A DNA stretch of 23,594 nucleotides from a virus (lineage: Duplodnaviria; Heunggongvirae; Uroviricota; Caudoviricetes). Of this stretch, positions 1 through 23,594 are shown one piece after another. The notes under the pieces are model-generated. The model did not search any database. It was not told where the DNA came from and saw only the letters and a program-made list of their open reading frames with translations. The stretch lies in the IMG/VR virus record IMGVR_UViG_2563366837_000008. One strand, written 5' to 3'. How positions within the stretch are numbered: position 1 is the first letter of the stretch; every line of letters begins with the position of its first letter. A program made the position numbers and the translations under genes.

Positions 1-468
1 TTATTTCAGGCACTGAGTACGGATATATTCCTGCGCCCCTTCCAGTTGCTTCTGCATCGTCATCAGCCGCTCTCTGAGGGTGAAATAATCCCGTGTAACG
101 GTGTCTGCCAGTTGGGGGCCGGTTGCATTATCCACGCGGGCGGTGCCGGTGGCTTCACGCACGGGACCTGGACAGGTGGCGTTGATACGCAGGCGCTTAC
201 GACCAGCGGCAACGTCAGCGCGAAGAGTTTCATTTTCAGCTTTCGCATCAGCTAACTCCTTCGTGTATTTTGCATCGAGCGCAGCAACATCACGCTGACG
301 CATCTGCATGTCAGTAATTGCCGCGTTCGCCAGCTTCAGTTCTCTGGCATTTTTGTCGCGCTGGGCTTTGTAGGTAATGGCGTTATCACGGTAATGATTC
401 AGCCCCAGACTAAGCGCACCACAGGCCACCAGCAGGGCAATGATGACCACGCACAGTACGCGGTTCAT
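1..468 (-). CDS. Rz: Rz i-spanin (inner-membrane spanin subunit), 155 aa
   Basis: N-terminal TM segment then charged coiled-coil-like region; sequence reads as a lambda Rz homolog ([44 protein letters not shown], recognised from memory); Rz1 is embedded in the +1 frame; last gene of a lysis cassette. Confidence 0.85.
63..248 (-). CDS. Rz1: Rz1 o-spanin, outer-membrane lipoprotein, 61 aa, embedded within Rz
   Basis: Signal peptide with lipobox (LVVSAC), proline-rich mature part ([22 protein letters not shown]); entirely nested in Rz in another frame, as in lambda Rz/Rz1. Confidence 0.8.
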
Positions 469-469
469 T

Positions 470-568
470 TCACCACCAGCGTATCTGACCGATGAAATAA
501 CCGGAGGCCATAATCACAAACACCAGCCAGATAAGAATGAACTTCCAGGTGGATAATTTTTCAGCCAT
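470..568 (-). CDS. Small hydrophobic ORF, 32 aa ([32 protein letters not shown]), hypothetical single-TM peptide between endolysin and Rz
   Basis: Hand-translated; GGGAGA Shine-Dalgarno about 9 nt upstream of the ATG; its stop lies 1 nt from the Rz ATG; below the 60-aa cutoff of the ORF track. Uncertain. Confidence 0.3.
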
Positions 569-643
569 CACTCGAATCTCCCGAATCAGTTTGCTAAAAT
601 CAAACACACTTTCTCCTTTGACTTTTCCGGAGTCAGGAAACAC

Positions 644-677
644 AAAACCCCGCTTGGTGCCAACAAACGGGGTTTTT
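644..677. terminator. GC-rich hairpin flanked by an A-run and a T-run (AAAACCCCG...CGGGGTTTTT), bidirectional terminator-like element between endolysin and Rz
   Basis: Inverted repeat CCCCG/CGGGG with flanking AAAA and TTTTT seen directly in the sequence. Confidence 0.4.
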
Positions 678-766
678 ACTTTTATTCACTTACGTTTCGC
701 CAGTTCGCAGGATTTCGTGTTATCCGCCCGCGTGGCCATACCTTATTTTTCAGCAAAATATTCTGC

Positions 767-1300
767 TTATCTGTCGATTCCCCAGCACGCCAGCGCGCTC
801 TCCTGGTCACGACGGGATACCTGACCGTAGCAGTTGTTTGAACGAATACGGCAGTCTCTGCCACCGTCCTTAATCCACCAGCGAATCGCCTCACACGCTC
901 CCCTGCGATCACCTGCATTAATTCGTTTATAAAACGTCGACGGGAAACACTTACCGGGACCAATGTTGTACGGACAGAATGACGCGATCCCCGCTTTCTG
1001 GGGTTCACTCAATGGCACTCTGATGTTTTTCTCCACCCATGCCAGCGCCTTATCACGCTCAATGGCGTTAACCCGGTCGCATTTTTCCTTCGACAACTTC
1101 ATGCCCGGAACGACAGGTTTGCCATCCACCAGGATGGCACCGCGGCAGATGGTCCAGATACCCGCACCATCACGGTATGCCGTGGTGTGGTTACCTTCCT
1201 TTTCATCCAGAAACTGGTCGAGAATGTCAGGCGCAGGCGCACCAGCGGCAATCAGCGCCAGAACGGCAGCCGACAGGCCGTATCTGATTTTTGCGTTCAT
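767..1300 (-). CDS. R: SAR endolysin (phage lysozyme, GH24/T4-lysozyme-like), 177 aa
   Basis: N-terminal signal-anchor-release segment (LSAAVLALIAAGAPAP); catalytic E-x8-D-x5-T pattern (EGNHTTAYRDGAGIWTICRG); reads as the RrrQ/RrrD/P21-R family from memory. Confidence 0.85.
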   Translation of the reverse strand: MNAKIRYGLSAAVLALIAAGAPAPDILDQFLDEKEGNHTTAYRDGAGIWTICRGAILVDGKPVVPGMKLSKEKCDRVNAIERDKALAWVEKNIRVPLSEPQKAGIASFCPYNIGPGKCFPSTFYKRINAGDRRGACEAIRWWIKDGGRDCRIRSNNCYGQVSRRDQESALACWGIDR

Positions 1301-1405
1301 GGATATTTATCAGGATTTATCGGTTTCTGAGCCCTGGATATGTTTATCAGTTCCAGCCTGTTGCCTCAGGCTGCTAACAGGTCAATACAATCATGAGGAT
1401 TATTT

Positions 1406-1678
1406 ATGGACAATAACACCATTTCTCTACAGGAGTTGCTCGACAGCATTTCCAGGCTTCGGGAAGACGTGAATACCCTTACCGTCGCCTTCTCATATCT
1501 GGCATTCTCAATTCCAAGGGAACAGATGCAATCAACGCTGGCATCAATCCAGTTTGAATCATGCAATCCCAAATGGTCTCAGGAACAACAAGACTCTTTC
1601 AGGCGGCTTGCTGTATTACTGGATGAAAAATATGCTGGTAAAATTACCATTTCGGCGGACTCTTCAGAGAACCCGTAA
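1406..1678 (+). CDS. Hypothetical protein, 90 aa, opposite orientation inside the lysis cassette
   Basis: ORF with GAGG Shine-Dalgarno 8 nt upstream of the ATG; occupies an otherwise gene-free 340-bp gap; its 3' end overlaps the DUF1327 gene by 35 bp; no recognisable domain. Confidence 0.35.
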   Translation: MDNNTISLQELLDSISRLREDVNTLTVAFSYLAFSIPREQMQSTLASIQFESCNPKWSQEQQDSFRRLAVLLDEKYAGKITISADSSENP

Positions 1679-1988
1679 TTATTCCCGGTAGTTTTCCTCT
1701 GTAGGTTATCAACACATCCTGCGCCTCTAAAATTACGGGGCGCTTTTCCGGCGACTGCTCATCCCCTTCACATAACCCGGCAGCAACATCCAGGAAGACC
1801 TGTCTGATGCTCCTTCTGGCTGCTGCCTCATAAAACTCCAGCGCGGCACCTTCAACACGGTCCAGCGAGATGTCCAGGTCAAAAATTTCACCGTCAAAGC
1901 GTTTTTTGTCCCGTAACGCTAAAGTTACCGTAACTTTATTCTCAAAATTGCGGATCCCTTTCACAATCAGTTCATAGTTTTGAGTCAT
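1644..1988 (-). CDS. ydfR: DUF1327 / YdfR-like prophage protein, 114 aa
   Basis: Position between holin and endolysin as in the Qin prophage; N-terminus MTQNYELIVKGIRNFENKVTVT resembles YdfR from memory; GGAGA RBS. Confidence 0.55.
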   Translation of the reverse strand: MTQNYELIVKGIRNFENKVTVTLALRDKKRFDGEIFDLDISLDRVEGAALEFYEAAARRSIRQVFLDVAAGLCEGDEQSPEKRPVILEAQDVLITYRGKLPGIITGSLKSPPKW

Positions 1989-1992
1989 TGAA

Positions 1993-2208
1993 TTACTCTC
2001 CCCGTGCAGCCTTACGACGGTCCTCTCTGATTTTGAAATACAGGTTAGTCAGATATGTCAGCAGCCCAAACAGCAGACTCCCCAGCACGCCTATTGCCGC
2101 CCACTGAGACGGGGAAACCCTGTCCAGCAACTGCAGGAACCAGTAGCCCGTTCCCACCGCTGACGTGGTGTATGACACACCTGTTGTGATTTTTTCCATC
2201 TGGTACAT
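1993..2208 (-). CDS. S: Class II holin, phage-21 S21-type pinholin, 71 aa with dual-start motif (Met1 and Met4)
   Basis: [71 protein letters not shown]; two TM segments and a charged C-terminus; GGGAGA RBS; partner of a SAR endolysin. The track ORF (1993..2262) adds 18 aa upstream that I do not consider translated. Confidence 0.8.
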
Positions 2209-2279
2209 ACCCCGTCTCCCGTTATCCGGAAGCTGACAACAATAAAAAATATCCTCCGGCATAGCCGGAGGTTTTTCAA

Positions 2280-2990
2280 ATGCGCCTATAAGGCTCTCTT
2301 ACCAGCCGCGCCCTAACAGGCGCACACGATCTGACATTTGCATCCAACTTCGTTACTTACGGCCCGTAAACGGGCTGCCCGGATAGGGAATCGATAACTG
2401 CTCTCCCATTTTATCCTCTTCAAGCTGGTGCTTTATGTAATCCTGTATCTTCGCCGTGTTCTTACCCACCGTATCGACGTAGTACCCTCTGCACCAGAAC
2501 TCCCTGTTCCTGTATTTGAATTTCAAATCACCAAACTGCTCGTAAAGCATCAGACTGCTTTTCCCTTTCAGATATCCCATAAAGCCGGATACGCTCATTT
2601 TGGGCGGGATCTCCACAAGCATATGGATATGATCTGCACAGCATTCAGCTTCCAGAATCCGTACACTTTTCCACTCACACAGCTTTCTCAAAATACTGCC
2701 TATTGCTCTACGCTTCTCTCTGTAGAACACCTGTCTTCGGTATTTTGGCGCAAAAACTATGTGATATTTACAGTTCCATCGGGTGTGCGCTAAGCTCTTT
2801 TCGTTCCCCATTGGGACCCCCTTTTGATTTCTTGTTTGACACTTGCAGTTGCCAGACCGCAAGGTGTTTTAACAAATCAAAAGGGGTTTTAATAACTGGC
2901 TTAAAGCTGAAAGCTTTCCGGAACCCCCAGCCTAGCTGGGGGTTTTCTGTGCACAAAAAAAGCCACCAGTTAAGTACTGATGGCTCTGAT
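2280..2990 (-). mobile_element. IS200-family insertion sequence (IS200/IS605 group), about 0.7 kb; boundaries approximate
   Basis: Contains a 152-aa IS200-type TnpA; perfect hairpin ACCCCCAGC-CTA-GCTGGGGGT followed by TTTT at 2923..2946 upstream of tnpA, the characteristic IS200 left-end structure. Exact ends not determinable by eye. Confidence 0.6.
2353..2811 (-). CDS. tnpA: IS200 transposase TnpA (HUH/Y1 single-strand transposase), 152 aa
   Basis: MGNEKSLAHTRWNCKYHIVFAPKYRRQ... with the HUH motif (HIHMLVEIPP) and catalytic Tyr region; the track ORF starts 17 codons upstream at an alternative start. Confidence 0.9.
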   Translation of the reverse strand: MGNEKSLAHTRWNCKYHIVFAPKYRRQVFYREKRRAIGSILRKLCEWKSVRILEAECCADHIHMLVEIPPKMSVSGFMGYLKGKSSLMLYEQFGDLKFKYRNREFWCRGYYVDTVGKNTAKIQDYIKHQLEEDKMGEQLSIPYPGSPFTGRK

Positions 2991-3069
2991 AACTCATGCA
3001 GGCATCTCAGACGACCCACTGACACTACCGGTGAGTTTAACGATACCTTCCATTTGGCTGGCTCACTTT

Positions 3070-4923
3070 TTATGATGATGCCGGTGCATTTATCTCCAGC
3101 ACCAGACTTTCTATCTCAACGCCATACGCTGCATTTTTGGTAATATCCGTCAGCGTCAGCGCATTCAGCCCCAGTGTCAGACTGTCTTTTATGACCTGGA
3201 ATGCCGGGCCAGCCACTCCATTCAGTTTCGGAGTAACCGTGGCACTGCCGGCGGTGAACACCAGCTCCAGCGTCTGCCAGTCGTTACTGTAATTCCCGAA
3301 CTCGCCCAACTTTGTGTTTCCTGCTTTCTTGTGATGCATCAGATTCAGTTTGCCGTCTGTGGTCTGGGTGAAGAACGACATCAGGAACGGGTTACCAGTC
3401 CCGGTCATCGCCACGACGTCAGGTAACGCTACATCGGTATACAGATAAATTCCCAGACCGAACTGGTTGTTGGTCAGTGCGCCTGACAGTCGAAACTTAC
3501 AGCTCAGTCTGCCACCCCGTGTCAGCAGGGAGACTGCGTCATCCACCGGGCGCGTCAGGGACCAGGCTTTATTGCTCTGCTTGGTGATCTTAAATACACC
3601 ATCTGACAACTGAATTCCGCCATTCTTAATGCTCCAGCCCTGCGCAGCAGCGTCTCCGGCTGTCGGCAACAGGGAGATTGTGCGTATGGATGCATCTTCA
3701 GACGGCCCCGATGGCGTGTCGCCGCCGGGCGAGGCTTTGATTTCCGGTGCCTTACCACTAATGAAGGCTAAGGTGCGACCGGCTACGTTCAGAATAGCCG
3801 TTGCCATACGATCGGGAATAATGCCACGACGCGCCCATGAGCTGAAATGCGTCGGGCGATTTGATGATACCCAGTTTTTGTTCGTTCGGGATGCCGAACC
3901 GTAATAACCAGACCCGGCAATATCAGGATCTTCTGACGGGTTGTTTGTCGGTGTATTAACTCCGCTACCATCGGTCATAAAGGGAACAAAATAAATCTGC
4001 TGGGATTCTTTACCTTTATATGCACCATATACCACTTCATATTGCGTACCGTGTTCTTGTTTCCACGCGTATGTCGTGTCGCCACAAATCCAGGGGACTG
4101 ATGCCGGACTTCCACCGTGACACTGCGCCGCCAGCCCGGCAAGGTCAGCACGGAACTGCTGTACCATTGCAAGAAATGCTGCTGGCTGCTGGGCGTAACT
4201 GGCATTCGTCATATCGAATTCCCCCTGCATCCAGCATATCGCCAGCAAAACGTTTTTCGGGTTTTTCTGCAATGCTGCCTTCGTGCGGAAAAGCAGATCC
4301 TGATATAACGGCTTACCCACTCCCCAGCGAGCCGAATCCTGACTGGCTCCCGTGGACTCGCTGAATGTCCCCTCCGTGCCCTGGGTGAATGCCGAACCAC
4401 CACGACAGCATGGTACCAGCAGGATCCCCGCATTATTAGGGATATACGGAAGCAGTTTTTTGGCAATATGTAAGCCCTGTCCGACACAGCCGTACTGCCC
4501 TTTGCTCAGGTCAGCCCGGGGATGGTTAATCGTACTCATATCCTGAACATCATGCAGACAATGGTCAGCAGGAATGATGTCGTTAAATACGCATACTTCA
4601 CCACCGGGAGTCACTGTGTTACGACGGGCCAGTTGCTTAATGCGCGGATGGGGCGCATCGTATGAATCCGGAAGCGGAAGCCCTTCACCGTAAGCCATGG
4701 CATTGGATTGCCCGGCCAGTACGATGACGTAGTACCACTCCGGCTCAGTTGCACCACTGACGACCACATCACCTTCTGCTGCAATCGCCTGCATCAGGGT
4801 ATAAGGGGTTATGGCCACCGGACTACCAAACGGCTGCCAGCCCTCCTTCAGTTTTTGTGTCAGTCGTTTCGCAAGGTCTGACGGCGATGCCGCCCTGACC
4901 ACGTCATAGTGTTTAAATGCCAT
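3070..4923 (-). CDS. nanS: NanS-p-like prophage sialate O-acetylesterase (DUF1737 + SASA/SGNH hydrolase + C-terminal domain), 617 aa
   Basis: N-terminus MAFKHYDVVRAASPSDLAKRL...; SGNH-type nucleophile motif LAGQSNAMAYGEG; size and architecture match the esterase encoded just downstream of stx in Stx prophages (from memory). Confidence 0.8.
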   Translation of the reverse strand: MAFKHYDVVRAASPSDLAKRLTQKLKEGWQPFGSPVAITPYTLMQAIAAEGDVVVSGATEPEWYYVIVLAGQSNAMAYGEGLPLPDSYDAPHPRIKQLARRNTVTPGGEVCVFNDIIPADHCLHDVQDMSTINHPRADLSKGQYGCVGQGLHIAKKLLPYIPNNAGILLVPCCRGGSAFTQGTEGTFSESTGASQDSARWGVGKPLYQDLLFRTKAALQKNPKNVLLAICWMQGEFDMTNASYAQQPAAFLAMVQQFRADLAGLAAQCHGGSPASVPWICGDTTYAWKQEHGTQYEVVYGAYKGKESQQIYFVPFMTDGSGVNTPTNNPSEDPDIAGSGYYGSASRTNKNWVSSNRPTHFSSWARRGIIPDRMATAILNVAGRTLAFISGKAPEIKASPGGDTPSGPSEDASIRTISLLPTAGDAAAQGWSIKNGGIQLSDGVFKITKQSNKAWSLTRPVDDAVSLLTRGGRLSCKFRLSGALTNNQFGLGIYLYTDVALPDVVAMTGTGNPFLMSFFTQTTDGKLNLMHHKKAGNTKLGEFGNYSNDWQTLELVFTAGSATVTPKLNGVAGPAFQVIKDSLTLGLNALTLTDITKNAAYGVEIESLVLEINAPASS

Positions 4924-5113
4924 GAATCCTCCCGGGCGGGATAATGTTGTGAGTCAGATAAGGAGCAGGCTGAAGTCCGGAAGTTACAGGACAATGGCAG
5001 AAGGGAGACTACAGCCCGCAATTCGAAAAAGACCGCGCAGTTGCGCAGAGTGATTACTATGGGGTATTATTCGCCAGCTGAAATATTACTTCACGTTTTA
5101 TTGTTTATTCCTT

Positions 5114-5145
5114 GCCGCCCGCGTCTCCCAGCGCGGGCTTTTTTT
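5114..5145 (+). terminator. Rho-independent terminator on the + strand (GCCCGCG-loop-CGCGGGC followed by TTTTTTT)
   Basis: Perfect 7-bp GC stem and a 7-T run seen directly; no + strand gene upstream is apparent. Confidence 0.5.
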
Positions 5146-5149
5146 GTCC

Positions 5150-5176
5150 ATAAGAAAGCCCCTCCGGAGAGGGGCT
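5150..5176 (-). terminator. Rho-independent terminator on the - strand (AGCCCCTC-CGGA-GAGGGGCT followed on the - strand by TTTCTT); 3' end of repeat unit A
   Basis: 8-bp GC stem plus U-rich tract on the - strand; an identical hairpin recurs at 5644..5663 (unit B). Confidence 0.45.
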
Positions 5177-5395
5177 AAAGCCGCGTATCTGTATCATCAT
5201 GCACATGGTGCCGGGTGCCTCCCGGTGAGTTCAGCCCGGTGCCACTAAACCCGCGTCATTCTCGTTTTGATAATCAGAGATTATACCGTCACCAGTCGCC
5301 CCTCCGCTCAGGGGGATTCACCATGCGAAATTTTTTTAACAAATGCCCAGTCTGACAGGCAACTGTCAACTTACTGAATTGTGAGCAACATAGCA
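5153..5395. repeat. Non-coding direct repeat unit A, about 240 bp
   Basis: Shares with unit B these conserved blocks: AAAGCCCCTCCGGAGAGGGGCT, GCATGGTGCCGGGTGCCTCCCGGTGA, GCCCCTCCGC(T/A)CAGGGGGATTCACCATGC, TTTTAACAAA, CTGAATTGTGAG. Conservation is at hairpin/nucleotide level and falls in different reading frames in the two copies. Confidence 0.6.
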
Positions 5396-5421
5396 TTTAA
5401 CGGGGAACCTGTTTTCTGCAG

Positions 5422-5455
5422 TAAAAAGGCCCACCGGAGCGGATGGGCCTGGAAG
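5422..5455 (-). terminator. Terminator-like hairpin on the - strand (AGGCCCA...TGGGCCT followed by TTTTT) between the two repeat units
   Basis: Inverted repeat plus T-run (A-run on +) seen in the sequence. Confidence 0.4.
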
Positions 5456-5637
5456 GATAGCGGTCATGTGATGCCGGTTTCCCGGTAACTCAGCACCGGT
5501 ATCTGAGTCAACGTTTTCTCTACTGGGTCATTTCCGATACGCCCTGCCTGCTGACAGGCTTTCATCACATCTGAAAATATAGCACCCTGACTGATACTGT
5601 AGTACCTAAGGTTCCAGAAACTGTGATGTATCCGGCA

Positions 5638-5865
5638 CAGAAAAGCCCCTCCGGAGAGGGGCTGGAGAGTGGCGCTATGTGCCATTGCATGGTGCCGGGT
5701 GCCTCCCGGTGAATTCAGTACCAGCACCTGAATCCGCGATTATCCCATATACCTACTCGCTGATTGCCCCTCCGCACAGGGGGATTCACCATGCCAGTTT
5801 CTTTTAACAAACTCCCCGCAAACCAGACAACAGTCAACCGCCTGAATTGTGAGACATTTAAAAAA
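5638..5865. repeat. Non-coding direct repeat unit B (paralog of unit A), ending on the - strand in the same GC hairpin plus U-tract (5644..5663)
   Basis: See unit A; roughly 65-70 % identity overall by eye, with near-identical hairpin cores. Confidence 0.6.
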
Positions 5866-5897
5866 AGCCCGCAAAAGCGAGCCAGGGAAAATAAGTG

Positions 5898-5974
5898 TGG
5901 CGCGTTGTACTGGATTCGAACCAGTGACCGATTGCTTAGAAGGCAATTGCTCTGTCCGGCTGAGCTAACAACGC
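5898..5974 (-). tRNA. tRNA-Arg (anticodon UCU), 77 nt
   Basis: Hand-folded cloverleaf: acceptor GCGTTGT/ACAACGC, D stem GCTC/GAGC, anticodon stem ATTGC/GCAAT with loop CTTCTAA, T arm ACTGG-TTCGAAT-CCAGT, discriminator G plus CCA. Confidence 0.8.
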
Positions 5975-5987
5975 AGGATACAGATAA

Positions 5988-6064
5988 TGGACCGCCTTCG
6001 GGGACCCGAACTCCGCGCAACCAGCTTCGAAGGCTGGCGCTCTATCCTGATGAGCTAATGGCGG
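5988..6064 (-). tRNA. tRNA-Arg-like (anticodon UCG), 77 nt, with non-canonical features
   Basis: Anticodon stem CCAGC/GCTGG with loop CTTCGAA and D arm GCTC...GAGC are clean, but my fold has one acceptor-stem mismatch, one T-stem mismatch and T-loop TTCGGGT (G at position 58). Could be functional or degenerate. Confidence 0.5.
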
Positions 6065-6071
6065 TATGTGA

Positions 6072-6147
6072 TGGTGGCCCTTGCTGGATTTGAACCAGCG
6101 ACCTGGCGATTATGAGTCGCTCGCTCTCACCACTGAGCTAAAGGGCC
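6072..6147 (-). tRNA. ileZ: tRNA-Ile2 (anticodon CAU, lysidine-type; reads AUA), 76 nt
   Basis: Near-identical to E. coli ileX by memory (GGCCCTTTAGCTCAGTGGTGAGAGCGAGCGACTCATAATCGCCAGGTCGCTGGTTCAAATCCAGCAAGGGCCACCA); first tRNA downstream of Q, as ileZ is in Stx phages. Confidence 0.8.
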
Positions 6148-6187
6148 GGGAGCCGCATAATAACGACGCGTAATTAATTCTTCAATA

Positions 6188-6595
6188 TCATCCGTTCTGG
6201 CTGACTAAATCCTGTACTTCCCGAACCGTCTGCTCAAAACGTTCAGTCTCCAGCTCAACGCCAATTGCACGACGCCCGAGCGCCAGTGCCGCTTTCACTG
6301 TCGAACCCGACCCCATGAAAAAATCTGCAATCAGGTCACCCGGACGACTGCTAGCGCTGATTATCTGCTGCAGCATTTCTGCCGGTTTTTCGCACGGATG
6401 TTTCCCGGGATAGAACTGCACCGGTTTATGCGTCCAGACATCGGTATACGGCACCTGCGCCGTCACGCCAAAATACCGCCGCAGTCGGCATTCACAACCA
6501 CCAGCGCATTTAACGTTCAGGCACAAAAAAAACCGCTCATCGGCGGGTTTAAGCTGTGTGACGAAGTAACTACTCTTAACAGCATAACCAATTTT
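6188..6595 (-). pseudogene. C-terminal remnant of an N6/N4 DNA methyltransferase (PF01555-like); N-terminal catalytic half missing
   Basis: Contains the AdoMet-binding end (HPCEKPAEMLQQIISASSRPGDLIADFFMGSGSTVKAALALGRRAIGVELE) but no upstream DPPY/DPPW block; the frame is open only about 23 codons upstream of the track start, then hits a stop and AT-rich DNA. Confidence 0.6.
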
Positions 6596-6599
6596 TTAC

Positions 6600-6976
6600 G
6601 TACGTAAACTACTAAATGATATTTGTGAGAATGCCACCGAGTGTTCAAAACACCACCACAAATACATAAGAAAACTTCAACAAATAACCAATAAATAATT
6701 TCGGATGTTATTTTTAGTTTGTTTAAATTAAGCTAAAGAATTATAGACTACTTATAAATAAGTGCCATTAATATAAATTAGCTAATAGATTTATTTTTGT
6801 TCAAACAAGAGCCATGAATAGGATTAGATAGAAAAGGTTCAGATAAAAATAGAGATCTACTTCACAAATTAAATGAGAAACTAAAACTTACATCTTGAAA
6901 TAATCACATTGATTAGATGAATATTTATCGCGCAGTGACATCATTTTTTTATAATAGTTCAAAAAAAGGGCGTACA
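6600..6976 (+). promoter_or_regulatory. Strongly AT-rich upstream region of the porin gene (promoter/regulatory region of a horizontally acquired moron)
   Basis: About 380 bp of markedly AT-rich DNA immediately 5' of the porin start, sharply different from flanking composition; no promoter elements assigned. Confidence 0.3.
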
Positions 6977-8059
6977 ATGAAAAAATTAACAGTGGCAATT
7001 TCTGCTGTAGCTGCATCAGTACTGATGGCGATGTCTGCTCAGGCAGCTGAAATTTATAATAAAGACAGTAACAAGCTGGATCTATACGGGAAAGTTAATG
7101 CCAAGCACTACTTCTCCTCTAATGATGCAGATGATGGTGATACTACTTATGCCCGTCTTGGCTTCAAAGGTGAAACCCAAATCAACGATCAACTGACTGG
7201 GTTCGGTCAGTGGGAATATGACTTCAAAGGCAACCGTGCTGAATCTCAAGGTTCTTCCAAAGACAAAACCCGTCTTGCATTTGCAGGCCTGAAATTTGGT
7301 GATTACGGCTCAATCGATTACGGCCGTAACTTCGGTGTAGCATACGACATCGGTGCGTGGACTGACGTCCTGCCAGAATTCGGTGGTGACACTTGGACTC
7401 AAACCGACGTGTTCATGACTCAACGTGCAACTGGTGTTGCAACTTATCGTAACAACGACTTCTTTGGTCTGGTCGATGGCCTGAACTTTGCTGCTCAGTA
7501 TCAGGGTAAAAATGACCGCACTGACGTAGCTGAAGCCAATGGTGATGGTTTCGGTTTCTCCACTACTTATGAGTATGAAGGATTCGGCGTGGGTGCAACC
7601 TATGCTAAATCAGATCGCACTGACGGTCAGGTCGCCTATGGTAAGAGCAAATTCAATGCCTCCGGCAAAAATGCGGAAGTATGGGCTGCAGGCCTGAAAT
7701 ATGATGCGAACAATATCTATCTGGCTACCACATATTCTGAAACTCAGAATATGACCGTTTTTGGTAATAACCATATTGCAAACAAAGCACAAAACTTTGA
7801 AGCAGTAGCACAATATCAGTTTGACTTCGGTCTGCGCCCATCTGTTGCTTACCTTCAGTCAAAAGGTAAAGACCTTGGTGTTCATGGTGACCGAGACTTA
7901 GTCAAGTATGTCGATGTCGGTGCTACTTACTACTTTAATAAAAACATGTCCACTTTTGTTGATTACAAAATCAACTTAATTGACGATAGTAAGTTTACCA
8001 AAACAGCTGGTATTGATACCGACGACATCGTCGCTGTAGGTCTGGTTTATCAGTTCTAA
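6977..8059 (+). CDS. nmpC: Prophage-encoded general porin of the OmpC/OmpF/PhoE family (NmpC/Lc-like), 360 aa with signal peptide
   Basis: [23 protein letters not shown] signal peptide then [16 protein letters not shown]... and C-terminal ...VAVGLVYQF; AGGG RBS 8 nt upstream. The track ORF starts 20 codons earlier (6917), which I reject. Opposite orientation just downstream of Q, as nmpC in DLP12. Confidence 0.85.
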
Positions 8060-8076
8060 TCTGACTTACGAAAAAG

Positions 8077-8110
8077 ATATGTTGCGGGAGGCTTTGCCTC
8101 CGCAACATAT
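8077..8110 (-). terminator. tR'-like intrinsic terminator on the - strand (15-bp imperfect hairpin followed on the - strand by CTTTTT)
   Basis: ATATGTTGCGGGAGGC-TTT-GCCTCCGCAACATAT with a T-run at about 8071..8076 on the - strand; lies about 170 nt downstream of the Q stop, analogous to lambda tR' ending the short 6S leader. Confidence 0.45.
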
Positions 8111-8195
8111 AAGTGGAGCCCTCAAGCCACTTCCTTTAGAAGCACTACCTTGCTTCTTACTATATAAACCTTCTGTTATATATTACCCTTTATTT

Positions 8196-8220
8196 GGGGG
8201 CGTTTCCACGCCCCATTTTT
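8196..8220 (+). terminator. Rho-independent terminator on the + strand (GGGGCGT-TTCC-ACGCCCC followed by ATTTTT), downstream of the porin gene
   Basis: Perfect 7-bp stem plus T-run seen directly. Confidence 0.5.
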
Positions 8221-8246
8221 AATAACTTTTAGTAAACAATTGCATA

Positions 8247-8630
8247 TCAATTAGAATTATTAGCAACGATATCCATATCTAACCGGATATCTAATGCCAT
8301 TAACATCCCTTCAATTATGCCCTCAGCCTTCTGTAACCTTTTCCCGATATAACCATCCGAGCAGCAATGCTTACTTGCCAGTGACATGAATGTCATACCA
8401 CATACATAATAATCTACTAATAAATCGTGTAAATCGCTGTTGTTCTTTTTCAGACGGGCCATGCACCCGCAAATGATCATCGCGTCATCGTCACAACATT
8501 GCGGGCGAGATTTTACTTTTGAAGGAATTAATCCCTTAAAACCGGCAGCAATGGACGACCAGGTCACATCCTCATGATTATTTGCCGCCCATGCTCCCCA
8601 GCGTTCGAGAACCATCTGAATATCACGCAT
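8247..8630 (-). CDS. Q: Late-gene antiterminator Q (small PF06530-type, QuuD/QuuQ-like), 127 aa
   Basis: [35 protein letters not shown]...[16 protein letters not shown]; the track ORF starts at an upstream TTG (8645), the ATG at 8630 is the likely start; followed by a terminator-bounded leader, then late genes. Confidence 0.75.
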
Positions 8631-8647
8631 CAACTTTCTCCACAAAA

Positions 8648-9643
8648 TCAGGACAGCACACCAATCGCCAGCGCGCGATCGATAAAACGAAATATCAGCT
8701 CCAGTTGGGAACCATACTTCTCTTCAAATGCCACGGTATCCGCATGCAGTCCGTCATGGTGTTTTCTGCACAAAGGCAACACAAAAAGGTCATGCGCTTT
8801 TGTACCCATTCCACCCTAACCATGACCAATCAGGTGATGAGGATCGTCGGCTGGCTTACCACAACATGCACACGGCTGCGTCTTAACCCAGCGCGTGTAC
8901 TTTTCATTAACCCAGCGACGACGTTTGGGGCGTAACATAAAAGACTCCGGCGACTCCGGATCCACTTTCAGCGCCAGCACCTTTTTCGCCTTATCCCGGA
9001 TGATGCTGGTGGCAGGAACCGAAGGCACAAGGTCACTTTCCCGGGTGACAGACGGCACAACAGGCTTCGGTAATCTCAGTGCCTTACGGGCTGCACTTTC
9101 CGGTAAGGCATCCGCCAGGTCATTACGAACCAGCCACCAGCACAGTTCCGGCATTGTCACAACGTGGCTGTCATCAAAACCGAGATCACGACGGACTACG
9201 GACAACACCCAGCGGGCACAGTTATCCGTTGCCATTGATTCCAGACGTTCCGTGAACTGATCGCGAAGCAGGTTATCGCAGTGCCAGCACAGACGGATTG
9301 CGCCCGGCGCGTGTCGCATTGTGGTCATGTTCTCGCTGTGCCATCCGGAATGAGGCCACTGGCAGCCTTTTTCACGAAGTAACCAGCTCTCAAGGCATTC
9401 CACGCCACCAGCACGACGGATCACCGCCTCATGGCGGAACACGGCCCGAACGGCAGGATCATCCGCCAGCGGTTGTGATGCTGCCGGAACGGCACCACTG
9501 GCAAAAGATGAATAACGTTCCGGCTCAGGCTCCAGCAGGACACGCCCCTGCATAAACAGGGGCATCAGCTCTGAACCGGGTCTGAACAAGACGATCCCCA
9601 TACGCGGGGCAATTTCAGGGGTCAGCAGTGCTCTCACGGTCAC
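8648..9643 (-). pseudogene. DUF968 (YdfU-like) prophage protein interrupted by an in-frame TAG at 8816..8818
   Basis: The track ORF ends ...CCGKPADDPHHLIGHG at TAG; the same frame continues for 55 codons ([55 protein letters not shown]) to a TGA at 8648..8650, just before Q. Hand-translated. Confidence 0.65.
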
Positions 9644-9689
9644 CTCAGCGAACGGTATTGCATGAACGCAGGAGAAAAAAATTCAGCCA

Positions 9690-9947
9690 TCACGCAGTAA
9701 ACTCCTTCACCAGCGTTTCAAACTGGCTTACCTGTCCTTCCAGTTCCGCCACGCAATCCACCAGCTCATCCACCGCCTTTTGTGTGCGGTGTTTTGCCTG
9801 CAGCAGATCACGAAGCGCCGGAGTAAGCTGCTTGCGGAGCGTATCTTTTTTCACGCTCGTTTTTTCCATCTGTTCAGCACAACGAAGCATCTCCTGCGCC
9901 TGCCGACGAAGTTGTTCCGGTGAAACAGTGATTGTTCTGTTGTTCAA
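9690..9947 (-). CDS. Hypothetical protein, 85 aa, predicted coiled-coil, between helicase and DUF968
   Basis: 4-bp start/stop overlap with the upstream helicase gene (translational coupling); no recognisable domain. Confidence 0.5.
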   Translation of the reverse strand: MNNRTITVSPEQLRRQAQEMLRCAEQMEKTSVKKDTLRKQLTPALRDLLQAKHRTQKAVDELVDCVAELEGQVSQFETLVKEFTA

Positions 9948-11344
9948 AATAAACGCTCCGTTTTACTGCCCGACATGCGGTTATTGCTGTATCTGCGCGG
10001 ATTGCCCGGCGTCATGGGTGTGGAAAGAACCCGGGCACTCTCCTGGTCCACAGGCAGAAAATGTCCGTTATGAAAACGCCGGTAAATGGTCCCGAGTGTG
10101 CCATTACGCTGTTTCGTGATGTTGATTTCTGCTATGCCTCTGGCCTGTGTATCCGGGTTATACACCTCATCCCTGTAAAGCATCAGAATGATGTCGGCAT
10201 CAGCCTCTATTTCCCCGGAGTTTTTCAGGTCTGAGTTCATGGGACGTTTATTGGGTCTGGATTCCACGCCTCGGGAGAGCTGGCTCAGAGCAATCAGCGG
10301 GAAACCGCCGGATTTTGCCAGGCTTTTAAGTCCCTTTGAGATTTCCCCCACAGCAAGGTCGTGACGCCCCGTGCTGCGGGTTTTAATCAGACCGAGGTAA
10401 TCGACCACCACCAGCGCCGTTTCCGGGTGTTTCATCCGGTGGTGCTTCGTGGTTGCACATATCTCATCAATGGTCAGGTTTGCCTGATCCACCATCCAGA
10501 TATTACGCCCCGTCATTCGTCCCACGCCCTGCGAGAAACGCGCCCAGTCTTCATCTTCAAAACGGGCAACAGACTTAAGACGGGATACCGGCATTCCACC
10601 GGCAGCAGACACCATACGTTCACCAATCTGGATGTTCGCCATCTCCATGGTGAACAGAAGCACGCCATGCCCCTGCTCAGTCACCTTGTCGATGATGTCC
10701 AGCGCAAGTTCGGTTTTCCCCATCGAAGGACGGGCGGCAATGAATACCAGGTCACCGGGCTCCATACCGCCCGTTTTTGCGTCCAGTTCATCAATACCGG
10801 TCATCAGCGCCCTGGATTTCTCCAGTCCCTGATTGCGGCATTCAACACGGTCGACCACTTCCGGAAGGACATCATCAATGTGAACCGGCTGAATGACGCC
10901 CTTTCCGGTCGACAGTGAGGCCATCATGTTCTGCACATCCTTCAGGGCATCCTCGGCTGCTTCACAGGTATACGCATCACGTAAATTCTGTAATGCTTCA
11001 GTCAGTGTTTTTTCTGCATCGCGCAGTGCGGCATTGCGCCGCAACGCTGCGACATAGTGCTCCAGTGAAGACTTCACCCAGGTTTTGCGTCCGGTGTCGG
11101 TAATCACCGGGGCAAGTTCCGGCATCTCATTGCACAGCAGTACGGGGTCAATGACGCCGGATATGCGAGCCTGTCTGCAAATCCCCGCGTAAATATCCCG
11201 GTACTGACGCACAAAAAATACATCCGCCGGAAGTGTGGCCAGAATATCCATCACTTCCGGATCGGCCCCACGCAGAAAAAACGCACCGATGACAGCGCCT
11301 TCCAGGTCATCGTTACGCCATGCCGGGGTGTTCTGGCTGGTCAT
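9944..11344 (-). CDS. Replicative DNA helicase, DnaB family, 466 aa
   Basis: Walker A AARPSMGKTELALD, Walker B-like LVVVDYLGLI, and DnaB-like N-terminal domain; 4-bp overlap with the upstream loader gene. Confidence 0.85.
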   Translation of the reverse strand: MTSQNTPAWRNDDLEGAVIGAFFLRGADPEVMDILATLPADVFFVRQYRDIYAGICRQARISGVIDPVLLCNEMPELAPVITDTGRKTWVKSSLEHYVAALRRNAALRDAEKTLTEALQNLRDAYTCEAAEDALKDVQNMMASLSTGKGVIQPVHIDDVLPEVVDRVECRNQGLEKSRALMTGIDELDAKTGGMEPGDLVFIAARPSMGKTELALDIIDKVTEQGHGVLLFTMEMANIQIGERMVSAAGGMPVSRLKSVARFEDEDWARFSQGVGRMTGRNIWMVDQANLTIDEICATTKHHRMKHPETALVVVDYLGLIKTRSTGRHDLAVGEISKGLKSLAKSGGFPLIALSQLSRGVESRPNKRPMNSDLKNSGEIEADADIILMLYRDEVYNPDTQARGIAEINITKQRNGTLGTIYRRFHNGHFLPVDQESARVLSTPMTPGNPRRYSNNRMSGSKTERLF

Positions 11345-12249
11345 GCGGCAACACCTCCGATACGAGAACGGTAGCTGGGCCAGTTAAACGACAACCAGTT
11401 GCGCCCGCCATCGGTGATCCTGTCGGCAATCCGGGGACTGATGAACGCCCACAATTCTTCCGGTGAAAGGTTGCTGATCAGGATAGTTGGCAAAATACCC
11501 TCATACCGGGCATTGATAATTTCCTGCAAAATGGCCATTTCAGCCGCACTGCCAAACTGAACGCCGACTTCGTCGACAATCAGCAAATCCAGTGACGCAT
11601 AATGCTCAATGACGTCATCCGCTGTTTTTTCACTGTCATTCCGCCAGCAGTTTTTCACAGCCCGGGTAAGGCGCATCACGTCGGTGATCTCCACACTGGC
11701 CAGATAGTTACGGATGATGTGTTTTGCCATTGATACCGCCAGATGATTTTTCCCGGTACCGCAACTGCCGGTCATAACAAGACTGGTACCGTTCTCCAGC
11801 ATATCTGGCCAGTTCTCCGCATAGCGGCGACAGGCCGCAAGATTTCTGGCTGCGTCAGGATTAACCTCCAGATAATTATCAAACTCGCAGTCCCGAAAAC
11901 GCAGAGCAATTCCGGCGTTATCAGTCAGTTCTTCCGCCTTGAGGGACGACAGTTCCATGGTCAAATCACTGGCCTCAGCGATCAAGCAGTCAGGGCAGCA
12001 TGAAATTTTTTCTCTGTCCTCGCCATTACGATCGATCCACACCAGTATATGCGTACGATATTTACCGTGTTTTTCGCAATATCCGCGACCTTCACGCATC
12101 AGGCAGGAACGATAAGGCCATGGCTTTTCGCCCTTCTGAGCAAATGCAATCTCTGCCCGTAACTCATCCATTTCTGCCCGTAACTCATCCATTCGCGCCT
12201 GTAGTCTTGTTTGTTTCTCACGTTGGTCAATCGTCATCATCGCTGTCAC
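11341..12249 (-). CDS. DnaC/IstB-like AAA+ helicase loader, 302 aa
   Basis: Walker A GSCGTGKNHLA, Walker B LLIVDEVG; N-terminal coiled-coil and Cys-rich region; contains a 21-bp in-frame tandem duplication (MDELRAE x2). Confidence 0.85.
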   Translation of the reverse strand: MTAMMTIDQREKQTRLQARMDELRAEMDELRAEIAFAQKGEKPWPYRSCLMREGRGYCEKHGKYRTHILVWIDRNGEDREKISCCPDCLIAEASDLTMELSSLKAEELTDNAGIALRFRDCEFDNYLEVNPDAARNLAACRRYAENWPDMLENGTSLVMTGSCGTGKNHLAVSMAKHIIRNYLASVEITDVMRLTRAVKNCWRNDSEKTADDVIEHYASLDLLIVDEVGVQFGSAAEMAILQEIINARYEGILPTILISNLSPEELWAFISPRIADRITDGGRNWLSFNWPSYRSRIGGVAA

Positions 12250-12250
12250 C

Positions 12251-13243
12251 TCAGAATGTCAATTTGTTACTGGATTTACCGAATTTGTCAGACATGGCTC
12301 CCAGGCCAGCCAGGACATCGACCTGTCGCTGTCGCCCACCTCCGTGAGCGGCTGGCTGTTGCCAGTAATCTTCGAAGTGACGATCGGGTCCAAAGAACGT
12401 CGCAGCCTGCTTCACGAACTGTGTGCCGGTATTTCCTGTAGCACGTACCCAGGCGGCATACCGCTTCACGCCATCAAGCATGGTCTCCGGTTTTATTCCC
12501 TCCCTGATACGGGCTTTCCAGGCTTTGAAGGCTGCTGACTTGGAATTGCCACCAGCACGTTTGGGATATTCCTGCCAGGCCTGTTCAAATTCCGATGAAT
12601 ATTCCTGTCGGGCAGAACGCGCTGGCGCAGACGCGTCAGCGGATGCATCAATAGTGTTTTTAGTCTCCGTTGTAATCTCTGTAGTAATCTCTGTATTTGT
12701 ATCAACATTCGGCGTATCCCCTGTTCCGTTATGACGTCGGGGGGTGTTCCGTTTTAACGTAATAGCTGTATCGCTGATTGCATTATTGCTGTTACTTTCT
12801 GGCGAAACAGAAGAAGGTGTGGTGATGGCCGCAATTGCCTGTGGGTTGATCCCGACAAACAAAATATTGCTGCATTTCACCCCATCGAGCATTTCCACCG
12901 TGCGTAAATCCAGAGTAATAAACCCTGCATCGCGCAGACGCTTCAGCGCATCTGCGGTTTCCCTTTTCCCGAAACCAAACTGCTCAGCAAACGCCTGGTA
13001 GCTTCTTTGCAGTTTGTCGCCCTGAAAACGCTTGCGATATCCCAGCAACGCTCCGGTGTGCTCATCCCTGACCTCTGTCGGGCGGTACCAGTAAACGATC
13101 TCTGAAAGCAGAGCGATAGCCGTCGCATCCGGACGCCCACTGGGTAGTCGAATATATTTCCACCAGTTCGCAGGTGTAACATTGCCGGAAATATTAATTT
13201 GACCAATAGCCATAACTTCCGGTGTGGGGGCGTAACGGCTCAT
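12251..13243 (-). CDS. Replication initiation protein, YdaU/DUF1376-like, 330 aa
   Basis: Position directly upstream of the loader and helicase; C-terminal region EFEQAWQEYPKRAGGNSKSAAFKAWKARI resembles DUF1376 from memory; iteron-like repeats inside the gene. Confidence 0.65.
   Translation of the reverse strand: MSRYAPTPEVMAIGQINISGNVTPANWWKYIRLPSGRPDATAIALLSEIVYWYRPTEVRDEHTGALLGYRKRFQGDKLQRSYQAFAEQFGFGKRETADALKRLRDAGFITLDLRTVEMLDGVKCSNILFVGINPQAIAAITTPSSVSPESNSNNAISDTAITLKRNTPRRHNGTGDTPNVDTNTEITTEITTETKNTIDASADASAPARSARQEYSSEFEQAWQEYPKRAGGNSKSAAFKAWKARIREGIKPETMLDGVKRYAAWVRATGNTGTQFVKQAATFFGPDRHFEDYWQQPAAHGGGRQRQVDVLAGLGAMSDKFGKSSNKLTF
12660..12700. repeat. Iteron-like short direct repeats inside the initiator gene (2 perfect 12-bp copies GTAATCTCTGTA plus degenerate flanking copies); candidate ori
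   Basis: Tandem GTAATCTCTGTA at 12672..12683 and 12684..12695, flanked by similar GTCTCCGTTG and TTTGTATCAAC; encodes TEITTEITTE in the protein. Confidence 0.3.
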
Positions 13244-13539
13244 ACAACCTCCTTCCGCGGCATGAGAATTGTGTAGCCACGCGCAGGTTGTAGTCTGGCT
13301 TTTGCATCAATAGTAAGCGTTGCAATTTTTCGGATATGAAGATAACCAGCTCTTTCCAGTGCCAGGGTTTCCCTGAATATCGCTTGCTTAGAACAACAGC
13401 AGAAATCAGCAAGCACCTGATGATCAATAACTCTCTCGCCTTCACCGTCTGAAGAACCCGACATCAAAACACGCAACATAATCAGGCGCTGAATCGGGTT
13501 ATCGAAAGCACATCCGCACACAAACTGAAAACAGTTCAC
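13240..13539 (-). CDS. Hypothetical protein, 99 aa, possible winged-helix DNA-binding fold
   Basis: 4-bp overlaps with both neighbours; segment VIDHQVLADFCCCSKQAIFRETLALERAGYLHIRK looks winged-helix-like; no firm family assignment. Confidence 0.5.
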   Translation of the reverse strand: MNCFQFVCGCAFDNPIQRLIMLRVLMSGSSDGEGERVIDHQVLADFCCCSKQAIFRETLALERAGYLHIRKIATLTIDAKARLQPARGYTILMPRKEVV

Positions 13540-13760
13540 GCCACACCTCCCAGACGCTTAAACATTTTTCCAGACAGAAATACCGCCAGAGGGTAACTGA
13601 TGGTGTAGCTACGCCCCTGTAGTTCGCACACGACTTTCTGGCTTTCAGCGTTGACTAGGCAAACCCGCAGAACGTGACCGTTGCTGGTGGCGAACCACTG
13701 CCCCACACGGGGGCAACGGTTGTATCGGTGATACAGGGAATTAACGATGTGGCGGATCAT
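13536..13760 (-). CDS. Hypothetical protein, 74 aa
   Basis: ORF with 4-bp start/stop overlaps on both sides, consistent with a translationally coupled operon member. Confidence 0.5.
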   Translation of the reverse strand: MIRHIVNSLYHRYNRCPRVGQWFATSNGHVLRVCLVNAESQKVVCELQGRSYTISYPLAVFLSGKMFKRLGGVA

Positions 13761-13951
13761 GGACGCACCTCCACCGTAGTTACGTATTTAACCGGGCTAC
13801 CTTTCATTGAGATGGTTTCACACATCTCTGCCGCTTTCAGTTCCGCTGTTTTTCTGGATTTATAGCGACGGTGCCAGACAGATACATCCGTGCGAACTGA
13901 TACATCGTTTCTGTATTCCGTAGTGGAGATGATGATTTCGTAACTAATCAT
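13757..13951 (-). CDS. Hypothetical protein, 64 aa
   Basis: ORF with 4-bp overlaps with the upstream Rha gene and the downstream gene. Confidence 0.5.
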   Translation of the reverse strand: MISYEIIISTTEYRNDVSVRTDVSVWHRRYKSRKTAELKAAEMCETISMKGSPVKYVTTVEVRP

Positions 13952-14802
13952 GGGCGAACCTCCTTGTCAGAACCATTCAGCCTGGAATCAACAAGTGCAG
14001 CGCCAAAAACAGCATCACCAACACGGTCGTACAGTTTGCTAGCCAGCGGAGATTCAACGGCCTTAAGCATTGGATAAAGCTGGCTTGTCCAGATTTGATG
14101 GATTTCACGCAAATGCAGGTATACGCCTCTGGCGTTTCGTGCGACAGCTGACATATCAGACGCATCGGCACCTGATAAACTCTTCTCCATCAGGTTAAAG
14201 GCGTTGATGTATGCCTCTTTGAACCGGGCAGCACGTTTACCAGTGAAGCCCATGGCAAGGAACGCGAAGCCATCGCGGGTGATTTGATAGCAAGGTAGTT
14301 TGCGGCCTGATGCGTCGGTGTATTCACTTAACACAAAATTGTGTTCAGTAAATTCAGCGGAACATTCGAGGTTTCTAATTCTATCTAAAACCCGCTCATG
14401 CCGTTTAGTAAAGTAATTAGCTACTGCAAGAGATGTGGTGACAACGCGACCATTGATAATCGTGATTTCAGGGTGAGATTGGGTTGGGAGAGTAGTCATG
14501 GTGACAGCCCCTATGTTGAATTCAATGAACTCACCACCAAGGCTTTCCACGACCATATAGGTGGTGAGACGTACAGGGGTGGAAATACCGGTCAACATAG
14601 AACCCGGCCCAACCGAAGTTGGCCCTGCACGCCCCACCATAATTTGGGCGTAACGATGCTCATGACACGAAAAAACCGCATGAGCGCGGTTGTGCTCTAT
14701 ATTGAATTTCGGGTTTCCACGCCCGGCACCCGCTTTATAAGGTGCCTGAGCAGTGTAACGTCCCGGAATTGCAGAATCAATATTTGGTCTTGAAATGATC
14801 AT
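13948..14802 (-). CDS. Phage regulatory protein Rha family (Phage_pRha domain in the C-terminal half); start uncertain, 284 aa from 14802 or 183 aa from 14499
   Basis: Rha-like block VVTTSLAVANYFTKRHERVLDRIRNL...YTDASGRKLPCYQITRDGFAFLAMGFTGKRAARFKEAYINAFNLME; the internal ATG at 14499 has a strong AGGGG RBS, the ATG at 14802 has none. Confidence 0.7.
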   Translation of the reverse strand: MIISRPNIDSAIPGRYTAQAPYKAGAGRGNPKFNIEHNRAHAVFSCHEHRYAQIMVGRAGPTSVGPGSMLTGISTPVRLTTYMVVESLGGEFIEFNIGAVTMTTLPTQSHPEITIINGRVVTTSLAVANYFTKRHERVLDRIRNLECSAEFTEHNFVLSEYTDASGRKLPCYQITRDGFAFLAMGFTGKRAARFKEAYINAFNLMEKSLSGADASDMSAVARNARGVYLHLREIHQIWTSQLYPMLKAVESPLASKLYDRVGDAVFGAALVDSRLNGSDKEVRP

Positions 14803-14825
14803 ATAGCTGCTGATATCTTTAGAAC

Positions 14826-14911
14826 TGTTCTTGGATGTTTCGGAGCCGTTTTATGCGAAACAGCTCCCCGTTATTGATGTTGAGTGAGCCGGGTTACTCC
14901 CGGCTTTTTTT
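14826..14911 (+). ncRNA. Candidate OOP-like antisense small RNA, about 85 nt, ending at the + strand terminator
   Basis: Putative promoter TTGAAA (14790..14795), 18-bp spacer, TATCTT (14814..19), then an internal stem-loop (GGAGC...GCTCC) and the terminator; architecture and antisense position resemble lambda OOP. Inference only. Confidence 0.3.
14887..14911 (+). terminator. Rho-independent terminator on the + strand (AGCCGGG-TTACT-CCCGGCT followed by TTTTTTT), antisense to the pR operon
   Basis: Perfect 7-bp stem plus 7-T run; the T-run overlaps the stop codon of the upstream - strand gene. Confidence 0.5.
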
Positions 14912-15618
14912 CATCGCTGCCAACCAATAACCTGAAATAACCCCATTTTCGGGTGATACCAGCGAGTCCCTCGCGGTTCTGCTTCCTCCATAACCCGATA
15001 AAAAGCAGCCATAAACGGTTCCACAGCAACAATTGCGCGACGTGACAACAATCCGTCCGGCGTCATGAACTCATGTGTGTCTGTAGGAATTTGATAGGCG
15101 TTCACCAGATTGCGGCATTTATCATCTGACAAACCGGTTTTTGCTTTCAGTTGGCGATATCCGGCATAGCCCTCACGAATAGTGCCCTTTTTAATTTGCT
15201 CGACTGTTTCAGCAACGTGGCTGACTTTTTCTTCCACCTGAGTGATCCGTTTCTGTTGGCGAACGGCTTCAAGAGCCATCGCGGCAACCATTTCGATTTC
15301 GCTCATTGGCTTACGGATCTGTTCTTCCAGTTCGCGCCAGCGATCTACCAGGCAAGCTGTGAATTCAGGACAGAGCTGTGCGACGACAATGATGCTGTCG
15401 CGCTTACCTCGTTCACCTTCGAATACATACGCGCTAGAAAATCGGCGAGGCCCAAGTGATTGTTTATTCTCAATTTCCACAGTCTGTGGAAATTGGATGA
15501 TTCCCTTTTTAGCCAGTGTTTCAATAGTTCTCTTAACACTATCTGGTCGGCTTCCCACCAACTCTGCGATCTCAACGCTGGTCATGGATGCTTTGCCGTT
15601 AAAAATTGCGGTGTTCAT
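14911..15618 (-). CDS. Phage regulatory / antirepressor-like protein with N-terminal HTH-type DNA-binding domain (Rha/ORF6N-like), 235 aa
   Basis: N-terminus MTSVEIAELVGSRPDSVKRTIETLAKKGII; strong AGGAGA RBS; first large gene downstream of the divergent operator region. Confidence 0.6.
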   Translation of the reverse strand: MNTAIFNGKASMTSVEIAELVGSRPDSVKRTIETLAKKGIIQFPQTVEIENKQSLGPRRFSSAYVFEGERGKRDSIIVVAQLCPEFTACLVDRWRELEEQIRKPMSEIEMVAAMALEAVRQQKRITQVEEKVSHVAETVEQIKKGTIREGYAGYRQLKAKTGLSDDKCRNLVNAYQIPTDTHEFMTPDGLLSRRAIVAVEPFMAAFYRVMEEAEPRGTRWYHPKMGLFQVIGWQR

Positions 15619-15842
15619 TGTTGGTCTCCTGTGGGCTTGTCATCTTCTGTATTCGCTAGACTTGGGTGTGTATATGGAATGCTCGGATCCAGATGACAAA
15701 GAATGGCAACATCCTCCGGAACACCTCGCGTTTTCCACTTTCCAACACCTTGACTGCCACGAGGCCTTCCTTTCTTTGGGAACCTGCGACCAATAGCGGC
15801 ATTGGTTTTAAATTGAATTTTTAATATTTCATAAAGGGTCAT
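15615..15842 (-). CDS. Candidate small gene at the cro position, 75 aa, basic with AT-hook-like KKGRPRG segment; doubtful
   Basis: ORF whose TGA overlaps the ATG of the next gene (ATGA); begins about 110 bp from the cI start across the operator region; weak RBS and Gly/Pro/Arg-rich low-complexity tail argue against it. Confidence 0.25.
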   Translation of the reverse strand: MTLYEILKIQFKTNAAIGRRFPKKGRPRGSQGVGKWKTRGVPEDVAILCHLDPSIPYTHPSLANTEDDKPTGDQQ

Positions 15843-15953
15843 TCTTTAGTCTCACGCCAGATACTTTGTTATCCAACGATGTTAACCACAGGAACCCAAA
15901 GTATCAAGAAATTCTGTTACTTTAGTATCAACAGCCATGAGAGGAGAAGAAAA
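15843..15953. promoter_or_regulatory. OR-like divergent promoter/operator region between cI and the pR operon
   Basis: Two copies of an operator-like motif with core GTATCAA (15898..15908 and 15922..15932); on the - strand a TTGATA / 17 bp / TAACAT promoter-like arrangement overlaps them; strong GAGGAG RBS for cI. Confidence 0.5.
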
Positions 15954-16610
15954 ATGAAGTCTTTAGGTGAACGTCTCATCAACGCACGGCAAAAAGCTGG
16001 GTTAACACAAGATGCGTTGGCTAAAAAAGCTGGGGTCACCAGAGTTGCAATAAGTAAAGCCGAGCAAGGCCTTACAAAAAGTTTCAACGGTGACACCCTT
16101 TTTAAAGTTGCAGCTGCACTGCGGTGTTCACCGCAGTGGCTTCAGAACGGAGATGAAAAAGATAAGCATTGGGAAAATAATGTTAAGAGCTGCCCACAGA
16201 GAGACACAGCACACTCTTACCCTGTAATTAACTGGGTTCAGGCAGGATTATTCGCAACTTCTGGTGATGACTACAACATGTATGATCAGGATAATTGGAG
16301 GCATTCTGTAAAATACGCTGGTGAGAGGGGGTTCTGGCTGGAAGTGCACGGAGACTCAATGACTTCGCCCGTAGGAATAACATTTCCTGAAGGAATGTCG
16401 ATCCTTGTCAACCCAGATAAAGAAGTTTTTTCAGGGTGTTACGTCATCGCCAGAAAAAAATCTACCAATGAAGCAACATTCAAAAAATATATTTCTGACA
16501 TGGGAAAGGCGTTTCTAAAGCCCCTTAATCCACAATATCCAATCATAGAAATGGACAATGATTGCGAAATAGTAGGTGTTGTGGTTGATGCCAGGTGGGA
16601 TATTTTCTGA
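15954..16610 (+). CDS. cI: CI-type prophage repressor (N-terminal HTH_XRE + C-terminal S24 LexA-like autopeptidase), 218 aa
   Basis: HTH LTQDALAKKAGVTRVAISKAEQG; Ala-Gly cleavage-site candidate (VQAGLF); S24 Ser/Lys dyad context (HGDSMTSP, ATFKKY); GAGGAG RBS. The track ORF starts 25 codons upstream (15879), which I reject. Confidence 0.85.
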   Translation: MKSLGERLINARQKAGLTQDALAKKAGVTRVAISKAEQGLTKSFNGDTLFKVAAALRCSPQWLQNGDEKDKHWENNVKSCPQRDTAHSYPVINWVQAGLFATSGDDYNMYDQDNWRHSVKYAGERGFWLEVHGDSMTSPVGITFPEGMSILVNPDKEVFSGCYVIARKKSTNEATFKKYISDMGKAFLKPLNPQYPIIEMDNDCEIVGVVVDARWDIF

Positions 16611-16713
16611 CCAGACACAAAACACAAAAAGAAACCAAAGTATCAAAAATCACTTGCCACACCTTGATACCTTAGTTACCATAAAACAAAGTTCGTAACT
16701 GAGGTATCATCTC
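16611..16713 (+). promoter_or_regulatory. OL/pL-like operator-promoter region downstream of cI
   Basis: The same operator core recurs at 16638..16648 (AAAGTATCAAA), inverted at 16664..16674 (TTGATACCTTA), and partially at about 16702..16710; candidate promoter TTGCCA (16654..59) / 17 bp / TACCAT. Confidence 0.45.
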
Positions 16714-17217
16714 ATGATCAATAAAGCTACAACTCTTGACTGTCTCGAAGAACTGAAAAACCTCGGCAGCCTCATTACACTAATAGCAAAAGCAACACCT
16801 GATGCTACGCTCTCTAGCGATATAGAGTCATGCGCAGGACTGGCATGGGATATGACAAATAGCATATCCAGAAAGCTATCGTCAGCAATGCTTTTACAGA
16901 ACAAAAATTCTGCAATCAACAACCGTCTTTGCACCCAACGCGAAGCCTGCGGCTTAACAACCGCCGAACTCGCCAGGCTGCTCGATCTCGATGAAGAAAT
17001 TATCATCCAGTGGGAGAGCGGAGAGTATGAACCAACTATCAGTATGCTTATCCCACTGGCAAATATTCTTGGCTGCGATCCGATGTGGCTGTTAACTGGT
17101 GAGGTTACTCCTCCGGAGCAACCAAAAAGTGAGGAGCAGCAACACCATGACGCATCTCAACAAGTTTGCCCCTTATCTCGCGAAGCTCTTCTACGGAAGA
17201 ACCAATACCAATGGTGA
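16714..17217 (+). CDS. Hypothetical HTH_XRE-domain protein, 167 aa, first gene downstream of the pL-like promoter
   Basis: GAGGT RBS 9 nt upstream; HTH in the C-terminal half (LCTQREACGLTTAELARLLDLDEEIIIQWESGEYEPTISMLIPLANILGCDPMWLLTGE); no arginine-rich N-like motif; Gln-rich low-complexity tail. Confidence 0.6.
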   Translation: MINKATTLDCLEELKNLGSLITLIAKATPDATLSSDIESCAGLAWDMTNSISRKLSSAMLLQNKNSAINNRLCTQREACGLTTAELARLLDLDEEIIIQWESGEYEPTISMLIPLANILGCDPMWLLTGEVTPPEQPKSEEQQHHDASQQVCPLSREALLRKNQYQW

Positions 17218-17345
17218 CATAATCGCCGCTTCGCCCCTCAAGGTACATGCGAACATTTTTATCAATCATTGCGGAAACAGTCTCAATATGAAAACACTTC
17301 TGAGACTCGCTATATAGCAGAACATATAAGTCAGCTGAGGAAACC

Positions 17346-17711
17346 ATGAAAAAGTTCGAAAACATAACTGTTCTCCATGTTGATGACTTTGATTATACAA
17401 ACCCGGAACTTCTCCCGGAGGTTGTAAAGGCAATAGATGTTGCCGATATAGTGATTAGAGAAAAGAGAATTGTCAAAAACAGGCTCGTATGCACTTCAGG
17501 AGCAATGACAGAAACAACCTCACAGCAAGATAATTACGAAGGCATTTGCCTGGAGCCTGATTCATTTGCGGTAAATGTTTATCATTTATTGCATGCAACA
17601 CAGGTATTACATATGTCCAGTAATCACGAAACGAAAACACTCGGCAGCGAAATTCTGAGTTTTGCATGTGAGTATACAAAAGCTGCTGCCGAAAAAGAAT
17701 TAGCGCAATAA
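17346..17711 (+). CDS. Hypothetical protein, 121 aa
   Basis: Strong GAGGA RBS; acidic N-terminal region; no recognisable domain. Confidence 0.6.
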   Translation: MKKFENITVLHVDDFDYTNPELLPEVVKAIDVADIVIREKRIVKNRLVCTSGAMTETTSQQDNYEGICLEPDSFAVNVYHLLHATQVLHMSSNHETKTLGSEILSFACEYTKAAAEKELAQ

Positions 17712-17789
17712 CAACAAATATGCCCTGAACGTTTATTGCGGTTTTATCGCCGGGGATTGTTACAACCTTAAACCACAGGAGGCTTTATT

Positions 17790-17903
17790 GTGACTTTTAT
17801 AAAGAATATGGCATCACACAAGACCGCCTGCCTTATTGCACAATACGGTGAAAATTACATGCATATTGCCTGCTTATTTCTGCGTAAAGCATACGGGAGA
17901 TAA
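17790..17903 (+). CDS. Small ORF, 37 aa, GTG start (M/V-TFIKNMASHKTACLIAQYGENYMHIACLFLRKAYGR)
   Basis: Perfect AGGAGG Shine-Dalgarno 7 nt upstream of the GTG; stop is 2 nt from the next ATG; below track cutoff, hand-translated. Confidence 0.3.
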   Translation: MTFIKNMASHKTACLIAQYGENYMHIACLFLRKAYGR

Positions 17904-17905
17904 TA

Positions 17906-18088
17906 ATGCATCAGAAAACAGCAGAACACGAACAAACCAGAATATTGCTGACCATCAAAAACGGGAAAGTAATATTCATTCGCCATGTTCATGACGATGA
18001 ACTTGTAGGAACTCTTTCAACATTCCTGTTTATTGCAGAAAGGGCAGGATATGACGTTATTGCACCAGCAGATGAAGATGAGGAATAA
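17906..18088 (+). CDS. Hypothetical protein, 60 aa, acidic C-terminus
   Basis: GGGAGA RBS; 5 nt from the downstream gene. Confidence 0.5.
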   Translation: MHQKTAEHEQTRILLTIKNGKVIFIRHVHDDELVGTLSTFLFIAERAGYDVIAPADEDEE

Positions 18089-18093
18089 ATATC

Positions 18094-18675
18094 ATGCAAT
18101 ACGATGAATTCCAGGCTGAAGCAACAGCCAATGGTATACGAACTGGCAGTATGACGATTGATTATCACGACGCCATACGTCGTCTGGATGCCGGAGAATT
18201 CGATACTCCTAATGTGCGAGGTTTACGTATCCTTCAGTGTCTGGCGCAAGCCGACGAAGCAGGATTACTGGGTAAACTTCCGGTTGAGATGAAGGTTGCT
18301 CAGTGGCGATGGTTGTATGTGACGACATTCATCAACGAAGAAGAAGACAAGAACGGCACAATTGATATCCTGAATGAACACGGAACAATTGAACACGCCG
18401 TGGTATATAACGGGATGTATGGGTTTATGACGATATATCCCGGCCCCATTCGATTTGCCTTACAACAGTATATTGAATGGAATTTAATTCAAAAATACGG
18501 CGAAGCTGAAGGAATGGGAAGAGCGCTGTTTCTTTATCAGAAAATGCTCACTACTTCCCCTGATAAAGGTTTCATTCTTTCAGATATGGGTCGAGAAGGG
18601 CTTGAAATCCTTCTGGATGAAATTATTAACGAAATGAATACTCATGGCATGCAATCCGAAACAGATATTAAGTAA
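18094..18675 (+). CDS. Hypothetical protein, 193 aa
   Basis: GAGGAA RBS; globular-looking composition; no motif I can assign. Confidence 0.6.
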   Translation: MQYDEFQAEATANGIRTGSMTIDYHDAIRRLDAGEFDTPNVRGLRILQCLAQADEAGLLGKLPVEMKVAQWRWLYVTTFINEEEDKNGTIDILNEHGTIEHAVVYNGMYGFMTIYPGPIRFALQQYIEWNLIQKYGEAEGMGRALFLYQKMLTTSPDKGFILSDMGREGLEILLDEIINEMNTHGMQSETDIK

Positions 18676-18685
18676 AAGGGACCAC

Positions 18686-18934
18686 ATGACCGTTATCGAG
18701 TATATCCAGGAAAATCCAGATTGCAGTAGAGAAGATATATCCCTCGCACTTGGAAGAAGCGCAACTTCTATCAGTAATGAATTATCACGGTTATTGTGGA
18801 ATGGGTTAATAGTACGAACTGGAGAAAAAAACAAAACGATTCTGTACTGCGTAAACAATCTGCCGTTTGGATACAGCAATCCCCTAAGTGTTATGTTCAA
18901 CCAGTTACTTAAACAGGTAAGAAATGGCAACTGA
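18686..18934 (+). CDS. Hypothetical small winged-helix-like DNA-binding protein, 82 aa
   Basis: AAGGGA RBS; segment CSREDISLALGRSATSISNELSRLLWNGLIVRTGEKNKTILYCV suggests winged helix; the track ORF starts earlier (18644) at an alternative start. Confidence 0.5.
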   Translation: MTVIEYIQENPDCSREDISLALGRSATSISNELSRLLWNGLIVRTGEKNKTILYCVNNLPFGYSNPLSVMFNQLLKQVRNGN

Positions 18935-19241
18935 CTCACAACTAACCATAGAAACGGCCCTGAATGTCGGCCTGGCGCTCCTTGGTTATTTTTACATCGT
19001 GTTCTGCAGCGGACGGTGGCTGTCGCTGTTGTTCCTGAAAAAATGGAATAAACGCCGTAAGCAGGATGAACGCCAGAAGGCAATGAATGCGTTTTCCGAA
19101 GCCTTCGGAATTGACGGCATGGAACCAGGGGATCCAGCTCGCGCAATCAGCAGAGGGGGTGTAGTAATCCTTGTATATCGGAGTGAAGAGAAAAATGACG
19201 ATCACAAAACAACGAGTAGAAAAAATCATATATCGCCATGA
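18924..19241 (+). CDS. Hypothetical membrane protein, 105 aa, one predicted TM segment (LNVGLALLGYFYIVFCSG) followed by a basic stretch
   Basis: ORF overlapping the previous gene by 11 bp; hydrophobic segment followed by KKWNKRRKQDERQK. Confidence 0.5.
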   Translation: MATDSQLTIETALNVGLALLGYFYIVFCSGRWLSLLFLKKWNKRRKQDERQKAMNAFSEAFGIDGMEPGDPARAISRGGVVILVYRSEEKNDDHKTTSRKNHISP

Positions 19242-19509
19242 AATGGGACTGAACAGCGATGTCACTGCCGAAGAGGTTTATGACCTGGCTGTACTGGCGC
19301 TGAATTTATCAAATATCGCAAACCTGAAGCGATACGAGCTTGATATGGATGGTTGCGACTCGTGCGGTCAGGATTGTGGCGCAGATATGACTGAAGATCC
19401 TGATGGTGATTATGTCCTGTTTGATGACGTGGTTAAGTTGTTTGAATTTGATACAACCACTCAAAAGTTAGAAATCCCGGCAAAGGAGGCTGCCAGTGAG
19501 CAAGATTGA
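19195..19509 (+). CDS. Hypothetical acidic protein with CxxC motif, 104 aa from Met9 of the track ORF; start uncertain (alternative ATG at 19243)
   Basis: The track ORF (19171..19509) begins at a TTG; the ATG at 19195 follows GAAGAGAAAA; contains DGCDSCGQDCG. Confidence 0.45.
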   Translation: MTITKQRVEKIIYRHEMGLNSDVTAEEVYDLAVLALNLSNIANLKRYELDMDGCDSCGQDCGADMTEDPDGDYVLFDDVVKLFEFDTTTQKLEIPAKEAASEQD

Positions 19510-20182
19510 CTATCAGGCACTGCGCGAGGCGGCGGAACAGGCAACGCAAGATGAATGGGTAGCATATATTTTGCCGGGTCATAACGGCATTTATCCTGCG
19601 CGCACGTCTGAGGGTAGGCATTGCGGATACTTTATTGACTGGCCTGGCGTCTGTCAGGGGCGGGAGAGCATCAACATGAGCATCAGAACCTACGCAGTGA
19701 ATTGCAATGACGCATGGCTAAACACCGAAGGTGATGACATCTCCGGCTCATACGTTAAGTACAAAGACCATCAGGAAGTGGTTGCCGCTCTTGAGGCCAA
19801 GTGCGCGGCGCTGACAGCGGAGAATGCGGGAATAAAGTCTGCAATTCCAGAATCACGGGATATTGAGGATGACAATGACAATATGGATGACGTATCTCTC
19901 GCGGAAGACTTCGGGTTCAATCATGCAATAGAACGGATGAGGAGACAGATACCTGAAACGCCAACCACTGATGCTTTCCTGGCTGAAGTCCGGGCGCAGG
20001 GGGTGGATGCTGCTATAGAAGCTGCAAAAAATCTGGTGGCCCAAGAATATGAGTATAAGGATTTCAAAGCGGCGCAGAGTGATTGCTGTATGCACCCTGG
20101 TTCAGACCTGGTAGGGAAGGTTGAAATGACTGAGTGGTTAGTTGACTTTGCTGCCCAGCTTCGCAAAGGAGGCAACCAGTGA
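19496..20182 (+). CDS. Ea22-like (Ead/Ea22 family) protein, 228 aa, GTG start
   Basis: N-terminus MSKIDYQALREAAEQATQ typical of Ead/Ea22-like prophage proteins (from memory); AAGGAGG RBS; paralogous to the next gene. Confidence 0.6.
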   Translation: MSKIDYQALREAAEQATQDEWVAYILPGHNGIYPARTSEGRHCGYFIDWPGVCQGRESINMSIRTYAVNCNDAWLNTEGDDISGSYVKYKDHQEVVAALEAKCAALTAENAGIKSAIPESRDIEDDNDNMDDVSLAEDFGFNHAIERMRRQIPETPTTDAFLAEVRAQGVDAAIEAAKNLVAQEYEYKDFKAAQSDCCMHPGSDLVGKVEMTEWLVDFAAQLRKGGNQ

Positions 20183-20715
20183 GCGAAATTAATTACCAGT
20201 CACTGCGTGAGGTGGCGGAACGTGCAATTCCAGCAATGGAACGCCTGTTAATGTTGCCAGCTGATGATGATTTGTTAAGTGAACAGGAACTTAAAGATTA
20301 CGGTGTGGATATTGATGCGCTCAATGCCTTCAAATTTCTGACCGGACCAGAAACCGTGCTGGCACTACTGGATGAACGGGAAAGAAACCAGCAATACATC
20401 AAACGCCGCGACCAGGAGAACGAGGATATTGCGCTTACGGTTGGGAAGCTGCGCGTTGAGCTTGAAGCAGCAAAATCAAAACTCAACGAGCAGCGCGAGT
20501 ATTACGAGGGAGTTATCTCTGATGGGTGCAAGCGTATTGCTGAACTGGAAGCGCGGGAAGTTCAATTACCGACTCGCTACGACCTTCGATATGGACACCC
20601 GATAAATGCAGATGAGCGACAAGTCATGATACCTAAAGAAAATGGCAGTTGGCTTTACCTGATTGACCTAGAACACGCATTACGCGTCGCTGACATTCGT
20701 ATCAAAGGAGAGTGA
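20179..20715 (+). CDS. Ea22-like (Ead/Ea22 family) protein, second paralog, 178 aa, GTG start, coiled-coil
   Basis: N-terminus MSEINYQSLREVAERAIP; an identical AAGGAGG...CCAGTGAGC initiation context to the preceding paralog; 4-bp overlap with it. Confidence 0.6.
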   Translation: MSEINYQSLREVAERAIPAMERLLMLPADDDLLSEQELKDYGVDIDALNAFKFLTGPETVLALLDERERNQQYIKRRDQENEDIALTVGKLRVELEAAKSKLNEQREYYEGVISDGCKRIAELEAREVQLPTRYDLRYGHPINADERQVMIPKENGSWLYLIDLEHALRVADIRIKGE

Positions 20716-20716
20716 T

Positions 20717-20980
20717 ATGGCCACTTTAACAAAAAAAGAACGGGCATGGTTGAATGAATTACAGGACGTTCTTGATCGCTGTCCATCACCAAAAAAAATT
20801 GGTTTTTACACCATTGGCGATAAAACCATTTACCTGTATGACCTACGCCGCATGGATGAAATCATGGAGGCTCTTGATAATCGTTCGTCGATGGATTGGT
20901 GTGTTGCTGTCCATGATATGAATGCAGGGTTTGATGAAAAGATTTTGTTCCCCTCATCAGTTGAAAGCACTGCGGGTTAA
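20717..20980 (+). CDS. Hypothetical protein, 87 aa
   Basis: GGAGAG RBS; starts 2 nt after the preceding stop. Confidence 0.55.
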   Translation: MATLTKKERAWLNELQDVLDRCPSPKKIGFYTIGDKTIYLYDLRRMDEIMEALDNRSSMDWCVAVHDMNAGFDEKILFPSSVESTAG

Positions 20981-20990
20981 GGAGTAACAC

Positions 20991-21503
20991 ATGACCACTA
21001 TAACCAAAGAGCGACTGCTGACAATCAAGCAGTGGCGCGAAACATACGGACCGGGTAGCAACGTTGTGCTTCCAGCAGAAGAAGCGGAAGAGCTGGCACG
21101 GATTGCGCTGGCATCACTGGCAGCAGAGCCGGTGGCAAAGATTATAGCTCATTACCCATTAGGAGTTGACGTAGGCAAACAAAAATTCGTACAGGCCATT
21201 AGAGAGCTTCCTGACTTTGGCGGATATCTATTTGCCGCCCCTCCAGCGCCGATAGTGCCGGAAGAAATGTATTGGCAGGATGCGCCAGTTGAAGGCAGCA
21301 GCAAAGCGGCTGCATACGCTACAGGCTGGAACGATTGCCGCGAAGCCATGCTTCAGTCCGGAAACTTTCGGGAAAATAAAGATTCGTCAACCAATAATTT
21401 TCGGAAAATCCCGGAAGCGTCAACCAGCTCTCCGGTAACTCCGGATGGTTGGATAAGCTGTAGTGAGCGAATGCCGGACGACAGGCAGGAGGTGAATCAA
21501 TGA
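20991..21503 (+). CDS. Hypothetical prophage protein, 170 aa
   Basis: AAGGAG RBS; Ala/Pro-rich linker; its stop overlaps the start of a small downstream ORF (ATGA). Confidence 0.6.
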   Translation: MTTITKERLLTIKQWRETYGPGSNVVLPAEEAEELARIALASLAAEPVAKIIAHYPLGVDVGKQKFVQAIRELPDFGGYLFAAPPAPIVPEEMYWQDAPVEGSSKAAAYATGWNDCREAMLQSGNFRENKDSSTNNFRKIPEASTSSPVTPDGWISCSERMPDDRQEVNQ

Positions 21504-21583
21504 GCTGGCCTGATGCAATCGTAACTCTGGGGGTGGTCTTCGCAGCAGCGTTTGTTGTGTTCTCGATTTGTCGATGGGGATAA
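21500..21583 (+). CDS. Small hydrophobic peptide, 27 aa (MSWPDAIVTLGVVFAAAFVVFSICRWG), single TM helix
   Basis: AGGAGGTGA Shine-Dalgarno 5-6 nt upstream; ATGA overlap with the upstream gene; 4 nt from the next gene; hand-translated. Confidence 0.4.
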   Translation: MSWPDAIVTLGVVFAAAFVVFSICRWG

Positions 21584-21587
21584 CCAC

Positions 21588-21830
21588 ATGTTCGCTTTGA
21601 TTCAACGCGGTCAGATATACACGGACAGAGCCGGATACCCCGTGGTGATTACTCGCATCACTGAGCACTCAGTGTTCTTTCGACGGATGGACGGACGATC
21701 AGGGCGGGTACGCATTGGTGAGTTAAACTGCCTGTTCGAACATATTGACCACCAGGAGTACCGCAAAATTCTCGCGGACACTGAGCAGGAAAAGCACCTG
21801 AAAAAATTACGAGCCATAAAAAGGAAGTAA
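21588..21830 (+). CDS. Hypothetical small prophage protein, 80 aa
   Basis: GGGGA RBS; the track ORF (21552..21830) starts 12 codons upstream, without an RBS. Confidence 0.55.
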   Translation: MFALIQRGQIYTDRAGYPVVITRITEHSVFFRRMDGRSGRVRIGELNCLFEHIDHQEYRKILADTEQEKHLKKLRAIKRK

Positions 21831-21833
21831 AGA

Positions 21834-21980
21834 ATGAATAAAGCATTTGAACGATGGGTCCACCAGCGTTACGGCAATCGCTATGACCTGACGCGAGATG
21901 TTGACGGCTTCTACTGTCGTGAAGTTGTGAAGCGAATGTTTGAAGTGTGTTGCCACTGCCGTGGGCTGAGTGTTGTGTGA
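21834..21980 (+). CDS. Small Cys-rich ORF, 48 aa (MNKAFERWVHQRYGNRYDLTRDVDGFYCREVVKRMFEVCCHCRGLSVV), immediately upstream of xis
   Basis: AAGGAAG RBS; CxnCCHC cysteine cluster; hand-translated, below track cutoff. Confidence 0.35.
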   Translation: MNKAFERWVHQRYGNRYDLTRDVDGFYCREVVKRMFEVCCHCRGLSVV

Positions 21981-21988
21981 GGTAATAC

Positions 21989-22225
21989 ATGGGCAATGTG
22001 ATTCAACTGGCTCCCAATGAATGGGTTTGTGAAAGCGTTCTTATCGCAATTACCGGGCTCAAACCAGGCACAATTCTTCGGGCCCGGAAAGAATGCTGGA
22101 TGGTTGGAAGAGAGTATATTCACGTATCACCAGACGGTAATCCAAAGCCTTCCAGTGAATGTATGTATAACAGAAAAGCAATAGATGCCTGGGTCGCCTC
22201 AATGAAAAACAAACAACCCAGGTGA
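21989..22225 (+). CDS. xis: Excisionase (Xis, DUF1233-type), 78 aa
   Basis: MGNVIQLAPNEWVCESVLIAITGLKPGTILRARKECWMVGREYIHVSPDGNPKP... resembles lambdoid prophage excisionases from memory; GAGGT RBS; directly upstream of int. Confidence 0.75.
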   Translation: MGNVIQLAPNEWVCESVLIAITGLKPGTILRARKECWMVGREYIHVSPDGNPKPSSECMYNRKAIDAWVASMKNKQPR

Positions 22226-22280
22226 TTTAATATCATGAAATATGTAAGCTCGTATCGCTCTTGGGCGTCTGGAGGTATCG

Positions 22281-23594
22281 ATGGATAAAGTCAAATATCC
22301 AACAGGCGTCGAAAACCACGGCGGCACATTACGCATCTGGTTTAATTTTAAAGGTAAACGTGTCAGGGAAAATCTTGGTGTCCCTGACACTGCCAAGAAC
22401 AGGAAGATCGCCGGGGAACTGCGGACATCAGTATGTTTTGCCATCCGCACAGGAAGCTTTGATTATGCTGCACAGTTCCCTGACTCCCCCAACCTTCAGG
22501 CTTTTGGGGTAAGTAAAAAAGAAATTACGGTGAAGGAACTTGAAGAAAAGTGGCTGGATCTGAAACGAATGGAAATCTCTGCAAATGCATTCAATCGCTA
22601 TGAATCCGTTGCAAGAACGATGGTTCCGAAAATTGGAGGCAGTAGACTGGTGTCATCGGTAACCAAAGAGGAATTGCTGTATATCAGGAAAGATTTGCTT
22701 ACCGGGTATCAGAATTCAACGAAAAACAAAGCAGCAGCAAAAGGACGGAGCGTCGTTACTGTAAATTATTACATGACGACAATCGCTGGAATGTTTCAGT
22801 TTGCTGCAGATCACGGTTACTTAGAAGCAAATCCCTTCCAGGGAATTAAGCCTCTTAAAAGAGCCAGGGCAGAGCCAGATCCGCTAACTCGTGACGAATT
22901 TATTCGCCTGATAGATGCTTGCCGACATCAGCAGACGAAAAACCTGTGGTCATTGGCTGTGTACACAGGAATGCGTCACGGTGAACTGGTCTCCCTGGCC
23001 TGGGAAGATATCGATCTGAAGGCAGGAACAATTACCATCAGGCGCAATTATACGAAACTTGGTGAGTTCACTCTACCGAAAACTGAAGCAAGCACAAACA
23101 GGGTTGTGCACCTTATCCAGCCCGCTATCAGTGTCCTGAAAAATCAGGCTGAAATGACAAGACTGGGTAAGCAGTACAACATCAAGGTGCAACTACGTGA
23201 ATATGGACGTTCAGTGAACCATGAATGTACTTTCGTGTTTAACCCTCAAGTGGTTAGAAAAAGCGAACAGGTAGGTTTTGTCTACAAAGTCGATTCTGTA
23301 GGTGACTCATGGGAAACAGCCATTAAGCGTGCAGGGATCAGGCATCGAAAGGCATACCAGTCACGACACACTTATGCGTGCTGGTCATTATCTGCCGGAG
23401 CAAACCCAAGCTTCATTGCCAGCCAGATGGGCCATGCAAGTGCCCAGATGGTATTCAATGTATACGGAGCATGGATGACTGACAGCAATGCAGAACAGAT
23501 CGCAATGCTGAATCAGAAGCTGACAGATTATGTCCCAATGATGCCCCATAGTCACCAAAGTGACACCAGAGGCTTATTAAAATCAGTAAGTTAA
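22281..23594 (+). CDS. int: Tyrosine site-specific integrase, 437 aa
   Basis: Phage-integrase catalytic signature (R in YTGMRHGEL, H-x-x-R in SRHTYAC, H...Y in GHASAQMVFNVYGAW); GGAGGT RBS; the window ends at its stop codon, so the att site is outside the window. Confidence 0.85.
   Translation: MDKVKYPTGVENHGGTLRIWFNFKGKRVRENLGVPDTAKNRKIAGELRTSVCFAIRTGSFDYAAQFPDSPNLQAFGVSKKEITVKELEEKWLDLKRMEISANAFNRYESVARTMVPKIGGSRLVSSVTKEELLYIRKDLLTGYQNSTKNKAAAKGRSVVTVNYYMTTIAGMFQFAADHGYLEANPFQGIKPLKRARAEPDPLTRDEFIRLIDACRHQQTKNLWSLAVYTGMRHGELVSLAWEDIDLKAGTITIRRNYTKLGEFTLPKTEASTNRVVHLIQPAISVLKNQAEMTRLGKQYNIKVQLREYGRSVNHECTFVFNPQVVRKSEQVGFVYKVDSVGDSWETAIKRAGIRHRKAYQSRHTYACWSLSAGANPSFIASQMGHASAQMVFNVYGAWMTDSNAEQIAMLNQKLTDYVPMMPHSHQSDTRGLLKSVS

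Follow-up and report, generated by a model that had tools for sequence, protein, structure and literature searches.

Salmonella enterica IS200 encodes a single 152-aa Y1 transposase with Tyr125, has no terminal inverted repeats, and carries a terminator hairpin at its left end, a stem-loop in the 5'UTR that masks the Shine-Dalgarno sequence, the art200/STnc490 region and a right-end hairpin; the IS200C copy described here resembles it in all of these features. In passages of PMC4513863 and PMC5435999, both of which cite Beuzon 1999, nt 12-34 of IS200 (Salmonella numbering), the left-end inverted repeat, are said to form a strong, bidirectional Rho-independent terminator at which ~85% of impinging transcripts stop, and the translation of tnpA is described as strongly repressed by the 5'UTR stem-loop, Hfq and art200, an antisense sRNA from the strand opposite the 5' region of tnpA (for the last, PMC4513863). 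IS608 of Helicobacter pylori and ISDra2 of Deinococcus share with IS200C a Y1 HUH transposase and subterminal hairpins, as well as strand-specific insertion in which the left end comes to lie directly 3' of a short target, no target duplication arises and the right end resembles the target. They differ from IS200C in that the latter has no tnpB, and in that its target is a T-rich pentanucleotide, nearly always the U-tract of an intrinsic terminator, as opposed to the TTAC or TTGAT of IS608/ISDra2. Work on IS608 and ISDra2 has established that the IS200/IS605 family transposes via single-stranded DNA, and elements of this family excise precisely, with resealing of the donor. For IS200C itself the single-strand mechanism is assumed by homology.

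Two further groups of elements offer useful comparisons. Class C group II introns home just after intrinsic terminators, and by analogy they share with IS200C the use of Rho-independent terminators as landing sites, an intergenic, "safe" position and a co-directional arrangement with the upstream gene; as retroelements, however, they carry a ribozyme and a reverse transcriptase and have no sequence or mechanism in common with IS200C. Insertion sequences are also found in the late regions of lambdoid prophages, where IS629/IS1203 in stx or Q regions and IS5 in nmpC of DLP12 have been discussed as a route of decay. Those cases disrupt coding or regulatory sequence, whereas the IS200C copy considered here is intergenic and adds only terminator-like structures to an antiterminated operon.

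The window (the whole 23,594-nucleotide stretch of IMG/VR record IMGVR_UViG_2563366837_000008 that was analysed) represents a lambdoid E. coli prophage integrated beside yecN/cmoA, with its late region on the - strand of positions 1-9000 (Table 1). An initial annotation had placed an IS200-family element inside this late operon, between nanS-p and the holin, and had proposed that its hairpins, as transcription terminators, could lower holin and endolysin expression and help to domesticate the prophage. Both the family assignment and the location are borne out by the Y1_Tnp and STnc490 profile matches and by the similarity to known IS200C copies detailed below, and Pfam matches and annotation agree with the named neighbors (Q, the tRNAs, nanS-p, a P21-type holin, lysozyme and Rz/Rz1). 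The premise that an IS200 hairpin can act as a terminator is likewise documented, in the passages cited above, but the step from there to lowered holin and endolysin expression and to domestication goes beyond what the present analysis supports. We found that the element is an IS200C copy of 711 bp at 2244-2954 on the - strand, with tnpA parallel to the late genes. Our preferred reading, to which we assign a probability of about 0.7, is that an intact IS200C entered the prophage recently, by simple insertion at a place set by the element's preference for terminators, with the expression of the lysis genes at most modestly reduced.

Table 1. Features of the IS200C insertion and of the surrounding prophage late region (positions in the window).
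Feature	Position	Strand	Details
Rz/Rz1	1-468	-	
Lysozyme R	767-1300	-	
DUF1327 gene	late region	-	
Holin S, class II (P21-type), 71 aa	1993..2208	-	Pfam PF04971, E=1.9e-32; annotated in RefSeq for the identical L053 gene
IS200C right end	2244	-	...GGAGGATATTTTTT-3'
Right-end subterminal hairpin CCTCCGGCTATGCCGGAGG	2253..2271	-	then ATA and the final TTTTTT (2244-2249)
tnpA	2353..2811	-	intact 152-aa Y1 (HUH) transposase; Pfam PF01797 (Y1_Tnp), E=3.8e-38, 119/121 profile positions
Region 5' of tnpA, art200 locus	2818..2886	-	fold of 2815-2955(-): -55.4 kcal/mol, z = -5.05
Left-end hairpin AACCCCCAGCTAGGCTGGGGGTT	2922..2944	-	-18.7 kcal/mol, z = -3.4; Rfam STnc490 alignment positions 1-23
IS200C left end	2954	-	5'-GTGCACAGAAAACC...
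Native phage intrinsic terminator 3' of nanS-p	2955..2987	-	stem-loop 2959-2987, T7 run 2955-2961; insertion target
nanS-p-type sialate O-acetylesterase	3070..4923	-	Pfam DUF1737, SASA, DUF6645; in L053 a SASA family carbohydrate esterase
tRNA-Met(CAT)/Arg/Arg	5898-6147	-	
DNA methylase, truncated	6188-6526	-	
Porin gene, convergent	6917-8059	+	
Antiterminator Q (QuuD type)	8247..8645	-	Pfam PF06530, E=7.7e-54
sRNA STnc100, two copies	late region	-	

The element agrees with the IS200 group of the IS200/IS605 family in every defining feature that its sequence allows to be tested. Its transposase carries the HUH motif (H61-I-H63) and Tyr125, the residue whose replacement gives the catalytic-dead Y125F mutant mentioned in a passage of PMC4513863, and is identical to WP_000526135.1, the protein annotated in the CFT073 and Z1323CEC0015 copies. 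At the DNA level, the window copy is 99.2-99.7% identical (2-6 differences per 711 nt) to four other E. coli copies, for which RefSeq uses the label IS200C. There is no tnpB, tnpA being the only substantial open reading frame in the element with a family match. The ends, GTGCAC... and ...ATATTTTTT, form no terminal inverted repeats, and the left- and right-end hairpins are unrelated to one another in sequence. Furthermore, folds and Rfam together reveal an IS200-type left-end regulatory region consisting of the terminator hairpin, the counterpart of the published bidirectional terminator, a 5'UTR stem-loop in which the Shine-Dalgarno sequence is hidden, and the art200/STnc490 locus; terminator hairpin and stem-loop both fold as intact structures in this copy. 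The Rfam model of the IS200 left end and 5'UTR (STnc490, RF01405) matches 2821-2944(-) over its full length (1-124) with 146.1 bits, against a gathering threshold of 56, and this match lies on the tnpA-sense strand, whereas the published art200 is antisense. The length of 711 bp, obtained by empty-site mapping, compares with the 707 bp quoted for Salmonella IS200 in a passage of PMC4513863. With its ends and TnpA intact, and with presence/absence polymorphism among near-identical prophages, the window copy is probably still mobile. None of this is new in kind: IS200C is a very common E. coli insertion sequence, here in an intergenic prophage spacer, and insertion sequences in prophage late regions are commonplace.

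The length and position of the insertion come from a BLAST comparison with the isogenic IS-free prophage L053 of E. coli NMBU_W05E18 and from an alignment with Stx2 phage 86. Read along the late strand, the empty site is ...GCCATCAGTACTTAACTGGTGGC-TTTTTTT^ATTGTTGTCAGC... (the caret marks the insertion point), and the site in phage 86 is equal. Both ends of the element are uncertain by up to 6 nt owing to an A/T run, so the convention for placing them was taken from other IS200C copies, whose left end starts GTGCACAG... and whose right end is ...GGAGGATATTTATT at nine other sites, irrespective of the left flank. Placed in this way, the insertion converts GGC-T7^ATTG (in a longer reading, GGC-T7^ATTGTTG) into GGC-T7-(711 bp)-ATTG with no target duplication. 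A 6-bp duplication, with TTTTTT on either side, was considered and dropped, since the TTTATT right end is kept elsewhere whatever the left flank. The window copy differs from other IS200C copies in finishing TTTTTT rather than the canonical TTTATT, with T replacing A at nt 709 of the element, the third base from its right end. The initial annotation had given the element the correct length of 711 bp; its interval of 2280-2990, by contrast, lies 36 bp from the true position, so that it misses the right-end hairpin and wrongly takes in the hairpin of the phage terminator (2962-2984). Assignment of these two hairpins together, either to the phage or to the element, was also rejected, as the empty-site alignment gives the first to the element and the second to the phage.

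Comparison with the empty site also speaks to the age of the insertion. The complete E. coli genomes NMBU_W05E18 and U1 contain the same prophage without the element, and match window positions 3000-12000 at 100%. Window 1-2249 corresponds to positions 10713-12961 of the NMBU_W05E18 locus with one substitution, and window 2955-23594 to positions 12956-33594 with a single 1-nt indel (window 13655); over ~22.9 kb, the window otherwise differs only by its 711 additional bases. Next to this IS-free twin, no decay is evident in the prophage. Its pseudogenes (the truncated methylase and a DUF968 gene with an internal stop) are common to the IS-free version and are therefore older than the insertion. 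Among 5,426 complete E. coli genomes the left junction of the window found no place covering at least 80% of it, and neither JGI metagenome contigs nor IMG/VR contained the exact 32-nt left junction; the site before the holin of this prophage is thus peculiar to the window in the collections searched. Outside the window it is the right junction alone that recurs: the right end of IS200C joined to the holin flank was found in 4 records (3 strains) of the 5,426 genomes, none with the left junction of the window. Because the junction is absent elsewhere and the IS-free relatives are near-identical, the insertion appears rare and recent, as well as simple. The reverse history, in which the IS-bearing state is ancestral and NMBU_W05E18 and U1 lost the element by seamless excision, would suit the difference of exactly 711 bp between the two states and the precise excision known in this family. 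It is nevertheless extremely improbable, given that the empty site is the usual state across backgrounds (phage 86, vB_EcoS-783R2, NMBU_W05E18 and U1), that the exact left junction was found nowhere else in E. coli genomes, JGI metagenomes or IMG/VR, and that the transposition frequency of IS200 is called notoriously low in a passage of PMC4513863.

The position of the element is best understood from its target. Its left end directly joins the final T of the native terminator 3' of nanS-p, which has a 12-bp stem and a T7 run and scores -17.0 kcal/mol (z = -3.97) by terminator scan and fold; this terminator is unchanged in the IS-free phage 86, NMBU_W05E18 and vB_EcoS-783R2. We compared it with a set of flanks comprising 46 loci from an exact-pattern scan, with one genome per species, together with E. 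coli and phage loci, giving 48 distinct left flanks from E. coli, Kluyvera, Phytobacter, Citrobacter, Entomohabitans and Kosakonia. Each of the 48 has a GC-rich hairpin with a T-run behind it. T occupies positions -5, -4, -2 and -1 in 48/48, and position -3 is T, A, C or G in 33, 11, 3 and 1 flanks, respectively. A test for hairpin plus T-run was passed by 46 of the 48 flanks, as compared with 33 of 3000 random positions. When 33 IMG/VR loci were added, 61 of 65 distinct flanks passed, against 486 of 3000 random TTNTT sites, and all but one of the 65 ended in TTNTT; the exception, TGATT, shows that the pentamer is not strictly required. The element's own right end, TT(A/T)TT, resembles this TTNTT target, in keeping with the rule in this family that the site of right-end cleavage is similar to the target. 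The flank survey thus gives IS200C a sharp target, a GC hairpin whose T-run ends TTNTT, with the element attached by its left end to the last T, and the comparison indicates that the position of the window copy is explained by the element's own preference for the 3' ends of Rho-independent terminators rather than by any phage-specific logic. The preference of the IS200/IS605 family for terminators has already been noted statistically: a 2026 survey found terminator-like sequences to be over-represented upstream of insertion sequences, with the IS200/IS605 family the strongest case (PMC13548323). As the target is strand-specific, tnpA comes to lie parallel to the terminated gene.

A preference of this kind also accounts for the recurrence of IS200C in lambdoid late and delayed-early operons, because antiterminated operons hold terminators internally. 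In the Stx2j prophage of O158:H23, IS200C lies before S with the same right junction as in the window (element end followed by ATTGT) and a different left terminator; the two insertions are 2 nt apart, sharing the right junction and differing in their left flanks. E2348/69 and Z1323CEC0015 have one IS200C insertion before S in common, and in E2348/69 ISEc13 later landed in the left-end hairpin of the element. Two IMG/VR contigs carry IS200C before S with a right flank exactly as in the window, a further prophage (L077) has it ~450 nt upstream of S, and in five contigs it lies between Q and nanS-p. In the phages PhiR63_2 and Lambda_ev058 it is found further forward, at lambda tR2 between ren and ninB, upstream of Q. 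Among these phage-borne copies the direction of tnpA is that of each flanking gene identified. Terminators within antiterminated phage operons (tR2, after Q and before S) are therefore recurrent landing sites for IS200C; of the thousands of copies of the element in E. coli, only a small minority are phage-borne. The name Lambda_ev058 fits the naming convention of plaque-forming coliphage isolates from infant viromes (PMC6969025); the name itself is absent from the main text of that paper, so that the link to a plaque isolate is drawn from the convention. A literature search returned nothing on the origin of PhiR63_2, and unrelated papers only for "ev058".

The consequences for lysis depend on how S is transcribed. 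Late genes of such phages need a Q-modified, terminator-resistant RNA polymerase. The insertion is intergenic and leaves all open reading frames and the ribosome-binding region of S intact, including the dual-start motif M-Y-Q-M read from the holin sequence, and 35 nt separate the right end of the element from the S ATG. A promoter scan of the - strand found no promoter-like site either in the element's right end or within the 35 nt that precede S. With 35 nt from the T-run of the native terminator to the ATG and no promoter-like site, S is presumably transcribed only by polymerase that has passed this terminator. A terminator scan of the late strand found five further terminator-like sites between Q and the insertion site. 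On this evidence, with or without the element, S would be reached only if Q-antiterminated polymerase reads through the target terminator and at least five more. It is plausible that on induction the Q-modified polymerase, on its way to S, R and Rz, disregards the target terminator along with several more, and the same polymerase should pass the left- and right-end hairpins of the element too; in the lysogen, the element would merely add terminators in front of the holin. A polar effect is plausible only for ordinary RNA polymerase. Work by Adhya et al. (1974) and by Forbes and Herskowitz (1982) reportedly showed that lambda N and Q relieve the polarity caused by IS insertions and terminators.

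Against this stands the possibility, close to that raised in the initial annotation, that the left-end terminator, the right-end hairpin with its U-run and the untranslated tnpA RNA together cut off much of late transcription before S, R and Rz, so that lysis is delayed or lost and the prophage moves toward domestication. Several observations lend it some weight. The left-end hairpin corresponds to a documented strong terminator, effective in both directions. On the late strand, a terminator-like score also goes to the right-end hairpin together with the ATATTTTTTA behind it, a run whose end lies 35 nt short of the S ATG; moreover, the A-to-T change at nt 709, which creates a T6 run, is predicted to make this hairpin and U-run more terminator-like just before S. 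The strong repression of tnpA translation would, in ordinary operons, invite Rho-dependent polarity, and the ISEc13 copy within the equivalent element of E2348/69 suggests that the region can be dispensable there. We nonetheless consider such polarity unlikely. Q-antiterminated late transcription would already pass a canonical terminator at the same position and five upstream, the prophages with and without the element are virtually the same in all other respects, with no sign of relaxed selection since the insertion, and Lambda_ev058, named like the members of a plaque-isolate collection, has the same element in an N-antiterminated operon that feeds Q. The site, furthermore, is wholly accounted for by target preference, and selection need not be invoked. 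We therefore favor a modest or negligible effect of the element on lysis, as the native terminator, the five further sites, Q antitermination, the apparent tolerance of Lambda_ev058 and the lack of decay would all predict. What counts against so small an effect is that antitermination is efficient but not absolute, and that two extra terminators and ~460 nt of poorly translated RNA could delay lysis measurably.

A different view of the recurrence would place the benefit with the element rather than the host. Here, tnpA, normally insulated, would be transcribed only upon prophage induction, when replicating phage DNA offers plentiful single strands, and viable phages would package and spread the element. 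The co-directional recurrence of IS200C in Q- and N-dependent operons of many lambdoid prophages, and of one phage named like published plaque isolates, is consistent with such hitch-hiking, as are transposition through single-stranded DNA, known from the work on IS608 and ISDra2, and a left-end terminator that normally blocks impinging transcription, a block that an antiterminated polymerase should ignore. However, co-directionality follows automatically from a strand-specific target, with no need of selection, and the phage-borne copies are few among the thousands in E. coli, so that this account seems very unlikely. Somewhat less so, though still doubtful, is a broader combination in which IS200C, as a terminator-homing element, lands co-directionally in N- and Q-antiterminated operons, including before the holin, has its tnpA transcribed on induction and rides in viable virions, and in which, in some lysogens such as that of the Stx2j prophage of O158:H23, the extra terminators partly uncouple upstream genes (the toxin, nanS-p) from lysis.

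By itself, the preferred reading of a recent, terminator-directed insertion with little effect on lysis matters little, as it adds one more IS200C copy in a prophage spacer. The sharp target and the recurrence of IS200C at terminators in antiterminated phage operons bear, all the same, on prophage annotation and on the question whether a phage must be defective when its late operon holds an insertion sequence. Together with its IS-free counterparts in NMBU_W05E18 and U1, the window furthermore makes up a natural near-isogenic pair for the study of Q read-through of IS200 terminators and of lysis timing. A terminator hairpin ~180 nt downstream of Q also serves as a landing site: in another prophage (L062), whose Q is identical to that of the window, IS200C lies directly after this hairpin.

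The copy of IS200C that lies between nanS-p and the holin gene ends in TTTTTT (IS200C nt 706–711), carrying T for A at nt 709 relative to the TTTATT that forms the terminus at nine other IS200C sites. This variant falls at position −3, which is also the variable base of the TTNTT target, the pentamer that ends the left flank of IS200C insertions. The T at nt 709 lengthens the U-run 3′ of the right-end hairpin, and the run ends 35 nt before the holin ATG. The canonical TTTATT is kept in two IMG/VR contigs whose right flank is identical to that of the window.

At the left end, the Rfam STnc490 (RF01405) match lies on the tnpA-sense strand and extends from the left-end hairpin to the Shine-Dalgarno sequence. 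In the literature, art200, the sRNA that used to be called STnc490, is described as antisense to the tnpA 5′UTR (PMC4513863), and the family therefore apparently marks the locus but not the strand of the sRNA.

Features of the window, with coordinates
Feature	Position	Strand	Remark
IS200C terminal TTTTTT	2244–2249	−	
STnc490 (RF01405) match	2821–2944	−	
STnc100 sRNA, two full-length copies	5146–5355 and 5633–5823	−	165 and 136 bits
tRNA	6072–6147		anticodon CAT
Methyltransferase fragment	6188–6526		flanks porin gene; N-terminus missing in RefSeq annotation
OmpC-like porin gene	6917–8059	+	convergent to Q
DUF968 gene	8648–9643		two ORFs, 8648–8809 and 8816–9643
Rha-family regulator gene	13948–14802		
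C4 antisense RNA and isrK, side by side	14557–14745	−	Rfam, 82 and 62 bits

Elsewhere, IS200C lies upstream of the holin gene in the EPEC prophage of E. coli E2348/69 (NC_011601.1, ~1,291,265–1,293,400), where ISEc13, of the IS4 family, is nested in its left-end terminator hairpin; the same IS200C insertion is found in Z1323CEC0015 without ISEc13. A further insertion, in IMG/VR prophage locus L062, has as its site the bidirectional-looking hairpin (ATATGTTGCGGAGGCAAAGCCTCCCGCAACATAT followed by CTTTTT) that in the window stands ~180 nt downstream of the antiterminator gene Q, in the region 6188–8246.

Both STnc100 copies are placed between the tRNA cluster and nanS-p, the position at which stx sits in Stx phages; we found no stx gene in the window. 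One tRNA was called as Met by ARAGORN, and the identical gene in NMBU_W05E18, the E. coli genome with a near-identical, IS-free prophage, is tRNA-Ile according to RefSeq. This discrepancy would fit a lysidine-modified tRNA of the ileX/ileZ type, like those of Stx-phage tRNA clusters.

The DUF968 gene follows the replication genes and is split into two ORFs in the window. For NMBU_W05E18, RefSeq lists it as a pseudogene interrupted by an internal stop, and the defect is therefore older than the IS200C insertion. At 13655 the window has a 1-nt insertion relative to NMBU_W05E18 within a small gene that RefSeq gives as frameshifted there (23537–23760 of its prophage locus), and the window allele may be the intact version. 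The C4/isrK pair lies within or upstream of the Rha-family gene, an arrangement in a lambdoid early region that resembles a P1/P7-like antisense immunity module.

Follow-up and report, generated by a model that had tools for sequence, protein, structure and literature searches.

What fills the gap between the tRNA cluster and the nanS-p gene in the late region of a lambdoid prophage that carries no Shiga toxin genes? The question is raised by a stretch of 23,594 nucleotides (IMG/VR record IMGVR_UViG_2563366837_000008, Caudoviricetes; hereafter the window), in which an earlier note, made from the letters alone, had seen an Stx-phage-type late scaffold with an empty toxin slot. We find that the gap is probably a toxin-free form of the region that carries regulatory RNAs and morons in the late operon of a lambdoid prophage. 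This reading draws on direct observations of the identity and layout of the elements, the position of the junction, the conservation of the fold and the distribution of the elements among genomes. The features are collected in Table 1.

Table 1. Features of the late region of the window, in the order in which they lie along the minus strand
Feature	Position	Strand	Basis
Q-type late antiterminator (QuuD-like), context	8247..8645	-	PF06530, 181 bits; RefSeq quuD
OmpC/NmpC-type porin gene, context; between Q and PR'-like region	6917..8059	+	PF00267, 503 bits; RefSeq: porin OmpC
PR'-like late promoter, short StxS-like leader and tR' terminator (putative)	6520..6611	-	likeness to Sp5
N6/N4 DNA methyltransferase gene, 3' remnant	6188..6526	-	PF01555, profile positions 135-220 only; RefSeq pseudogene without N-terminus
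tRNA ileZ-type, anticodon CAT	6147..6072	-	ARAGORN; Rfam tRNA
tRNA argN, Arg-TCG	6064..5988	-	ARAGORN; Rfam tRNA
tRNA argO, Arg-TCT	5974..5898	-	ARAGORN; Rfam tRNA
Intrinsic terminator ending tRNA operon	5866..5883	-	GGCTCGCTTTTGCGGGCT then T7
Unoccupied moron junction, stx2AB position in Stx2 prophages	5853..5860		alignment to Sakai Sp5
sRNA gene A, STnc100 family, EcOnc05/06 type	5633..5823	-	RF02076, 136.3 bits, E 1e-30
A, predicted core transcript	5794..5641	-	extended -10 TGtTAAAAG 5809..5801; terminator 5663..5644
sRNA gene B, divergent STnc100/PasD-family paralog	5421..5594	-	RF02076, 30.1 bits, E 1.9e-4
B, predicted transcript	5570..5423	-	extended -10 TGcTATATT 5584..5576; terminator 5450..5427
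sRNA gene C, STnc100 family	5146..5355	-	RF02076, 165.4 bits, E 1e-37
C, predicted core transcript	5326..5152	-	extended -10 TGtTAAAAA 5341..5333; terminator 5176..5157
Convergent sRNA, 3' part and terminator; EcOnc08 type (Sakai Sp4), E2348C_1409.1408.IGR type in EPEC	5071..5145	+	identity to CRAC segment
Intrinsic terminator in nanS-p leader	5033..5048	-	CTGCGCAACTGCGCGG then TCTTTTT
NanS-p-type sialate O-acetylesterase gene, 617 aa, downstream scaffold	3070..4923	-	DUF1737 + SASA + DUF6645; RefSeq: SASA family carbohydrate esterase

Late-region scaffold

The window contains all elements of the late scaffold of Stx prophages, namely Q, a PR'/tR'-like element, the optional ileZ-argN-argO cluster, an STnc100 module, nanS-p and lysis genes, and the same scaffold is equally present in non-Stx prophages. 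Q, the three tRNAs and NanS-p follow one another in the order given by the earlier note, all on the minus strand, but Q does not adjoin the tRNAs: it is located 2.1 kb upstream, with a porin gene and a truncated methylase in between. The Q gene belongs to the same Pfam family as Q of prophage Sp5 of E. coli O157:H7 Sakai (75% nucleotide identity), and the PR'-like region is 78% identical across 92 nt to the Sp5 stretch directly 3' of Q, hairpin GCCGATGAGCGG and the following T8 included. The tRNA cluster (5898..6147), annotated as Ile/Arg/Arg in the RefSeq record of an identical locus, is 99% identical to ileZ1-argN1-argO1 of Sakai Sp4, and a promoter scan placed a promoter-like site just upstream of it (6185..6157). 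The terminator of the tRNA operon is conserved upstream of stx2A in Sp5, and that of the nanS-p leader is conserved in Sp4, Sp5 and Stx2a phage L002. Terminator-like hairpins are abundant in the region as a whole (11 observed in 4700..7200 versus 2.6 +/- 1.5 in shuffles), and the late strand carries six intrinsic terminators between PR' and nanS-p, from ~6541 to 5033. The structural genes of the window (terminase, portal, S49 protease, decoration protein and major capsid) are lambda-like.

The stx2 insertion point and its occupancy

The order tRNAs, stxA, stxB, STnc100 and nanS-p is found in both Sakai Sp5 and an Stx2a phage, so that the module order of the window is indeed the stxAB context of Stx2 prophages. 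Alignment against an Stx prophage had been proposed as the means of placing the junction. When run with Sakai Sp5, it matched window 6298..5856 to Sp5 2615..3058 and window 5856 onward to Sp5 4390 onward, with the 1,331-bp stx2AB cassette of Sp5 mapping to a single point at window ~5856. The point lies 41 nt past argO: the tRNA terminator precedes it, and the STnc100 module follows closely. Its flanks are homologous to the stx2 flanks of Sp5, with 90% identity on the left and 71-78% on the right, and in Stx2 phages the match stops at query position 132, which is window 5859. STnc100 is located 75 nt past stx2B (PMC12370729), and the same sRNA module directly follows stxB in the Stx1 phage VT1-Sakai and in Stx2 phages. 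Thus, the toxin position is one point and not the whole of 4924..5897, as had been supposed; the rest of that interval is scaffold that Stx1 and Stx2 phages also have. The toxin genes themselves are absent, as the earlier note had stated: blastn and tblastn searches with stx1 and stx2 gave no significant match, to gene or remnant, anywhere in the window. In place of the stxA and stxB that Stx-converting phages carry between PR' and the sRNA/nanS-p module, the window has a seamless junction.

Among 5,426 complete E. coli genomes, the junction is seamless in 1,003 and occupied by stx2 in 597. Carriers of the seamless form include UPEC, APEC, wastewater isolates and the non-Stx prophage Sp4 of Sakai, and it is 95-100% identical in about 1,000 genomes, many non-STEC strains among them. 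Judged by these sequence comparisons, the locus is therefore a common toxin-free state of a known moron site. That the arrangement might prove equally common without stx was the outcome that the earlier note had named as contrary to its proposal, and the counts essentially bear it out.

Three tandem sRNA genes and a convergent partner

The 974-nt gap between the tRNAs and nanS-p had been described as about 1 kb of structured DNA, non-coding and empty. Structured it is, but it holds three tandem sRNA genes of the STnc100 family, denoted A, B and C, and a convergent sRNA on the other strand. A and C match RF02076 over its full length (1-206) and above the gathering score of 47 bits. B stays below that score and could be a decaying copy. 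STnc100 corresponds to EcOnc05, EcOnc06 and EcOnc27 (Tree et al. 2014, PMC4104026) and to sRNA103 in EDL933. Using the CRAC segment coordinates for EcOnc05 and EcOnc08 in PMC4104026 Table S2, we found the Hfq-CRAC segment of Sakai EcOnc05, which comes from the non-Stx prophage Sp4, to be 100% identical to window 5762..5654, and the northern probes of Tree et al. for EcOnc05/06 to be contained within A. The EcOnc05 segment was both crosslinked to Hfq and detected on northern blots in Sakai (PMC4104026), and its identity to A suggests that A, too, is a discrete Hfq-associated RNA. B and C are predicted to depend on Hfq as well.

Each of the three genes has a candidate extended -10 element and an intrinsic terminator. 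The 5' end reported for PasD2 from RNA-seq and northern data (GCAUGGUG; PMC8550237 Table S6) falls, when aligned, 7 nt downstream of the -10 element in each of A, B and C, and it is on this alignment that the predicted transcription starts are placed. A sigma-70 consensus scan did not flag the proposed promoters, which match at most 8 of 12 positions on the two hexamers. The predicted core transcripts of A and C (154-175 nt) are shorter than the RNAs seen on northern blots in Sakai (EcOnc05 ~222 nt; EcOnc27 ~235/247 nt), which conflicts with the promoter assignment. There may thus be longer species that start near the module boundary (~5860), or products processed from read-through RNA, and the promoters assigned to the sRNA genes may not be the full set.

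The family fold, a closing helix around hairpins followed by a tail and an intrinsic terminator, is present in these genes. In an alignment of 14 sequences (A, B, C, EcOnc27, VT1, PasD2 and others), 95.1% of the cells are paired, versus 38-48% in slid controls; double-sided changes occur in 15 of the 34 pairs, and the covariation score was reached by none of 500 shuffles. Conservation spans the whole fold and extends beyond the terminators. B alone adopts the family fold (MFE -54.4 kcal/mol, z -2.65), and its closing helix is preserved through three double-sided (compensatory) changes. Tails and internal domains of the sRNA genes are combined independently of one another in different phages, which points to recombination inside the conserved segments.

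The convergent RNA is of the EcOnc08 type: plus-strand window 5071..5143 matches the Hfq-CRAC segment of that sRNA across 73 nt with 97% identity, and its terminator (5117..5138, then T7) is convergent to gene C. The anti-sRNAs AsxR and AgvB, which are recognised by a conserved ~42-nt 3' region (GTATCTCATGCnnTTGCCCGAACCCACTCGGGCTTTT) and a length of 51-60 nt, were rejected as the convergent partner. Their conserved 3' 37-mer is absent from the window at up to 3 mismatches, and the Rfam models of AsxR and AgvB found nothing there with the E limit raised to 10, whereas the same search detected AsxR in Sp5, which served as the positive control. A weak OmrA-B match (25 bits; gathering score 40) was set aside as a terminator-driven chance match. 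PasA had no match in the window; STnc490, which is not PasA, is found on the late strand at 2944..2821.

Comparison with known systems

The sRNA genes of the window occupy the usual STnc100 site, which follows the tRNAs or stxB and precedes nanS-p, but they are three in tandem instead of one, and in B the closing-helix sequence is altered (AUGUGAUG/CAUCACAU) and the tail is different. PasD and STnc100 are related, and the order pasD-esterase-holin has been described (bioRxiv 10.64898/2026.05.13.724894). PasD1 and PasD2 of EPEC E2348/69 (PMC8550237) share with the window sRNAs the 5' end GCAUGGUGAAUCC, the closing helix, the order of hairpins and the position upstream of a SASA esterase. However, the tail of PasD is long, U-rich and contains the seed CCUUGUGAG, and the terminator is another one; alignment with PasD2 revealed neither this tail nor its seed in A, B or C, which thus lack the defining PasD sequence. 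Moreover, PasD copies are reported to be distal, not tandem (bioRxiv 10.64898/2026.05.13.724894), whereas A, B and C stand in tandem. At least eight lambdoid prophages of Sakai have an sRNA dyad at the moron site that lies 3' of PR' (PMC4104026, PMC7873438), for example EcOnc27/AsxR, EcOnc06/AgvB and EcOnc05/EcOnc08. C and plus-strand 5071..5145 form such a convergent pair, in which the partner is of the EcOnc08 type, as in Sp4, and not of the AsxR/AgvB type.

The late regions of Stx2 phages (933W/Sp5) and of the Stx1 phage VT1-Sakai have in common with the window the Q Pfam family, the PR'/tR'-like element, ileZ-argN-argO, the tRNA terminator, the STnc100 module, the nanS-p leader terminator and nanS-p. 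Compared with them, the window lacks stxAB, has two additional sRNA genes and lambda-like structural genes, and has Q set apart from the tRNAs by the porin gene and the remnant of a methylase. A further counterpart is Sp4 of E. coli O157:H7 Sakai, a lambda-like prophage without stx, which shares the tRNAs, terminator, seamless junction, A-type sRNA, EcOnc08-type sRNA and 617-aa esterase; the two agree at 99% across window 6150..5642. The interval of Sp4 measures 490 nt and contains only one sRNA gene, whereas the window has ~485 nt more, comprising B and C.

The A-B-C block, with B, occurs in 671 of the 5,426 complete E. coli genomes (~12%), and the listed matches for B include ExPEC strains (S88) and the type strain ATCC 11775. 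In E. albertii the order tRNA, A-B-C, esterase is the same, phage PhiR5_2 has the array without tRNAs, and strain EBJ001 has it with one tRNA and with iraM downstream. A single exact 24-mer scan for B of GTDB species representatives, too strict to define its range, found it in E. albertii only.

Alternative explanations

The earlier note had also raised the possibility of a site that lost its cargo, in other words that the window descends from an Stx phage whose stxAB cassette was precisely excised, leaving the scaffold behind. The homology of both flanks of 5856 to the stx2 flanks of Sp5 and the kinship of the two Q genes speak for such a descent, which we nevertheless regard as very unlikely. 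The searches recovered no stx remnant, the seamless junction is shared with many non-STEC strains and with Sp4, and the structural genes are lambda-like, as in Sp4, whose record says 'lambda-like'. In another strain (L010), the DNA that follows the tRNA module past this breakpoint is unrelated, so that the breakpoint behaves as a general mosaic boundary. Loss of cargo is accordingly unsupported, and nothing was ever demonstrably present at the junction of the window, although a past stx cassette would have vanished without trace if homologous replacement had exchanged the entire module. Still less credible is that the interval encodes small proteins and not RNAs, such as an 87-aa or 33-aa ORF in 5727..5464 or a plus-strand ORF at 5215..5355. 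The statement that the interval has no protein-like ORF needs qualification in this respect, because ORFs are present and two match PHROG families (phrog_23557, E 7e-30; phrog_24488, E 4e-11), RefSeq and phage records place 'hypothetical proteins' here, and the 33-codon frame is open in three variants. Yet the substitution pattern is not coding-like: two variants of B differ non-synonymously in 13 codons and synonymously in 5, and the changes cluster in the hairpin and closing helix with pairing kept. B as a gene for a 33- or 55-aa protein is rejected on this pattern, and the ORF across C is antisense to an Rfam sRNA match of 165 bits. Both PHROG families lack a known function and, while their profiles are matched, selection on protein is not seen; most simply, they are gene calls over sRNA genes.

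An unlikely reading, if less so than the preceding two, is that the structured repeats work chiefly in cis, either as recombination scaffolds or as an array that terminates or insulates and processes the late transcript, with any role in trans being incidental. In lambdoid phages, Stx and late-gene expression depend on Q read-through, and both this dependence and the six terminators on the late strand fit a cis role, as does the independent assortment of domains and tails, with the recombination in conserved segments that it implies. Against it, discrete Hfq-bound RNAs arise in Sakai from identical or near-identical sequences, as seen by CRAC and northern blots, RIL-seq in EPEC found such sRNAs with many mRNA partners, and conservation covers more than the terminators. 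Roles in cis and in trans are compatible and not mutually exclusive.

Proposed organisation of the late operon

Under the preferred reading, a toxin-free regulatory-RNA and moron region, the late (minus) strand downstream of the PR'/tR'-like element would comprise a self-promoted ileZ-argN-argO operon with its own terminator, the empty moron junction at ~5856, and then A, B and C in tandem, each with its own putative promoter and terminator. These would be followed by the EcOnc08-type convergent sRNA on the other strand, the terminator-bearing leader, nanS-p and the lysis genes. In the lysogen, transcription of each sRNA would start at its own extended -10 sigma-70 promoter and end at its own intrinsic terminator, and Hfq would be bound by the terminator hairpin, U-tail and structured body. 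Closing helix and terminator are separated by a single-stranded tail that differs among A, B and C; this tail may act as a seed pairing with host or prophage mRNAs, as has been shown for PasD. Meanwhile, the six intrinsic terminators from PR' to nanS-p would insulate and silence the esterase and lysis genes, and after induction Q-modified RNA polymerase would read through all of them. In Stx phages, stxAB is an extra moron just upstream of the sRNA module. In the literature, no direct-interaction target has been shown for any STnc100-type sRNA, and the effects of sRNA103 on fimZ and espA are overexpression phenotypes.

More tentatively, and with the balance of probability against it, the A-B-C array could be a prophage-borne cassette system that diversifies sRNA seeds, giving one prophage three non-redundant Hfq sRNAs, with B as a distinct, unnamed subfamily. 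The conserved scaffold (5' GCAUGGUG helix, CCGGGAGGCACCCGG hairpin and terminator) would then provide the recombination points, while internal domains and 3' tails would be swapped between phages and stacked in tandem. B would bring its own extended -10 promoter, a strong one, together with a tail that is CU-rich and anti-Shine-Dalgarno-like (CUAUCCUUCC).

Implications

What is new here is only the A-B-C tandem array with its unannotated paralog B, a modest addition. When genomes are scanned, the gap between the tRNAs and nanS-p in lambdoid prophages is to be read as an sRNA locus and not as an empty virulence slot. For the biology of STEC, the insertion point of stx2 is fixed to within a few bases. 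In this genome set the toxin-free allele outnumbers the occupied one, which argues against taking the scaffold as a sign of a former Stx phage. The tandem array and B, which is missed at the Rfam threshold, extend the catalogue of sRNAs of the accessory genome. Phage gene callers currently label the array sRNAs as hypothetical proteins, and among the listed matches these sRNAs are common in extraintestinal strains of E. coli.

Late-gene scaffold and content of the tRNA-to-nanS-p interval

The window is a lambdoid prophage of E. coli, and the chromosomes of strains NMBU_W05E18 and U1 are 100% identical to it over 4.2 kb. Gene order was derived from the RefSeq annotation of this identical locus and from our own scans, with the late genes on the minus strand. 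An earlier note, made from the sequence alone, had described a Stx-phage-type scaffold of Q, three tRNAs and nanS-p around an empty toxin slot. The scaffold is real, but Q lies 2.1 kb upstream of the tRNAs rather than beside them, and the interval is not empty: Rfam identifies two complete STnc100 genes (A and C) and a weak third match (B).

Features of the late region (ext. −10, extended −10; transcripts are predicted)
Feature	Position	Strand	Remarks
Q antiterminator	8645..8247	minus	PF06530
Porin gene, OmpC/NmpC-type	6917..8059	plus	opposite to late strand
DNA methylase 3′ remnant	6526..6188	minus	Pfam profile positions 135-220
tRNA-Ile(CAT), tRNA-Arg(TCG), tRNA-Arg(TCT)	6147..5898	minus	
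Interval, tRNAs to esterase	5897..4924		974 nt
Terminator after tRNAs	5883..5866		
A, complete STnc100 (RF02076)	5823..5633	late	Rfam gathering threshold, 136 bits
A, ext. −10 TGtTAAAAG	5809..5801	late	
A, transcript	5794..5641	late	about 154 nt
A, intrinsic terminator	5663..5644	late	
B, full-length weak STnc100 match	5594..5421	late	permissive search, 30 bits, E 1.9e-4
B, ext. −10 TGcTATATT	5584..5576	late	
B, transcript	5570..5423	late	about 148 nt
B, intrinsic terminator	5450..5427	late	
C, complete STnc100 (RF02076)	5355..5146	late	Rfam gathering threshold, 165 bits
C, ext. −10 TGtTAAAAA	5341..5333	late	
C, transcript	5326..5152	late	about 175 nt
C, intrinsic terminator	5176..5157	late	
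Convergent-RNA terminator	5117..5138	plus	T7 run; ends RNA converging on C
Terminator in nanS-p leader	5048..5033		
Esterase, NanS-p type	4923..3070	minus	617 aa; DUF1737/SASA/DUF6645
Holin, lysozyme, Rz	after esterase	late	

Terminator-like sites number 11 in 4700..7200, against 2.6 ± 1.5 in shuffles. A protein-coding nature of B was rejected, as two B variants differ by 13 non-synonymous versus 5 synonymous codon changes; these changes fall in stems with pairing retained. An open frame in the B region matches phrog_23557, and we read B as an RNA gene and this family as gene calls over it. More generally, phrog_23557 and phrog_24488 (function unknown) match ORFs at 5464..5727 (minus) and 5215..5355 (plus), over or antisense to the sRNA genes, and appear to be artefacts of annotating STnc100-family loci. 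Antisense to A, RefSeq likewise has a pseudo 'hypothetical protein'.

Upstream, 6611..6520 (minus) shares 78% identity with the PR′-tR′ (StxS) region of Sp5, the stx2AB-carrying prophage of E. coli O157:H7 Sakai. This sequence is found downstream of the porin gene rather than beside Q, with ~1.7 kb, including the opposite-strand porin gene, in between; the layout resembles that of DLP12. Terminator hairpins directly follow Q (~8230..8070). The methylase is full length (349 aa) in E. coli Z0117EC0005 (locus L010, 2245..3294) and apparently also in E. albertii. The C-terminal fragment in the window points to a deletion, in its lineage, of sequence between PR′ and the tRNAs.

The stx junction is a single point

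In Sp5 and an Stx2a phage, the order is tRNAs, ~90 nt, stxA, stxB, ~74 nt, STnc100, ~220 nt and nanS-p. By BLAST, window 6298..5856 is homologous to Sp5 2615..3058 (90%), and homology picks up again at window 5856, equivalent to Sp5 4390. Since homology breaks and resumes at the same position, the 1,331-bp stx2 cassette corresponds to a single point, 41 nt after argO, directly after the tRNA terminator and directly before the conserved start of the sRNA module, CTCACAATTCAG. The junction-probe match in Stx2 phage records ends at the same place (window 5859). The alignment to Stx1 and Stx2 prophages proposed in the earlier note thus locates the stx2 junction at ~5856, and the supposed kilobase-long slot is a set of known sRNA genes. 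The Stx1 prophage VT1-Sakai differs in having no tRNAs; its stx1B has the same sRNA module and nanS-p behind it. This layout implies that sRNA, leader and nanS-p form the scaffold, and that tRNAs and stx are separate upstream additions.

Two explanations had been offered for the missing toxin genes, a stx-negative relative and a site that lost its cargo. The former agrees with the stx-free late scaffold; for the latter the window holds no evidence, as a search of it revealed no remnant of stx1 or stx2 and the tRNA-to-sRNA junction is seamless. With a 201-nt probe (at least 80% covered), the seamless junction was found in 1,003 of 5,426 complete E. coli genomes, among them UPEC, wastewater isolates and also O157 strains. 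Phage records Nil3, PhiR49_2 and vB_EcoS-611R1 show it too. The equivalent Sp5 probe detected the stx2-occupied junction in 597. Equal frequency in phages that never carry stx, which the earlier note named as counter-evidence, is essentially what these counts show: toxin-free loci are no rarer than occupied ones. Stx phages are not the only carriers of the late scaffold. The earlier observation is largely correct, its interpretation half right.

The non-Stx, lambda-like Sakai prophage Sp4 has ileZ1-argN1-argO1, an interval and a 617-aa esterase in the same order as the window, with 99% identity to window 6150..5642. Its interval (490 nt) contains a single sRNA gene, whereas that of the window contains three, so the window is ~485 nt longer by B and C. 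The B element lies between sRNA copies in 671 of the 5,426 genomes, and in all full loci examined (window, PhiR5_2, EBJ001 and E. albertii NBRC 107761) two canonical copies flank it. B occurs in two sequence variants; the best match shares at least 99% identity with the window in 347 records and 90-95% in 322. Upstream of the array in E. coli EBJ001 (locus L007, 2263..3281) lie a different antiterminator (273 aa) and one tRNA-Ile; downstream, the anti-adaptor gene iraM, on the opposite strand, replaces nanS-p. The array thus moves as one unit among late-region contexts. In Z0117EC0005 (3517..3785) the tRNA module breaks ~36-40 nt after argO, the same point as in the window, and continues into a putative holin gene and into baseplate genes from a phage of unrelated type, which shows the post-terminator junction to be a general mosaic boundary where recombination recurs.

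Conserved fold and mosaic structure

We aligned 14 STnc100/PasD-family genes, including A, B, C, EcOnc27 (Sp5), the VT1, Stx2a-phage, PhiR5_2, EBJ001 and MY504 copies, and PasD2 of EPEC E2348/69. The structure predicted by RNAalifold comprises a closing helix of 8 bp (GCAUGGUG/CACCAUGC), a hairpin on the 5′ side, a short helix that closes a variable internal domain, hairpins of 8 and 4 bp, then a single-stranded tail and the terminator. Paired cells amount to 95.1% on this structure versus 38-48% with slid partners, double-sided changes occur in 15 of 34 pairs, and none of 500 shuffles reached the covariation score. These figures indicate consistency rather than proof, because the structure was built from these same, related sequences. 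In B, the closing helix reads AUGUGAUG/CAUCACAU, its sequence changed and the helix kept, which amounts to three compensatory pairs; B on its own folds into the shared architecture (−54.4 kcal/mol, z −2.65).

Internal domain and 3′ tail assort independently. The tail AAUGGCACAUAGCGCCACUCUCC is common to A and the VT1 and Stx2a-phage copies, but each of the three has an internal domain of its own. One internal domain is found in both the Stx2a-phage copy and EcOnc27, whose tails and terminators differ. These parts combine differently among Stx1, Stx2 and non-Stx phages, implying crossovers in the conserved CACCGGGAGGCACCCGGCACCAUG segment. The mosaicism is most simply explained by recombination within conserved segments, which also accounts for the tandem array.

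Predicted transcripts and correspondence to known Hfq-bound RNAs

Published RNA-seq coverage and northern size (PMC8550237 Table S6) put the PasD2 5′ end at the G of GCAUGGUG. Aligned to it, A, B and C would each start 6 nt downstream of an extended −10. A map of Hfq-crosslinked sRNAs in O157:H7 Sakai (Tree et al. 2014, PMC4104026) places convergent pairs "3′ of PR′ in the moron insertion site" in no fewer than eight lambdoid prophages. Applying these coordinates to the Sakai chromosome, we found that the EcOnc05 segment (Sp4) equals window 5762..5654 (100%), that the EcOnc05 and EcOnc06 northern probes fall within A, and that the convergent EcOnc08 segment matches window 5071..5143 (97%). Reported sizes are ~177 nt for EcOnc06, ~222 nt for EcOnc05 and ~235/247 nt for EcOnc27 (PMC4104026); the latter two would place 5′ ends near the module boundary, so longer primary or processed species are likely.

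A promoter-like ATGCCA-17-GATAAT (4917..4945, plus) lies across the nanS-p start codon, directed into the leader. It could drive the convergent EcOnc08-type RNA, which would then reach the terminator (5145) after ~194 nt; the Sakai northern size of ~271 nt means that the true start may be inside nanS-p. An AsxR/AgvB anti-sRNA identity of the convergent partner was ruled out, with Rfam AsxR opposite STnc100 in Sp5 as positive control.

Elsewhere in the window, a full-length Rfam match to the Hfq-binding RNA STnc490 (146 bits; 2821..2944, minus) lies between nanS-p and the holin gene, overlapping the holin start (~2919). Its late-strand location excludes PasA, which in EPEC is antisense at the equivalent place. 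Matches to isrK (62 bits) and to C4 antisense RNA (82 bits) lie side by side at 14557..14745 (minus), adjoining Rha/antirepressor genes; this pair, also present in phage PhiR5_2, gives a lambdoid prophage an immI-like module of P1/P7 type for antirepressor control.

Implications

The site is already covered by PMC4104026, PMC7873438, PMC12711010, PMC12370729 and a 2026 Pas preprint, in which PasA and PasD copies are not tandem. In the literature open to search we found no description of a tandem A-B-C array or of the B paralog; the array and this sub-threshold paralog are the modest new element.

Silencing by terminators until Q read-through is established lambdoid late-operon behaviour. The six late-strand terminators from PR′ to nanS-p would keep the lysis and esterase genes silent until they are passed by Q-modified polymerase. 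Published hints of STnc100-type targets come from overexpression or in-silico work: fimZ/espA for sRNA103, and a match of 11 nt to stxB. PasD, with its seed in the tail and many mRNA partners in RIL-seq, offers a precedent. By analogy, A, B, C and the convergent RNA are probably independently transcribed sRNAs of the lysogen that associate with Hfq and act in trans; their targets would be chosen by the variable tails and possibly the internal loops.

Follow-up and report, generated by a model that had tools for sequence, protein, structure and literature searches.

The window analyzed here, a stretch of 23,594 nucleotides from a virus of the Caudoviricetes (IMG/VR record IMGVR_UViG_2563366837_000008), carries on its minus strand a head-to-tail array of three putative sRNA genes, arranged B-M-A. 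The array occupies the moron site of a DLP12-like lambdoid prophage, with tRNA genes on one side and the sialate-esterase and lysis genes on the other; the gene order Q, tRNAs, units, esterase, holin agrees with the initial annotation in placing it within the Q-dependent late transcript path. Its upstream border is the terminator (5866-5883, minus strand) of a cluster encoding tRNA-Ile2 CAU, Arg UCG and Arg UCU at 6147-5898. A functional link to these tRNA genes was considered and set aside as incidental, since among 60 relatives belonging to other genera just 7 have a tRNA gene within the 8-kb locus. On the far side of the array, a predicted plus-strand RNA (5037-5145; terminator at 5117-5138, followed by TTTTTTT) is homologous to EcOnc08/21/42 of Sakai prophage Sp4 and to the EPEC candidate E2348C_1409.E2348C_1408.IGR; it forms with unit A a convergent sRNA pair of the kind described for lambdoid moron sites.

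The initial annotation had described two paralogous non-coding units, each ending in a terminator. A repeat search recovers three blocks common to units A and B, namely 88 nt at 80% identity (5298-5385 and 5766-5853), 31 nt at 97% identity (5204-5234 and 5688-5718) and 22 nt that are identical in both copies (5155-5176 and 5642-5663), and a global alignment of the two gives 70.6% identity over 221 aligned columns, with 19 gapped columns. The conserved internal stem-loop CCGGGAGGCACCCGG is present in both A (5211-5225) and B (5695-5709). With the Rfam matches and the terminator scan described below, these data bear out A and B as paralogues, but the count of two does not stand, as a third, diverged unit, M, lies between them (5421-5594) with a terminator of its own (5450-5427).

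A covariance-model search matches unit A (5146-5355, minus strand) to the Rfam family RF02076, STnc100, with 165.4 bits (E=9e-38), and unit B (5633-5823, minus strand) with 136.3 bits (E=3e-30), both over model positions 1-206; these scores are far beyond chance and well above the curated gathering score of 47 bits, which applies to the full model. Unit M reaches 30.1 bits (E=1.7e-4) and is thus not a member by the Rfam criterion. An independent core model, constructed without unit M, nevertheless finds it at 27.2 bits (E=1.8e-6 over the whole window; next match E=0.017), against 86.7 bits for unit A and 86.0 bits for unit B. All three units end in intrinsic terminators (5176-5157, 5450-5427 and 5663-5644, minus strand) and display the STnc100 core fold, in which P1 encloses H1, P3 and P4 and the stems carry compensatory changes. 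We therefore place the units, by sequence and predicted fold, in the STnc100/EcOnc05-06-27/PasD superfamily, as copies of an already catalogued prophage sRNA family; unit B is moreover identical to the verified sRNA EcOnc05, so that the proposal of small-RNA genes is upheld for a family that was already known. The models for the anti-sRNAs AsxR and AgvB (RF02703 and RF02702) give no match in 4900-5900 at E<=10, and the probe sequences of PasA, PasB, PasC, PasD, EcOnc27 and EcOnc13 are not found in the window. Near-identity to PasD1/PasD2, including their UGUGAG seed, is likewise not seen; an alignment with PasD2 has only the 5' start and scattered core positions in common.

Each unit can be divided into a predicted promoter, a structured core, a copy-specific tail and a terminator. 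In unit B the predicted sigma-70 promoter (5801-5830) comprises a -35 element, TTGTCT (5825-5830), an 18-nt spacer and an extended -10 element, TGtTAAAAG (5801-5809). The predicted RNA of about 158 nt (5637-5794) has its core at 5687-5794, with P1 formed by 5787-5794 and 5687-5694, H1 at 5767-5783, P3 by 5728-5735 and 5711-5718, P4 at 5695-5709, and a pseudoknot between 5758-5764 and 5720-5726; the variable tail (5664-5686), which contains CACUCUCC, is followed by the terminator (5644-5663) and a U run (5637-5643). Unit M has a predicted extended -10 element, TGcTATATT (5576-5584), which is kept in an 85%-identical M2 allele while the flanks diverge, and a predicted RNA of about 150 nt (5421-5570). 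Its core (5466-5570) consists of P1 (5563-5570 with 5466-5473), H1 (5546-5559), P3 (5503-5509 with 5487-5493), P4 (5474-5485, with a GAAA loop) and a pseudoknot (5534-5540 with 5493-5499), and is followed by the tail AUCCUUCC (5451-5465) and a terminator (5427-5450) with UUUUU. Unit A resembles B in its predicted promoter (5333-5362; -35 TTGCCT at 5357-5362, 18-nt spacer, extended -10 TGtTAAAAA at 5333-5341) and would yield an RNA of about 177 nt (5150-5326). Here the core (5203-5326) contains P1 (5319-5326 with 5203-5210), H1 (5299-5315), P3 (5245-5252 with 5227-5234), P4 (5211-5225) and the pseudoknot (5290-5295 with 5236-5241), with the tail at 5177-5202, the terminator at 5157-5176 and the U run at 5150-5156.

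The promoter motif, a -35 TTGyCT, an 18-nt spacer and TGtTAAAAA/G ending 6 nt ahead of the closing helix, is conserved among relatives in its hexamers and spacing, while the spacers diverge. Across 66 diverse upstream regions a -10-like signal is strongest 4-7 nt ahead of P1, and in many of them TTGACx lies 17 nt further upstream; the geometry in unit B matches that of the promoter preceding the 5' end of PasD2 mapped by RNA-seq. The extended -10 elements are therefore likely to be the promoters, and we infer that transcription starts at the closing helix P1. A sigma-70 scanner reported no minus-strand promoter within the units; it demands T at the last -10 position, which the conserved TAAAAA/G element lacks. 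The promoters suggested initially were different ones. The TATAAT-like strings exist, in unit A (TATAAT, 5283-5288) and in unit B (TATATG/GATAAT, 5741-5754), but they fall within the variable insert, which is not conserved (14 classes among relatives), and the EcOnc05 northern probe, matching 5731-5765 with 0 mismatches, spans them; they are thus internal to the RNA. Compared by eye with the consensus, the upstream CTCACAATTC box does not fit a CRP site.

RNAs of 100-130 nt had been expected, and the lengths predicted here are longer, at about 150-180 nt. Published northern blots give still larger sizes (EcOnc05 ~222 nt, EcOnc27 ~235/247 nt; PMC4104026 supplement), up to about 220 nt for the RNA corresponding to unit B and 60-70 nt above our predictions, indicating that the 5' or 3' ends may differ from those proposed. 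The 3' hairpin of A and B is the same in both units, as was noted initially, with an 8 bp stem and a 4-nt loop (AGCCCCTC-TCCG-GAGGGGCT). The U tracts that follow, UUUCUUAU in A and UUUUCUGU in B, are short and interrupted and, like the UUUUUAC tract, not ideal for Hfq binding.

Terminator-like sites are abundant throughout the region, with 10 in 4850-6250 against 1.3 +/- 1.2 in shuffled sequences. On the minus strand, five of them separate the tRNAs from the esterase gene (5883-5866, 5663-5644, 5450-5427, 5176-5157 and 5048-5033), and together with the position of the units in the Q-dependent late path this density is what would be expected if the units acted mainly in cis, as a series of insulators that keep tRNA-promoter or leaky PR' transcription out of the esterase and lysis genes in the lysogen, with the RNAs as by-products. 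We consider this highly improbable as the main role, though it would be compatible with an sRNA role, the two not being mutually exclusive. A terminator needs some 30 nt and not a conserved, pseudoknotted core of 105-124 nt with its own promoter; 87% of the arrays in related phage contigs contain a single unit; and members of the family are found away from late operons too, on a Pantoea plasmid and beside chromosomal genes.

The conserved core was compared across about 120 relatives. Among 33 distinct cores, the 26 proposed pairs are paired in 97.2% of cases, while slid controls pair at 41-45%, and 11 of the 26 have changed on both sides, against 4.0 +/- 1.4 in shuffles; unit M retains P1 through three compensatory double changes. 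Single-sequence folding z-scores are only -1.4 to -2.3 and prove little alone, the argument being carried by the covariation. Because the loop columns of MAFFT alignments are out of register, pair counting was set aside for the pseudoknot in favor of a partner-permutation test. With its own partner the segment forms on average 6.17 bp at -8.27 kcal/mol, as against 4.30 bp at -4.29 kcal/mol with non-self partners, and none of 5000 permutations reaches the observed value. The pseudoknot is kept in A, B and M by three different sequences; it is absent from the Rfam STnc100 model, which includes at its 5' end 29 nt of probable promoter. Comparison by eye with the consensus features of hammerhead, HDV-like and tRNA-like folds, an informal check, gave no fit.

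These compensatory changes agree with the initial argument that conservation here is structural and not protein-coding. Between A and B, one conserved block is displaced by 468 nt and the other by 484 nt; the difference of 16 is no multiple of 3, so that the two units have no reading frame in common. Decayed fragments of a protein-coding gene, an alternative that the initial annotation had itself raised, or genes for small proteins are among the least credible explanations, and we regard them as extremely unlikely. Some observations do point that way: in strains CE10 and U1, PGAP calls a partial plus-strand pseudogene ('hypothetical protein') at the counterpart of 5679-5804; there are ORFs of 42-58 codons; and in EDL933, where 11 copies are expressed and one was confirmed by northern blot, a few STnc100 copies have ribosome coverage values above 1 (PMC5331693). 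Most of the EDL933 copies have low coverage, however (PMC5331693), the insert lengths vary freely among relatives, giving cores of 91-135 nt, and the best Pfam match (E=0.052) falls short of the cut-off.

While the 5' core is conserved and covarying, the 3' tails, each a single-stranded stretch with a terminator, are freely exchanged, and 14 insert classes and 14 tail classes occur among relatives in mosaic combinations. This bears on whether the units might be a riboswitch-like leader of the esterase gene. A structured, conserved domain followed by a terminator upstream of a gene has the layout of one, and some riboswitches are known in tandem; but the terminator and the sequence preceding it are swapped freely among cores with no conserved alternative pairing between core and terminator, each unit has a predicted promoter of its own, and the convergent sRNA and a further terminator lie between unit A and the esterase gene. 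The genes downstream also differ widely among relatives (MarR, a KdgM porin, DUF1317, DUF4055 and proteins without family), as they should not for a cis-regulator. We judge a leader of this type to be very unlikely.

The same modularity raises the question of which part of the RNA carries the function. From Escherichia to Pantoea, Erwinia and Rahnella the core hardly varies, while the tails are unrelated; this apparent invariance is due in part to the search patterns used for gathering relatives. Outside the search anchor, unpaired nucleotides are invariant as well (GAAU after P1, GCG in the H1 loop and CGCG before P3). Such conservation, far better than that of the presumed seed, is the reverse of the typical Hfq sRNA pattern and suggests that the core may carry the main function. 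The pseudoknotted core would then bind a specific protein or small ligand, in sequestering, recruiting or sensing, and the 3' stretch would do no more than space it from the terminator or, in a number of relatives, supply a cargo ORF; certain copies have no terminator and continue into unrelated ORFs, among them MarR, small phage proteins and a downstream gene for a KdgM porin. The covariation of stems and pseudoknot fits this as well. We think it doubtful all the same, as Hfq crosslinks and RIL-seq chimeras of verified relatives fall mostly in the 3' tail and terminator, many tails look like seeds in being CU-rich and anti-Shine-Dalgarno-like, and a stabilizing 5' fold would be conserved too. 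A broader, tentative idea, to which we give slightly more credence, is that the STnc100 core is more than the body of an Hfq sRNA: a self-contained pseudoknotted domain, conserved across Enterobacterales together with its invariant unpaired nucleotides, that would bind a specific host or phage factor or a ligand and has been recombined, with its promoter, onto interchangeable outputs. If so, recombination would occur at the 3' edge of the core, the outputs would be seed-plus-terminator tails or ORFs, and B-M-A would amount to one sensor or scaffold in three versions, each with an output of its own; the pseudoknot and the diverged M class would in that case count as additions new at the structural and family level.

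Taken together, the data are best explained by three independently transcribed sRNA genes of the STnc100 superfamily, whose most likely function, to judge from verified relatives, is base pairing that depends on Hfq and involves the variable 3' tail; we hold this account to be probable. Each gene would be transcribed from a sigma-70 promoter with an extended -10 element, starting at the first base of P1. The 5' core of the resulting RNA (105-124 nt), in which P1 encloses H1, the variable insert, the pseudoknot and P4, and the pseudoknot joins the segment after H1 to the loop of hairpin P3, is predicted to be followed by a short copy-specific tail and the intrinsic terminator. The lysogen would produce the RNAs, Hfq would bind them, as in the verified relatives, through the 3' tail and terminator, and the tail would pair with chromosomal and accessory mRNAs, giving each paralogue its own target set. 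The 5' core would be a common structural module, most simply a protective or stabilizing fold. In the lytic phase, polymerase modified by Q would pass all three terminators.

For annotation, the locus should read as three STnc100-family sRNA genes with a convergent partner sRNA in place of a 'hypothetical protein' pseudogene. Unit M, which escapes the Rfam threshold and is annotated nowhere, is carried by 673 of 5426 E. coli genomes, or about 12% of the complete ones. Strains with the array include CE10, S88 and APEC O18, and ATCC 11775 has M. The RNA probably starting at P1, the covarying core pseudoknot and the tails swapped between cores offer experimental handles, and leave unchanged the verdict that this is a feature of a known family. 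Relatives of the units flank Shiga toxin genes, where variants have recently been linked to clinical outcome (PMC12711010).

The closest known RNA is EcOnc05 of E. coli O157:H7 Sakai prophage Sp4, which has an Hfq-CRAC peak and a northern band (Tree et al. 2014, PMC4104026). Its sequence is that of unit B, starting 65 nt ahead of P1 and extending as far as the terminator stem, and the surroundings agree too: tRNA-Ile/Arg/Arg genes precede it, a convergent EcOnc08/21/42-type RNA faces it, and the SASA esterase gene follows. In Sp4, however, the single unit is joined directly to the sequence that here follows unit A, so that the window adds M and A between them; this difference is consistent with unequal recombination at the common 22-nt terminator. 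STnc100 (RF02076) was first listed in Salmonella, and EcOnc27, or sRNA103, lies downstream of stx2B; their core fold and position downstream of PR' in lambdoid phages are those of the units, while EcOnc27 has a different 3' tail. EcOnc27 and EcOnc06 are Hfq-bound, and EcOnc27 is seen on northern blots (PMC4104026 supplement). For STnc100-type RNAs, effects on fimZ and espA are indirect, complementarity to stxB is in silico, and no target has been proven direct.

More distant structural relatives are PasD1 and PasD2 of EPEC E2348/69 (the EcOnc13 type; Pearl Mizrahi et al. 2021), RNAs of 172-173 nt with Hfq-dependent stability and RIL-seq chimeras in their last ~50 nt (PMC8550237), although RNA-seq of the hfq deletion showed no drop in PasD levels (log2 fold change ~0 to +0.5). 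PasD and STnc100 are reported to be of common ancestry (bioRxiv 10.64898/2026.05.13.724894; Zhu, Shabalina & Storz 2026), and PasD2 scores 41 bits against the STnc100 model. PasD has in common with the units the 5' start GCAUGGUGAAUCC, the promoter geometry and the place upstream of an esterase gene, and its seed lies just ahead of the terminator; unlike the units it has lost P4 and has a different tail and terminator, its probe has no match in the window at up to 6 mismatches, and its copies are reported to be dispersed and not tandem.

AsxR and AgvB are found in this moron site too, as one partner in a convergent sRNA pair of which the units here would be the other; they are RNAs of 51-60 nt with a conserved 3' part of ~42 nt and a variable 5' end. 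OmrA/OmrB, PrrF1/PrrF2 and the Qrr sRNAs are familiar cases of neighboring sRNA paralogues whose genes each have a promoter and a terminator, and in them the shared conserved part is the seed. In the B-M-A array, by contrast, what is conserved is a large structured 5' core, and it is the presumed seeds that differ among the siblings.

The paralogous repeats that the initial annotation described as two candidate small-RNA genes (units A and B) are real: they share blocks of 88 nt (80% identity), 31 nt (97%) and 22 nt (100%) and align overall at 70.6% identity with 19 gapped columns. On the minus strand both end in the same hairpin, AGCCCCTC-TCCG-GAGGGGCT, followed by a short U run, and both carry the conserved internal element CCGGGAGGCACCCGG; terminator-like sites in the region number 10, against 1.3 expected. 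Rfam places both units in a known small-RNA family, RF02076 ‘Gammaproteobacterial sRNA STnc100’ (threshold 47 bits), with scores of 165.4 bits for A (5146-5355) and 136.3 bits for B (5633-5823). The locus downstream of ileZ-argN-argO in prophage Sp4 of E. coli O157 Sakai equals unit B base for base over a stretch that begins 65 nt before the RNA and extends to the terminator stem, and the northern probe for EcOnc05 falls at 5731-5765 with no mismatches (Tree et al., 2014, PMC4104026). Unit B is an exact match to this verified sRNA, which was among the most strongly Hfq-crosslinked unannotated RNAs of that study. A protein-coding explanation is poorly supported: the displacement between A and B is 468 nt for one conserved block and 484 nt for the other, so no shared reading frame is possible, as the initial annotation had argued, and a Pfam search of ORFs within the units gave no significant match. 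In strains CE10 and U1, RefSeq/PGAP calls a partial pseudogene for a ‘hypothetical protein’ on the strand opposite unit B (5679-5804, +), and similar spurious ORFs overlap PasD2 (E2348/69) and a PasD-like RNA in Sakai (ECs_0817).

The count of two units holds for A and B but leaves out a third, M, lying between them in the order B-M-A; none of the three is annotated in the records examined. M has its own terminator (5450-5427, -), a sub-threshold match to the STnc100 model (30.1 bits, E=1.7e-4) and the same architecture as A and B, its closing helix P1 being kept via three compensatory pair changes; its H1 and P3 sequences differ from theirs, and P4 bears a GAAA loop. With a covariance model of the conserved 5′ core, built from 45 diverse relatives with M excluded, the only significant matches across the window were A (86.7 bits), B (86.0 bits) and M (27.2 bits, E=1.8e-6), the next having E=0.017. 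Of 5426 complete E. coli genomes, 673 carry M, always unannotated and as either of two alleles (~100% and ~86% identical); 352 genomes have the complete B-M-A arrangement. Together these observations show that M is a diverged paralogue of A and B. A roughly 85%-diverged array on a phage contig keeps promoters, cores and terminators, differs in spacers and tails, and has a B-type unit in third position. A single unit is the form in 73 of 84 fully contained loci on related IMG/VR contigs, and unit-M-unit in 6.

The whole window is an E. coli prophage, lambdoid and DLP12-like, with 100% identity to strains U1 and NMBU_W05E18 across 97% of its length; CE10, APEC O18 and many others share the 801 bp around the sRNA region without any difference. 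The antiterminator gene QuuD (8247-8645, -) comes first in minus-strand order. An OmpC/NmpC-type porin gene (6917-8059, +) lies between it and the tRNAs, beside a truncated DNA methyltransferase (6188-6526, -), as in the known layout of DLP12. The genes for tRNA-Ile2 (CAU), tRNA-Arg (UCG) and tRNA-Arg (UCU) (6147-5898, -) precede the sRNA units, and a SASA-family sialate esterase (4923-3070, -) and then holin, lysozyme and lysis protein follow. This order bears out the proposed position in the late transcript, and it puts the units in a ‘moron’ site downstream of PR′, within the path of Q-modified polymerase. Since the porin gene is on the opposite strand, the late transcript must cross it antisense.

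Two further features of the prophage were noted. An insertion of ~705-711 bp (2250-2954), missing from the otherwise identical prophage of U1, is an IS200 element; its minus-strand ORF (2353-2862) belongs to the Y1 transposase family by its match to PF01797 (5e-38). Situated between the esterase and holin genes, the element points in the direction of the late operon, and its terminal hairpin could have a polar effect on lysis-gene expression. An Rfam STnc490 match (2821-2944) sits where the insertion begins, and for that reason probably represents the IS200 leader RNA. Rfam matches to C4 antisense RNA (14557-14644, -; 82 bits) and isrK (14669-14745, -; 62 bits) adjoin Rha-family regulator genes and constitute a P1/P7-type antisense immunity module within a lambdoid prophage.

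The TATAAT-like promoters first proposed lie inside the RNA, within the variable insert of the core. In the alignment, the RNA-seq-mapped 5′ end of PasD2, a related sRNA, falls on the G of GCAUGGUG, with which P1 begins. Upstream of P1, all copies have a -35 hexamer (TTGTCT, TTGCCT, TTGACT or TTGATT), an 18-nt spacer, TGtTAAAAA/G or TAtTAAAAA (TGcTATATT in M) and 6 nt to P1; the hexamers are constant and the spacers diverged. When 66 dissimilar upstream regions, drawn from many genera, are compared, a -10-like signal has its maximum 4-7 nt ahead of P1, and TTGACx often precedes it by 17 nt. On this basis we put the start of A near 5326, that of M near 5570 and that of B near 5794, hence predicted RNAs of about 177, 150 and 158 nt, with the caveat that published northern sizes for EcOnc05 (~222 nt) and EcOnc27 (~235/247 nt; PMC4104026) exceed such lengths by 60-70 nt. 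These placements further suggest that positions 1-29 of the Rfam STnc100 model are promoter DNA. A conserved box, CTCACAATTC (5376-5385 and 5844-5853, -; TCACAGTTTC in M, 5617-5626, -), lies ~50-60 nt upstream of the predicted starts and is kept in the diverged array; it could serve as a regulator site or as a second promoter, or could belong to a longer transcript fitting the ~222-nt EcOnc05 band.

The core comprises P1, H1, the variable insert, a pseudoknot, P3 and P4. In 33 distinct cores its 26 nested pairs are 97.2% paired, compared with 41-45% in slid controls, and 11 of the 26 show both-sided changes (4.0 ± 1.4 in shuffles); the stems covary, and conservation is structural, as had been proposed. 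Single-sequence folding z-scores are modest (-1.4 to -2.3). The 6-9 nt after H1 are complementary to the P3 loop, forming an H-type pseudoknot that occupies a mean of 72% of that loop. When partners were permuted among 103 distinct segment/loop combinations, own partners averaged 6.17 bp and -8.27 kcal/mol and non-self partners 4.30 bp and -4.29 kcal/mol, and none of 5000 permutations reached the observed mean. The helix uses three different sequences (A, CUGGUG:CACCGG; B, AUCAGCG:UGCUGGU; M, GUAUCGG:CCGGUGC) and is absent from the consensus structure line of the Rfam STnc100 model. Unpaired core positions beyond the search anchor are invariant.

Between P1 and the terminator, downstream sequence is unrelated among copies. 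The 119 phage-borne units comprise ~14 tail and ~14 insert classes in mosaic combinations, such as a B-type tail on an A-type core, or eight different tails with one insert class. The core extends across Enterobacterales (Klebsiella, Kosakonia, Enterobacter, Raoultella, Salmonella diarizonae, Superficieibacter, Pantoea, Erwinia and Rahnella; non-E. coli loci include L178, 6323-7018; L179, 894-2010; L232, 3717-5512; and L188, L203 and L219). Tandem arrays of 3-4 cores occur in Superficieibacter electus and on a Pantoea plasmid, and in Klebsiella, Kosakonia and Enterobacter the gene downstream of a copy encodes a KdgM-family porin. Certain copies have no terminator and continue into unrelated ORFs. 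Cores whose first hairpin is of the GCGGCU type form a subclass that falls mostly below the Rfam threshold. At L232 cores are interleaved with tRNA genes; a general link to tRNA genes was rejected, only 7 of 60 loci having one.

The best-supported reading is of three independent sRNA genes, Hfq-associated and each ended by a terminator, in which the 3′ tail particular to each copy serves as the seed. The last ~50 nt are where Hfq crosslinks and RIL-seq chimeras fall in relatives (PMC4104026, PMC8550237), and the B and M tails contain anti-Shine-Dalgarno-like CU-rich runs, CACUCUCC and AUCCUUCC. By analogy, the RNAs would depend on Hfq in this strain and the tails would act as pairing seeds; the 5′ core, its 5′ end buried in P1, would most simply serve to stabilise the RNA. 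In the lytic phase, the terminators would be read through by Q-modified polymerase. The core is far better conserved than the tail, an unusual pattern for Hfq sRNAs, which leaves room for a function centred on the core, for example protein or ligand binding; we consider this unlikely, though not negligible. A riboswitch leader is poorly supported as an explanation, as is a role for the units as insulators only.

A plus-strand RNA (5037-5145; terminator 5117-5138) converges on unit A. Its homologues are Sakai EcOnc08/21/42, with a northern size of about 271 nt, and the EPEC candidate E2348C_1409.E2348C_1408.IGR. Were it of Sakai length, its start would fall within or close to the esterase start codon (4923), and it would be antisense to the esterase 5′ UTR. 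That UTR contains, on the esterase strand, a terminator-like hairpin, CTGCGCAACTGCGCGG followed by TCTTTTT (5033-5048, -), which could act as an attenuator or mark where a further short RNA ends.

Given the Rfam matches of A and B, the identity of B with EcOnc05 and the published relatives, this kind of feature is already known, and so is the exact sequence of unit B. EDL933 has 11 STnc100 copies, most of them expressed and one northern-confirmed (PMC5331693). PasD1 and PasD2 of EPEC (172-173 nt) were studied by RIL-seq and northern blotting (PMC8550237); PasD2 scores 41 bits against the STnc100 model, and a common ancestor with STnc100 was recently proposed (bioRxiv 10.64898/2026.05.13.724894). 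EcOnc06, the convergent partner of AgvB, and EcOnc27 (sRNA103), just downstream of stx2B, have STnc100-type cores with other 3′ tails. The initial observation and its small-RNA interpretation are upheld within this known family (RF02076; EcOnc05/06/27; PasD-related). Paralogue M, the revised promoters and lengths of the RNAs, the convergent partner RNA, the joining of a conserved core to exchangeable tails and the covarying pseudoknot refine that family rather than define a new one.

Follow-up and report, generated by a model that had tools for sequence, protein, structure and literature searches.

Published classification assigns both DUF968 and DUF1364/YbcO to group 7 of the His-Me finger (HNH) superfamily, and a role as a recombination or repair nuclease, comparable to NinG and to RecA-dependent endonucleases, has been proposed (PMC5714182). 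In DUF968, a zinc-finger HNH motif had earlier been noted at the C-terminus (PMC4118853). Our literature search returned no experimental paper on the family. Full-length homologues are found in GenBank records of Stx2-converting phages and of SfII, cdtI and ASU11, and several of those phage and prophage records annotate ydfU or an HNH endonuclease. The window, which is the whole stretch of 23,594 nucleotides analyzed here (IMG/VR record IMGVR_UViG_2563366837_000008), carries a DUF968/YdfU-family gene of 329 codons on the minus strand (9637..8648), broken by a TAG at codon 274. The gene is a nonsense pseudogene of an ordinary kind, not a case of suppression or recoding, and it is already flagged in public annotation (RefSeq). 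Very probably, it represents a recent loss-of-function nonsense allele of an accessory prophage gene.

Translation of 9643..8648 on the minus strand gives 275 codons, a TAG, 55 more codons and a TGA at 8650..8648. The TAG (8818..8816) reads 'cta' on the plus strand, at 8816..8818. The start used by RefSeq is the GTG at 9637, which gives 273 sense codons ahead of the TAG and 329 codons if uninterrupted. The features of the gene are:

8816..9637, minus strand: 5' part of the DUF968/YdfU gene, 273 sense codons, ending in the TAG; matches PHROG 96
9643, minus strand: alternative in-frame GTG start of the DUF968 gene
8816..8818, minus strand: amber TAG, codon 274, derived from CAG (Gln), with C-to-T at window base 8818 (sense strand)
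8648..8815, minus strand: 3' remnant, predicted to be untranslated; 55 codons in frame and a TGA, coding for the second half of the HNH/His-Me finger and a C-terminal helix
8807..8809, minus strand: in-frame ATG two codons past the TAG, with AGGGTGGA ahead; possible reinitiation start for a 53-aa C-terminal peptide

A first-pass annotation had described an in-frame TAG followed by 55 protein-like codons with a CRKHHDGLH motif, in a frame ending just before Q. The translation bears out each of these points, the TGA lying 17 nt before the Q start at 8630. In full, the motif of the 3' remnant is GGMGTK..HD..PLCRKHH..LH, and gene callers predict a 53-aa ORF from the ATG at 8809..8807. The probability of 55 unbroken codons in random sequence is about 0.07. 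Judged by its sequence, the open frame past the TAG is not a product of chance, given its match to the C-terminus of PHROG 96 and its near-invariance among homologues.

A protein search returned 1,635 homologues. Those of full length measure 329-330 aa and occur in Escherichia, Shigella, Salmonella, Kosakonia, Phytobacter and Citrobacter. Thirty-one diverse homologues were aligned with the reconstituted protein (32 sequences, 68-98% identity). The alignment is colinear over its full length, the only gaps being two columns of one residue and, in one of the sequences, a gap of three. Position 274 is occupied by Q, N or M, and all 31 homologues continue past the site. Homologues ending naturally at this position, with a non-conserved frame downstream, had been named in the first-pass annotation as evidence that would speak against a broken gene; none of the 31 ends there and the downstream frame is conserved. 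The 55 residues past the TAG are in fact the best-conserved part of the protein in this alignment, with G275, G276, T279, K280, H282, D283, P288, L289, C290, R291, H294, L297, H298 and D300 invariant. One 272-aa protein (P0027) was considered as a natural short isoform and rejected, since it belongs to a different allele, is cut off by the end of its contig and stops one residue earlier.

With Q restored at position 274, the protein matches Pfam DUF968 (PF06147) over residues 162-328 (E 2.8e-80), and its score of 268.8 bits against a gathering cut-off of 27.8 places it within the family. A weak match to HNHc_6 was also detected in Pfam. Both fragments match DUF968 in precomputed annotation. 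The restored protein matches PHROG 96 'HNH endonuclease' from end to end (E 1.6e-177); the 5' part alone covers profile positions 1-278 of 334 (E 1.8e-139) and the 3' remnant positions 282-333 of 334 (E 6e-26). As its frame is interrupted at codon 274, the gene is a pseudogene member of the DUF968/YdfU family. PHROGs also has separate families for an N-terminal portion of 134 aa (phrog_11007) and a C-terminal portion of 71 aa (phrog_23141), which suggests that incomplete or split forms of this gene turn up repeatedly among annotated phage genomes.

Several residues of the C-terminal region are typical of a nuclease finger. C256, C259, H268, C290, H294 and H298 are invariant in the 32-sequence alignment and H267 and H293 nearly so, and half of the conserved Cys/His residues sit past the TAG. 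The region presents the traits of a His-Me finger, namely a beta-beta-alpha-metal fold with a conserved catalytic His and Cys/His zinc ligands. A structure model was made on an intact homologue (P0004, 98% identical, same numbering). Past the TAG the model has a strand (286-289) and a helix (291-299), and the break falls in a glycine-rich, low-confidence loop; since the two finger halves flank the break, codon 274 lies in the loop between them. According to this model, the C-terminal ~75 residues are a predicted zinc-stabilised HNH domain like those of phage P1 Ref and prophage YbcO. Searches of PDB sequences gave only chance zinc-finger matches with the single protein, and a weak YbcO match with a profile, so that the folds themselves had to be compared. 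The 273-aa product retains the first half of the finger (C256, C259, H267 and H268), whereas the loop with GGMGTK..HD, the second strand and the helix that carries C290, H293/H294 and H298 are missing from it. With the second half of the finger lost, this product should, from its fold, be inactive.

The N-terminal half (residues 1-160, approximately 9637..9160 of the window, minus strand) is the best-predicted part of the structure model. It has its own invariant residues, C92, H96, H100 and C117-W-H119-C120-D121, in a pattern that resembles a second zinc or HNH-like motif and lies outside the Pfam model (162-328).

The codon replaced by the TAG was traced by megablast of the gene region against 5,426 complete E. 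coli genomes, 4,664 of which have homologous DNA. The queried gene region has a 100% identical counterpart in two genomes, NMBU_W05E18 (from pond water in Norway) and U1 (Japan), and in both RefSeq labels the gene 'DUF968 domain-containing protein, pseudo, internal stop'. Four others, AR_0013, CE10 (O7:K1), N32 and AF57, differ from the window at one position in 1,800 bp, a C at 8818 (sense), and encode the intact 329-aa WP_001202272.1. The alignment that the first-pass annotation had proposed thus yields CAG (Gln) as the codon in four near-identical genomes, and CAG is also present in more distant copies (95-97% identity). In IMG/VR the exact 29-mer around the site was found 111 times, with CAG in 109 and TAG in 2; these two TAG contigs carry the same prophage as the window (99.9% and 99.6% identity). 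Among the 53 full-length copies in IMG/VR, 51 are intact, the broken two being the amber allele and one independent 1-bp deletion. Because the window differs from intact copies by one base over 1.8 kb, the TAG derives from CAG by a C-to-T transition; on sequence comparison, it is a change of Gln274 on an otherwise unchanged background. A Dcm deamination hotspot was also considered and rejected, as the site is TCAGG and not CCAGG. The independent deletion lies in the DUF968 gene of another IMG/VR contig (L011, IMGVR_UViG_2585427777_000019, around 5672..5700), where it yields stops at codons 269 and 314, near the amber site.

The allele is fixed in one much-sequenced E. coli clone (ST38-type). 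The 273-aa truncated product was found on 329 contigs (549 collection blocks in the index), the ORF of 53 aa that follows it on 313, and the exact intact allele on 375. A common gene order is shared by seven other carrier loci taken from NCBI, ENA and Logan: a DnaC-like gene, a DnaB-like gene, an 85-aa ORF, the split DUF968 gene, Q, and then a porin gene where the contig reaches that far. Over 1.8 kb these loci are identical, except that one of them has a base substitution and a single-base insertion and another has ten N. NMBU_W05E18 belongs to O86:H18, ST38, phylogroup D (PMC7311804). The unchanged sequence downstream of the TAG fits a recent origin and carries no weight regarding selection, since the flanks are equally unchanged.

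An IS200-family element is present in the window at 2250..2954, with the SASA esterase gene on one side and the holin gene on the other, and has a Y1 transposase (PF01797, E 5e-38) in the ORF 2356..2862 on the minus strand. This element is absent from NMBU_W05E18 and U1, which are otherwise 100% identical, and this makes the strain of the window a third member of their clone.

These data bear on several other readings of the TAG. A difference of a single base from intact copies is the pattern expected of a sequencing or assembly error in a gene that is really intact, as the first-pass annotation had allowed. However, this base is shared by the complete genomes of the Norwegian and the Japanese strain, which were sequenced independently, by an IMG draft genome, by contigs assembled from metagenomes and by assemblies in NCBI, ENA and Logan, and the truncated product is called on the 329 contigs counted above. 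This recurrence in many independent assemblies rules out an assembly error, and the likelihood left for an error of any kind is practically nil. Suppression of the amber codon by the strain had been raised too, with the remark that none of the three tRNAs of the window is a suppressor. The cluster is:

5898..6147, minus strand: phage tRNA cluster of three genes, none able to read UAG; anticodons TCT (Arg), TCG (Arg) and CAT (Met/Ile)

The anticodons agree with that remark, and no tRNA with a CTA anticodon was found in the window. A host suppressor tRNA of the supE/supF type could give efficient production of the full-length protein. A supE-type tRNA would even insert Gln, the ancestral residue, and suppressor alleles do occur in sequenced E. 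coli, with perfect matches to a supE allele in 155 records. However, among the 60 of these supE-type glnV/X(CTA) records that were listed, most are recognisable K-12 laboratory strains and their derivatives. As 60 records out of 155 could not settle the question, the glnU/W/V/X operon was read directly in NMBU_W05E18 and U1, and both glnV and glnX have the anticodon CTG, so supE is absent from these hosts; they are the two matching genomes, the window being from a third strain of the clone. Full-length supF tyrT(CTA), supP leuX(CTA) and supU trpT(CTA) are absent from the 5,426 complete genomes, and the serU(CTA) supD allele occurs in one record, the unrelated strain DSM 498. The alleles searched were supE, supF, supD, trpT(CTA) and supP. 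Suppression is therefore not borne out, either by the window or by the host search that had been recommended, and we consider it extremely improbable. No RefSeq feature lies under the suppressor tRNAs in the records inspected (60 supE and 1 supD).

Programmed read-through or recoding as the normal mode of expression is suggested by the frame being open and conserved past the TAG. Yet a recoding signal should be conserved, and every diverse homologue (31 aligned) has a sense codon at this position; in IMG/VR nearly all copies have CAG, and the two TAG copies belong to the prophage of the same clone. The RNA downstream of the TAG folds no better than shuffled sequence (minimum free energy -31.4 kcal/mol, mean of the shuffles -28.4, z -0.93), so that no stimulatory structure was found past the TAG and there is no sign of programmed read-through. 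E. coli is not known to have a pyrrolysine system. The chance of this reading is negligible. The gene might instead work as two pieces, with translation stopping at the UAG and restarting at the ATG at 8809..8807, so that the 273-aa and 53-aa products reassemble into an active or attenuated nuclease. Several observations are compatible with this, since the ATG is in frame 6 nt past the stop, with a purine-rich stretch ahead, the break falls between the finger halves in a loop that the model gives with low confidence, PHROGs keeps the N-terminal and C-terminal portions as separate families, and only one of the 11 carriers compared shows any change in the downstream ORF. However, the Shine-Dalgarno-like run is close to the ATG, about 4 nt from its AGGG core, and the zinc site would need to form across two chains. 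The split is limited to one clone and no divergent lineage retains it, while a recent origin predicts an unchanged downstream ORF as well, the flanks being unchanged too. As for the two PHROG families, incomplete gene calls may be all that lies behind them. Reassembly from two pieces is thus quite unlikely. It is hardly more credible, indeed somewhat less so, that the clone keeps an attenuated gene, with trace read-through by tRNA-Gln or a restart at the ATG giving a low level of nuclease; if true, selection could have favoured such a level, since the fully active enzyme would burden the lysogen.

The DUF968 gene belongs to the nin-like region of a lambdoid prophage, with the replication genes on one side and Q on the other. 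We take it to correspond by position to the nin region of lambda. The lambda nin region is dispensable for lytic growth, and loss of the DUF968 gene is therefore likely to be tolerated. The other features considered here are:

8247..8630, minus strand: antiterminator Q (quuD), intact, with its own Shine-Dalgarno; Pfam Phage_antitermQ, E 7.7e-54
13536..13759, minus strand: frameshifted small hypothetical gene (RefSeq annotation of an identical genome)
20235..20549, plus strand: partial ead/Ea22-like gene (RefSeq annotation of an identical genome)

Q begins with the ATG at 8630, has its own ribosome-binding site (GGAGAAAG), and its translation should therefore not depend on the broken gene. Rho polarity on Q was considered and set aside. 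In the 185 nt that would lose their translation, G outnumbers C (C/G 0.59), which does not resemble a Rho loading site, and thus strong polarity is not expected. Promoter and terminator scans gave background only. Other defects annotated by RefSeq in the prophage are, besides the partial ead/Ea22-like gene and the frameshifted small ORF, a 5'-truncated methyltransferase gene and an IS remnant, the last just outside the window. In the annotation, the genes for replication, lysis and terminase are intact. The other defective genes fit gradual decay of the prophage. The first-pass proposal of a nonsense pseudogene fitting prophage decay is upheld by the CAG ancestor, by the homologues that continue past the site, by the RefSeq 'pseudo' label and by the other broken genes of the prophage.

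Some further observations were made in this part of the prophage. A full-length OmpC/NmpC-type porin gene (6977..8059, plus strand, Porin_1 E 7e-151) is located just downstream of Q, and beside it lies the 5'-truncated DNA methyltransferase gene (6188..6484, minus strand). Related prophages have an intact methyltransferase gene and no porin at the corresponding place (L002). The CAT tRNA (6072..6147, minus strand) is called Met by ARAGORN and Ile by RefSeq in NMBU_W05E18 and MMC-J-0078, while its equivalent in APEC 16-1068 is Met in RefSeq. It is probably a phage ileZ-like lysidine tRNA.

The nonsense allele may be explained by a short series of events. A C-to-T transition would have changed Gln274 from CAG to UAG, where release factor 1 would end translation after Gly273. 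From the fold, the resulting 273-aa product would neither complete the zinc site nor bind the catalytic metal. The mutation would have arisen once, on the background shared with the intact copies, and its inheritance by a heavily sequenced ST38-type clone would account for the hundreds of assemblies that carry it and for the lack of further decay. No new biology is implied by the amber allele. The TAG is at most a single-base marker for a widely sampled E. coli clone (ST38-type) and its prophage, and the allele is a natural knockout through which the function of the uncharacterised DUF968/YdfU nuclease in lambdoid phage growth could be studied.

The gene can be compared with several known systems. 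It shares the length of ~329 aa with the YdfU (Qin prophage)/DUF968 family, and its place directly upstream of Q with the DUF968 genes of lambdoid, Stx-converting, SfII and cdtI phages. It differs from them by the TAG at codon 274, with only residues 1-273 expected to be made. The ydfU gene of K-12 has only its last third in common with the window gene, at ~86% DNA identity. Phage P1 Ref (PDB 3plw), described as a RecA-dependent HNH endonuclease, is similar in the HNH domain. However, Ref is small, with a solved chain of 109 residues, while the window protein has an N-terminal extension of ~250 residues with its own invariant Cys/His motif. YbcO (DLP12/phage 82 prophage, DUF1364, PDB 3g27) is a single domain of 96 residues, and its sequence match is weak (E 0.49). 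Finally, the allele resembles classical amber mutations (CAG to TAG) in being a single C-to-T change that turns Gln into UAG, and a supE host would restore the residue. Unlike them, it is a natural allele in a wild clone in which no suppressor was found, and its site is TCAGG.

Follow-up and report, generated by a model that had tools for sequence, protein, structure and literature searches.

The window, by which we mean the whole 23,594-nucleotide stretch of E. coli prophage DNA that was analysed, includes a pR-side operon transcribed from the − strand. The second gene of this operon, which we refer to as X (14911..15618, − strand), encodes a 235-aa Ant/Rha-like protein that matches phrog_63, “anti-repressor Ant” (E = 7e-45), and the Pfam Rha/HTH domains; its existing annotation is that of a Rha family transcriptional regulator. 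Another part of the window, 16714-17217, codes for a CII-like protein (phrog_4836). Downstream of X is a promoter for isrK (TTGATT, 17 bp, TACACT; 14755..14783, − strand) that was read by eye and is properly placed upstream of the 5ʹ end of the Rfam-predicted IsrK RNA. This promoter block is conserved in 67 matched phage records. IsrK itself, the equivalent of the seqA/a1b1 part of P4, occupies 14745-14669 (− strand; RF01394, 61.6 bits for a gathering score of 50), and a C4/CI-type antisense RNA occupies 14644-14557 (− strand; RF01695, 82.4 bits for a gathering score of 45). Together, IsrK and C4 form a P4-like immunity module.

The original prediction described the region studied here as lying between two Rha-type genes. 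This is inaccurate, since the first 100 codons of the second of these, an annotated 284-aa ORF, correspond to the IsrK and C4 RNAs. The Pfam Rha domain starts at residue 122 of the long ORF, and the sequence upstream of 14499, which includes IsrK and C4, has no third-codon-position bias. The ORF that starts at ATG 14802 is probably spurious, with its ATG upstream of the predicted RNA start, and the true Rha-family coding sequence is probably a 183-aa frame starting at ATG 14499 (13948..14499, − strand), for which a match to phrog_821 (residues 1-182) extends over the whole length. On the + strand, an ORF of 131 aa (14398-14793) was suspected from its composition to be non-coding; it has no Pfam match and is antisense to two Rfam RNAs, and a coding reading of it was rejected. 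The order that replaces the 284-aa “Ash/Rha” annotation is X, a putative small RNA gene, the isrK promoter, IsrK, C4 and rha.

The putative small RNA gene ends at an intrinsic terminator on the + strand (14886..14911), of the form GAGCCGGG-TTACT-CCCGGCTT followed by a run of T residues. The stem (14886-14906) has 8 pairs, 6 of them G-C, with a loop of 5, and the T7 run is at 14905-14911. The 235-aa ORF terminates on the − strand with a TGA (14913-14911), whose A is the complement of the final T in the run. Both a strong terminator at this position and its overlap with the stop codon had been predicted, and both are borne out. A scan of both strands of the 23.6-kb window for hairpins of −12 kcal/mol or lower followed by a run of six or more T residues identified 3 sites, as compared to 0.06 ± 0.24 in 100 dinucleotide shuffles; the terminator at 14886-14911 is far beyond chance. 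Its T run, which is T7 in the window and T6-T8 in all 220 copies counted, is specific to the + strand: read on the − strand, the stem leads into CACUCAAC, with no U tract.

The candidate promoter for this transcript has the −35 hexamer TTGAAA (14790..14795, + strand), separated by 18 bp from an extended −10 (TGaTATCTT, 14811..14819, + strand) in which a TG, flagged by our promoter scan, at 14811-14812 precedes TATCTT at 14814-14819 by one base. Its −35 is 6 bp from that of the isrK promoter, and the two promoters are back-to-back. The candidate scores 9/12, and there are 10 such sites in 6 kb where 9.0 ± 2.8 are expected. Scored with the same tool, the validated pO promoter of phage lambda also received 9/12 with a TG. 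The σ70 promoter proposed earlier is thus present at its stated location, but the match by itself is at the level of chance, and it is conservation across three types of the element (see below) that rescues the candidate promoter. A reading of the conserved hexamers as a LexA box or UP element was judged by eye to be unconvincing.

We identified the 128-bp element in ~237 of 5426 complete E. coli genomes (~4%) and in 9 phage records, the latter including Stx2a and Stx2d phages. One type, A, to which the copy in the window belongs, is present with at least 99% identity in 204 of the 5426 genomes, and two others, B and C, are found in 33 more. Carriers of type A include E. coli O103:H2 12009, O55:H7 RM12579 and NMBU_W05E18, and phages of the Stx2_EH2201 type. 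The three types are 70–74% identical to each other, and the adjacent 200 nt of X are 95–98% identical. Common to all three are TTGAAA, the 18-bp spacer, TGn, TAT(C/T)TT, the decamer GTTCTTGGAT, GTTGAG(Y)GAGCCGGG...CCCGGC, and T6-T8; a middle stem-loop is also present in each. The −35 hexamer is invariant across types with the sole exception of a TTGGAA variant at two loci (L054 and L129). In types B and C, the −10 region reads TGgTATTTT at an unchanged 18-bp spacing, even though just 8 of 15 spacer positions are identical. Overall, 13 of 14 positions in the promoter elements are conserved, as compared to 10 of 23 intervening positions (Fisher p = 0.004).

The conservation of the promoter bears on the possibility that only the terminator is functional. 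In that case, the terminator would be a backstop against stray antisense transcription from the replication/immI region, protecting X and cro (from antisense transcription) and cI (in the sense direction), and the promoter match would be fortuitous, as its chance-level score allows. A + strand terminator is also present in phiP27-type phages, in which an unrelated sequence at the same place has the same architecture: a hairpin and a T-rich tail touch the stop codon of X, in a spacer of just 52 bp. However, an extended −10 promoter (TTGATT, 18 bp, TGaTATTGT, by eye) lies at the equivalent distance in phiP27 too, the promoter elements and their spacing are kept across the diverged types of our element, and the promoter scan found no other + strand promoter-like site between 12000 and 14790. 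We therefore regard a terminator acting alone as improbable.

The element is always located between X and the isrK promoter, and its boundaries are sharp: one coincides exactly with the −35 of isrK and the other with the stop codon of X. X is also found with a small DUF4222-like coding sequence directly next to it, or with a different hairpin unit. The element is not obligatory for X, since X also occurs without any such element. Thus, as expected for a “moron”, this is a discrete promoter-terminator insert that is present or absent at one junction among relatives. No fourth type, and hence no extra covariation, emerged from metagenomes scanned with the isrK promoter and the −35 as anchors, and a scan of genome contigs with X returned only distant X homologues (54–74% identity), all of them lacking the element. 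No Rfam family matches the element above its gathering score in the window; permissive searches returned only sub-threshold, terminator-driven matches to sroD (24.5 bits for a gathering score of 50), PrrF, SorX and SorY. A full-text search of the literature for both strands, as DNA and as RNA, returned no paper with the sequence. No ORF explains the element, because the ATG of a + strand ORF starting at 14835 is missing in types B and C, and because the frame of a mini-ORF overlapping the X stop codon shifts with the length of the T run; both ORFs were rejected.

If transcription starts 7 ± 2 nt beyond the −10, the predicted RNA would extend on the + strand from ~14826 into the T run, ending at 14909-14912 (feature 14826..14911), and would be 84–87 nt long (~85 nt), with a minimum free energy of −28 kcal/mol (z = −2.7). 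We folded the RNA type by type rather than from a consensus alignment. An RNAalifold consensus from a MAFFT alignment of the three types paired the 5ʹ decamer with an arm of the terminator and was discarded; the terminator was misaligned because of a 1-nt difference in loop length. From its 5ʹ end, the type A RNA would consist of the decamer (14827..14836, + strand), which is unpaired in the fold; the middle stem-loop (14842..14867, + strand); an A/U-rich single-stranded linker, CCGUUAUUGAUGUUGAGU (14868..14885, + strand), of which the GTTGAG part is conserved; and the terminator hairpin. The internal stem-loop agrees with the original prediction. Types B and C have a stem-loop of different sequence at the matching middle position, and in their predicted folds some of the decamer is engaged with GAGC(G), a segment upstream of the terminator. 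Neither stem shows compensatory double substitutions, and support for the stems comes from conservation and a few wobble changes.

Do the hairpins instead serve the mRNA of the − strand? In that case no + strand RNA would matter. They might be 3ʹ stabilisers or RNase III/E processing sites where the cro-X message ends, or they might cause pausing before the IsrK module is reached, with the T run and the promoter-like hexamers as by-products. The spacer in the window folds at least as well on the − strand (−28.5 kcal/mol, z = −5.1) as on the + strand (−28.0 kcal/mol, z = −2.7). The − strand is also slightly favored by the middle hairpin of type A, which forms 10 pairs there, one of them a G.U, as against 9 pairs and a C.A mismatch on the + strand. 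Moreover, two natural G>A variants (L042-like and L041-like) retain pairing on the − strand only. Three wobble events of one sign are not significant (p ~0.125), and other observations point the opposite way. The RNAs of types B and C fold 6–11 kcal/mol better on the + strand, a C>T variant of the terminator stem (L082) makes a G.U on the + strand but an A.C on the − strand, and T6-8 is conserved on the + side of a stem that has no U tract on the − strand. A function in the − strand mRNA also leaves unexplained the conserved −35, TG and −10 at their fixed 18-bp spacing. Hence, we consider such a function unlikely.

The decamer GTTCTTGGAT is identical in 15 of 15 aligned variants from all three types; the only exceptions are two singleton variants (L204 and L263). 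Neither a second copy nor a complement of it was found elsewhere in the window. One explanation is that the decamer is a site in the DNA, bound by the HTH protein X, by Rha or by a host factor, that controls the isrK promoter. The motif is conserved even though its carriers differ in their cI and cro genes, X is a DNA-binding protein that is always encoded adjacent to it, and in type A the motif is part of a palindrome, AGAAC-T-GTTCT. The palindrome is not conserved in types B and C, however; the motif is 82–91 bp upstream of the isrK transcription start; and a DNA site accounts for neither the terminator nor the promoter hexamers. We consider a role as a DNA-level site very improbable.

Alternatively, the decamer may be the seed of an RNA that acts in trans. 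A purely cis-acting antisense RNA has no need for a 10-nt 5ʹ motif that is invariant between types with only 70–74% identity. The layout of the predicted RNA, with a conserved single-stranded 5ʹ region, a stem-loop, an A/U-rich linker and a terminator with U7-8, is typical of Hfq-dependent sRNAs, and at the level of sequence the element has its own promoter and a Rho-independent terminator with at least 6 U, as such sRNAs do. We looked for an operator or repeat common to the element and the cI-cro region and found none; a promoter that shares no recognisable operator with that region could be active in lysogens. It is possible, although less likely than action in cis, that the RNA is a moron-encoded prophage sRNA of the Hfq type with the seed GUUCUUGGAU, and that its complementarity to pR transcripts is incidental. 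With the same reservation, the three types may represent a hitherto undescribed family of trans-acting prophage sRNAs that are transcribed divergently from the P4-like IsrK/C4 switch. Members of such a family would target a transcript of the host or of a competing phage, e.g. biasing induction, immunity or host physiology, and not merely their own operon. Nonetheless, our search of the window and related loci turned up no convincing partner in trans: the best duplexes, at −13 to −17 kcal/mol, are at background level, also for loci that lack the element, and a 9-nt match to the decamer in the cro-cI spacer of phiP27 is no better than matches in other loci. The predicted pairing of part of the decamer within the RNAs of types B and C, although not within that of type A, is a further point against action in trans.

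Together, these comparisons favor the interpretation that 14790-14911 is an independent + strand small RNA gene whose product would act by base pairing, in cis on pR read-through, an interpretation to which we assign a probability of roughly 55%. From the sequence features and conservation described above, we infer that the gene is transcribed, where its RNA begins and ends, and how that RNA works. The gene would be a discrete mosaic module, inserted between X and the P4-like IsrK-C4 module, facing the early rightward (pR-side) operon head-on and back-to-back with the isrK promoter. The extended −10 σ70 promoter would start an RNA at ~14826 with the decamer GUUCUUGGAU at its 5ʹ end, followed by the stem-loop, the A/U-rich linker and the terminator hairpin with U7, at which the RNA would end at 14909-14912. 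This ~85-nt antisense unit, convergent with the pR-side operon, had been proposed from the single sequence, and the comparative data, in which the promoter, its spacing and the terminator are conserved, are best read in this way.

How might such an RNA function? It would be fully complementary to the X-isrK spacer of pR transcripts that read past X, and the sequence itself allows no target other than this cis spacer to be demonstrated. We propose that transcription toward pR, together with duplex formation and RNase III cleavage as for lambda OOP, uncouples X from the IsrK/C4-rha-replication block. The invariant decamer and the Hfq-type layout suggest that the RNA may also, or instead, have a target in trans.

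The candidate was originally described as OOP-like, and the likeness lies in its layout. The cis mechanism of OOP, formation of an antisense duplex and cleavage by RNase III, is established (PMC12197685, PMC7067206). Like OOP (77 nt, transcribed from pO), the candidate RNA is short, would be transcribed from its own extended −10 promoter convergently with the pR operon, and would be terminated intrinsically close to where the gene after cro ends; their promoters have equal scores in one scan. These shared properties (own promoter, convergence with pR, intrinsic terminator) are at the level of sequence only for the candidate. In other respects the two differ. The gene upstream of OOP is cII, which encodes the lysogeny activator CII, whereas that upstream of the candidate is the Ant/Rha-like X. 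OOP overlaps ~55 nt of cII, with the lambda terminator inside cII, whereas the candidate would overlap X by at most 3 nt. The OOP promoter is at the start of gene O, whereas that of the candidate is back-to-back with the isrK promoter. The candidate also has an invariant 5ʹ decamer; the analysis that revealed it covered the three types of the candidate. A local alignment of the two RNAs covers the terminator only (score 12, shuffles 8.1 ± 1.6, fraction 0.037), and no homology was detected beyond this; the lambda oop region has no Rfam match, and Rfam has no OOP model. Thus, size, convergence and possession of a promoter and terminator support the comparison, whereas target gene, coding overlap, homology and promoter placement do not. 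The candidate is not an OOP RNA in the strict sense: its neighbour is not cII, it would reach no more than 3 nt into the coding region, and the two sequences are not homologous.

Other small phage RNAs offer further parallels. Like the candidate, sar of phage P22 (68–69 nt), an antisense RNA of the immI antirepressor region, is a small convergent RNA in an antirepressor region that ends just past the upstream gene. Sar covers the ribosome-binding site of ant (PMC12197685). In contrast, the candidate RNA (14826-14911) would cover no Shine-Dalgarno sequence or start codon of any supported gene, the start of rha being at 14499. The predicted counterpart in phiP27-type phages, an RNA of ~57 nt in phiP27, would be sar-like in this regard, covering the Shine-Dalgarno sequence of a downstream ant gene, L15. 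The Rfam model for sar has no match in the window or in phiP27. IsrK, C4 of P1 and P7, and CI of P4 are small phage RNAs that control expression of antirepressor or replication functions (PMC4825925, PMC12197685). Although IsrK and C4 are physical neighbours of the candidate, IsrK is transcribed divergently from it, and the candidate is on the opposite strand, is unrelated in sequence and structure, and is outside the IsrK-C4 transcript. By eye, it has no conserved complementarity to IsrK, C4 or the a/b target boxes, with a 7–9 bp match in type A only. DicF and the EHEC anti-sRNAs AsxR and AgvB resemble the candidate as stand-alone promoter-terminator units of ~55–90 nt in lambdoid prophages, each with one conserved segment that is single-stranded and a 3ʹ end rich in U (PMC12197685), although the candidate has no sequence relation to any sRNA in Rfam.

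Conceptually, the gain from an RNA of this kind is modest, given that phages are already known to encode antisense RNAs and sRNAs laid out in this way. If expressed, however, the RNA would be a third RNA player, beside IsrK and C4, in the early regulatory region of lambdoid prophages. The arrangement offers a compact setting for asking how the modules of mosaic phage genomes are insulated by small transcription units that converge or diverge. Among the lambdoid phages that carry the element are Stx2a and Stx2d converters, in which toxin output is governed by induction.

The small RNA gene proposed at 14790–14911 (+ strand; predicted RNA 14826–14911, ~85 nt) lies in an E. coli lambdoid prophage, of which the tested 2 kb is 100% identical to strains NMBU_W05E18 and U1. 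Around it are a LexA-family/S24 repressor gene (+ strand, PGAP start ~15954), a 75-aa gene in the cro position (15615–15842, − strand), the second gene of the pR-side operon, X (14911–15618, − strand), and, to the left of X, genes for an O-like initiator, a helicase loader and a DnaB-like helicase (9944–13539, − strand). The 235-aa product of X has a Rha-like winged-helix N-terminus and matches phrog_63, “anti-repressor Ant”. A perfect 12-bp inverted repeat with a 1-nt gap within the X coding region (CAATTTCCACAG / CTGTGGAAATTG, 15471–15495) may bind a protein or fold into an RNA hairpin. The cI side of the switch carries a gene (16714–17217, + strand) for a 167-aa HTH protein that matches phrog_4836, “CII-like regulator”. 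Hence, a CII-like function, if any, is not located beside cro, the place of cII in lambda.

All the features listed in the original prediction are present: a promoter-like site (TTGAAA 14790–14795, 18-bp spacer, TATCTT 14814–14819, with TG at 14811–14812), an internal stem-loop (14842–14867), and a + strand intrinsic terminator with a stem of 8 pairs, 6 of them G-C, and a loop of 5 (14886–14906), whose T7 (14905–14911) touches the X stop codon, TGA (14913–14911). The terminator exceeds chance. Defined strictly, as a T run of at least 6 after a hairpin of −12 kcal/mol or better, such terminators occur 3 times on both strands of the whole window, versus 0.06 ± 0.24 in 100 dinucleotide shuffles. 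The other two, with T runs at 5139 (+) and 2961 (−), adjoin a − strand cluster of Rfam matches (2821–6147) that comprises STnc490 (2821–2944), two copies of STnc100 (5146–5355 and 5633–5823) and three tRNAs (5901–6147); the + strand terminator at ~5139 is directed into the STnc100 3ʹ end. The promoter match by itself is not above chance, with ten 9/12 matches in 6 kb versus 9.0 ± 2.8 in shuffles. The same tool scored the validated lambda pO promoter identically (9/12 plus TG), so the consensus score does not decide the promoter question.

The main reason to accept the transcription unit is its conservation. Searches of IMG/VR and metagenomes yielded three diverged types of the element, A (that of the window), B and C, and no fourth. 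Types B and C are 70–74% identical to type A, whereas the adjoining 200 nt of X are 95–98% identical. Despite this divergence, all types retain TTGAAA, the 18-bp length of a spacer that is itself only 8/15 identical, and TG plus one base plus TAT(C/T)TT. The decamer GTTCTTGGAT is also kept; it follows the −10 by 7 nt in types A and B, and by 13 nt in type C. The terminator region is kept as GTTGAG(C/T)GAGCCGGG-loop-CCCGGC followed by 6–8 T. When type A is compared with type B from the −35 to +1, 13/14 promoter-element positions are conserved versus 10/23 others (Fisher p = 0.004). This is the pattern predicted for a + strand promoter, RNA and terminator, and it argues for a self-contained transcription unit.

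Could the hairpins instead serve the − strand message? Only the + side carries the T run, and a − strand RNA has CACUCAAC after the stem. Furthermore, types B and C fold 6–11 kcal/mol better as + strand RNA (−30.7 versus −24.3, −31.8 versus −20.9 and −30.9 versus −24.8), and the sole terminator-stem variant, a C>T change in one compared locus (L082), leaves a G.U pair in the + strand stem but an A.C mismatch in the − strand stem. On the other hand, a C.A mismatch in the + strand middle hairpin of type A corresponds to a G.U pair on the − strand, pairing survives only on the − strand in two natural G>A variants, and type A fold energies on the − strand are equal or slightly better. Compensatory double changes are absent among the element variants, so there is no true covariation. 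We favor a + strand RNA whose hairpins may have a secondary role in the − strand message.

Among 5426 complete E. coli genomes, 204 carry the 132-bp stretch 14784–14915 at ≥99% identity, in every case flanked by an X homologue and an “ash”/Rha ORF. It is also found in 9 phage records, among them those of Stx2a- and Stx2d-converting phages; types B and C add 33 E. coli genomes. In BLAST comparisons with phages, similarity to other immI-type modules (ST64B, SfV and Stx1 phages) ends exactly at the isrK −35, and phages of these types have a small DUF4222-like CDS at the position of the element. This conserved CDS of ~60 aa (DUF4222-like by reading, starting MQVLNRWFRDGRG) separates the isrK promoter from X or a cII-like gene in phages without the element, as in Stx1_14040 (L008, 1545–1736) and loci L006, L007, L009 and L049–L051, and is masked by over-long “Ant” or “transcriptional regulator” annotations.

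The element had been described as lying between two Rha-type regulator genes. On the left, however, the 284-aa ORF (13948–14802; “Rha family phage regulatory protein” in RefSeq) contains, within its first 100 codons, IsrK (14745–14669, −, 61.6 bits) and C4 antisense RNA (14644–14557, −, 82.4 bits), both above the Rfam gathering thresholds. The Rha domain starts only at residue 122, third-codon-position bias is absent from substitutions among relatives at 14802–14500, and translation from an ATG at 14499 would yield a 183-aa protein with a match to phrog_821 along its full length (residues 1–182); this ATG is probably the real rha start. Pfam Phage_ASH (PF10554) matches residues 16–112 of the 284-aa ORF, the IsrK and C4 segment. 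This match is explained by phage P4, in which PF10554 hits the ORF once annotated as “cI gene product” (L302, 8168–8584). This ORF overlaps the P4 CI RNA, which Rfam detects as C4; the P4 derepression protein epsilon matches another family, PF25738. Phage_ASH thus appears to be a conceptual translation of the C4/CI RNA gene. Since these hits fall on IsrK/C4 sequence without third-codon-position bias, RefSeq probably extends its “ash family protein” and its 284-aa “Rha family” annotations too far. The left neighbor is a P4-like immunity module of promoter, IsrK (equivalent to seqA or a1b1), C4/CI, leader with target boxes, and rha, which fits a published account of isrK in Gifsy-1 that compares the locus with P4 (PMC4825925). 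Its promoter, identified by eye (TTGATT 14783–14778, 17 bp, TACACT 14760–14755, − strand), is back-to-back with that of the element, the −35s being 6 bp apart.

Phages of the phiP27 type have a different sequence after X. Its hairpin, GGCCGG(T)-loop-(G)CCGGCC, and its T-rich tail overlap the stop codon of X and are on the same strand as those of the element. In phiP27 (L002, 2936–3030), a promoter was identified by eye (TTGATT 2936–2941, 18 bp, TGaTATTGT 2957–2965). The predicted RNA of ~57 nt would begin at the GTG with which the next gene, L15 (“Ant”), starts and would be antisense to the Shine-Dalgarno sequence of that gene, the same layout as P22 sar (PMC12197685). This unit is kept in IMG/VR loci L196, L197, L207, L212 and L213; the phiP27 IsrK-C4 pair sits further downstream. 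X is also found without a small unit of either kind, so the unit is an optional module.

What might the RNA of the element do? The only target visible in the sequence lies in cis: the complementary X–isrK spacer of pR transcripts that run on beyond X, and transcription of the element would run head-on to them. By analogy with OOP (PMC12197685, PMC7067206), antisense pairing and RNase III would cut or attenuate pR read-through into the IsrK/C4–rha–replication block. The isrK promoter, together with the C4 switch, would then govern that block. A purely cis role leaves the invariant 5ʹ decamer unexplained. Hfq-dependent sRNAs have a conserved 5ʹ segment, a stem-loop, an A/U-rich linker and a U7–8 terminator, and the architecture of the element matches this layout. 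Action on a target in trans is therefore a serious alternative, but a search of the window and related loci found no such target.

The original interpretation is partly supported. The likeness to OOP lies in size and in a layout that is OOP-like or sar-like. The element does not belong to the OOP family: it has no cII, a coding overlap of at most 3 nt, another promoter context and no homology. Rfam has no OOP model and gave no significant match, and a literature sequence search did not find the element in papers; a preprint on Stx phage regulatory regions regards the Ash/Rha ORFs as protein-coding and makes no mention of an RNA at this place (10.1101/2021.11.24.469858). We conclude that the element is probably a small RNA gene that is new but belongs to a known kind, with expression and action predicted from sequence. 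It adjoins a P4-type module (13948–14783, −) directly upstream of rha and replication genes in a lambdoid, Stx-phage-like prophage, and the IsrK intrinsic terminator (14691–14674 plus T6, −) is in the path of pR transcripts. With this terminator in that path, expression of the replication genes may, as in P4, be under an RNA-controlled termination switch.

Follow-up and report, generated by a model that had tools for sequence, protein, structure and literature searches.

The operators of phage lambda are 17 bp long and lie 23-24 bp apart from centre to centre, and its pR and pRM promoters start about 82 bp from each other. In P22 and 434, outer half-sites of 5-7 bp surround a 4-bp A/T-rich centre, and the operators measure 18 bp in P22 and 14 bp in 434. 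The repressors of these two phages read the operator centres indirectly, with central A-tracts raising affinity, and the site of phage 933W is a dyad of 15 bp centred on a single base pair (PMC3317979). The number of operators varies among immunity types, with three OR and two OL sites in 933W and four OR sites in H-19B (PMC8065619).

Here, we analysed the flanks of the cI gene in a 23,594-bp stretch of phage DNA, the whole of which is referred to as the window. The GTATCAA dyad is present three times on each side of cI in a phiP27-like lambdoid prophage, which points to an ordinary lambda-type genetic switch. The six 14-bp dyads are very probably the immunity operators (three in OR, three in OL) of this phiP27-type prophage. 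Their sequence is apparently specific to this switch and uncharacterised; a full-text literature search, whose coverage did not extend to the phiP27 genome paper (PMC127862), returned no operator description for the motif or for the phiP27 repressor.

The lambdoid setting

The cI gene (15954..16610, plus strand) encodes a repressor of 218 aa with an N-terminal HTH domain (HTH_3, E 1.6e-14) and a C-terminal LexA-like S24 self-cleavage domain (Peptidase_S24, E 3.2e-22), the architecture expected of a lambdoid repressor. It matches the lambda cI structure 3bdn over residues 12-215 (E 9e-34) and is a full-length homologue of lambda cI. The C-terminal domain aligns well to that of lambda cI, and VQ-A97-G98-LF, G-D-S135-M-T and TFK177K178 correspond to VQAG, GNSMT and TFKK, respectively. 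The N-terminal domain has 434 Cro and P22 c2 as its nearest sequence matches (E about 1e-8), and the recognition helix region lies at G27-VTRVAISKAE-37.

Divergent from cI, as is usual for a small Cro-type DNA-binding protein, lies an ORF of 75 aa (15615..15842, minus strand) with a predicted Cro-like fold; it heads the rightward early operon, which is read here from the minus strand. Its leftward counterpart, on the plus strand, begins with a gene for a 167-aa HTH_3 protein (16714..17217, plus strand; HTH at residues 75-126), which has weak DicA and CII-like matches. This protein follows OL in place of an N-like antiterminator, which was looked for as the first pL gene and not found there; such a protein is not required for the operator interpretation. 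According to the RefSeq annotation of a 100%-identical prophage of E. coli U1, the genes run int-xis-...-cI / cro-...-replication-Q-lysis, which is lambdoid and conforms to the genome order int-xis-early left-cI-cro-replication-Q-lysis-packaging. In E. coli, the prophage sits beside yecE/yecN. The earlier note had likened the cI flanks to lambda OR and OL, a reading borne out by the cI homologue, the predicted Cro-like fold, the lambdoid order and the candidate promoters that overlap the sites.

A 14-bp dyad, its conservation and its reader

GTATCAA occurs on the plus strand at 15901-15907, 15925-15931 and 16640-16646 and on the minus strand at 16664-16670, and a partial copy, GTATCAT, is found at 16704-16710, all within the intervals that the earlier note had given. 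As it had also described, the flanks are similar, 15885-15910 and 16624-16649 forming a 26-nt direct repeat of 81% identity, and the partial copy overlaps the Shine-Dalgarno sequence GAGG (16701-16704) of the gene starting at 16714. The motif does recur on both sides of cI, although not as a 7-mer: GTATCAA is half of a two-fold-symmetric 14-bp dyad, GWWAC-N4-GTWWC (18 bp with flanks), with TTGATAC as the best half-site and TTGATAC-N4-GTATCAA as the optimum. Counted as dyads, the sites number three per side rather than the two and two and a half first proposed, the first OR site having been missed. Each operator combines one consensus half-site with one weaker half-site, and the centres are spaced 32 and 24 bp apart in OR and 35 and 29 bp apart in OL.

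An equally frequent motif elsewhere would have spoken for chance or compositional recurrence in A/T-rich DNA, or for a non-functional remnant of an OL/OR duplication. The bare 7-mer is indeed only moderately specific, with ten copies in the window against 2.6 expected and six of the ten outside the cI flanks; likewise, the eight one-mismatch dyads outside these flanks come near the 6.4 expected by chance for the whole window. The full dyad is far more specific. GWWAC-N4-GTWWC has four exact matches in 23,594 bp against 0.19 expected, a number reached in none of 100 shuffles, and all four fall in the cI flanks, within about 215 bp of intergenic DNA. OR holds two more copies, each with a single mismatch (15860-15873 and 15892-15905). 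In a leave-one-out weight-matrix scan, every held-out site ranked 16th or better among 47,154 positions, and the search for extra operators elsewhere in the window yielded only a single weak site (5591-5608).

The dyads are also conserved. Among 70 close relatives (cI at least 86% identical), 65 carry three OR and three OL sites at no more than one mismatch; nine score two OR sites, and in one the contig breaks off within cI. In this set 12 of 60 half-site columns vary, whereas variation affects 81 of 123 intergenic columns outside the half-sites (Fisher p 6e-9). In eight lineages of five genera (Escherichia, Klebsiella, Photorhabdus, Providencia and Salmonella) that share an identical recognition helix at a cI identity of 53-75%, 42 of 60 half-site columns are invariant, compared with 13 of 130 other intergenic columns (p 9e-17); as the compared sequences share descent, both p-values overstate independence. 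The operator sites are thus conserved islands within otherwise diverged intergenic DNA. Natural variants shift the weak halves toward the consensus, giving perfect palindromes at OR-a in the Stx2a phage 12E129 (GATACTTAAGTATC) and at OL-a in lineage L069 (GATACTTTAGTATC), and the consensus half of OR-a lies on opposite sides in different lineages. Together with the overlap between the sites and conserved promoter hexamers, the confinement of the exact dyads and their conservation in five genera effectively refute the chance or remnant reading.

Conservation of the operators leaves the identity of the protein that reads them to be considered. Among cI homologues of at most 51% identity, retrieved by protein-pattern scans, the motif is mostly absent, as expected of other immunity types. 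The comparison with related immunity types proposed in the earlier note was informative here, as homologues with a different recognition helix carry different dyads at the same places. P22-type homologues (L072, L078) have ATTTAAG-N4-CTTAA sites at the equivalent places. To our knowledge, cI and Cro bind the same operators in every lambdoid switch characterised so far; the alternative is that the dyads are bound solely by a regulator other than cI, either the 75-aa Cro-like protein or the HTH protein encoded at 16714-17217. The Cro-like family accompanies the motif in every GTATC-type lineage examined, so that the comparison largely fails to tell cI and Cro apart, and the gene next after OL has an HTH_3 domain as well. 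A Serratia lineage (L084), however, keeps the same Cro-like family (QAVGKWKIRGVPEDVAIL conserved) while its half-sites change to TAAAC/GTTTA along with the cI helix, SRMAISK; in an Aeromonas lineage (L098), Cro is unrelated, the cI helix is TRVSISK and the dyads are of the GTAAC type. Moreover, the HTH gene is not a neighbour of cI in L122, L124 and L128, where the sites are still present. On this sample of one Serratia and one Aeromonas lineage, half-site specificity appears to track cI and not the Cro-like protein, and binding solely by another regulator is quite improbable.

Promoters and proposed wiring

A promoter scan placed a candidate pR on the minus strand (15879..15907), with -35 TTGATA (15907-15902), a 17-bp spacer, -10 TAACAT (15884-15879) and an inferred start near 15872. 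By eye, its columns read TTGATA-17-TANNNT in seven of the eight lineages. The candidate pL lies on the plus strand (16654..16682; -35 TTGCCA, 17-bp spacer, -10 TACCAT; inferred start near 16689), and relatives have TTGACA or TTGCNN, 17 bp and TACATT or TACCTT at the same place. The pR hexamers overlap OR-b/OR-a and the pL hexamers OL-b, and a second operator cluster thus lies across cI at the leftward early promoter. Of the promoter layout suggested in the earlier note, pR facing the Cro-like gene and pL facing the downstream gene were recovered, whereas pRM was not obvious, no match to the sigma-70 consensus being found for it by the consensus promoter scan. We infer a candidate pRM from an extended -10, TG-T-TACTTT (15915..15923, plus strand; inferred start near 15930), so that the dyads between cI and cro would overlap divergent promoters. 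Its TACTTT is invariant across the eight lineages, and T15915, outside the operator core, is T in 8/8 while the preceding base varies. Two other -10 elements were rejected: TAGTAT (15923-15928) varies among relatives at its key second position, and TATCAA (15926-15931) varies over the whole hexamer.

Within OR, OR-a (15860..15873, GATACTTTGTTATC, one mismatch to the dyad) covers about -1 to +13 of the candidate pR and is found at the same place in all eight lineages. OR-b (15892..15907, core 15892-15905, GAACCCAAAGTATC plus flank AA) covers -33 to -20, and its TATCAA end gives, on the minus strand, the candidate pR -35 hexamer TTGATA; CAAAGTATCAA at this site shows no variation in the eight lineages. 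OR-c (15916..15931, core 15916-15929, GTTACTTTAGTATC plus flank AA) overlaps the candidate pRM -10. A LexA box considered at OR-c was rejected, as the sequence is CTGT-N13-ACAG (15914-15934) rather than the required CTGT-N8-ACAG and is not conserved in L002, L066 and L069. Across cI, OL-a (16631..16646, core 16631-16644, GAAACCAAAGTATC plus flank AA) lies roughly between -58 and -45 relative to the candidate pL, and OL-b (16664..16679, core 16666-16679, flank TT plus GATACCTTAGTTAC) at -23 to -10, in the spacer and -10; its GATAC..T.GTTAC is invariant in 8/8 lineages. OL-c (16695..16710, core 16695-16708, GTAACTGAGGTATC plus AT) lies at about +7 to +20 and overlaps the Shine-Dalgarno sequence of the first pL gene. 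It is found in the phiP27 clade, L124 and L126 and is missing from L122 and L128, which have two OL sites only.

One cI dimer would bind per dyad, each HTH recognition helix (TRVAISK) reading one outer half-site of 5-7 bp, with the 4-bp A/T-rich centre probably not contacted directly, like that of the P22 c2 and 434 repressors. With spacings unlike those of lambda, adjacent dimers may cooperate at some pairs of sites or at none. Occupancy of OR-b and OR-a would block pR, while OL-b, with help from OL-a and OL-c, would block pL, and OL-c occupancy would also cover the DNA of the ribosome binding site of the first pL gene. As OR-c lies over the candidate extended -10 cI promoter TGnTACTTT, its occupancy would give negative autoregulation. 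The candidate pRM start places OR-b at about -32 and not at the -42 activating position of lambda, so that positive autoregulation should not be assumed. Upon DNA damage, RecA would stimulate cI to cleave itself at the conserved Ala97-Gly98 and so free both early promoters, after which the Cro-like protein presumably binds the same sites and shuts off cI synthesis.

The OL-b/OL-c pair may also be read differently, as primarily an RNA hairpin masking the ribosome binding site from which the first pL gene is translated, besides or instead of being operators. Positions 16665-16709 fold as a 15-bp hairpin (dG -20 kcal/mol, z -5.7) in which even the 4-bp operator centres are complementary, though a repressor need not constrain them. 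No intrinsic terminator was found between cI and OL in the window, and one is present in four distant relatives; the whole phiP27 clade, in which no terminator follows cI, retains the hairpin (-17 to -21), and four lineages with a terminator do not have it (-4 to -10). This contrast may reflect a single evolutionary event, however, and both hairpin arms fit the same dyad consensus as the other four sites. OL-b is invariant even where the hairpin is absent, compensatory double changes were not observed (three substitutions preserve pairing via G-U, one breaks it), and the candidate pL transcript would hold the 3' arm only. A primary role as a hairpin is therefore unlikely.

A related proposal, to which we give little weight, is that the phiP27-clade switch is wired unlike that of lambda, without OR2-type activation of pRM and with the OL-b/OL-c hairpin as a translational gate. 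With the candidate pR and pRM starts about 58 bp apart and the candidate pRM, an extended -10 promoter, inside OR-c, cI at OR-b would not activate through the lambda OR2 contact. With no terminator after cI, the hairpin of this inverted pair would mask the ribosome binding site of the following gene in cI read-through transcripts alone; pL transcripts, and not lysogenic cI transcripts, would then yield the HTH protein encoded at 16714. If true, the same DNA would act on two levels, as a pair of protein operators and as a translational gate that depends on the promoter of origin. We retain the operator reading for all six dyads.

Comparison with known systems

The phiP27-type immunity is found in 331 of 5,426 complete E. 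coli genomes and also in Stx1a-, Stx2a- and Stx2e-converting phages. Its operator sequence, site number and likely promoters are now defined. Repressor-operator affinities in Stx-converting phages set spontaneous induction and therefore toxin release. The pairs TRVAISK-GATAC, SRMAISK-TAAAC and SNVAISQ-TTAAG further provide a natural series for the study of repressor/operator co-evolution.

Phage phiP27 itself (NC_003356, genes L10-L11-L12) has the same immunity module, with 95.5% identity in DNA, 98% in cI and all six sites. Stx1a and Stx2a phages at yecE share the module as well (DNA about 85%, cI 93% identical) and have the six sites. The phiP27 and Stx1a/Stx2a records hold no operator or promoter features and name the proteins only 'putative lambda repressor' or 'hypothetical protein'. 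The Stx phages 933W and H-19B are likewise lambdoid phages of E. coli, and operator number varies among them as it does here, where L122 and L128 have two OL sites. The 933W site differs in sequence from the dyad described here, and cI is only about 33-36% identical to the sampled Stx phage repressors of other immunity types.

The operator geometry is the same as that of P22 and 434, whereas the TRVAISK helix and TTGATAC half-site differ from SNVAISQ and ATTTAAG of P22 c2; cI identity to P22-type repressors is about 45%. With lambda, the locus shares three dyads between the divergent cI and cro genes and three beyond cI at the leftward promoter, the pairing of a consensus half-site with a weaker one in each operator, the VQAG, G-x-SMT and TFKK motifs of the repressor and the lambdoid gene order. 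It differs from lambda in that the sites are 14-18 bp long and of other sequence, their centres are 24-35 bp apart, the starts of the candidate pR and pRM are closer together, OR-b falls outside the activating position of OR2, the early operon at pL opens with a gene for an HTH protein and not N, and cI has no terminator after it. The rexAB genes are absent between cI and OL, so that only about 775 bp separate OR from OL. No new kind of system is revealed by these differences; the locus has a lambda-type OR/OL operator set.

Symmetric sites on both sides of cI

The cI gene (15954-16610, 218 aa) lies between two putative operator clusters, OR towards the divergent cro-like gene and OL beyond the cI 3' end. 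The copies of GTATCAA/TTGATAC that an earlier note had reported on both sides of cI were found as described (GTATCAA at 15901-15907, 15925-15931 and 16640-16646; TTGATAC at 16664-16670; the partial copy, GTATCAT, at 16704-16710), and the first copies upstream and downstream of cI do have similar flanks, which form a 26-nt direct repeat with 81% identity. When aligned on GTATC, each copy turned out to be the right half of a 14-bp two-fold-symmetric site, GWWAC-N4-GTWWC (hereafter dyad). The five copies stand; this dyad structure and a further site, OR-a, had been overlooked. The upstream cluster consists of OR-a (15860-15873, GATAC TTTG TTATC), OR-b (15892-15905, GAACC CAAA GTATC), both with one mismatch to the dyad, and OR-c (15916-15929, GTTAC TTTA GTATC); the downstream cluster of OL-a (16631-16644, GAAAC CAAA GTATC), OL-b (16666-16679, GATAC CTTA GTTAC) and OL-c (16695-16708, GTAAC TGAG GTATC). 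Every site combines one weaker half with one consensus half, GTATC, which in most cases continues to GTATCAA. The centre-to-centre spacings are 32, 24, 35 and 29 bp, and OL and OR are separated by about 775 bp.

In a search of the whole window, the bare 7-mer was modestly specific (10 copies versus 2.6 expected), whereas all four exact matches to the dyad within the 23,594 bp are located in the cI flanks (0.19 expected; none of 100 shuffles reached four). One-mismatch dyads occur eight times elsewhere in the window, as predicted by chance. When the sites were left out of the weight matrix one at a time, the omitted site always ranked among the top 16 of 47,154 positions scanned. Apart from the six, just one dyad in the window, CTGATACTGTAGTACCTA at 5591-5608, reached a reasonable score; it sits downstream of Q between tRNA genes and a nanS-like esterase, scored 12.7, compared to 19-26 for the six operators, and is probably a chance occurrence.

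Genes and candidate promoters of the immunity region

The cI product contains HTH_3 and Peptidase_S24 domains and is alignable along its full length to lambda cI (3bdn, E 9e-34). The alignment includes the stretches VQAG, G-x-SMT and TFKK, in which the lambda protein has its cleavage site and its catalytic Ser and Lys. The nearest relatives of the N-terminal domain of the cI product are 434 Cro and P22 c2. The divergent cro-like gene (15842-15615, minus strand) encodes a 75-aa protein for which no sequence-family assignment was obtained, and structure prediction gives it a fold like that of N15, Xfaso1 and P22 Cro. The corresponding family is small, unannotated and confined to Enterobacterales (42 clusters), and apparently has no Pfam or NCBIfam model; its members share a basic insertion between predicted helices, which is conserved as P-[KR]-[KR]-G-[KR]-x-R. 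Directly after the cro-like gene, the rightward operon contains two Rha/anti-repressor-like genes (13948-15618, minus strand; 235 and 284 aa), the 284-aa product bearing Ash and Phage_pRha domains. The first gene downstream of OL (16714-17217, 167 aa) encodes a protein with an HTH_3 domain in its C-terminal half; it matches PHROG 4739 and, weakly, DicA, RstR and CII-like proteins, and is no antiterminator of the N type. In a Providencia relative (L126), cI is likewise followed by an HTH gene of this kind.

With 100% identity, the window matches a prophage of E. coli U1 located next to yecE/yecN. The gene order of this prophage runs through int, xis, early-left genes, the HTH gene and cI; from the cro-like gene onwards follow the two Rha-type genes, DnaC/DnaB-type replication genes and Q (QuuD), and then porin, tRNAs, esterase, lysis genes and terminase. 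The closest named phage is phiP27 (95.5% DNA identity), followed by Stx1a and Stx2a phages (about 85%).

A promoter scan placed a candidate pR on the minus strand at 15907-15879 (TTGATA-17-TAACAT), facing the cro-like gene. OR-b supplies the -35 hexamer with its GTATCAA end, and seven of eight lineages have TTGATA-17-TANNNT in the corresponding columns. A candidate pL on the plus strand at 16654-16682 (TTGCCA-17-TACCAT) faces the downstream gene; its hexamers in relatives read TTGACA and TACATT. Counted from a putative pR start near 15872, the positions would be about -57/-44 for OR-c, -33/-20 for OR-b and -1/+13 for OR-a; counted from a putative pL start near 16689, they would be about -58/-45 for OL-a, -23/-10 for OL-b and +7/+20 for OL-c. 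The scan returned no promoter for cI. An extended -10 element, TG-T-TACTTT (15915-15923), is the strongest candidate; although position 15915 is outside the operator core and the base next to it varies, all eight lineages have T there. This element would start transcription near 15930, with OR-c across -14 to -1 and OR-b near -32, as opposed to -42 for the activating position in lambda.

Conservation and proposed recognition of the sites

Of the 70 close relatives, defined by a cI identity of 86% or more, 65 have three upstream and three downstream sites with at most one mismatch each; nine score two upstream sites, and one contig ends inside cI. The two-fold symmetry is supported by natural variants: OR-a of the Stx2a phage 12E129 is a perfect palindrome, GATACTTAAGTATC, and OL-a of another relative (L069) reads GATACTTTAGTATC. 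Four further lineages, from Klebsiella, Photorhabdus, Providencia and Salmonella, were reached via Cro-like homologues. Their cI proteins are 53-75% identical to that of the prophage, with an identical recognition-helix region (GVTRVAISKAE), and the same dyads occur in the same places amid otherwise diverged DNA. Within 25-27 distinct intergenic sequences of the close relatives, 12 of 60 half-site columns are variable versus 81 of the 123 remaining columns (Fisher p 6e-9), and across eight lineages 42 of 60 versus 13 of 130 are invariant (p 9e-17); as the sequences are related by descent, these values overstate independence, but within one alignment a clear contrast remains.

Comparison with related immunity types, as suggested earlier, revealed other dyads at equivalent places beside other cI recognition helices. 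In a Serratia prophage (L084/L071; cI 51% identical, helix SRMAISK), TAAAC-N4-GTTTA dyads flank cI on both sides and the divergent gene is a member of the Cro-like family described above. This prophage represents a naturally occurring variant of the switch with a different specificity. P22-type repressors (SNAAISQ; L072, L078) are accompanied by ATTTAAG-N4-CTTAA at equivalent positions, and GTAAC-type dyads occur beside an unrelated Cro in a prophage of Aeromonas (TRVSISK). As other cI helices carry other dyads, even with the same Cro-like family, these single lineages indirectly suggest that half-site identity tracks the cI helix.

From the observed sites, their exclusivity, promoter overlap and conservation, and the protein architectures, we infer a switch in which cI dimers would bind each dyad via the HTH. 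At OR-b and OR-a, cI would repress pR, and through OL-b, backed by OL-a and OL-c, pL, while OR-c would mediate negative autoregulation. RecA-stimulated self-cleavage of cI at Ala97-Gly98 would lead to prophage induction, and the Cro-like protein would thereafter use the same sites.

The OL hairpin and comparison with known systems

OL-b and OL-c are inverted copies of each other, including their 4-bp centres. RNA spanning both (16665-16709) folds into a 15-bp hairpin (dG -20 kcal/mol, z -5.7), burying the Shine-Dalgarno sequence GAGG (16701-16704) of the gene starting at 16714. The partial copy GTATCAT overlaps this GAGG, in line with the RBS overlap stated in the earlier note. Both arms would be present only in transcripts reading through from cI. 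The stretch from the end of cI to OL (16611-16630) contains no intrinsic terminator, and cI transcripts may here run on into the early-left operon unless blocked by bound repressor. The hairpin is retained in the whole phiP27 clade, where cI has no terminator, and is missing in four distant relatives with the same operators (L122, L124, L126, L128), all of which have a clear GC hairpin plus T-run after cI, as do L071, L072 and L078. As no compensatory changes were seen among relatives, the hairpin may be a by-product of operator symmetry.

Several Stx phages carry this immunity type, as do 331 of 5,426 complete E. coli genomes, making the operator set useful for annotation and engineering. Database records hold no annotated operators at this locus, and the accessible literature, which did not include the phiP27 genome paper, contains no description of them; new here is an operator set of a known lambdoid type. 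P22 and 434 operators consist of outer half-sites flanking a 4-bp centre, a geometry shared by the present sites. The centres are read indirectly by the P22 and 434 repressors (PMC3317979). As in lambdoid phages in general, where 933W has three OR and two OL sites and H-19B four OR sites (PMC8065619), site number varies, with only two OL sites in two distant lineages. The proposed likeness to lambda OR/OL held for all features of a lambdoid immunity region that sequence can address, and the six operators would work in the same manner. Compared to lambda, the operator sequence differs, OR is compact, the prophage lacks rexAB and a terminator after cI, the first pL gene encodes an HTH protein instead of N, and Rha-type genes follow the cro-like gene where lambda would have cII.

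Follow-up and report, generated by a model that had tools for sequence, protein, structure and literature searches.

The DNA analysed here, a window of 23,594 nucleotides, is a phiP27-like lambdoid E. coli prophage at the yecE/yecN site. With moderate confidence we read the block of small genes downstream of its cI gene as the first, promoter-proximal half of a CI-repressed early-left (pL) transcription unit of a phiP27-like prophage of the 'no Rec module, Chi-rich' class, whose genes come from at least four separately exchanged cassettes. The block is a patchwork of two DNA-binding regulators, a membrane protein, small acidic proteins and an opposite-strand gene, and not one new defence module. 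As it stands, it is an ordinary though unstudied part of a common prophage type, with genes that are real and widespread. The nine ORFs described in an earlier, sequence-only reading of this DNA were all present, and the Shine-Dalgarno (SD) sites that it listed (GAGGA, AGGAGG, GGGAGA and GAGGAA) were found upstream of starts. The features of the block are as follows.

16611-16713, no strand: OL/pL-like control region, lying downstream of cI (15954-16610, +) and ahead of the first block gene
16714-17217, + strand: 167-aa Cro/C1-type HTH protein (Pfam HTH_3, PHROGs), first gene after pL
17105-17365, - strand: antisense 86-aa gene, missing from the RefSeq annotation, with a PHROG family match
17346-17711, + strand: 121-aa gene (phiP27 L08), of which RefSeq has the last 68 aa only (17505-17711)
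17790-17903, + strand: basic 37-aa micro-ORF with a GTG start and the SD site AGGAGG, which PGAP never annotates
17906-18088, + strand: 60-aa acidic protein, beginning 2 nt after the 37-aa ORF
18094-18675, + strand: 193-aa acidic protein, net charge -14, beginning 5 nt after the 60-aa ORF
18686-18934, + strand: 82-aa winged-HTH (MarR-like) protein (a 96-aa reading starts at 18644), without PGAP annotation here
18924-19241, + strand: 105-aa DUF4752 protein (Pfam DUF4752, E 7e-37, 125.8 bits against a cut-off of 27)
19195 or 19171 to 19509, + strand: 104/112-aa acidic protein, the last of the nine ORFs, which had been listed without a length (phrog_3126, E 4.9e-64; RefSeq WP_001300189.1)

Control region and operon class

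The block lies between cI/OL and xis-int on the same strand as cI, with excisionase and integrase genes downstream on the + strand, which is the arrangement of a lambdoid early-left operon. The OL/pL-like region that had been proposed upstream of it was borne out by operator words, inverted repeats and a promoter-like site. The operator word AAGTATCAA is found at 16638-16646 (+) with a one-mismatch copy at 16664-16672 (-), making up OL, and the same word or one-mismatch variants occur twice in the cro-cI intergenic region, at 15899 and 15923, making up OR. Inverted repeats of 14-15 nt are located at 16633-16646/16664-16677 and 16665-16679/16695-16709, and a promoter-like TTGCCA-17-TACCAT at 16654-16682. 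Once CI leaves OL, RNA polymerase would start near 16690 and transcribe the whole block towards xis and int. A simple consensus scan, which does not extend to Rho-dependent termination, predicted no terminator-like site on the + strand between 15764 and 19006, so that an N protein would be unnecessary across the block. We infer the pL start site, this read-through and the translational coupling considered below from the sequence.

Searches of Pfam, PHROGs and NCBIfam identified the first gene as an HTH_3 protein and not as an N-type antiterminator. No family for N, kil, cIII, gam, bet/exo or recET was matched in these three collections, in agreement with what had been judged by eye, and none of the ORFs from cI to int matched a family of a Rec module (exo/bet/gam, erf/abc or recET). 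The Chi sequence GCTGGTGG occurs 12 times in 23.6 kb against 0.73 expected, a count for the window and not for the whole prophage, and 10 of the 12 sites lie on the - strand, the strand of rightward and late transcription. Class A of the lambdoid phages, the 'no Rec module, Chi-rich' class with LLS as its prototype, carries many Chi sites that are mostly in one orientation (PMC12315714, Genome Res 2025), and the window likewise combines an absent Rec module with many, mostly co-oriented Chi sites. This described class (PMC12315714), taken with the Chi count, already accounts for the absence of gam, bet and exo. The main text of that paper, as distinct from its supplementary phage tables, does not contain phiP27. 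A structured RNA within the block, put-like or of a known sRNA type, was rejected as Rfam returned no element at E <= 1 over 15500-20500. The block is also found in the phage records phiP27, ASU11 and PhiR49_2. ASU11 is a phage that was isolated by mitomycin C induction.

Coding status and mosaic structure

A PHROG family was matched by every ORF but the 37-aa one (E 4e-22 to 3e-98). The profile searches that the sequence-only reading had proposed also brought up HTH_3 and DUF4752. Its description of the genes as uncharacterised holds: they are 'hypothetical' in every source, and no paper mentioning DUF4752, these PHROG ids or the RefSeq accessions was found in a literature search. A genome-contig scan found no relative. 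In RefSeq/PGAP the 37-, 86- and 82-aa genes are uncalled and the 121-aa gene is shortened to 68 aa, omissions that would be expected if the 37-aa ORF, the antisense 86-aa ORF and the N-half of the 121-aa ORF were chance open frames rather than genes. This is scarcely credible in view of their third-position-biased substitutions, the absence of stops, the lengths preserved across genera, the PHROG families found for all except the 37-aa ORF and the confident AF2 core of the antisense product.

Breakpoints in the block fall at about 16927, 17101, 17259, 17526, 18652 and 19198, and the pieces between them assort independently, with separate breakpoints and a separate pattern of presence and absence for the HTH N-domain, for the antisense slot, for the 37-60-193 triplet and for the three distal genes. 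The order HTH, antisense 86, 121, 37, 60, 193 is nevertheless kept in Escherichia, Citrobacter and Salmonella prophages at 30-65% protein identity. Because this order is held across three genera next to unrelated repressors, the proximal six-gene set looks, at the level of sequence, like conserved early genes of the lineage and not like fast-turnover cargo, and it could mean an essential lineage function rather than accessory roles. Only two parts behave as exchangeable cargo: the slot of the antisense gene and the distal part with the winged-HTH, DUF4752 and 104-aa genes.

The earlier proposal of a single co-functional accessory module of nine ORFs, which would serve defence, anti-defence or superinfection exclusion and sit in a hotspot for cargo downstream of pL, is on these grounds very unlikely. 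It draws on closely packed same-strand genes with good SD sites, on products that are all unnamed, and on a position that equals the lambda region downstream of pL, which holds host-takeover genes. Against it stand the independent assortment just described, the fixed order of the proximal six genes, unlike that of hotspot cargo, and the presence of two generic DNA-binding proteins among the members. The comparison with defence databases that had been suggested gave no support either. In PADLOC-DB v2 no system-specific match with partner genes nearby, as expected of a known anti-phage defence system, was found; there were only generic HTH-domain matches for the two DNA-binding proteins (the RmrA N-terminus, capH and the wHTH parts of CasR/Csa3) and nothing for the other eight proteins.

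The 167-aa protein matches Pfam HTH_3 with 40.6 bits (E 2.6e-10), above the gathering threshold of 23, and phrog_4739 over its full length (E 2.6e-98). It also matches phrog_4836, labelled 'CII-like regulator', with E 2.6e-39; that label is all that points to a CII type, as no CII-specific model matched. Its top PDB sequence matches are the DNA-binding domains of P22 C2 and the 434 repressor. A variable N-terminal domain (residues 1-70) precedes a conserved HTH core (about residues 72-129, window 16927-17101), and mosaic breakpoints of the gene lie at 16927 and 17101. The tail, encoded opposite the antisense gene, is poorly conserved, its + frame showing 14/29/14 substitutions against ASU11 with stops present. 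Judging from its domain the protein would bind DNA, and it is probably an early regulator in the position of lambda's N.

The 121-aa protein is covered in full by phrog_5451 (121/121, E 5e-83) and over residues 57-121 by phrog_4587. Its length is exact in Citrobacter and Salmonella, where both halves are conserved at 30-33% identity, and its nucleotide identity to ASU11 and phiP27 is about 96% against about 77% in the flanks. The C-terminal half is a helical domain that is also found in stand-alone proteins of 63-66 aa and as the N-domain of sister HTH regulators, such as the 150-aa regulator of locus L087 (43% identity over 47 aa, E 5e-10). The protein therefore probably binds or modulates HTH regulators of this class. 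The idea of such a partnership rests on the sister phages, since the N-domain of the window's own HTH protein lacks detectable similarity to the 121-aa C-domain; paralogy of the two was rejected when BLASTP returned nothing and hhalign a probability of 8%.

Among the distal genes, the 82-aa protein matches phrog_1687 'MarR family' (E 1.5e-24), scores 23.0 bits with Pfam MarR_2, below the cut-off of 27, and fits other wHTH models less well; no PDB sequence match was found for it. The gene is annotated as MarR family in Stx1a phages and is missing from 29 of the 80 loci that carry the 193-aa gene. The 105-aa DUF4752 gene, whose presence also varies among loci, encodes one predicted membrane helix (residues 12-30), where the 19-residue Kyte-Doolittle mean peaks at 1.67 (residue 12), and after it a basic stretch; the pI is 9.4. 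The 104-aa protein is strongly acidic (net charge -15, pI 4.1) with a CxxCxxxC stretch, and its ORF extends beyond 19241, where the block had been taken to end. These three genes are probably optional cargo.

The 37-60-193 triplet and the opposite-strand gene

The gaps of 2 nt and 5 nt that separate the 37-, 60- and 193-aa ORFs were confirmed, and this spacing suggests that the three are translationally coupled. Their proposed status as one unit stood in part. The 37- and 60-aa genes are each present in 80 of 80 loci carrying the 193-aa gene, a linkage that is constant in lambdoid relatives, but members of the 193-aa family are also found in satellite-like elements that lack the other two. The 37-aa ORF is under purifying selection: substitutions against ASU11 are 10/4/20 (16 synonymous and 11 non-synonymous codons), the L087 copy is 70% identical (13 synonymous, 11 non-synonymous), copies in Salmonella and Citrobacter are 59-65% identical, and the ORF is annotated in Stx1a phages. 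The 60-aa protein is best matched by the unnamed phrog_340 (E 3.9e-22) and more weakly by two antirepressor families, phrog_4792 (E 1.2e-6) and phrog_2379 (E 9e-4), of which it covers only about 45 C-terminal positions. It has no Pfam match, and a word-based search with it returned close relatives only. Identity with lambda orf60a was rejected, as the tblastn matches in the phage collection include no lambda record.

The 193-aa ORF, with third-position-biased substitutions (44/30/91) and no stops, belongs to an unnamed family spread across Enterobacterales, for which no Pfam, PDB or BFVD relative was found despite a confident model. Near-invariant polar residues of the family (D37, R72, N87, Y105, R120, E128 and Y148) could mark an active site, which would speak against a purely binding role. 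Domain fusions were rejected as a clue to function, longer matches being devoid of informative Pfam domains; a single 973-aa match (E 1.7e-5) is a tail/Ig-repeat protein. Family members of 29-39% identity are also located in P4 alpha-type primase elements, satellite-like integrative elements of Enterobacterales, within a string of small early genes. These elements share the 193-aa family member with the window and differ from it in carrying no 37-, 60-, 121- or HTH167-type genes, its neighbours there being antirepressor genes and a 920-aa primase. Since it alone of the three is also found in these early operons, the 193-aa protein is probably the autonomous part of the triplet. In the lambdoid phages the three products probably act together, as small acidic protein-binding factors directed at a host or competitor target rather than as enzymes of a known class.

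It is unlikely that the triplet as a whole or just the 193-aa protein serves as a counter-immunity factor, made early by both lambdoid phages and P4-type satellites to inhibit a defence effector of the host or the repressor of a resident prophage. Distinctly less likely is that the syntenic set from the HTH to the 193-aa gene performs core early functions in unrecognisable form, such as antitermination, help in replication or recombination, or lysis-lysogeny control. The conserved order in Escherichia, Citrobacter and Salmonella beside different repressors would be consistent with this, as would a phage devoid of N and a Rec module and the position of the 193-aa family directly upstream of primase genes in other elements. 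It is opposed by phiP27, a phage record in which the 86-aa gene is truncated, by Stx1a phages, where the 86-aa gene is absent and the 121-aa gene is without its N-half, and by the lack of detected nucleic-acid-enzyme domains; neither is any unknown gene universally present in the early-left regions of no-Rec phages (PMC12315714).

The antisense 86-aa gene runs across the end of the HTH gene (113 nt) and the start of the 121-aa gene (20 nt), with GGAG located 7 nt upstream of its ATG. Its substitutions are third-position-biased without stops (16/12/36 against ASU11; 19/9/48 between ASU11 and Salmonella), which shows purifying selection. Other antisense ORFs take its place in related phages, and in L012, a close phiP27 relative, it is truncated to 50 aa. 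Its presence is polymorphic between otherwise similar phages, one of the features expected of a moron. It is a real gene in a swap site, and is probably moron-like with expression that would be uncoupled from pL. No convincing conserved promoter or terminator was found for it, nor was a consensus promoter site in Salmonella; TATAAT at 17397-17392 was rejected as it is lost in other genera. A conserved TTGACA falls in conserved codons. Fold and sequence comparison gave no functional clue, and identity as a GIY-YIG nuclease, for which a significant fold or profile match together with the catalytic Tyr/Tyr/Arg/Glu/Asn set was required, was rejected. The palindrome AGTCTCA-N15-TGAGACT (17279-17307) was also discarded as an operator or RNA element: the word is no commoner than chance predicts, synonymous changes are spread over the whole stretch and the recognition helices of neighbouring regulators differ between genera, leaving it as a by-product of a highly conserved peptide.

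Whether the 86-aa gene is a lysogen-expressed moron, an exclusion or conversion factor whose transcript also dampens the HTH gene by antisense pairing, is doubtful. Its opposite orientation within a repressed operon, its own SD, the refilling of the slot by other antisense ORFs and the clear signs of purifying selection argue for it, as does an overlap with the HTH gene 3' end of 101-119 nt in the window, Citrobacter and Salmonella. The missing conserved sigma-70 promoter, the overlap of only about 11 nt in ASU11 and the silence of fold and sequence as to function argue against it. Lambda oop RNA is antisense to the 3' end of cII, and here an opposite-strand transcript would similarly overlap the 3' end of a regulator gene; it differs in that the antisense element is a protein-coding gene, that its RNA effect is putative and that the overlap is nearly missing in ASU11. 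A bolder combination is unlikely as a whole: that the 193-aa protein represents a fold family not seen before, made up of early counter-immunity factors common to lambdoid phages and P4-type satellites, helped in lambdoids by the co-translated 37- and 60-aa proteins and neutralising a defence effector or resident repressor by binding to it directly, as an antitoxin mimic would, and that, separately, the 86-aa gene is a lysogen-expressed exclusion factor in a previously unrecognised moron slot of the pL operon.

Significance and relation to known phages

About a fifth of lambdoid phages have no Rec module (PMC12315714). The early-left operons of such phages are filled with unnamed genes like these, and the present analysis corrects the gene map of one of them, where three genes are missing from RefSeq and one is truncated, and shows which pieces of the block travel together. 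Two tractable targets emerge: the 193-aa family, which combines a confident model with no known fold relative and is found in prophages and primase-bearing satellite-like elements, and the conserved opposite-strand gene in its swap site. Should either prove to act on host immunity or resident prophages, the counter-defence repertoire of temperate phages, among them those Shiga-toxin phages that have the same genes, would grow by a new family.

The early-left operon of lambda runs N-cIII-kil-gam-bet-exo-ea and that of P22 24-ral-17-c3-kil-arf-abc-erf. The block resembles both in its place, its operator-flanked promoter, its tightly packed small genes and its mosaic exchange between phages, but contains no named lambda or P22 gene, begins with an HTH gene instead of N and lacks the Rec module. 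Class A phages are likewise Chi-rich and without N or recognisable recombination or anti-RecBCD genes (PMC12315714). The early-left operon of their prototype LLS is closest to those of ST64B and phiNP and carries yfbR/yfdQ/yfdP-type genes (PMC12315714), none of which were seen in the window. Direct homologues of the block genes are present in Stx1a/Stx2a phages integrated at yecE, the Stx1a phages differing in that their regulator is a 216-aa tandem-HTH protein, their counterpart of the 121-aa gene has 66 aa and the antisense gene is absent. These homologues, as well as those of the Stx2e phage phiP27 (AJ298298), are all annotated 'unknown'. In phiP27 another antisense ORF (L09) is present and the 86-aa gene is reduced to its first 36 codons, whereas the phiP27 genes L10 (HTH), L08 (121 aa), L07 (60-aa family) and L06 (193-aa family) are found in the same order as in the window, beside an almost identical repressor.

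Gene map of the block

The E. coli strains U1 and NMBU_W05E18 carry chromosomal prophages that are 100% identical to positions 15800-19600, and the RefSeq map of U1 was used as the gene map (locus coordinate + 3799 = window coordinate). Of 5426 complete E. coli genomes, 1530 contain some part of this segment and 111 contain 80% or more of it. The map shows a lambdoid prophage adjoining yecN/cmoA with the following layout:

On the - strand: Q-type antiterminator, DnaB/DnaC-type replication genes, two Rha-family genes, cro-like gene
15954-16610, + strand: cI, a LexA-type S24 repressor
+ strand: the block under study, Ea22-like genes, excisionase, integrase

The nearest phages were PhiR49_2 (99% over 16927-19544), the Stx1a/Stx2a phages integrated at yecE (~89%) and the Stx2e phage phiP27. 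Elsewhere in the prophage, an OmpC-type porin gene (~6977-8059, + strand) that looks like a conversion-type moron lies in DNA of low GC content (0.38-0.44) and runs opposite to the genes around it. The identical RefSeq record further annotates a three-tRNA cluster (Arg, Arg, Ile; ~5898-6147, - strand) downstream of the Q-type antiterminator region. This prophage copy may be partly decayed, since the DUF968 gene of the RefSeq version contains an internal stop and its DNA methyltransferase gene is truncated (~8648-9637 and 6188-6484, both - strand). In strain N32 (NZ_CM165895.1), a copy that is otherwise 99.6% identical to the region carries an IS4 insertion.

All nine ORFs of the block (167, antisense 86, 121, 37, 60, 193, 82, 105 and 104 aa; 16714-19509, the last ORF running past the end at 19241 given in the earlier reading) were recovered at the positions assigned to them by the sequence-only reading, which was also right about the spacings of 2 nt between the 37- and 60-aa ORFs and 5 nt between the 60- and 193-aa ORFs, and about the Shine-Dalgarno motifs GAGGA, AGGAGG, GGGAGA and GAGGAA upstream of the 121-, 37-, 60- and 193-aa starts, respectively. 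The 37-aa ORF apart, each ORF matched a PHROG family with an E-value of 4e-22 or lower. Substitutions at codon positions 1/2/3 were counted against phage ASU11, which has 77% nucleotide identity to the window over 17050-18652. This resulted in counts of 10/4/20 for the 37-aa ORF, 44/30/91 for the 193-aa ORF and 16/12/36 for the antisense 86-aa ORF, the last with 25-26 synonymous and 21 non-synonymous codons and no stop. Three conserved genes are absent from the RefSeq/PGAP annotation of the identical prophage:

17105-17365, - strand: antisense 86-aa gene
17790-17903, + strand: 37-aa gene
18686-18934, + strand: 82-aa winged-HTH gene

The 121-aa gene is present in RefSeq as a 68-aa version (17505-17711) that starts 53 codons late and leaves out 17346-17504 (+ strand). 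The Citrobacter and Salmonella proteins, 30-33% identical to it, are likewise exactly 121 aa long and conserve both halves, so the RefSeq call is too short. The C-terminal half of the 121-aa protein is also found as a free-standing 63-66-aa protein, and matches the N-domain of the 150-aa regulator from a sister prophage (43% over 47 residues, E 5e-10); no such similarity was seen to the N-domain of the window's own regulator.

Antisense gene, swap site and cassette structure

The antisense ORF overlaps the tail of the 167-aa regulator gene. Over its bases, the + frame of that tail gave 14/29/14 against ASU11 with stops present, so within the overlap the antisense frame is the conserved one. 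The length of the antisense ORF is 86-88 aa across E. coli, E. albertii, Salmonella and Citrobacter (64-96% identity), and its third-position bias was repeated in five pairwise comparisons among the four lineages (ASU11 versus Salmonella, 19/9/48). The phiP27-type variants carry 518 bp in place of window positions 17101-17258 (158 bp); the substituted DNA encodes a different 75-aa ORF, antisense too, and shortens the 86-aa ORF to 50 aa. The interval that separates the regulator from the 121-aa gene is thus a swap site for reverse-orientation genes. The 86-aa gene itself is probably dispensable, as only its first 36 codons are found in the phage record of phiP27. A perfect 7-bp inverted repeat within the gene (AGTCTCA-N15-TGAGACT, 17279-17307), whose AGTCTCA word recurs in the window only at 15848-15854 in the cro-cI control region, was judged incidental given a word count at chance level and synonymous changes in the stretch.

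The alignments show that the block is mosaic. Compared with a Stx1a phage, 16501-17082 aligns at 82% and 17526-19198 at 89%, while 17083-17525 has no counterpart. Alignment breaks at 17100 and 17259 against phiP27 and at 17050 against ASU11, and the PhiR49_2 match begins at 16927. Breakpoints at 16927 and 17101 recur across E. coli genomes and flank the HTH core of the regulator, the N-domain and tail of which are variable. The 121-aa gene (17346-17711) has ~96% nucleotide identity to ASU11 and phiP27, against ~77% for its flanking genes, which indicates a recent exchange of this gene alone.

Gene order was examined across genera and in 80 IMG/VR loci that were selected for carrying the 193-aa gene and scored for its neighbours. 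The 37- and 60-aa genes were present in 80 of the 80 loci; 78 had the 121-aa gene, either at full length or in the short form of 63-66 aa, and the remaining two end just upstream. Presence of the antisense gene varied, and the distal winged-HTH, DUF4752 and 104-aa genes were found in only part of the set. Citrobacter freundii and three Salmonella contigs hold the antisense gene in the same arrangement as the window: its 3' end shares 101-119 nt with an HTH gene of 153-175 aa, and its start shares 20 nt with a 121-aa gene. Three different repressors directly adjoin the arrangement. The same operons encode homologues of the 37-aa ORF (59-65%), the 60-aa ORF (46%, Salmonella) and the 193-aa gene (40-46%) further downstream, with extra ORFs between. 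The conserved order shows that the six proximal genes form a long-standing syntenic group in this phage lineage. The proposal of an accessory module in a hotspot held in so far as the genes are unstudied; such old synteny of the proximal genes does not agree with a fast-turnover hotspot.

Putative promoter region, absent lambda genes and the 193-aa family

The operator word AAGTATCAA occurs at 15899 in the cro-cI gap and at 16638 in the gap that separates cI from the first ORF; copies with one mismatch lie at 15923 and 16664. The latter gap spans 103 bp and contains 14-15-nt inverted repeats and a promoter-like TTGCCA-17-TACCAT. Assignment of an OL/pL-like region upstream of the block is reasonable on account of these features. 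None of the ORFs matched the N, kil, cIII, gam, bet/exo or recET families, as had been suspected by eye. The Chi sequence GCTGGTGG was found 12 times in the window against 0.73 expected, and 10 of the 12 copies are on the - strand, the strand of rightward and late transcription.

Chi sites in the window
426, 473, 875, 6498, 9134, 9405, 9758, 10408, 12549, 21860, - strand: Chi
9005, 13683, + strand: Chi

In a 2025 study, 68 of 314 Enterobacterales lambdoid phages had no Rec module and many Chi sites, and were proposed to depend on host RecBCD; N was also absent from the prototype of this class, and no unknown gene was universally present in the early-left regions of no-Rec phages (PMC12315714). 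The 12 Chi sites together with the lack of a Rec module place the prophage in this class, which accounts for the missing lambda genes.

Distant members of the 193-aa family (29-39% identity) sit in a different kind of element, where an antirepressor gene and several small ORFs are followed by the 193-family gene and, 0-3 genes later, a 920-aa P4 alpha-type primase. No 37-, 60- or 121-aa homologues were found in these primase elements, and the 193-aa protein is therefore an autonomous early-operon function common to two mobile-element classes. In one primase-bearing element (L113, 3506-3757) an 83-aa ORF two genes upstream of the 193-family gene is weakly related to the 60-aa family (phrog_340, E 7e-4); tblastn gave no confirmation of a link between that family and other primase-bearing elements. 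The window's 193-aa allele ends in ...GMQSETDIK as opposed to ...P.P..H in most of the family (18640-18675), and this divergent end falls where the winged-HTH gene, read in its longest frame, overlaps and where the 18652 breakpoint lies.

Predicted products and comparison with known phages

The 167-aa protein carries a Cro/C1-type HTH (Pfam HTH_3, 40.6 bits), with the DNA-binding domains of P22 C2 and 434 repressor as its closest solved relatives by sequence. In PHROGs a related family bears the label 'CII-like regulator', a name rather than a test. The 82-aa protein resembles a MarR-like winged HTH (phrog_1687, E 1.5e-24; Pfam below threshold), and the DUF4752 protein has one hydrophobic helix (residues 12-30) followed by a basic stretch. 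The 193-, 104-, 167-, 121- and 60-aa proteins are all acidic (net charges -14, -15, -10, -8 and -6).

Most likely, the block works as an early transcription unit under CI repression. N-independent read-through is plausible, since no terminator-like site was predicted on the + strand over 15764-19006. The products would be two DNA-binding regulators, a probable regulator partner and optional cargo. The triplet of 37-, 60- and 193-aa proteins would be translationally coupled and probably binds a host or competitor target, and the opposite-strand gene would be moron-like in behaviour.

The sequence-only reading was sound in what it observed and only partly so in its interpretation. In Stx1a phages the counterpart of the 167-aa regulator is 216 aa long and carries two tandem HTH domains (comparison locus L002, 4907-5557, LC567819). 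The region belongs to a known type of genome segment, here populated by unstudied genes. New are the corrected gene map, the cassette structure, the conserved antisense gene at its swap site, and the 193-aa family, which showed no relative in Pfam, PDB or BFVD and connects lambdoid prophages with primase-bearing satellite-like elements.
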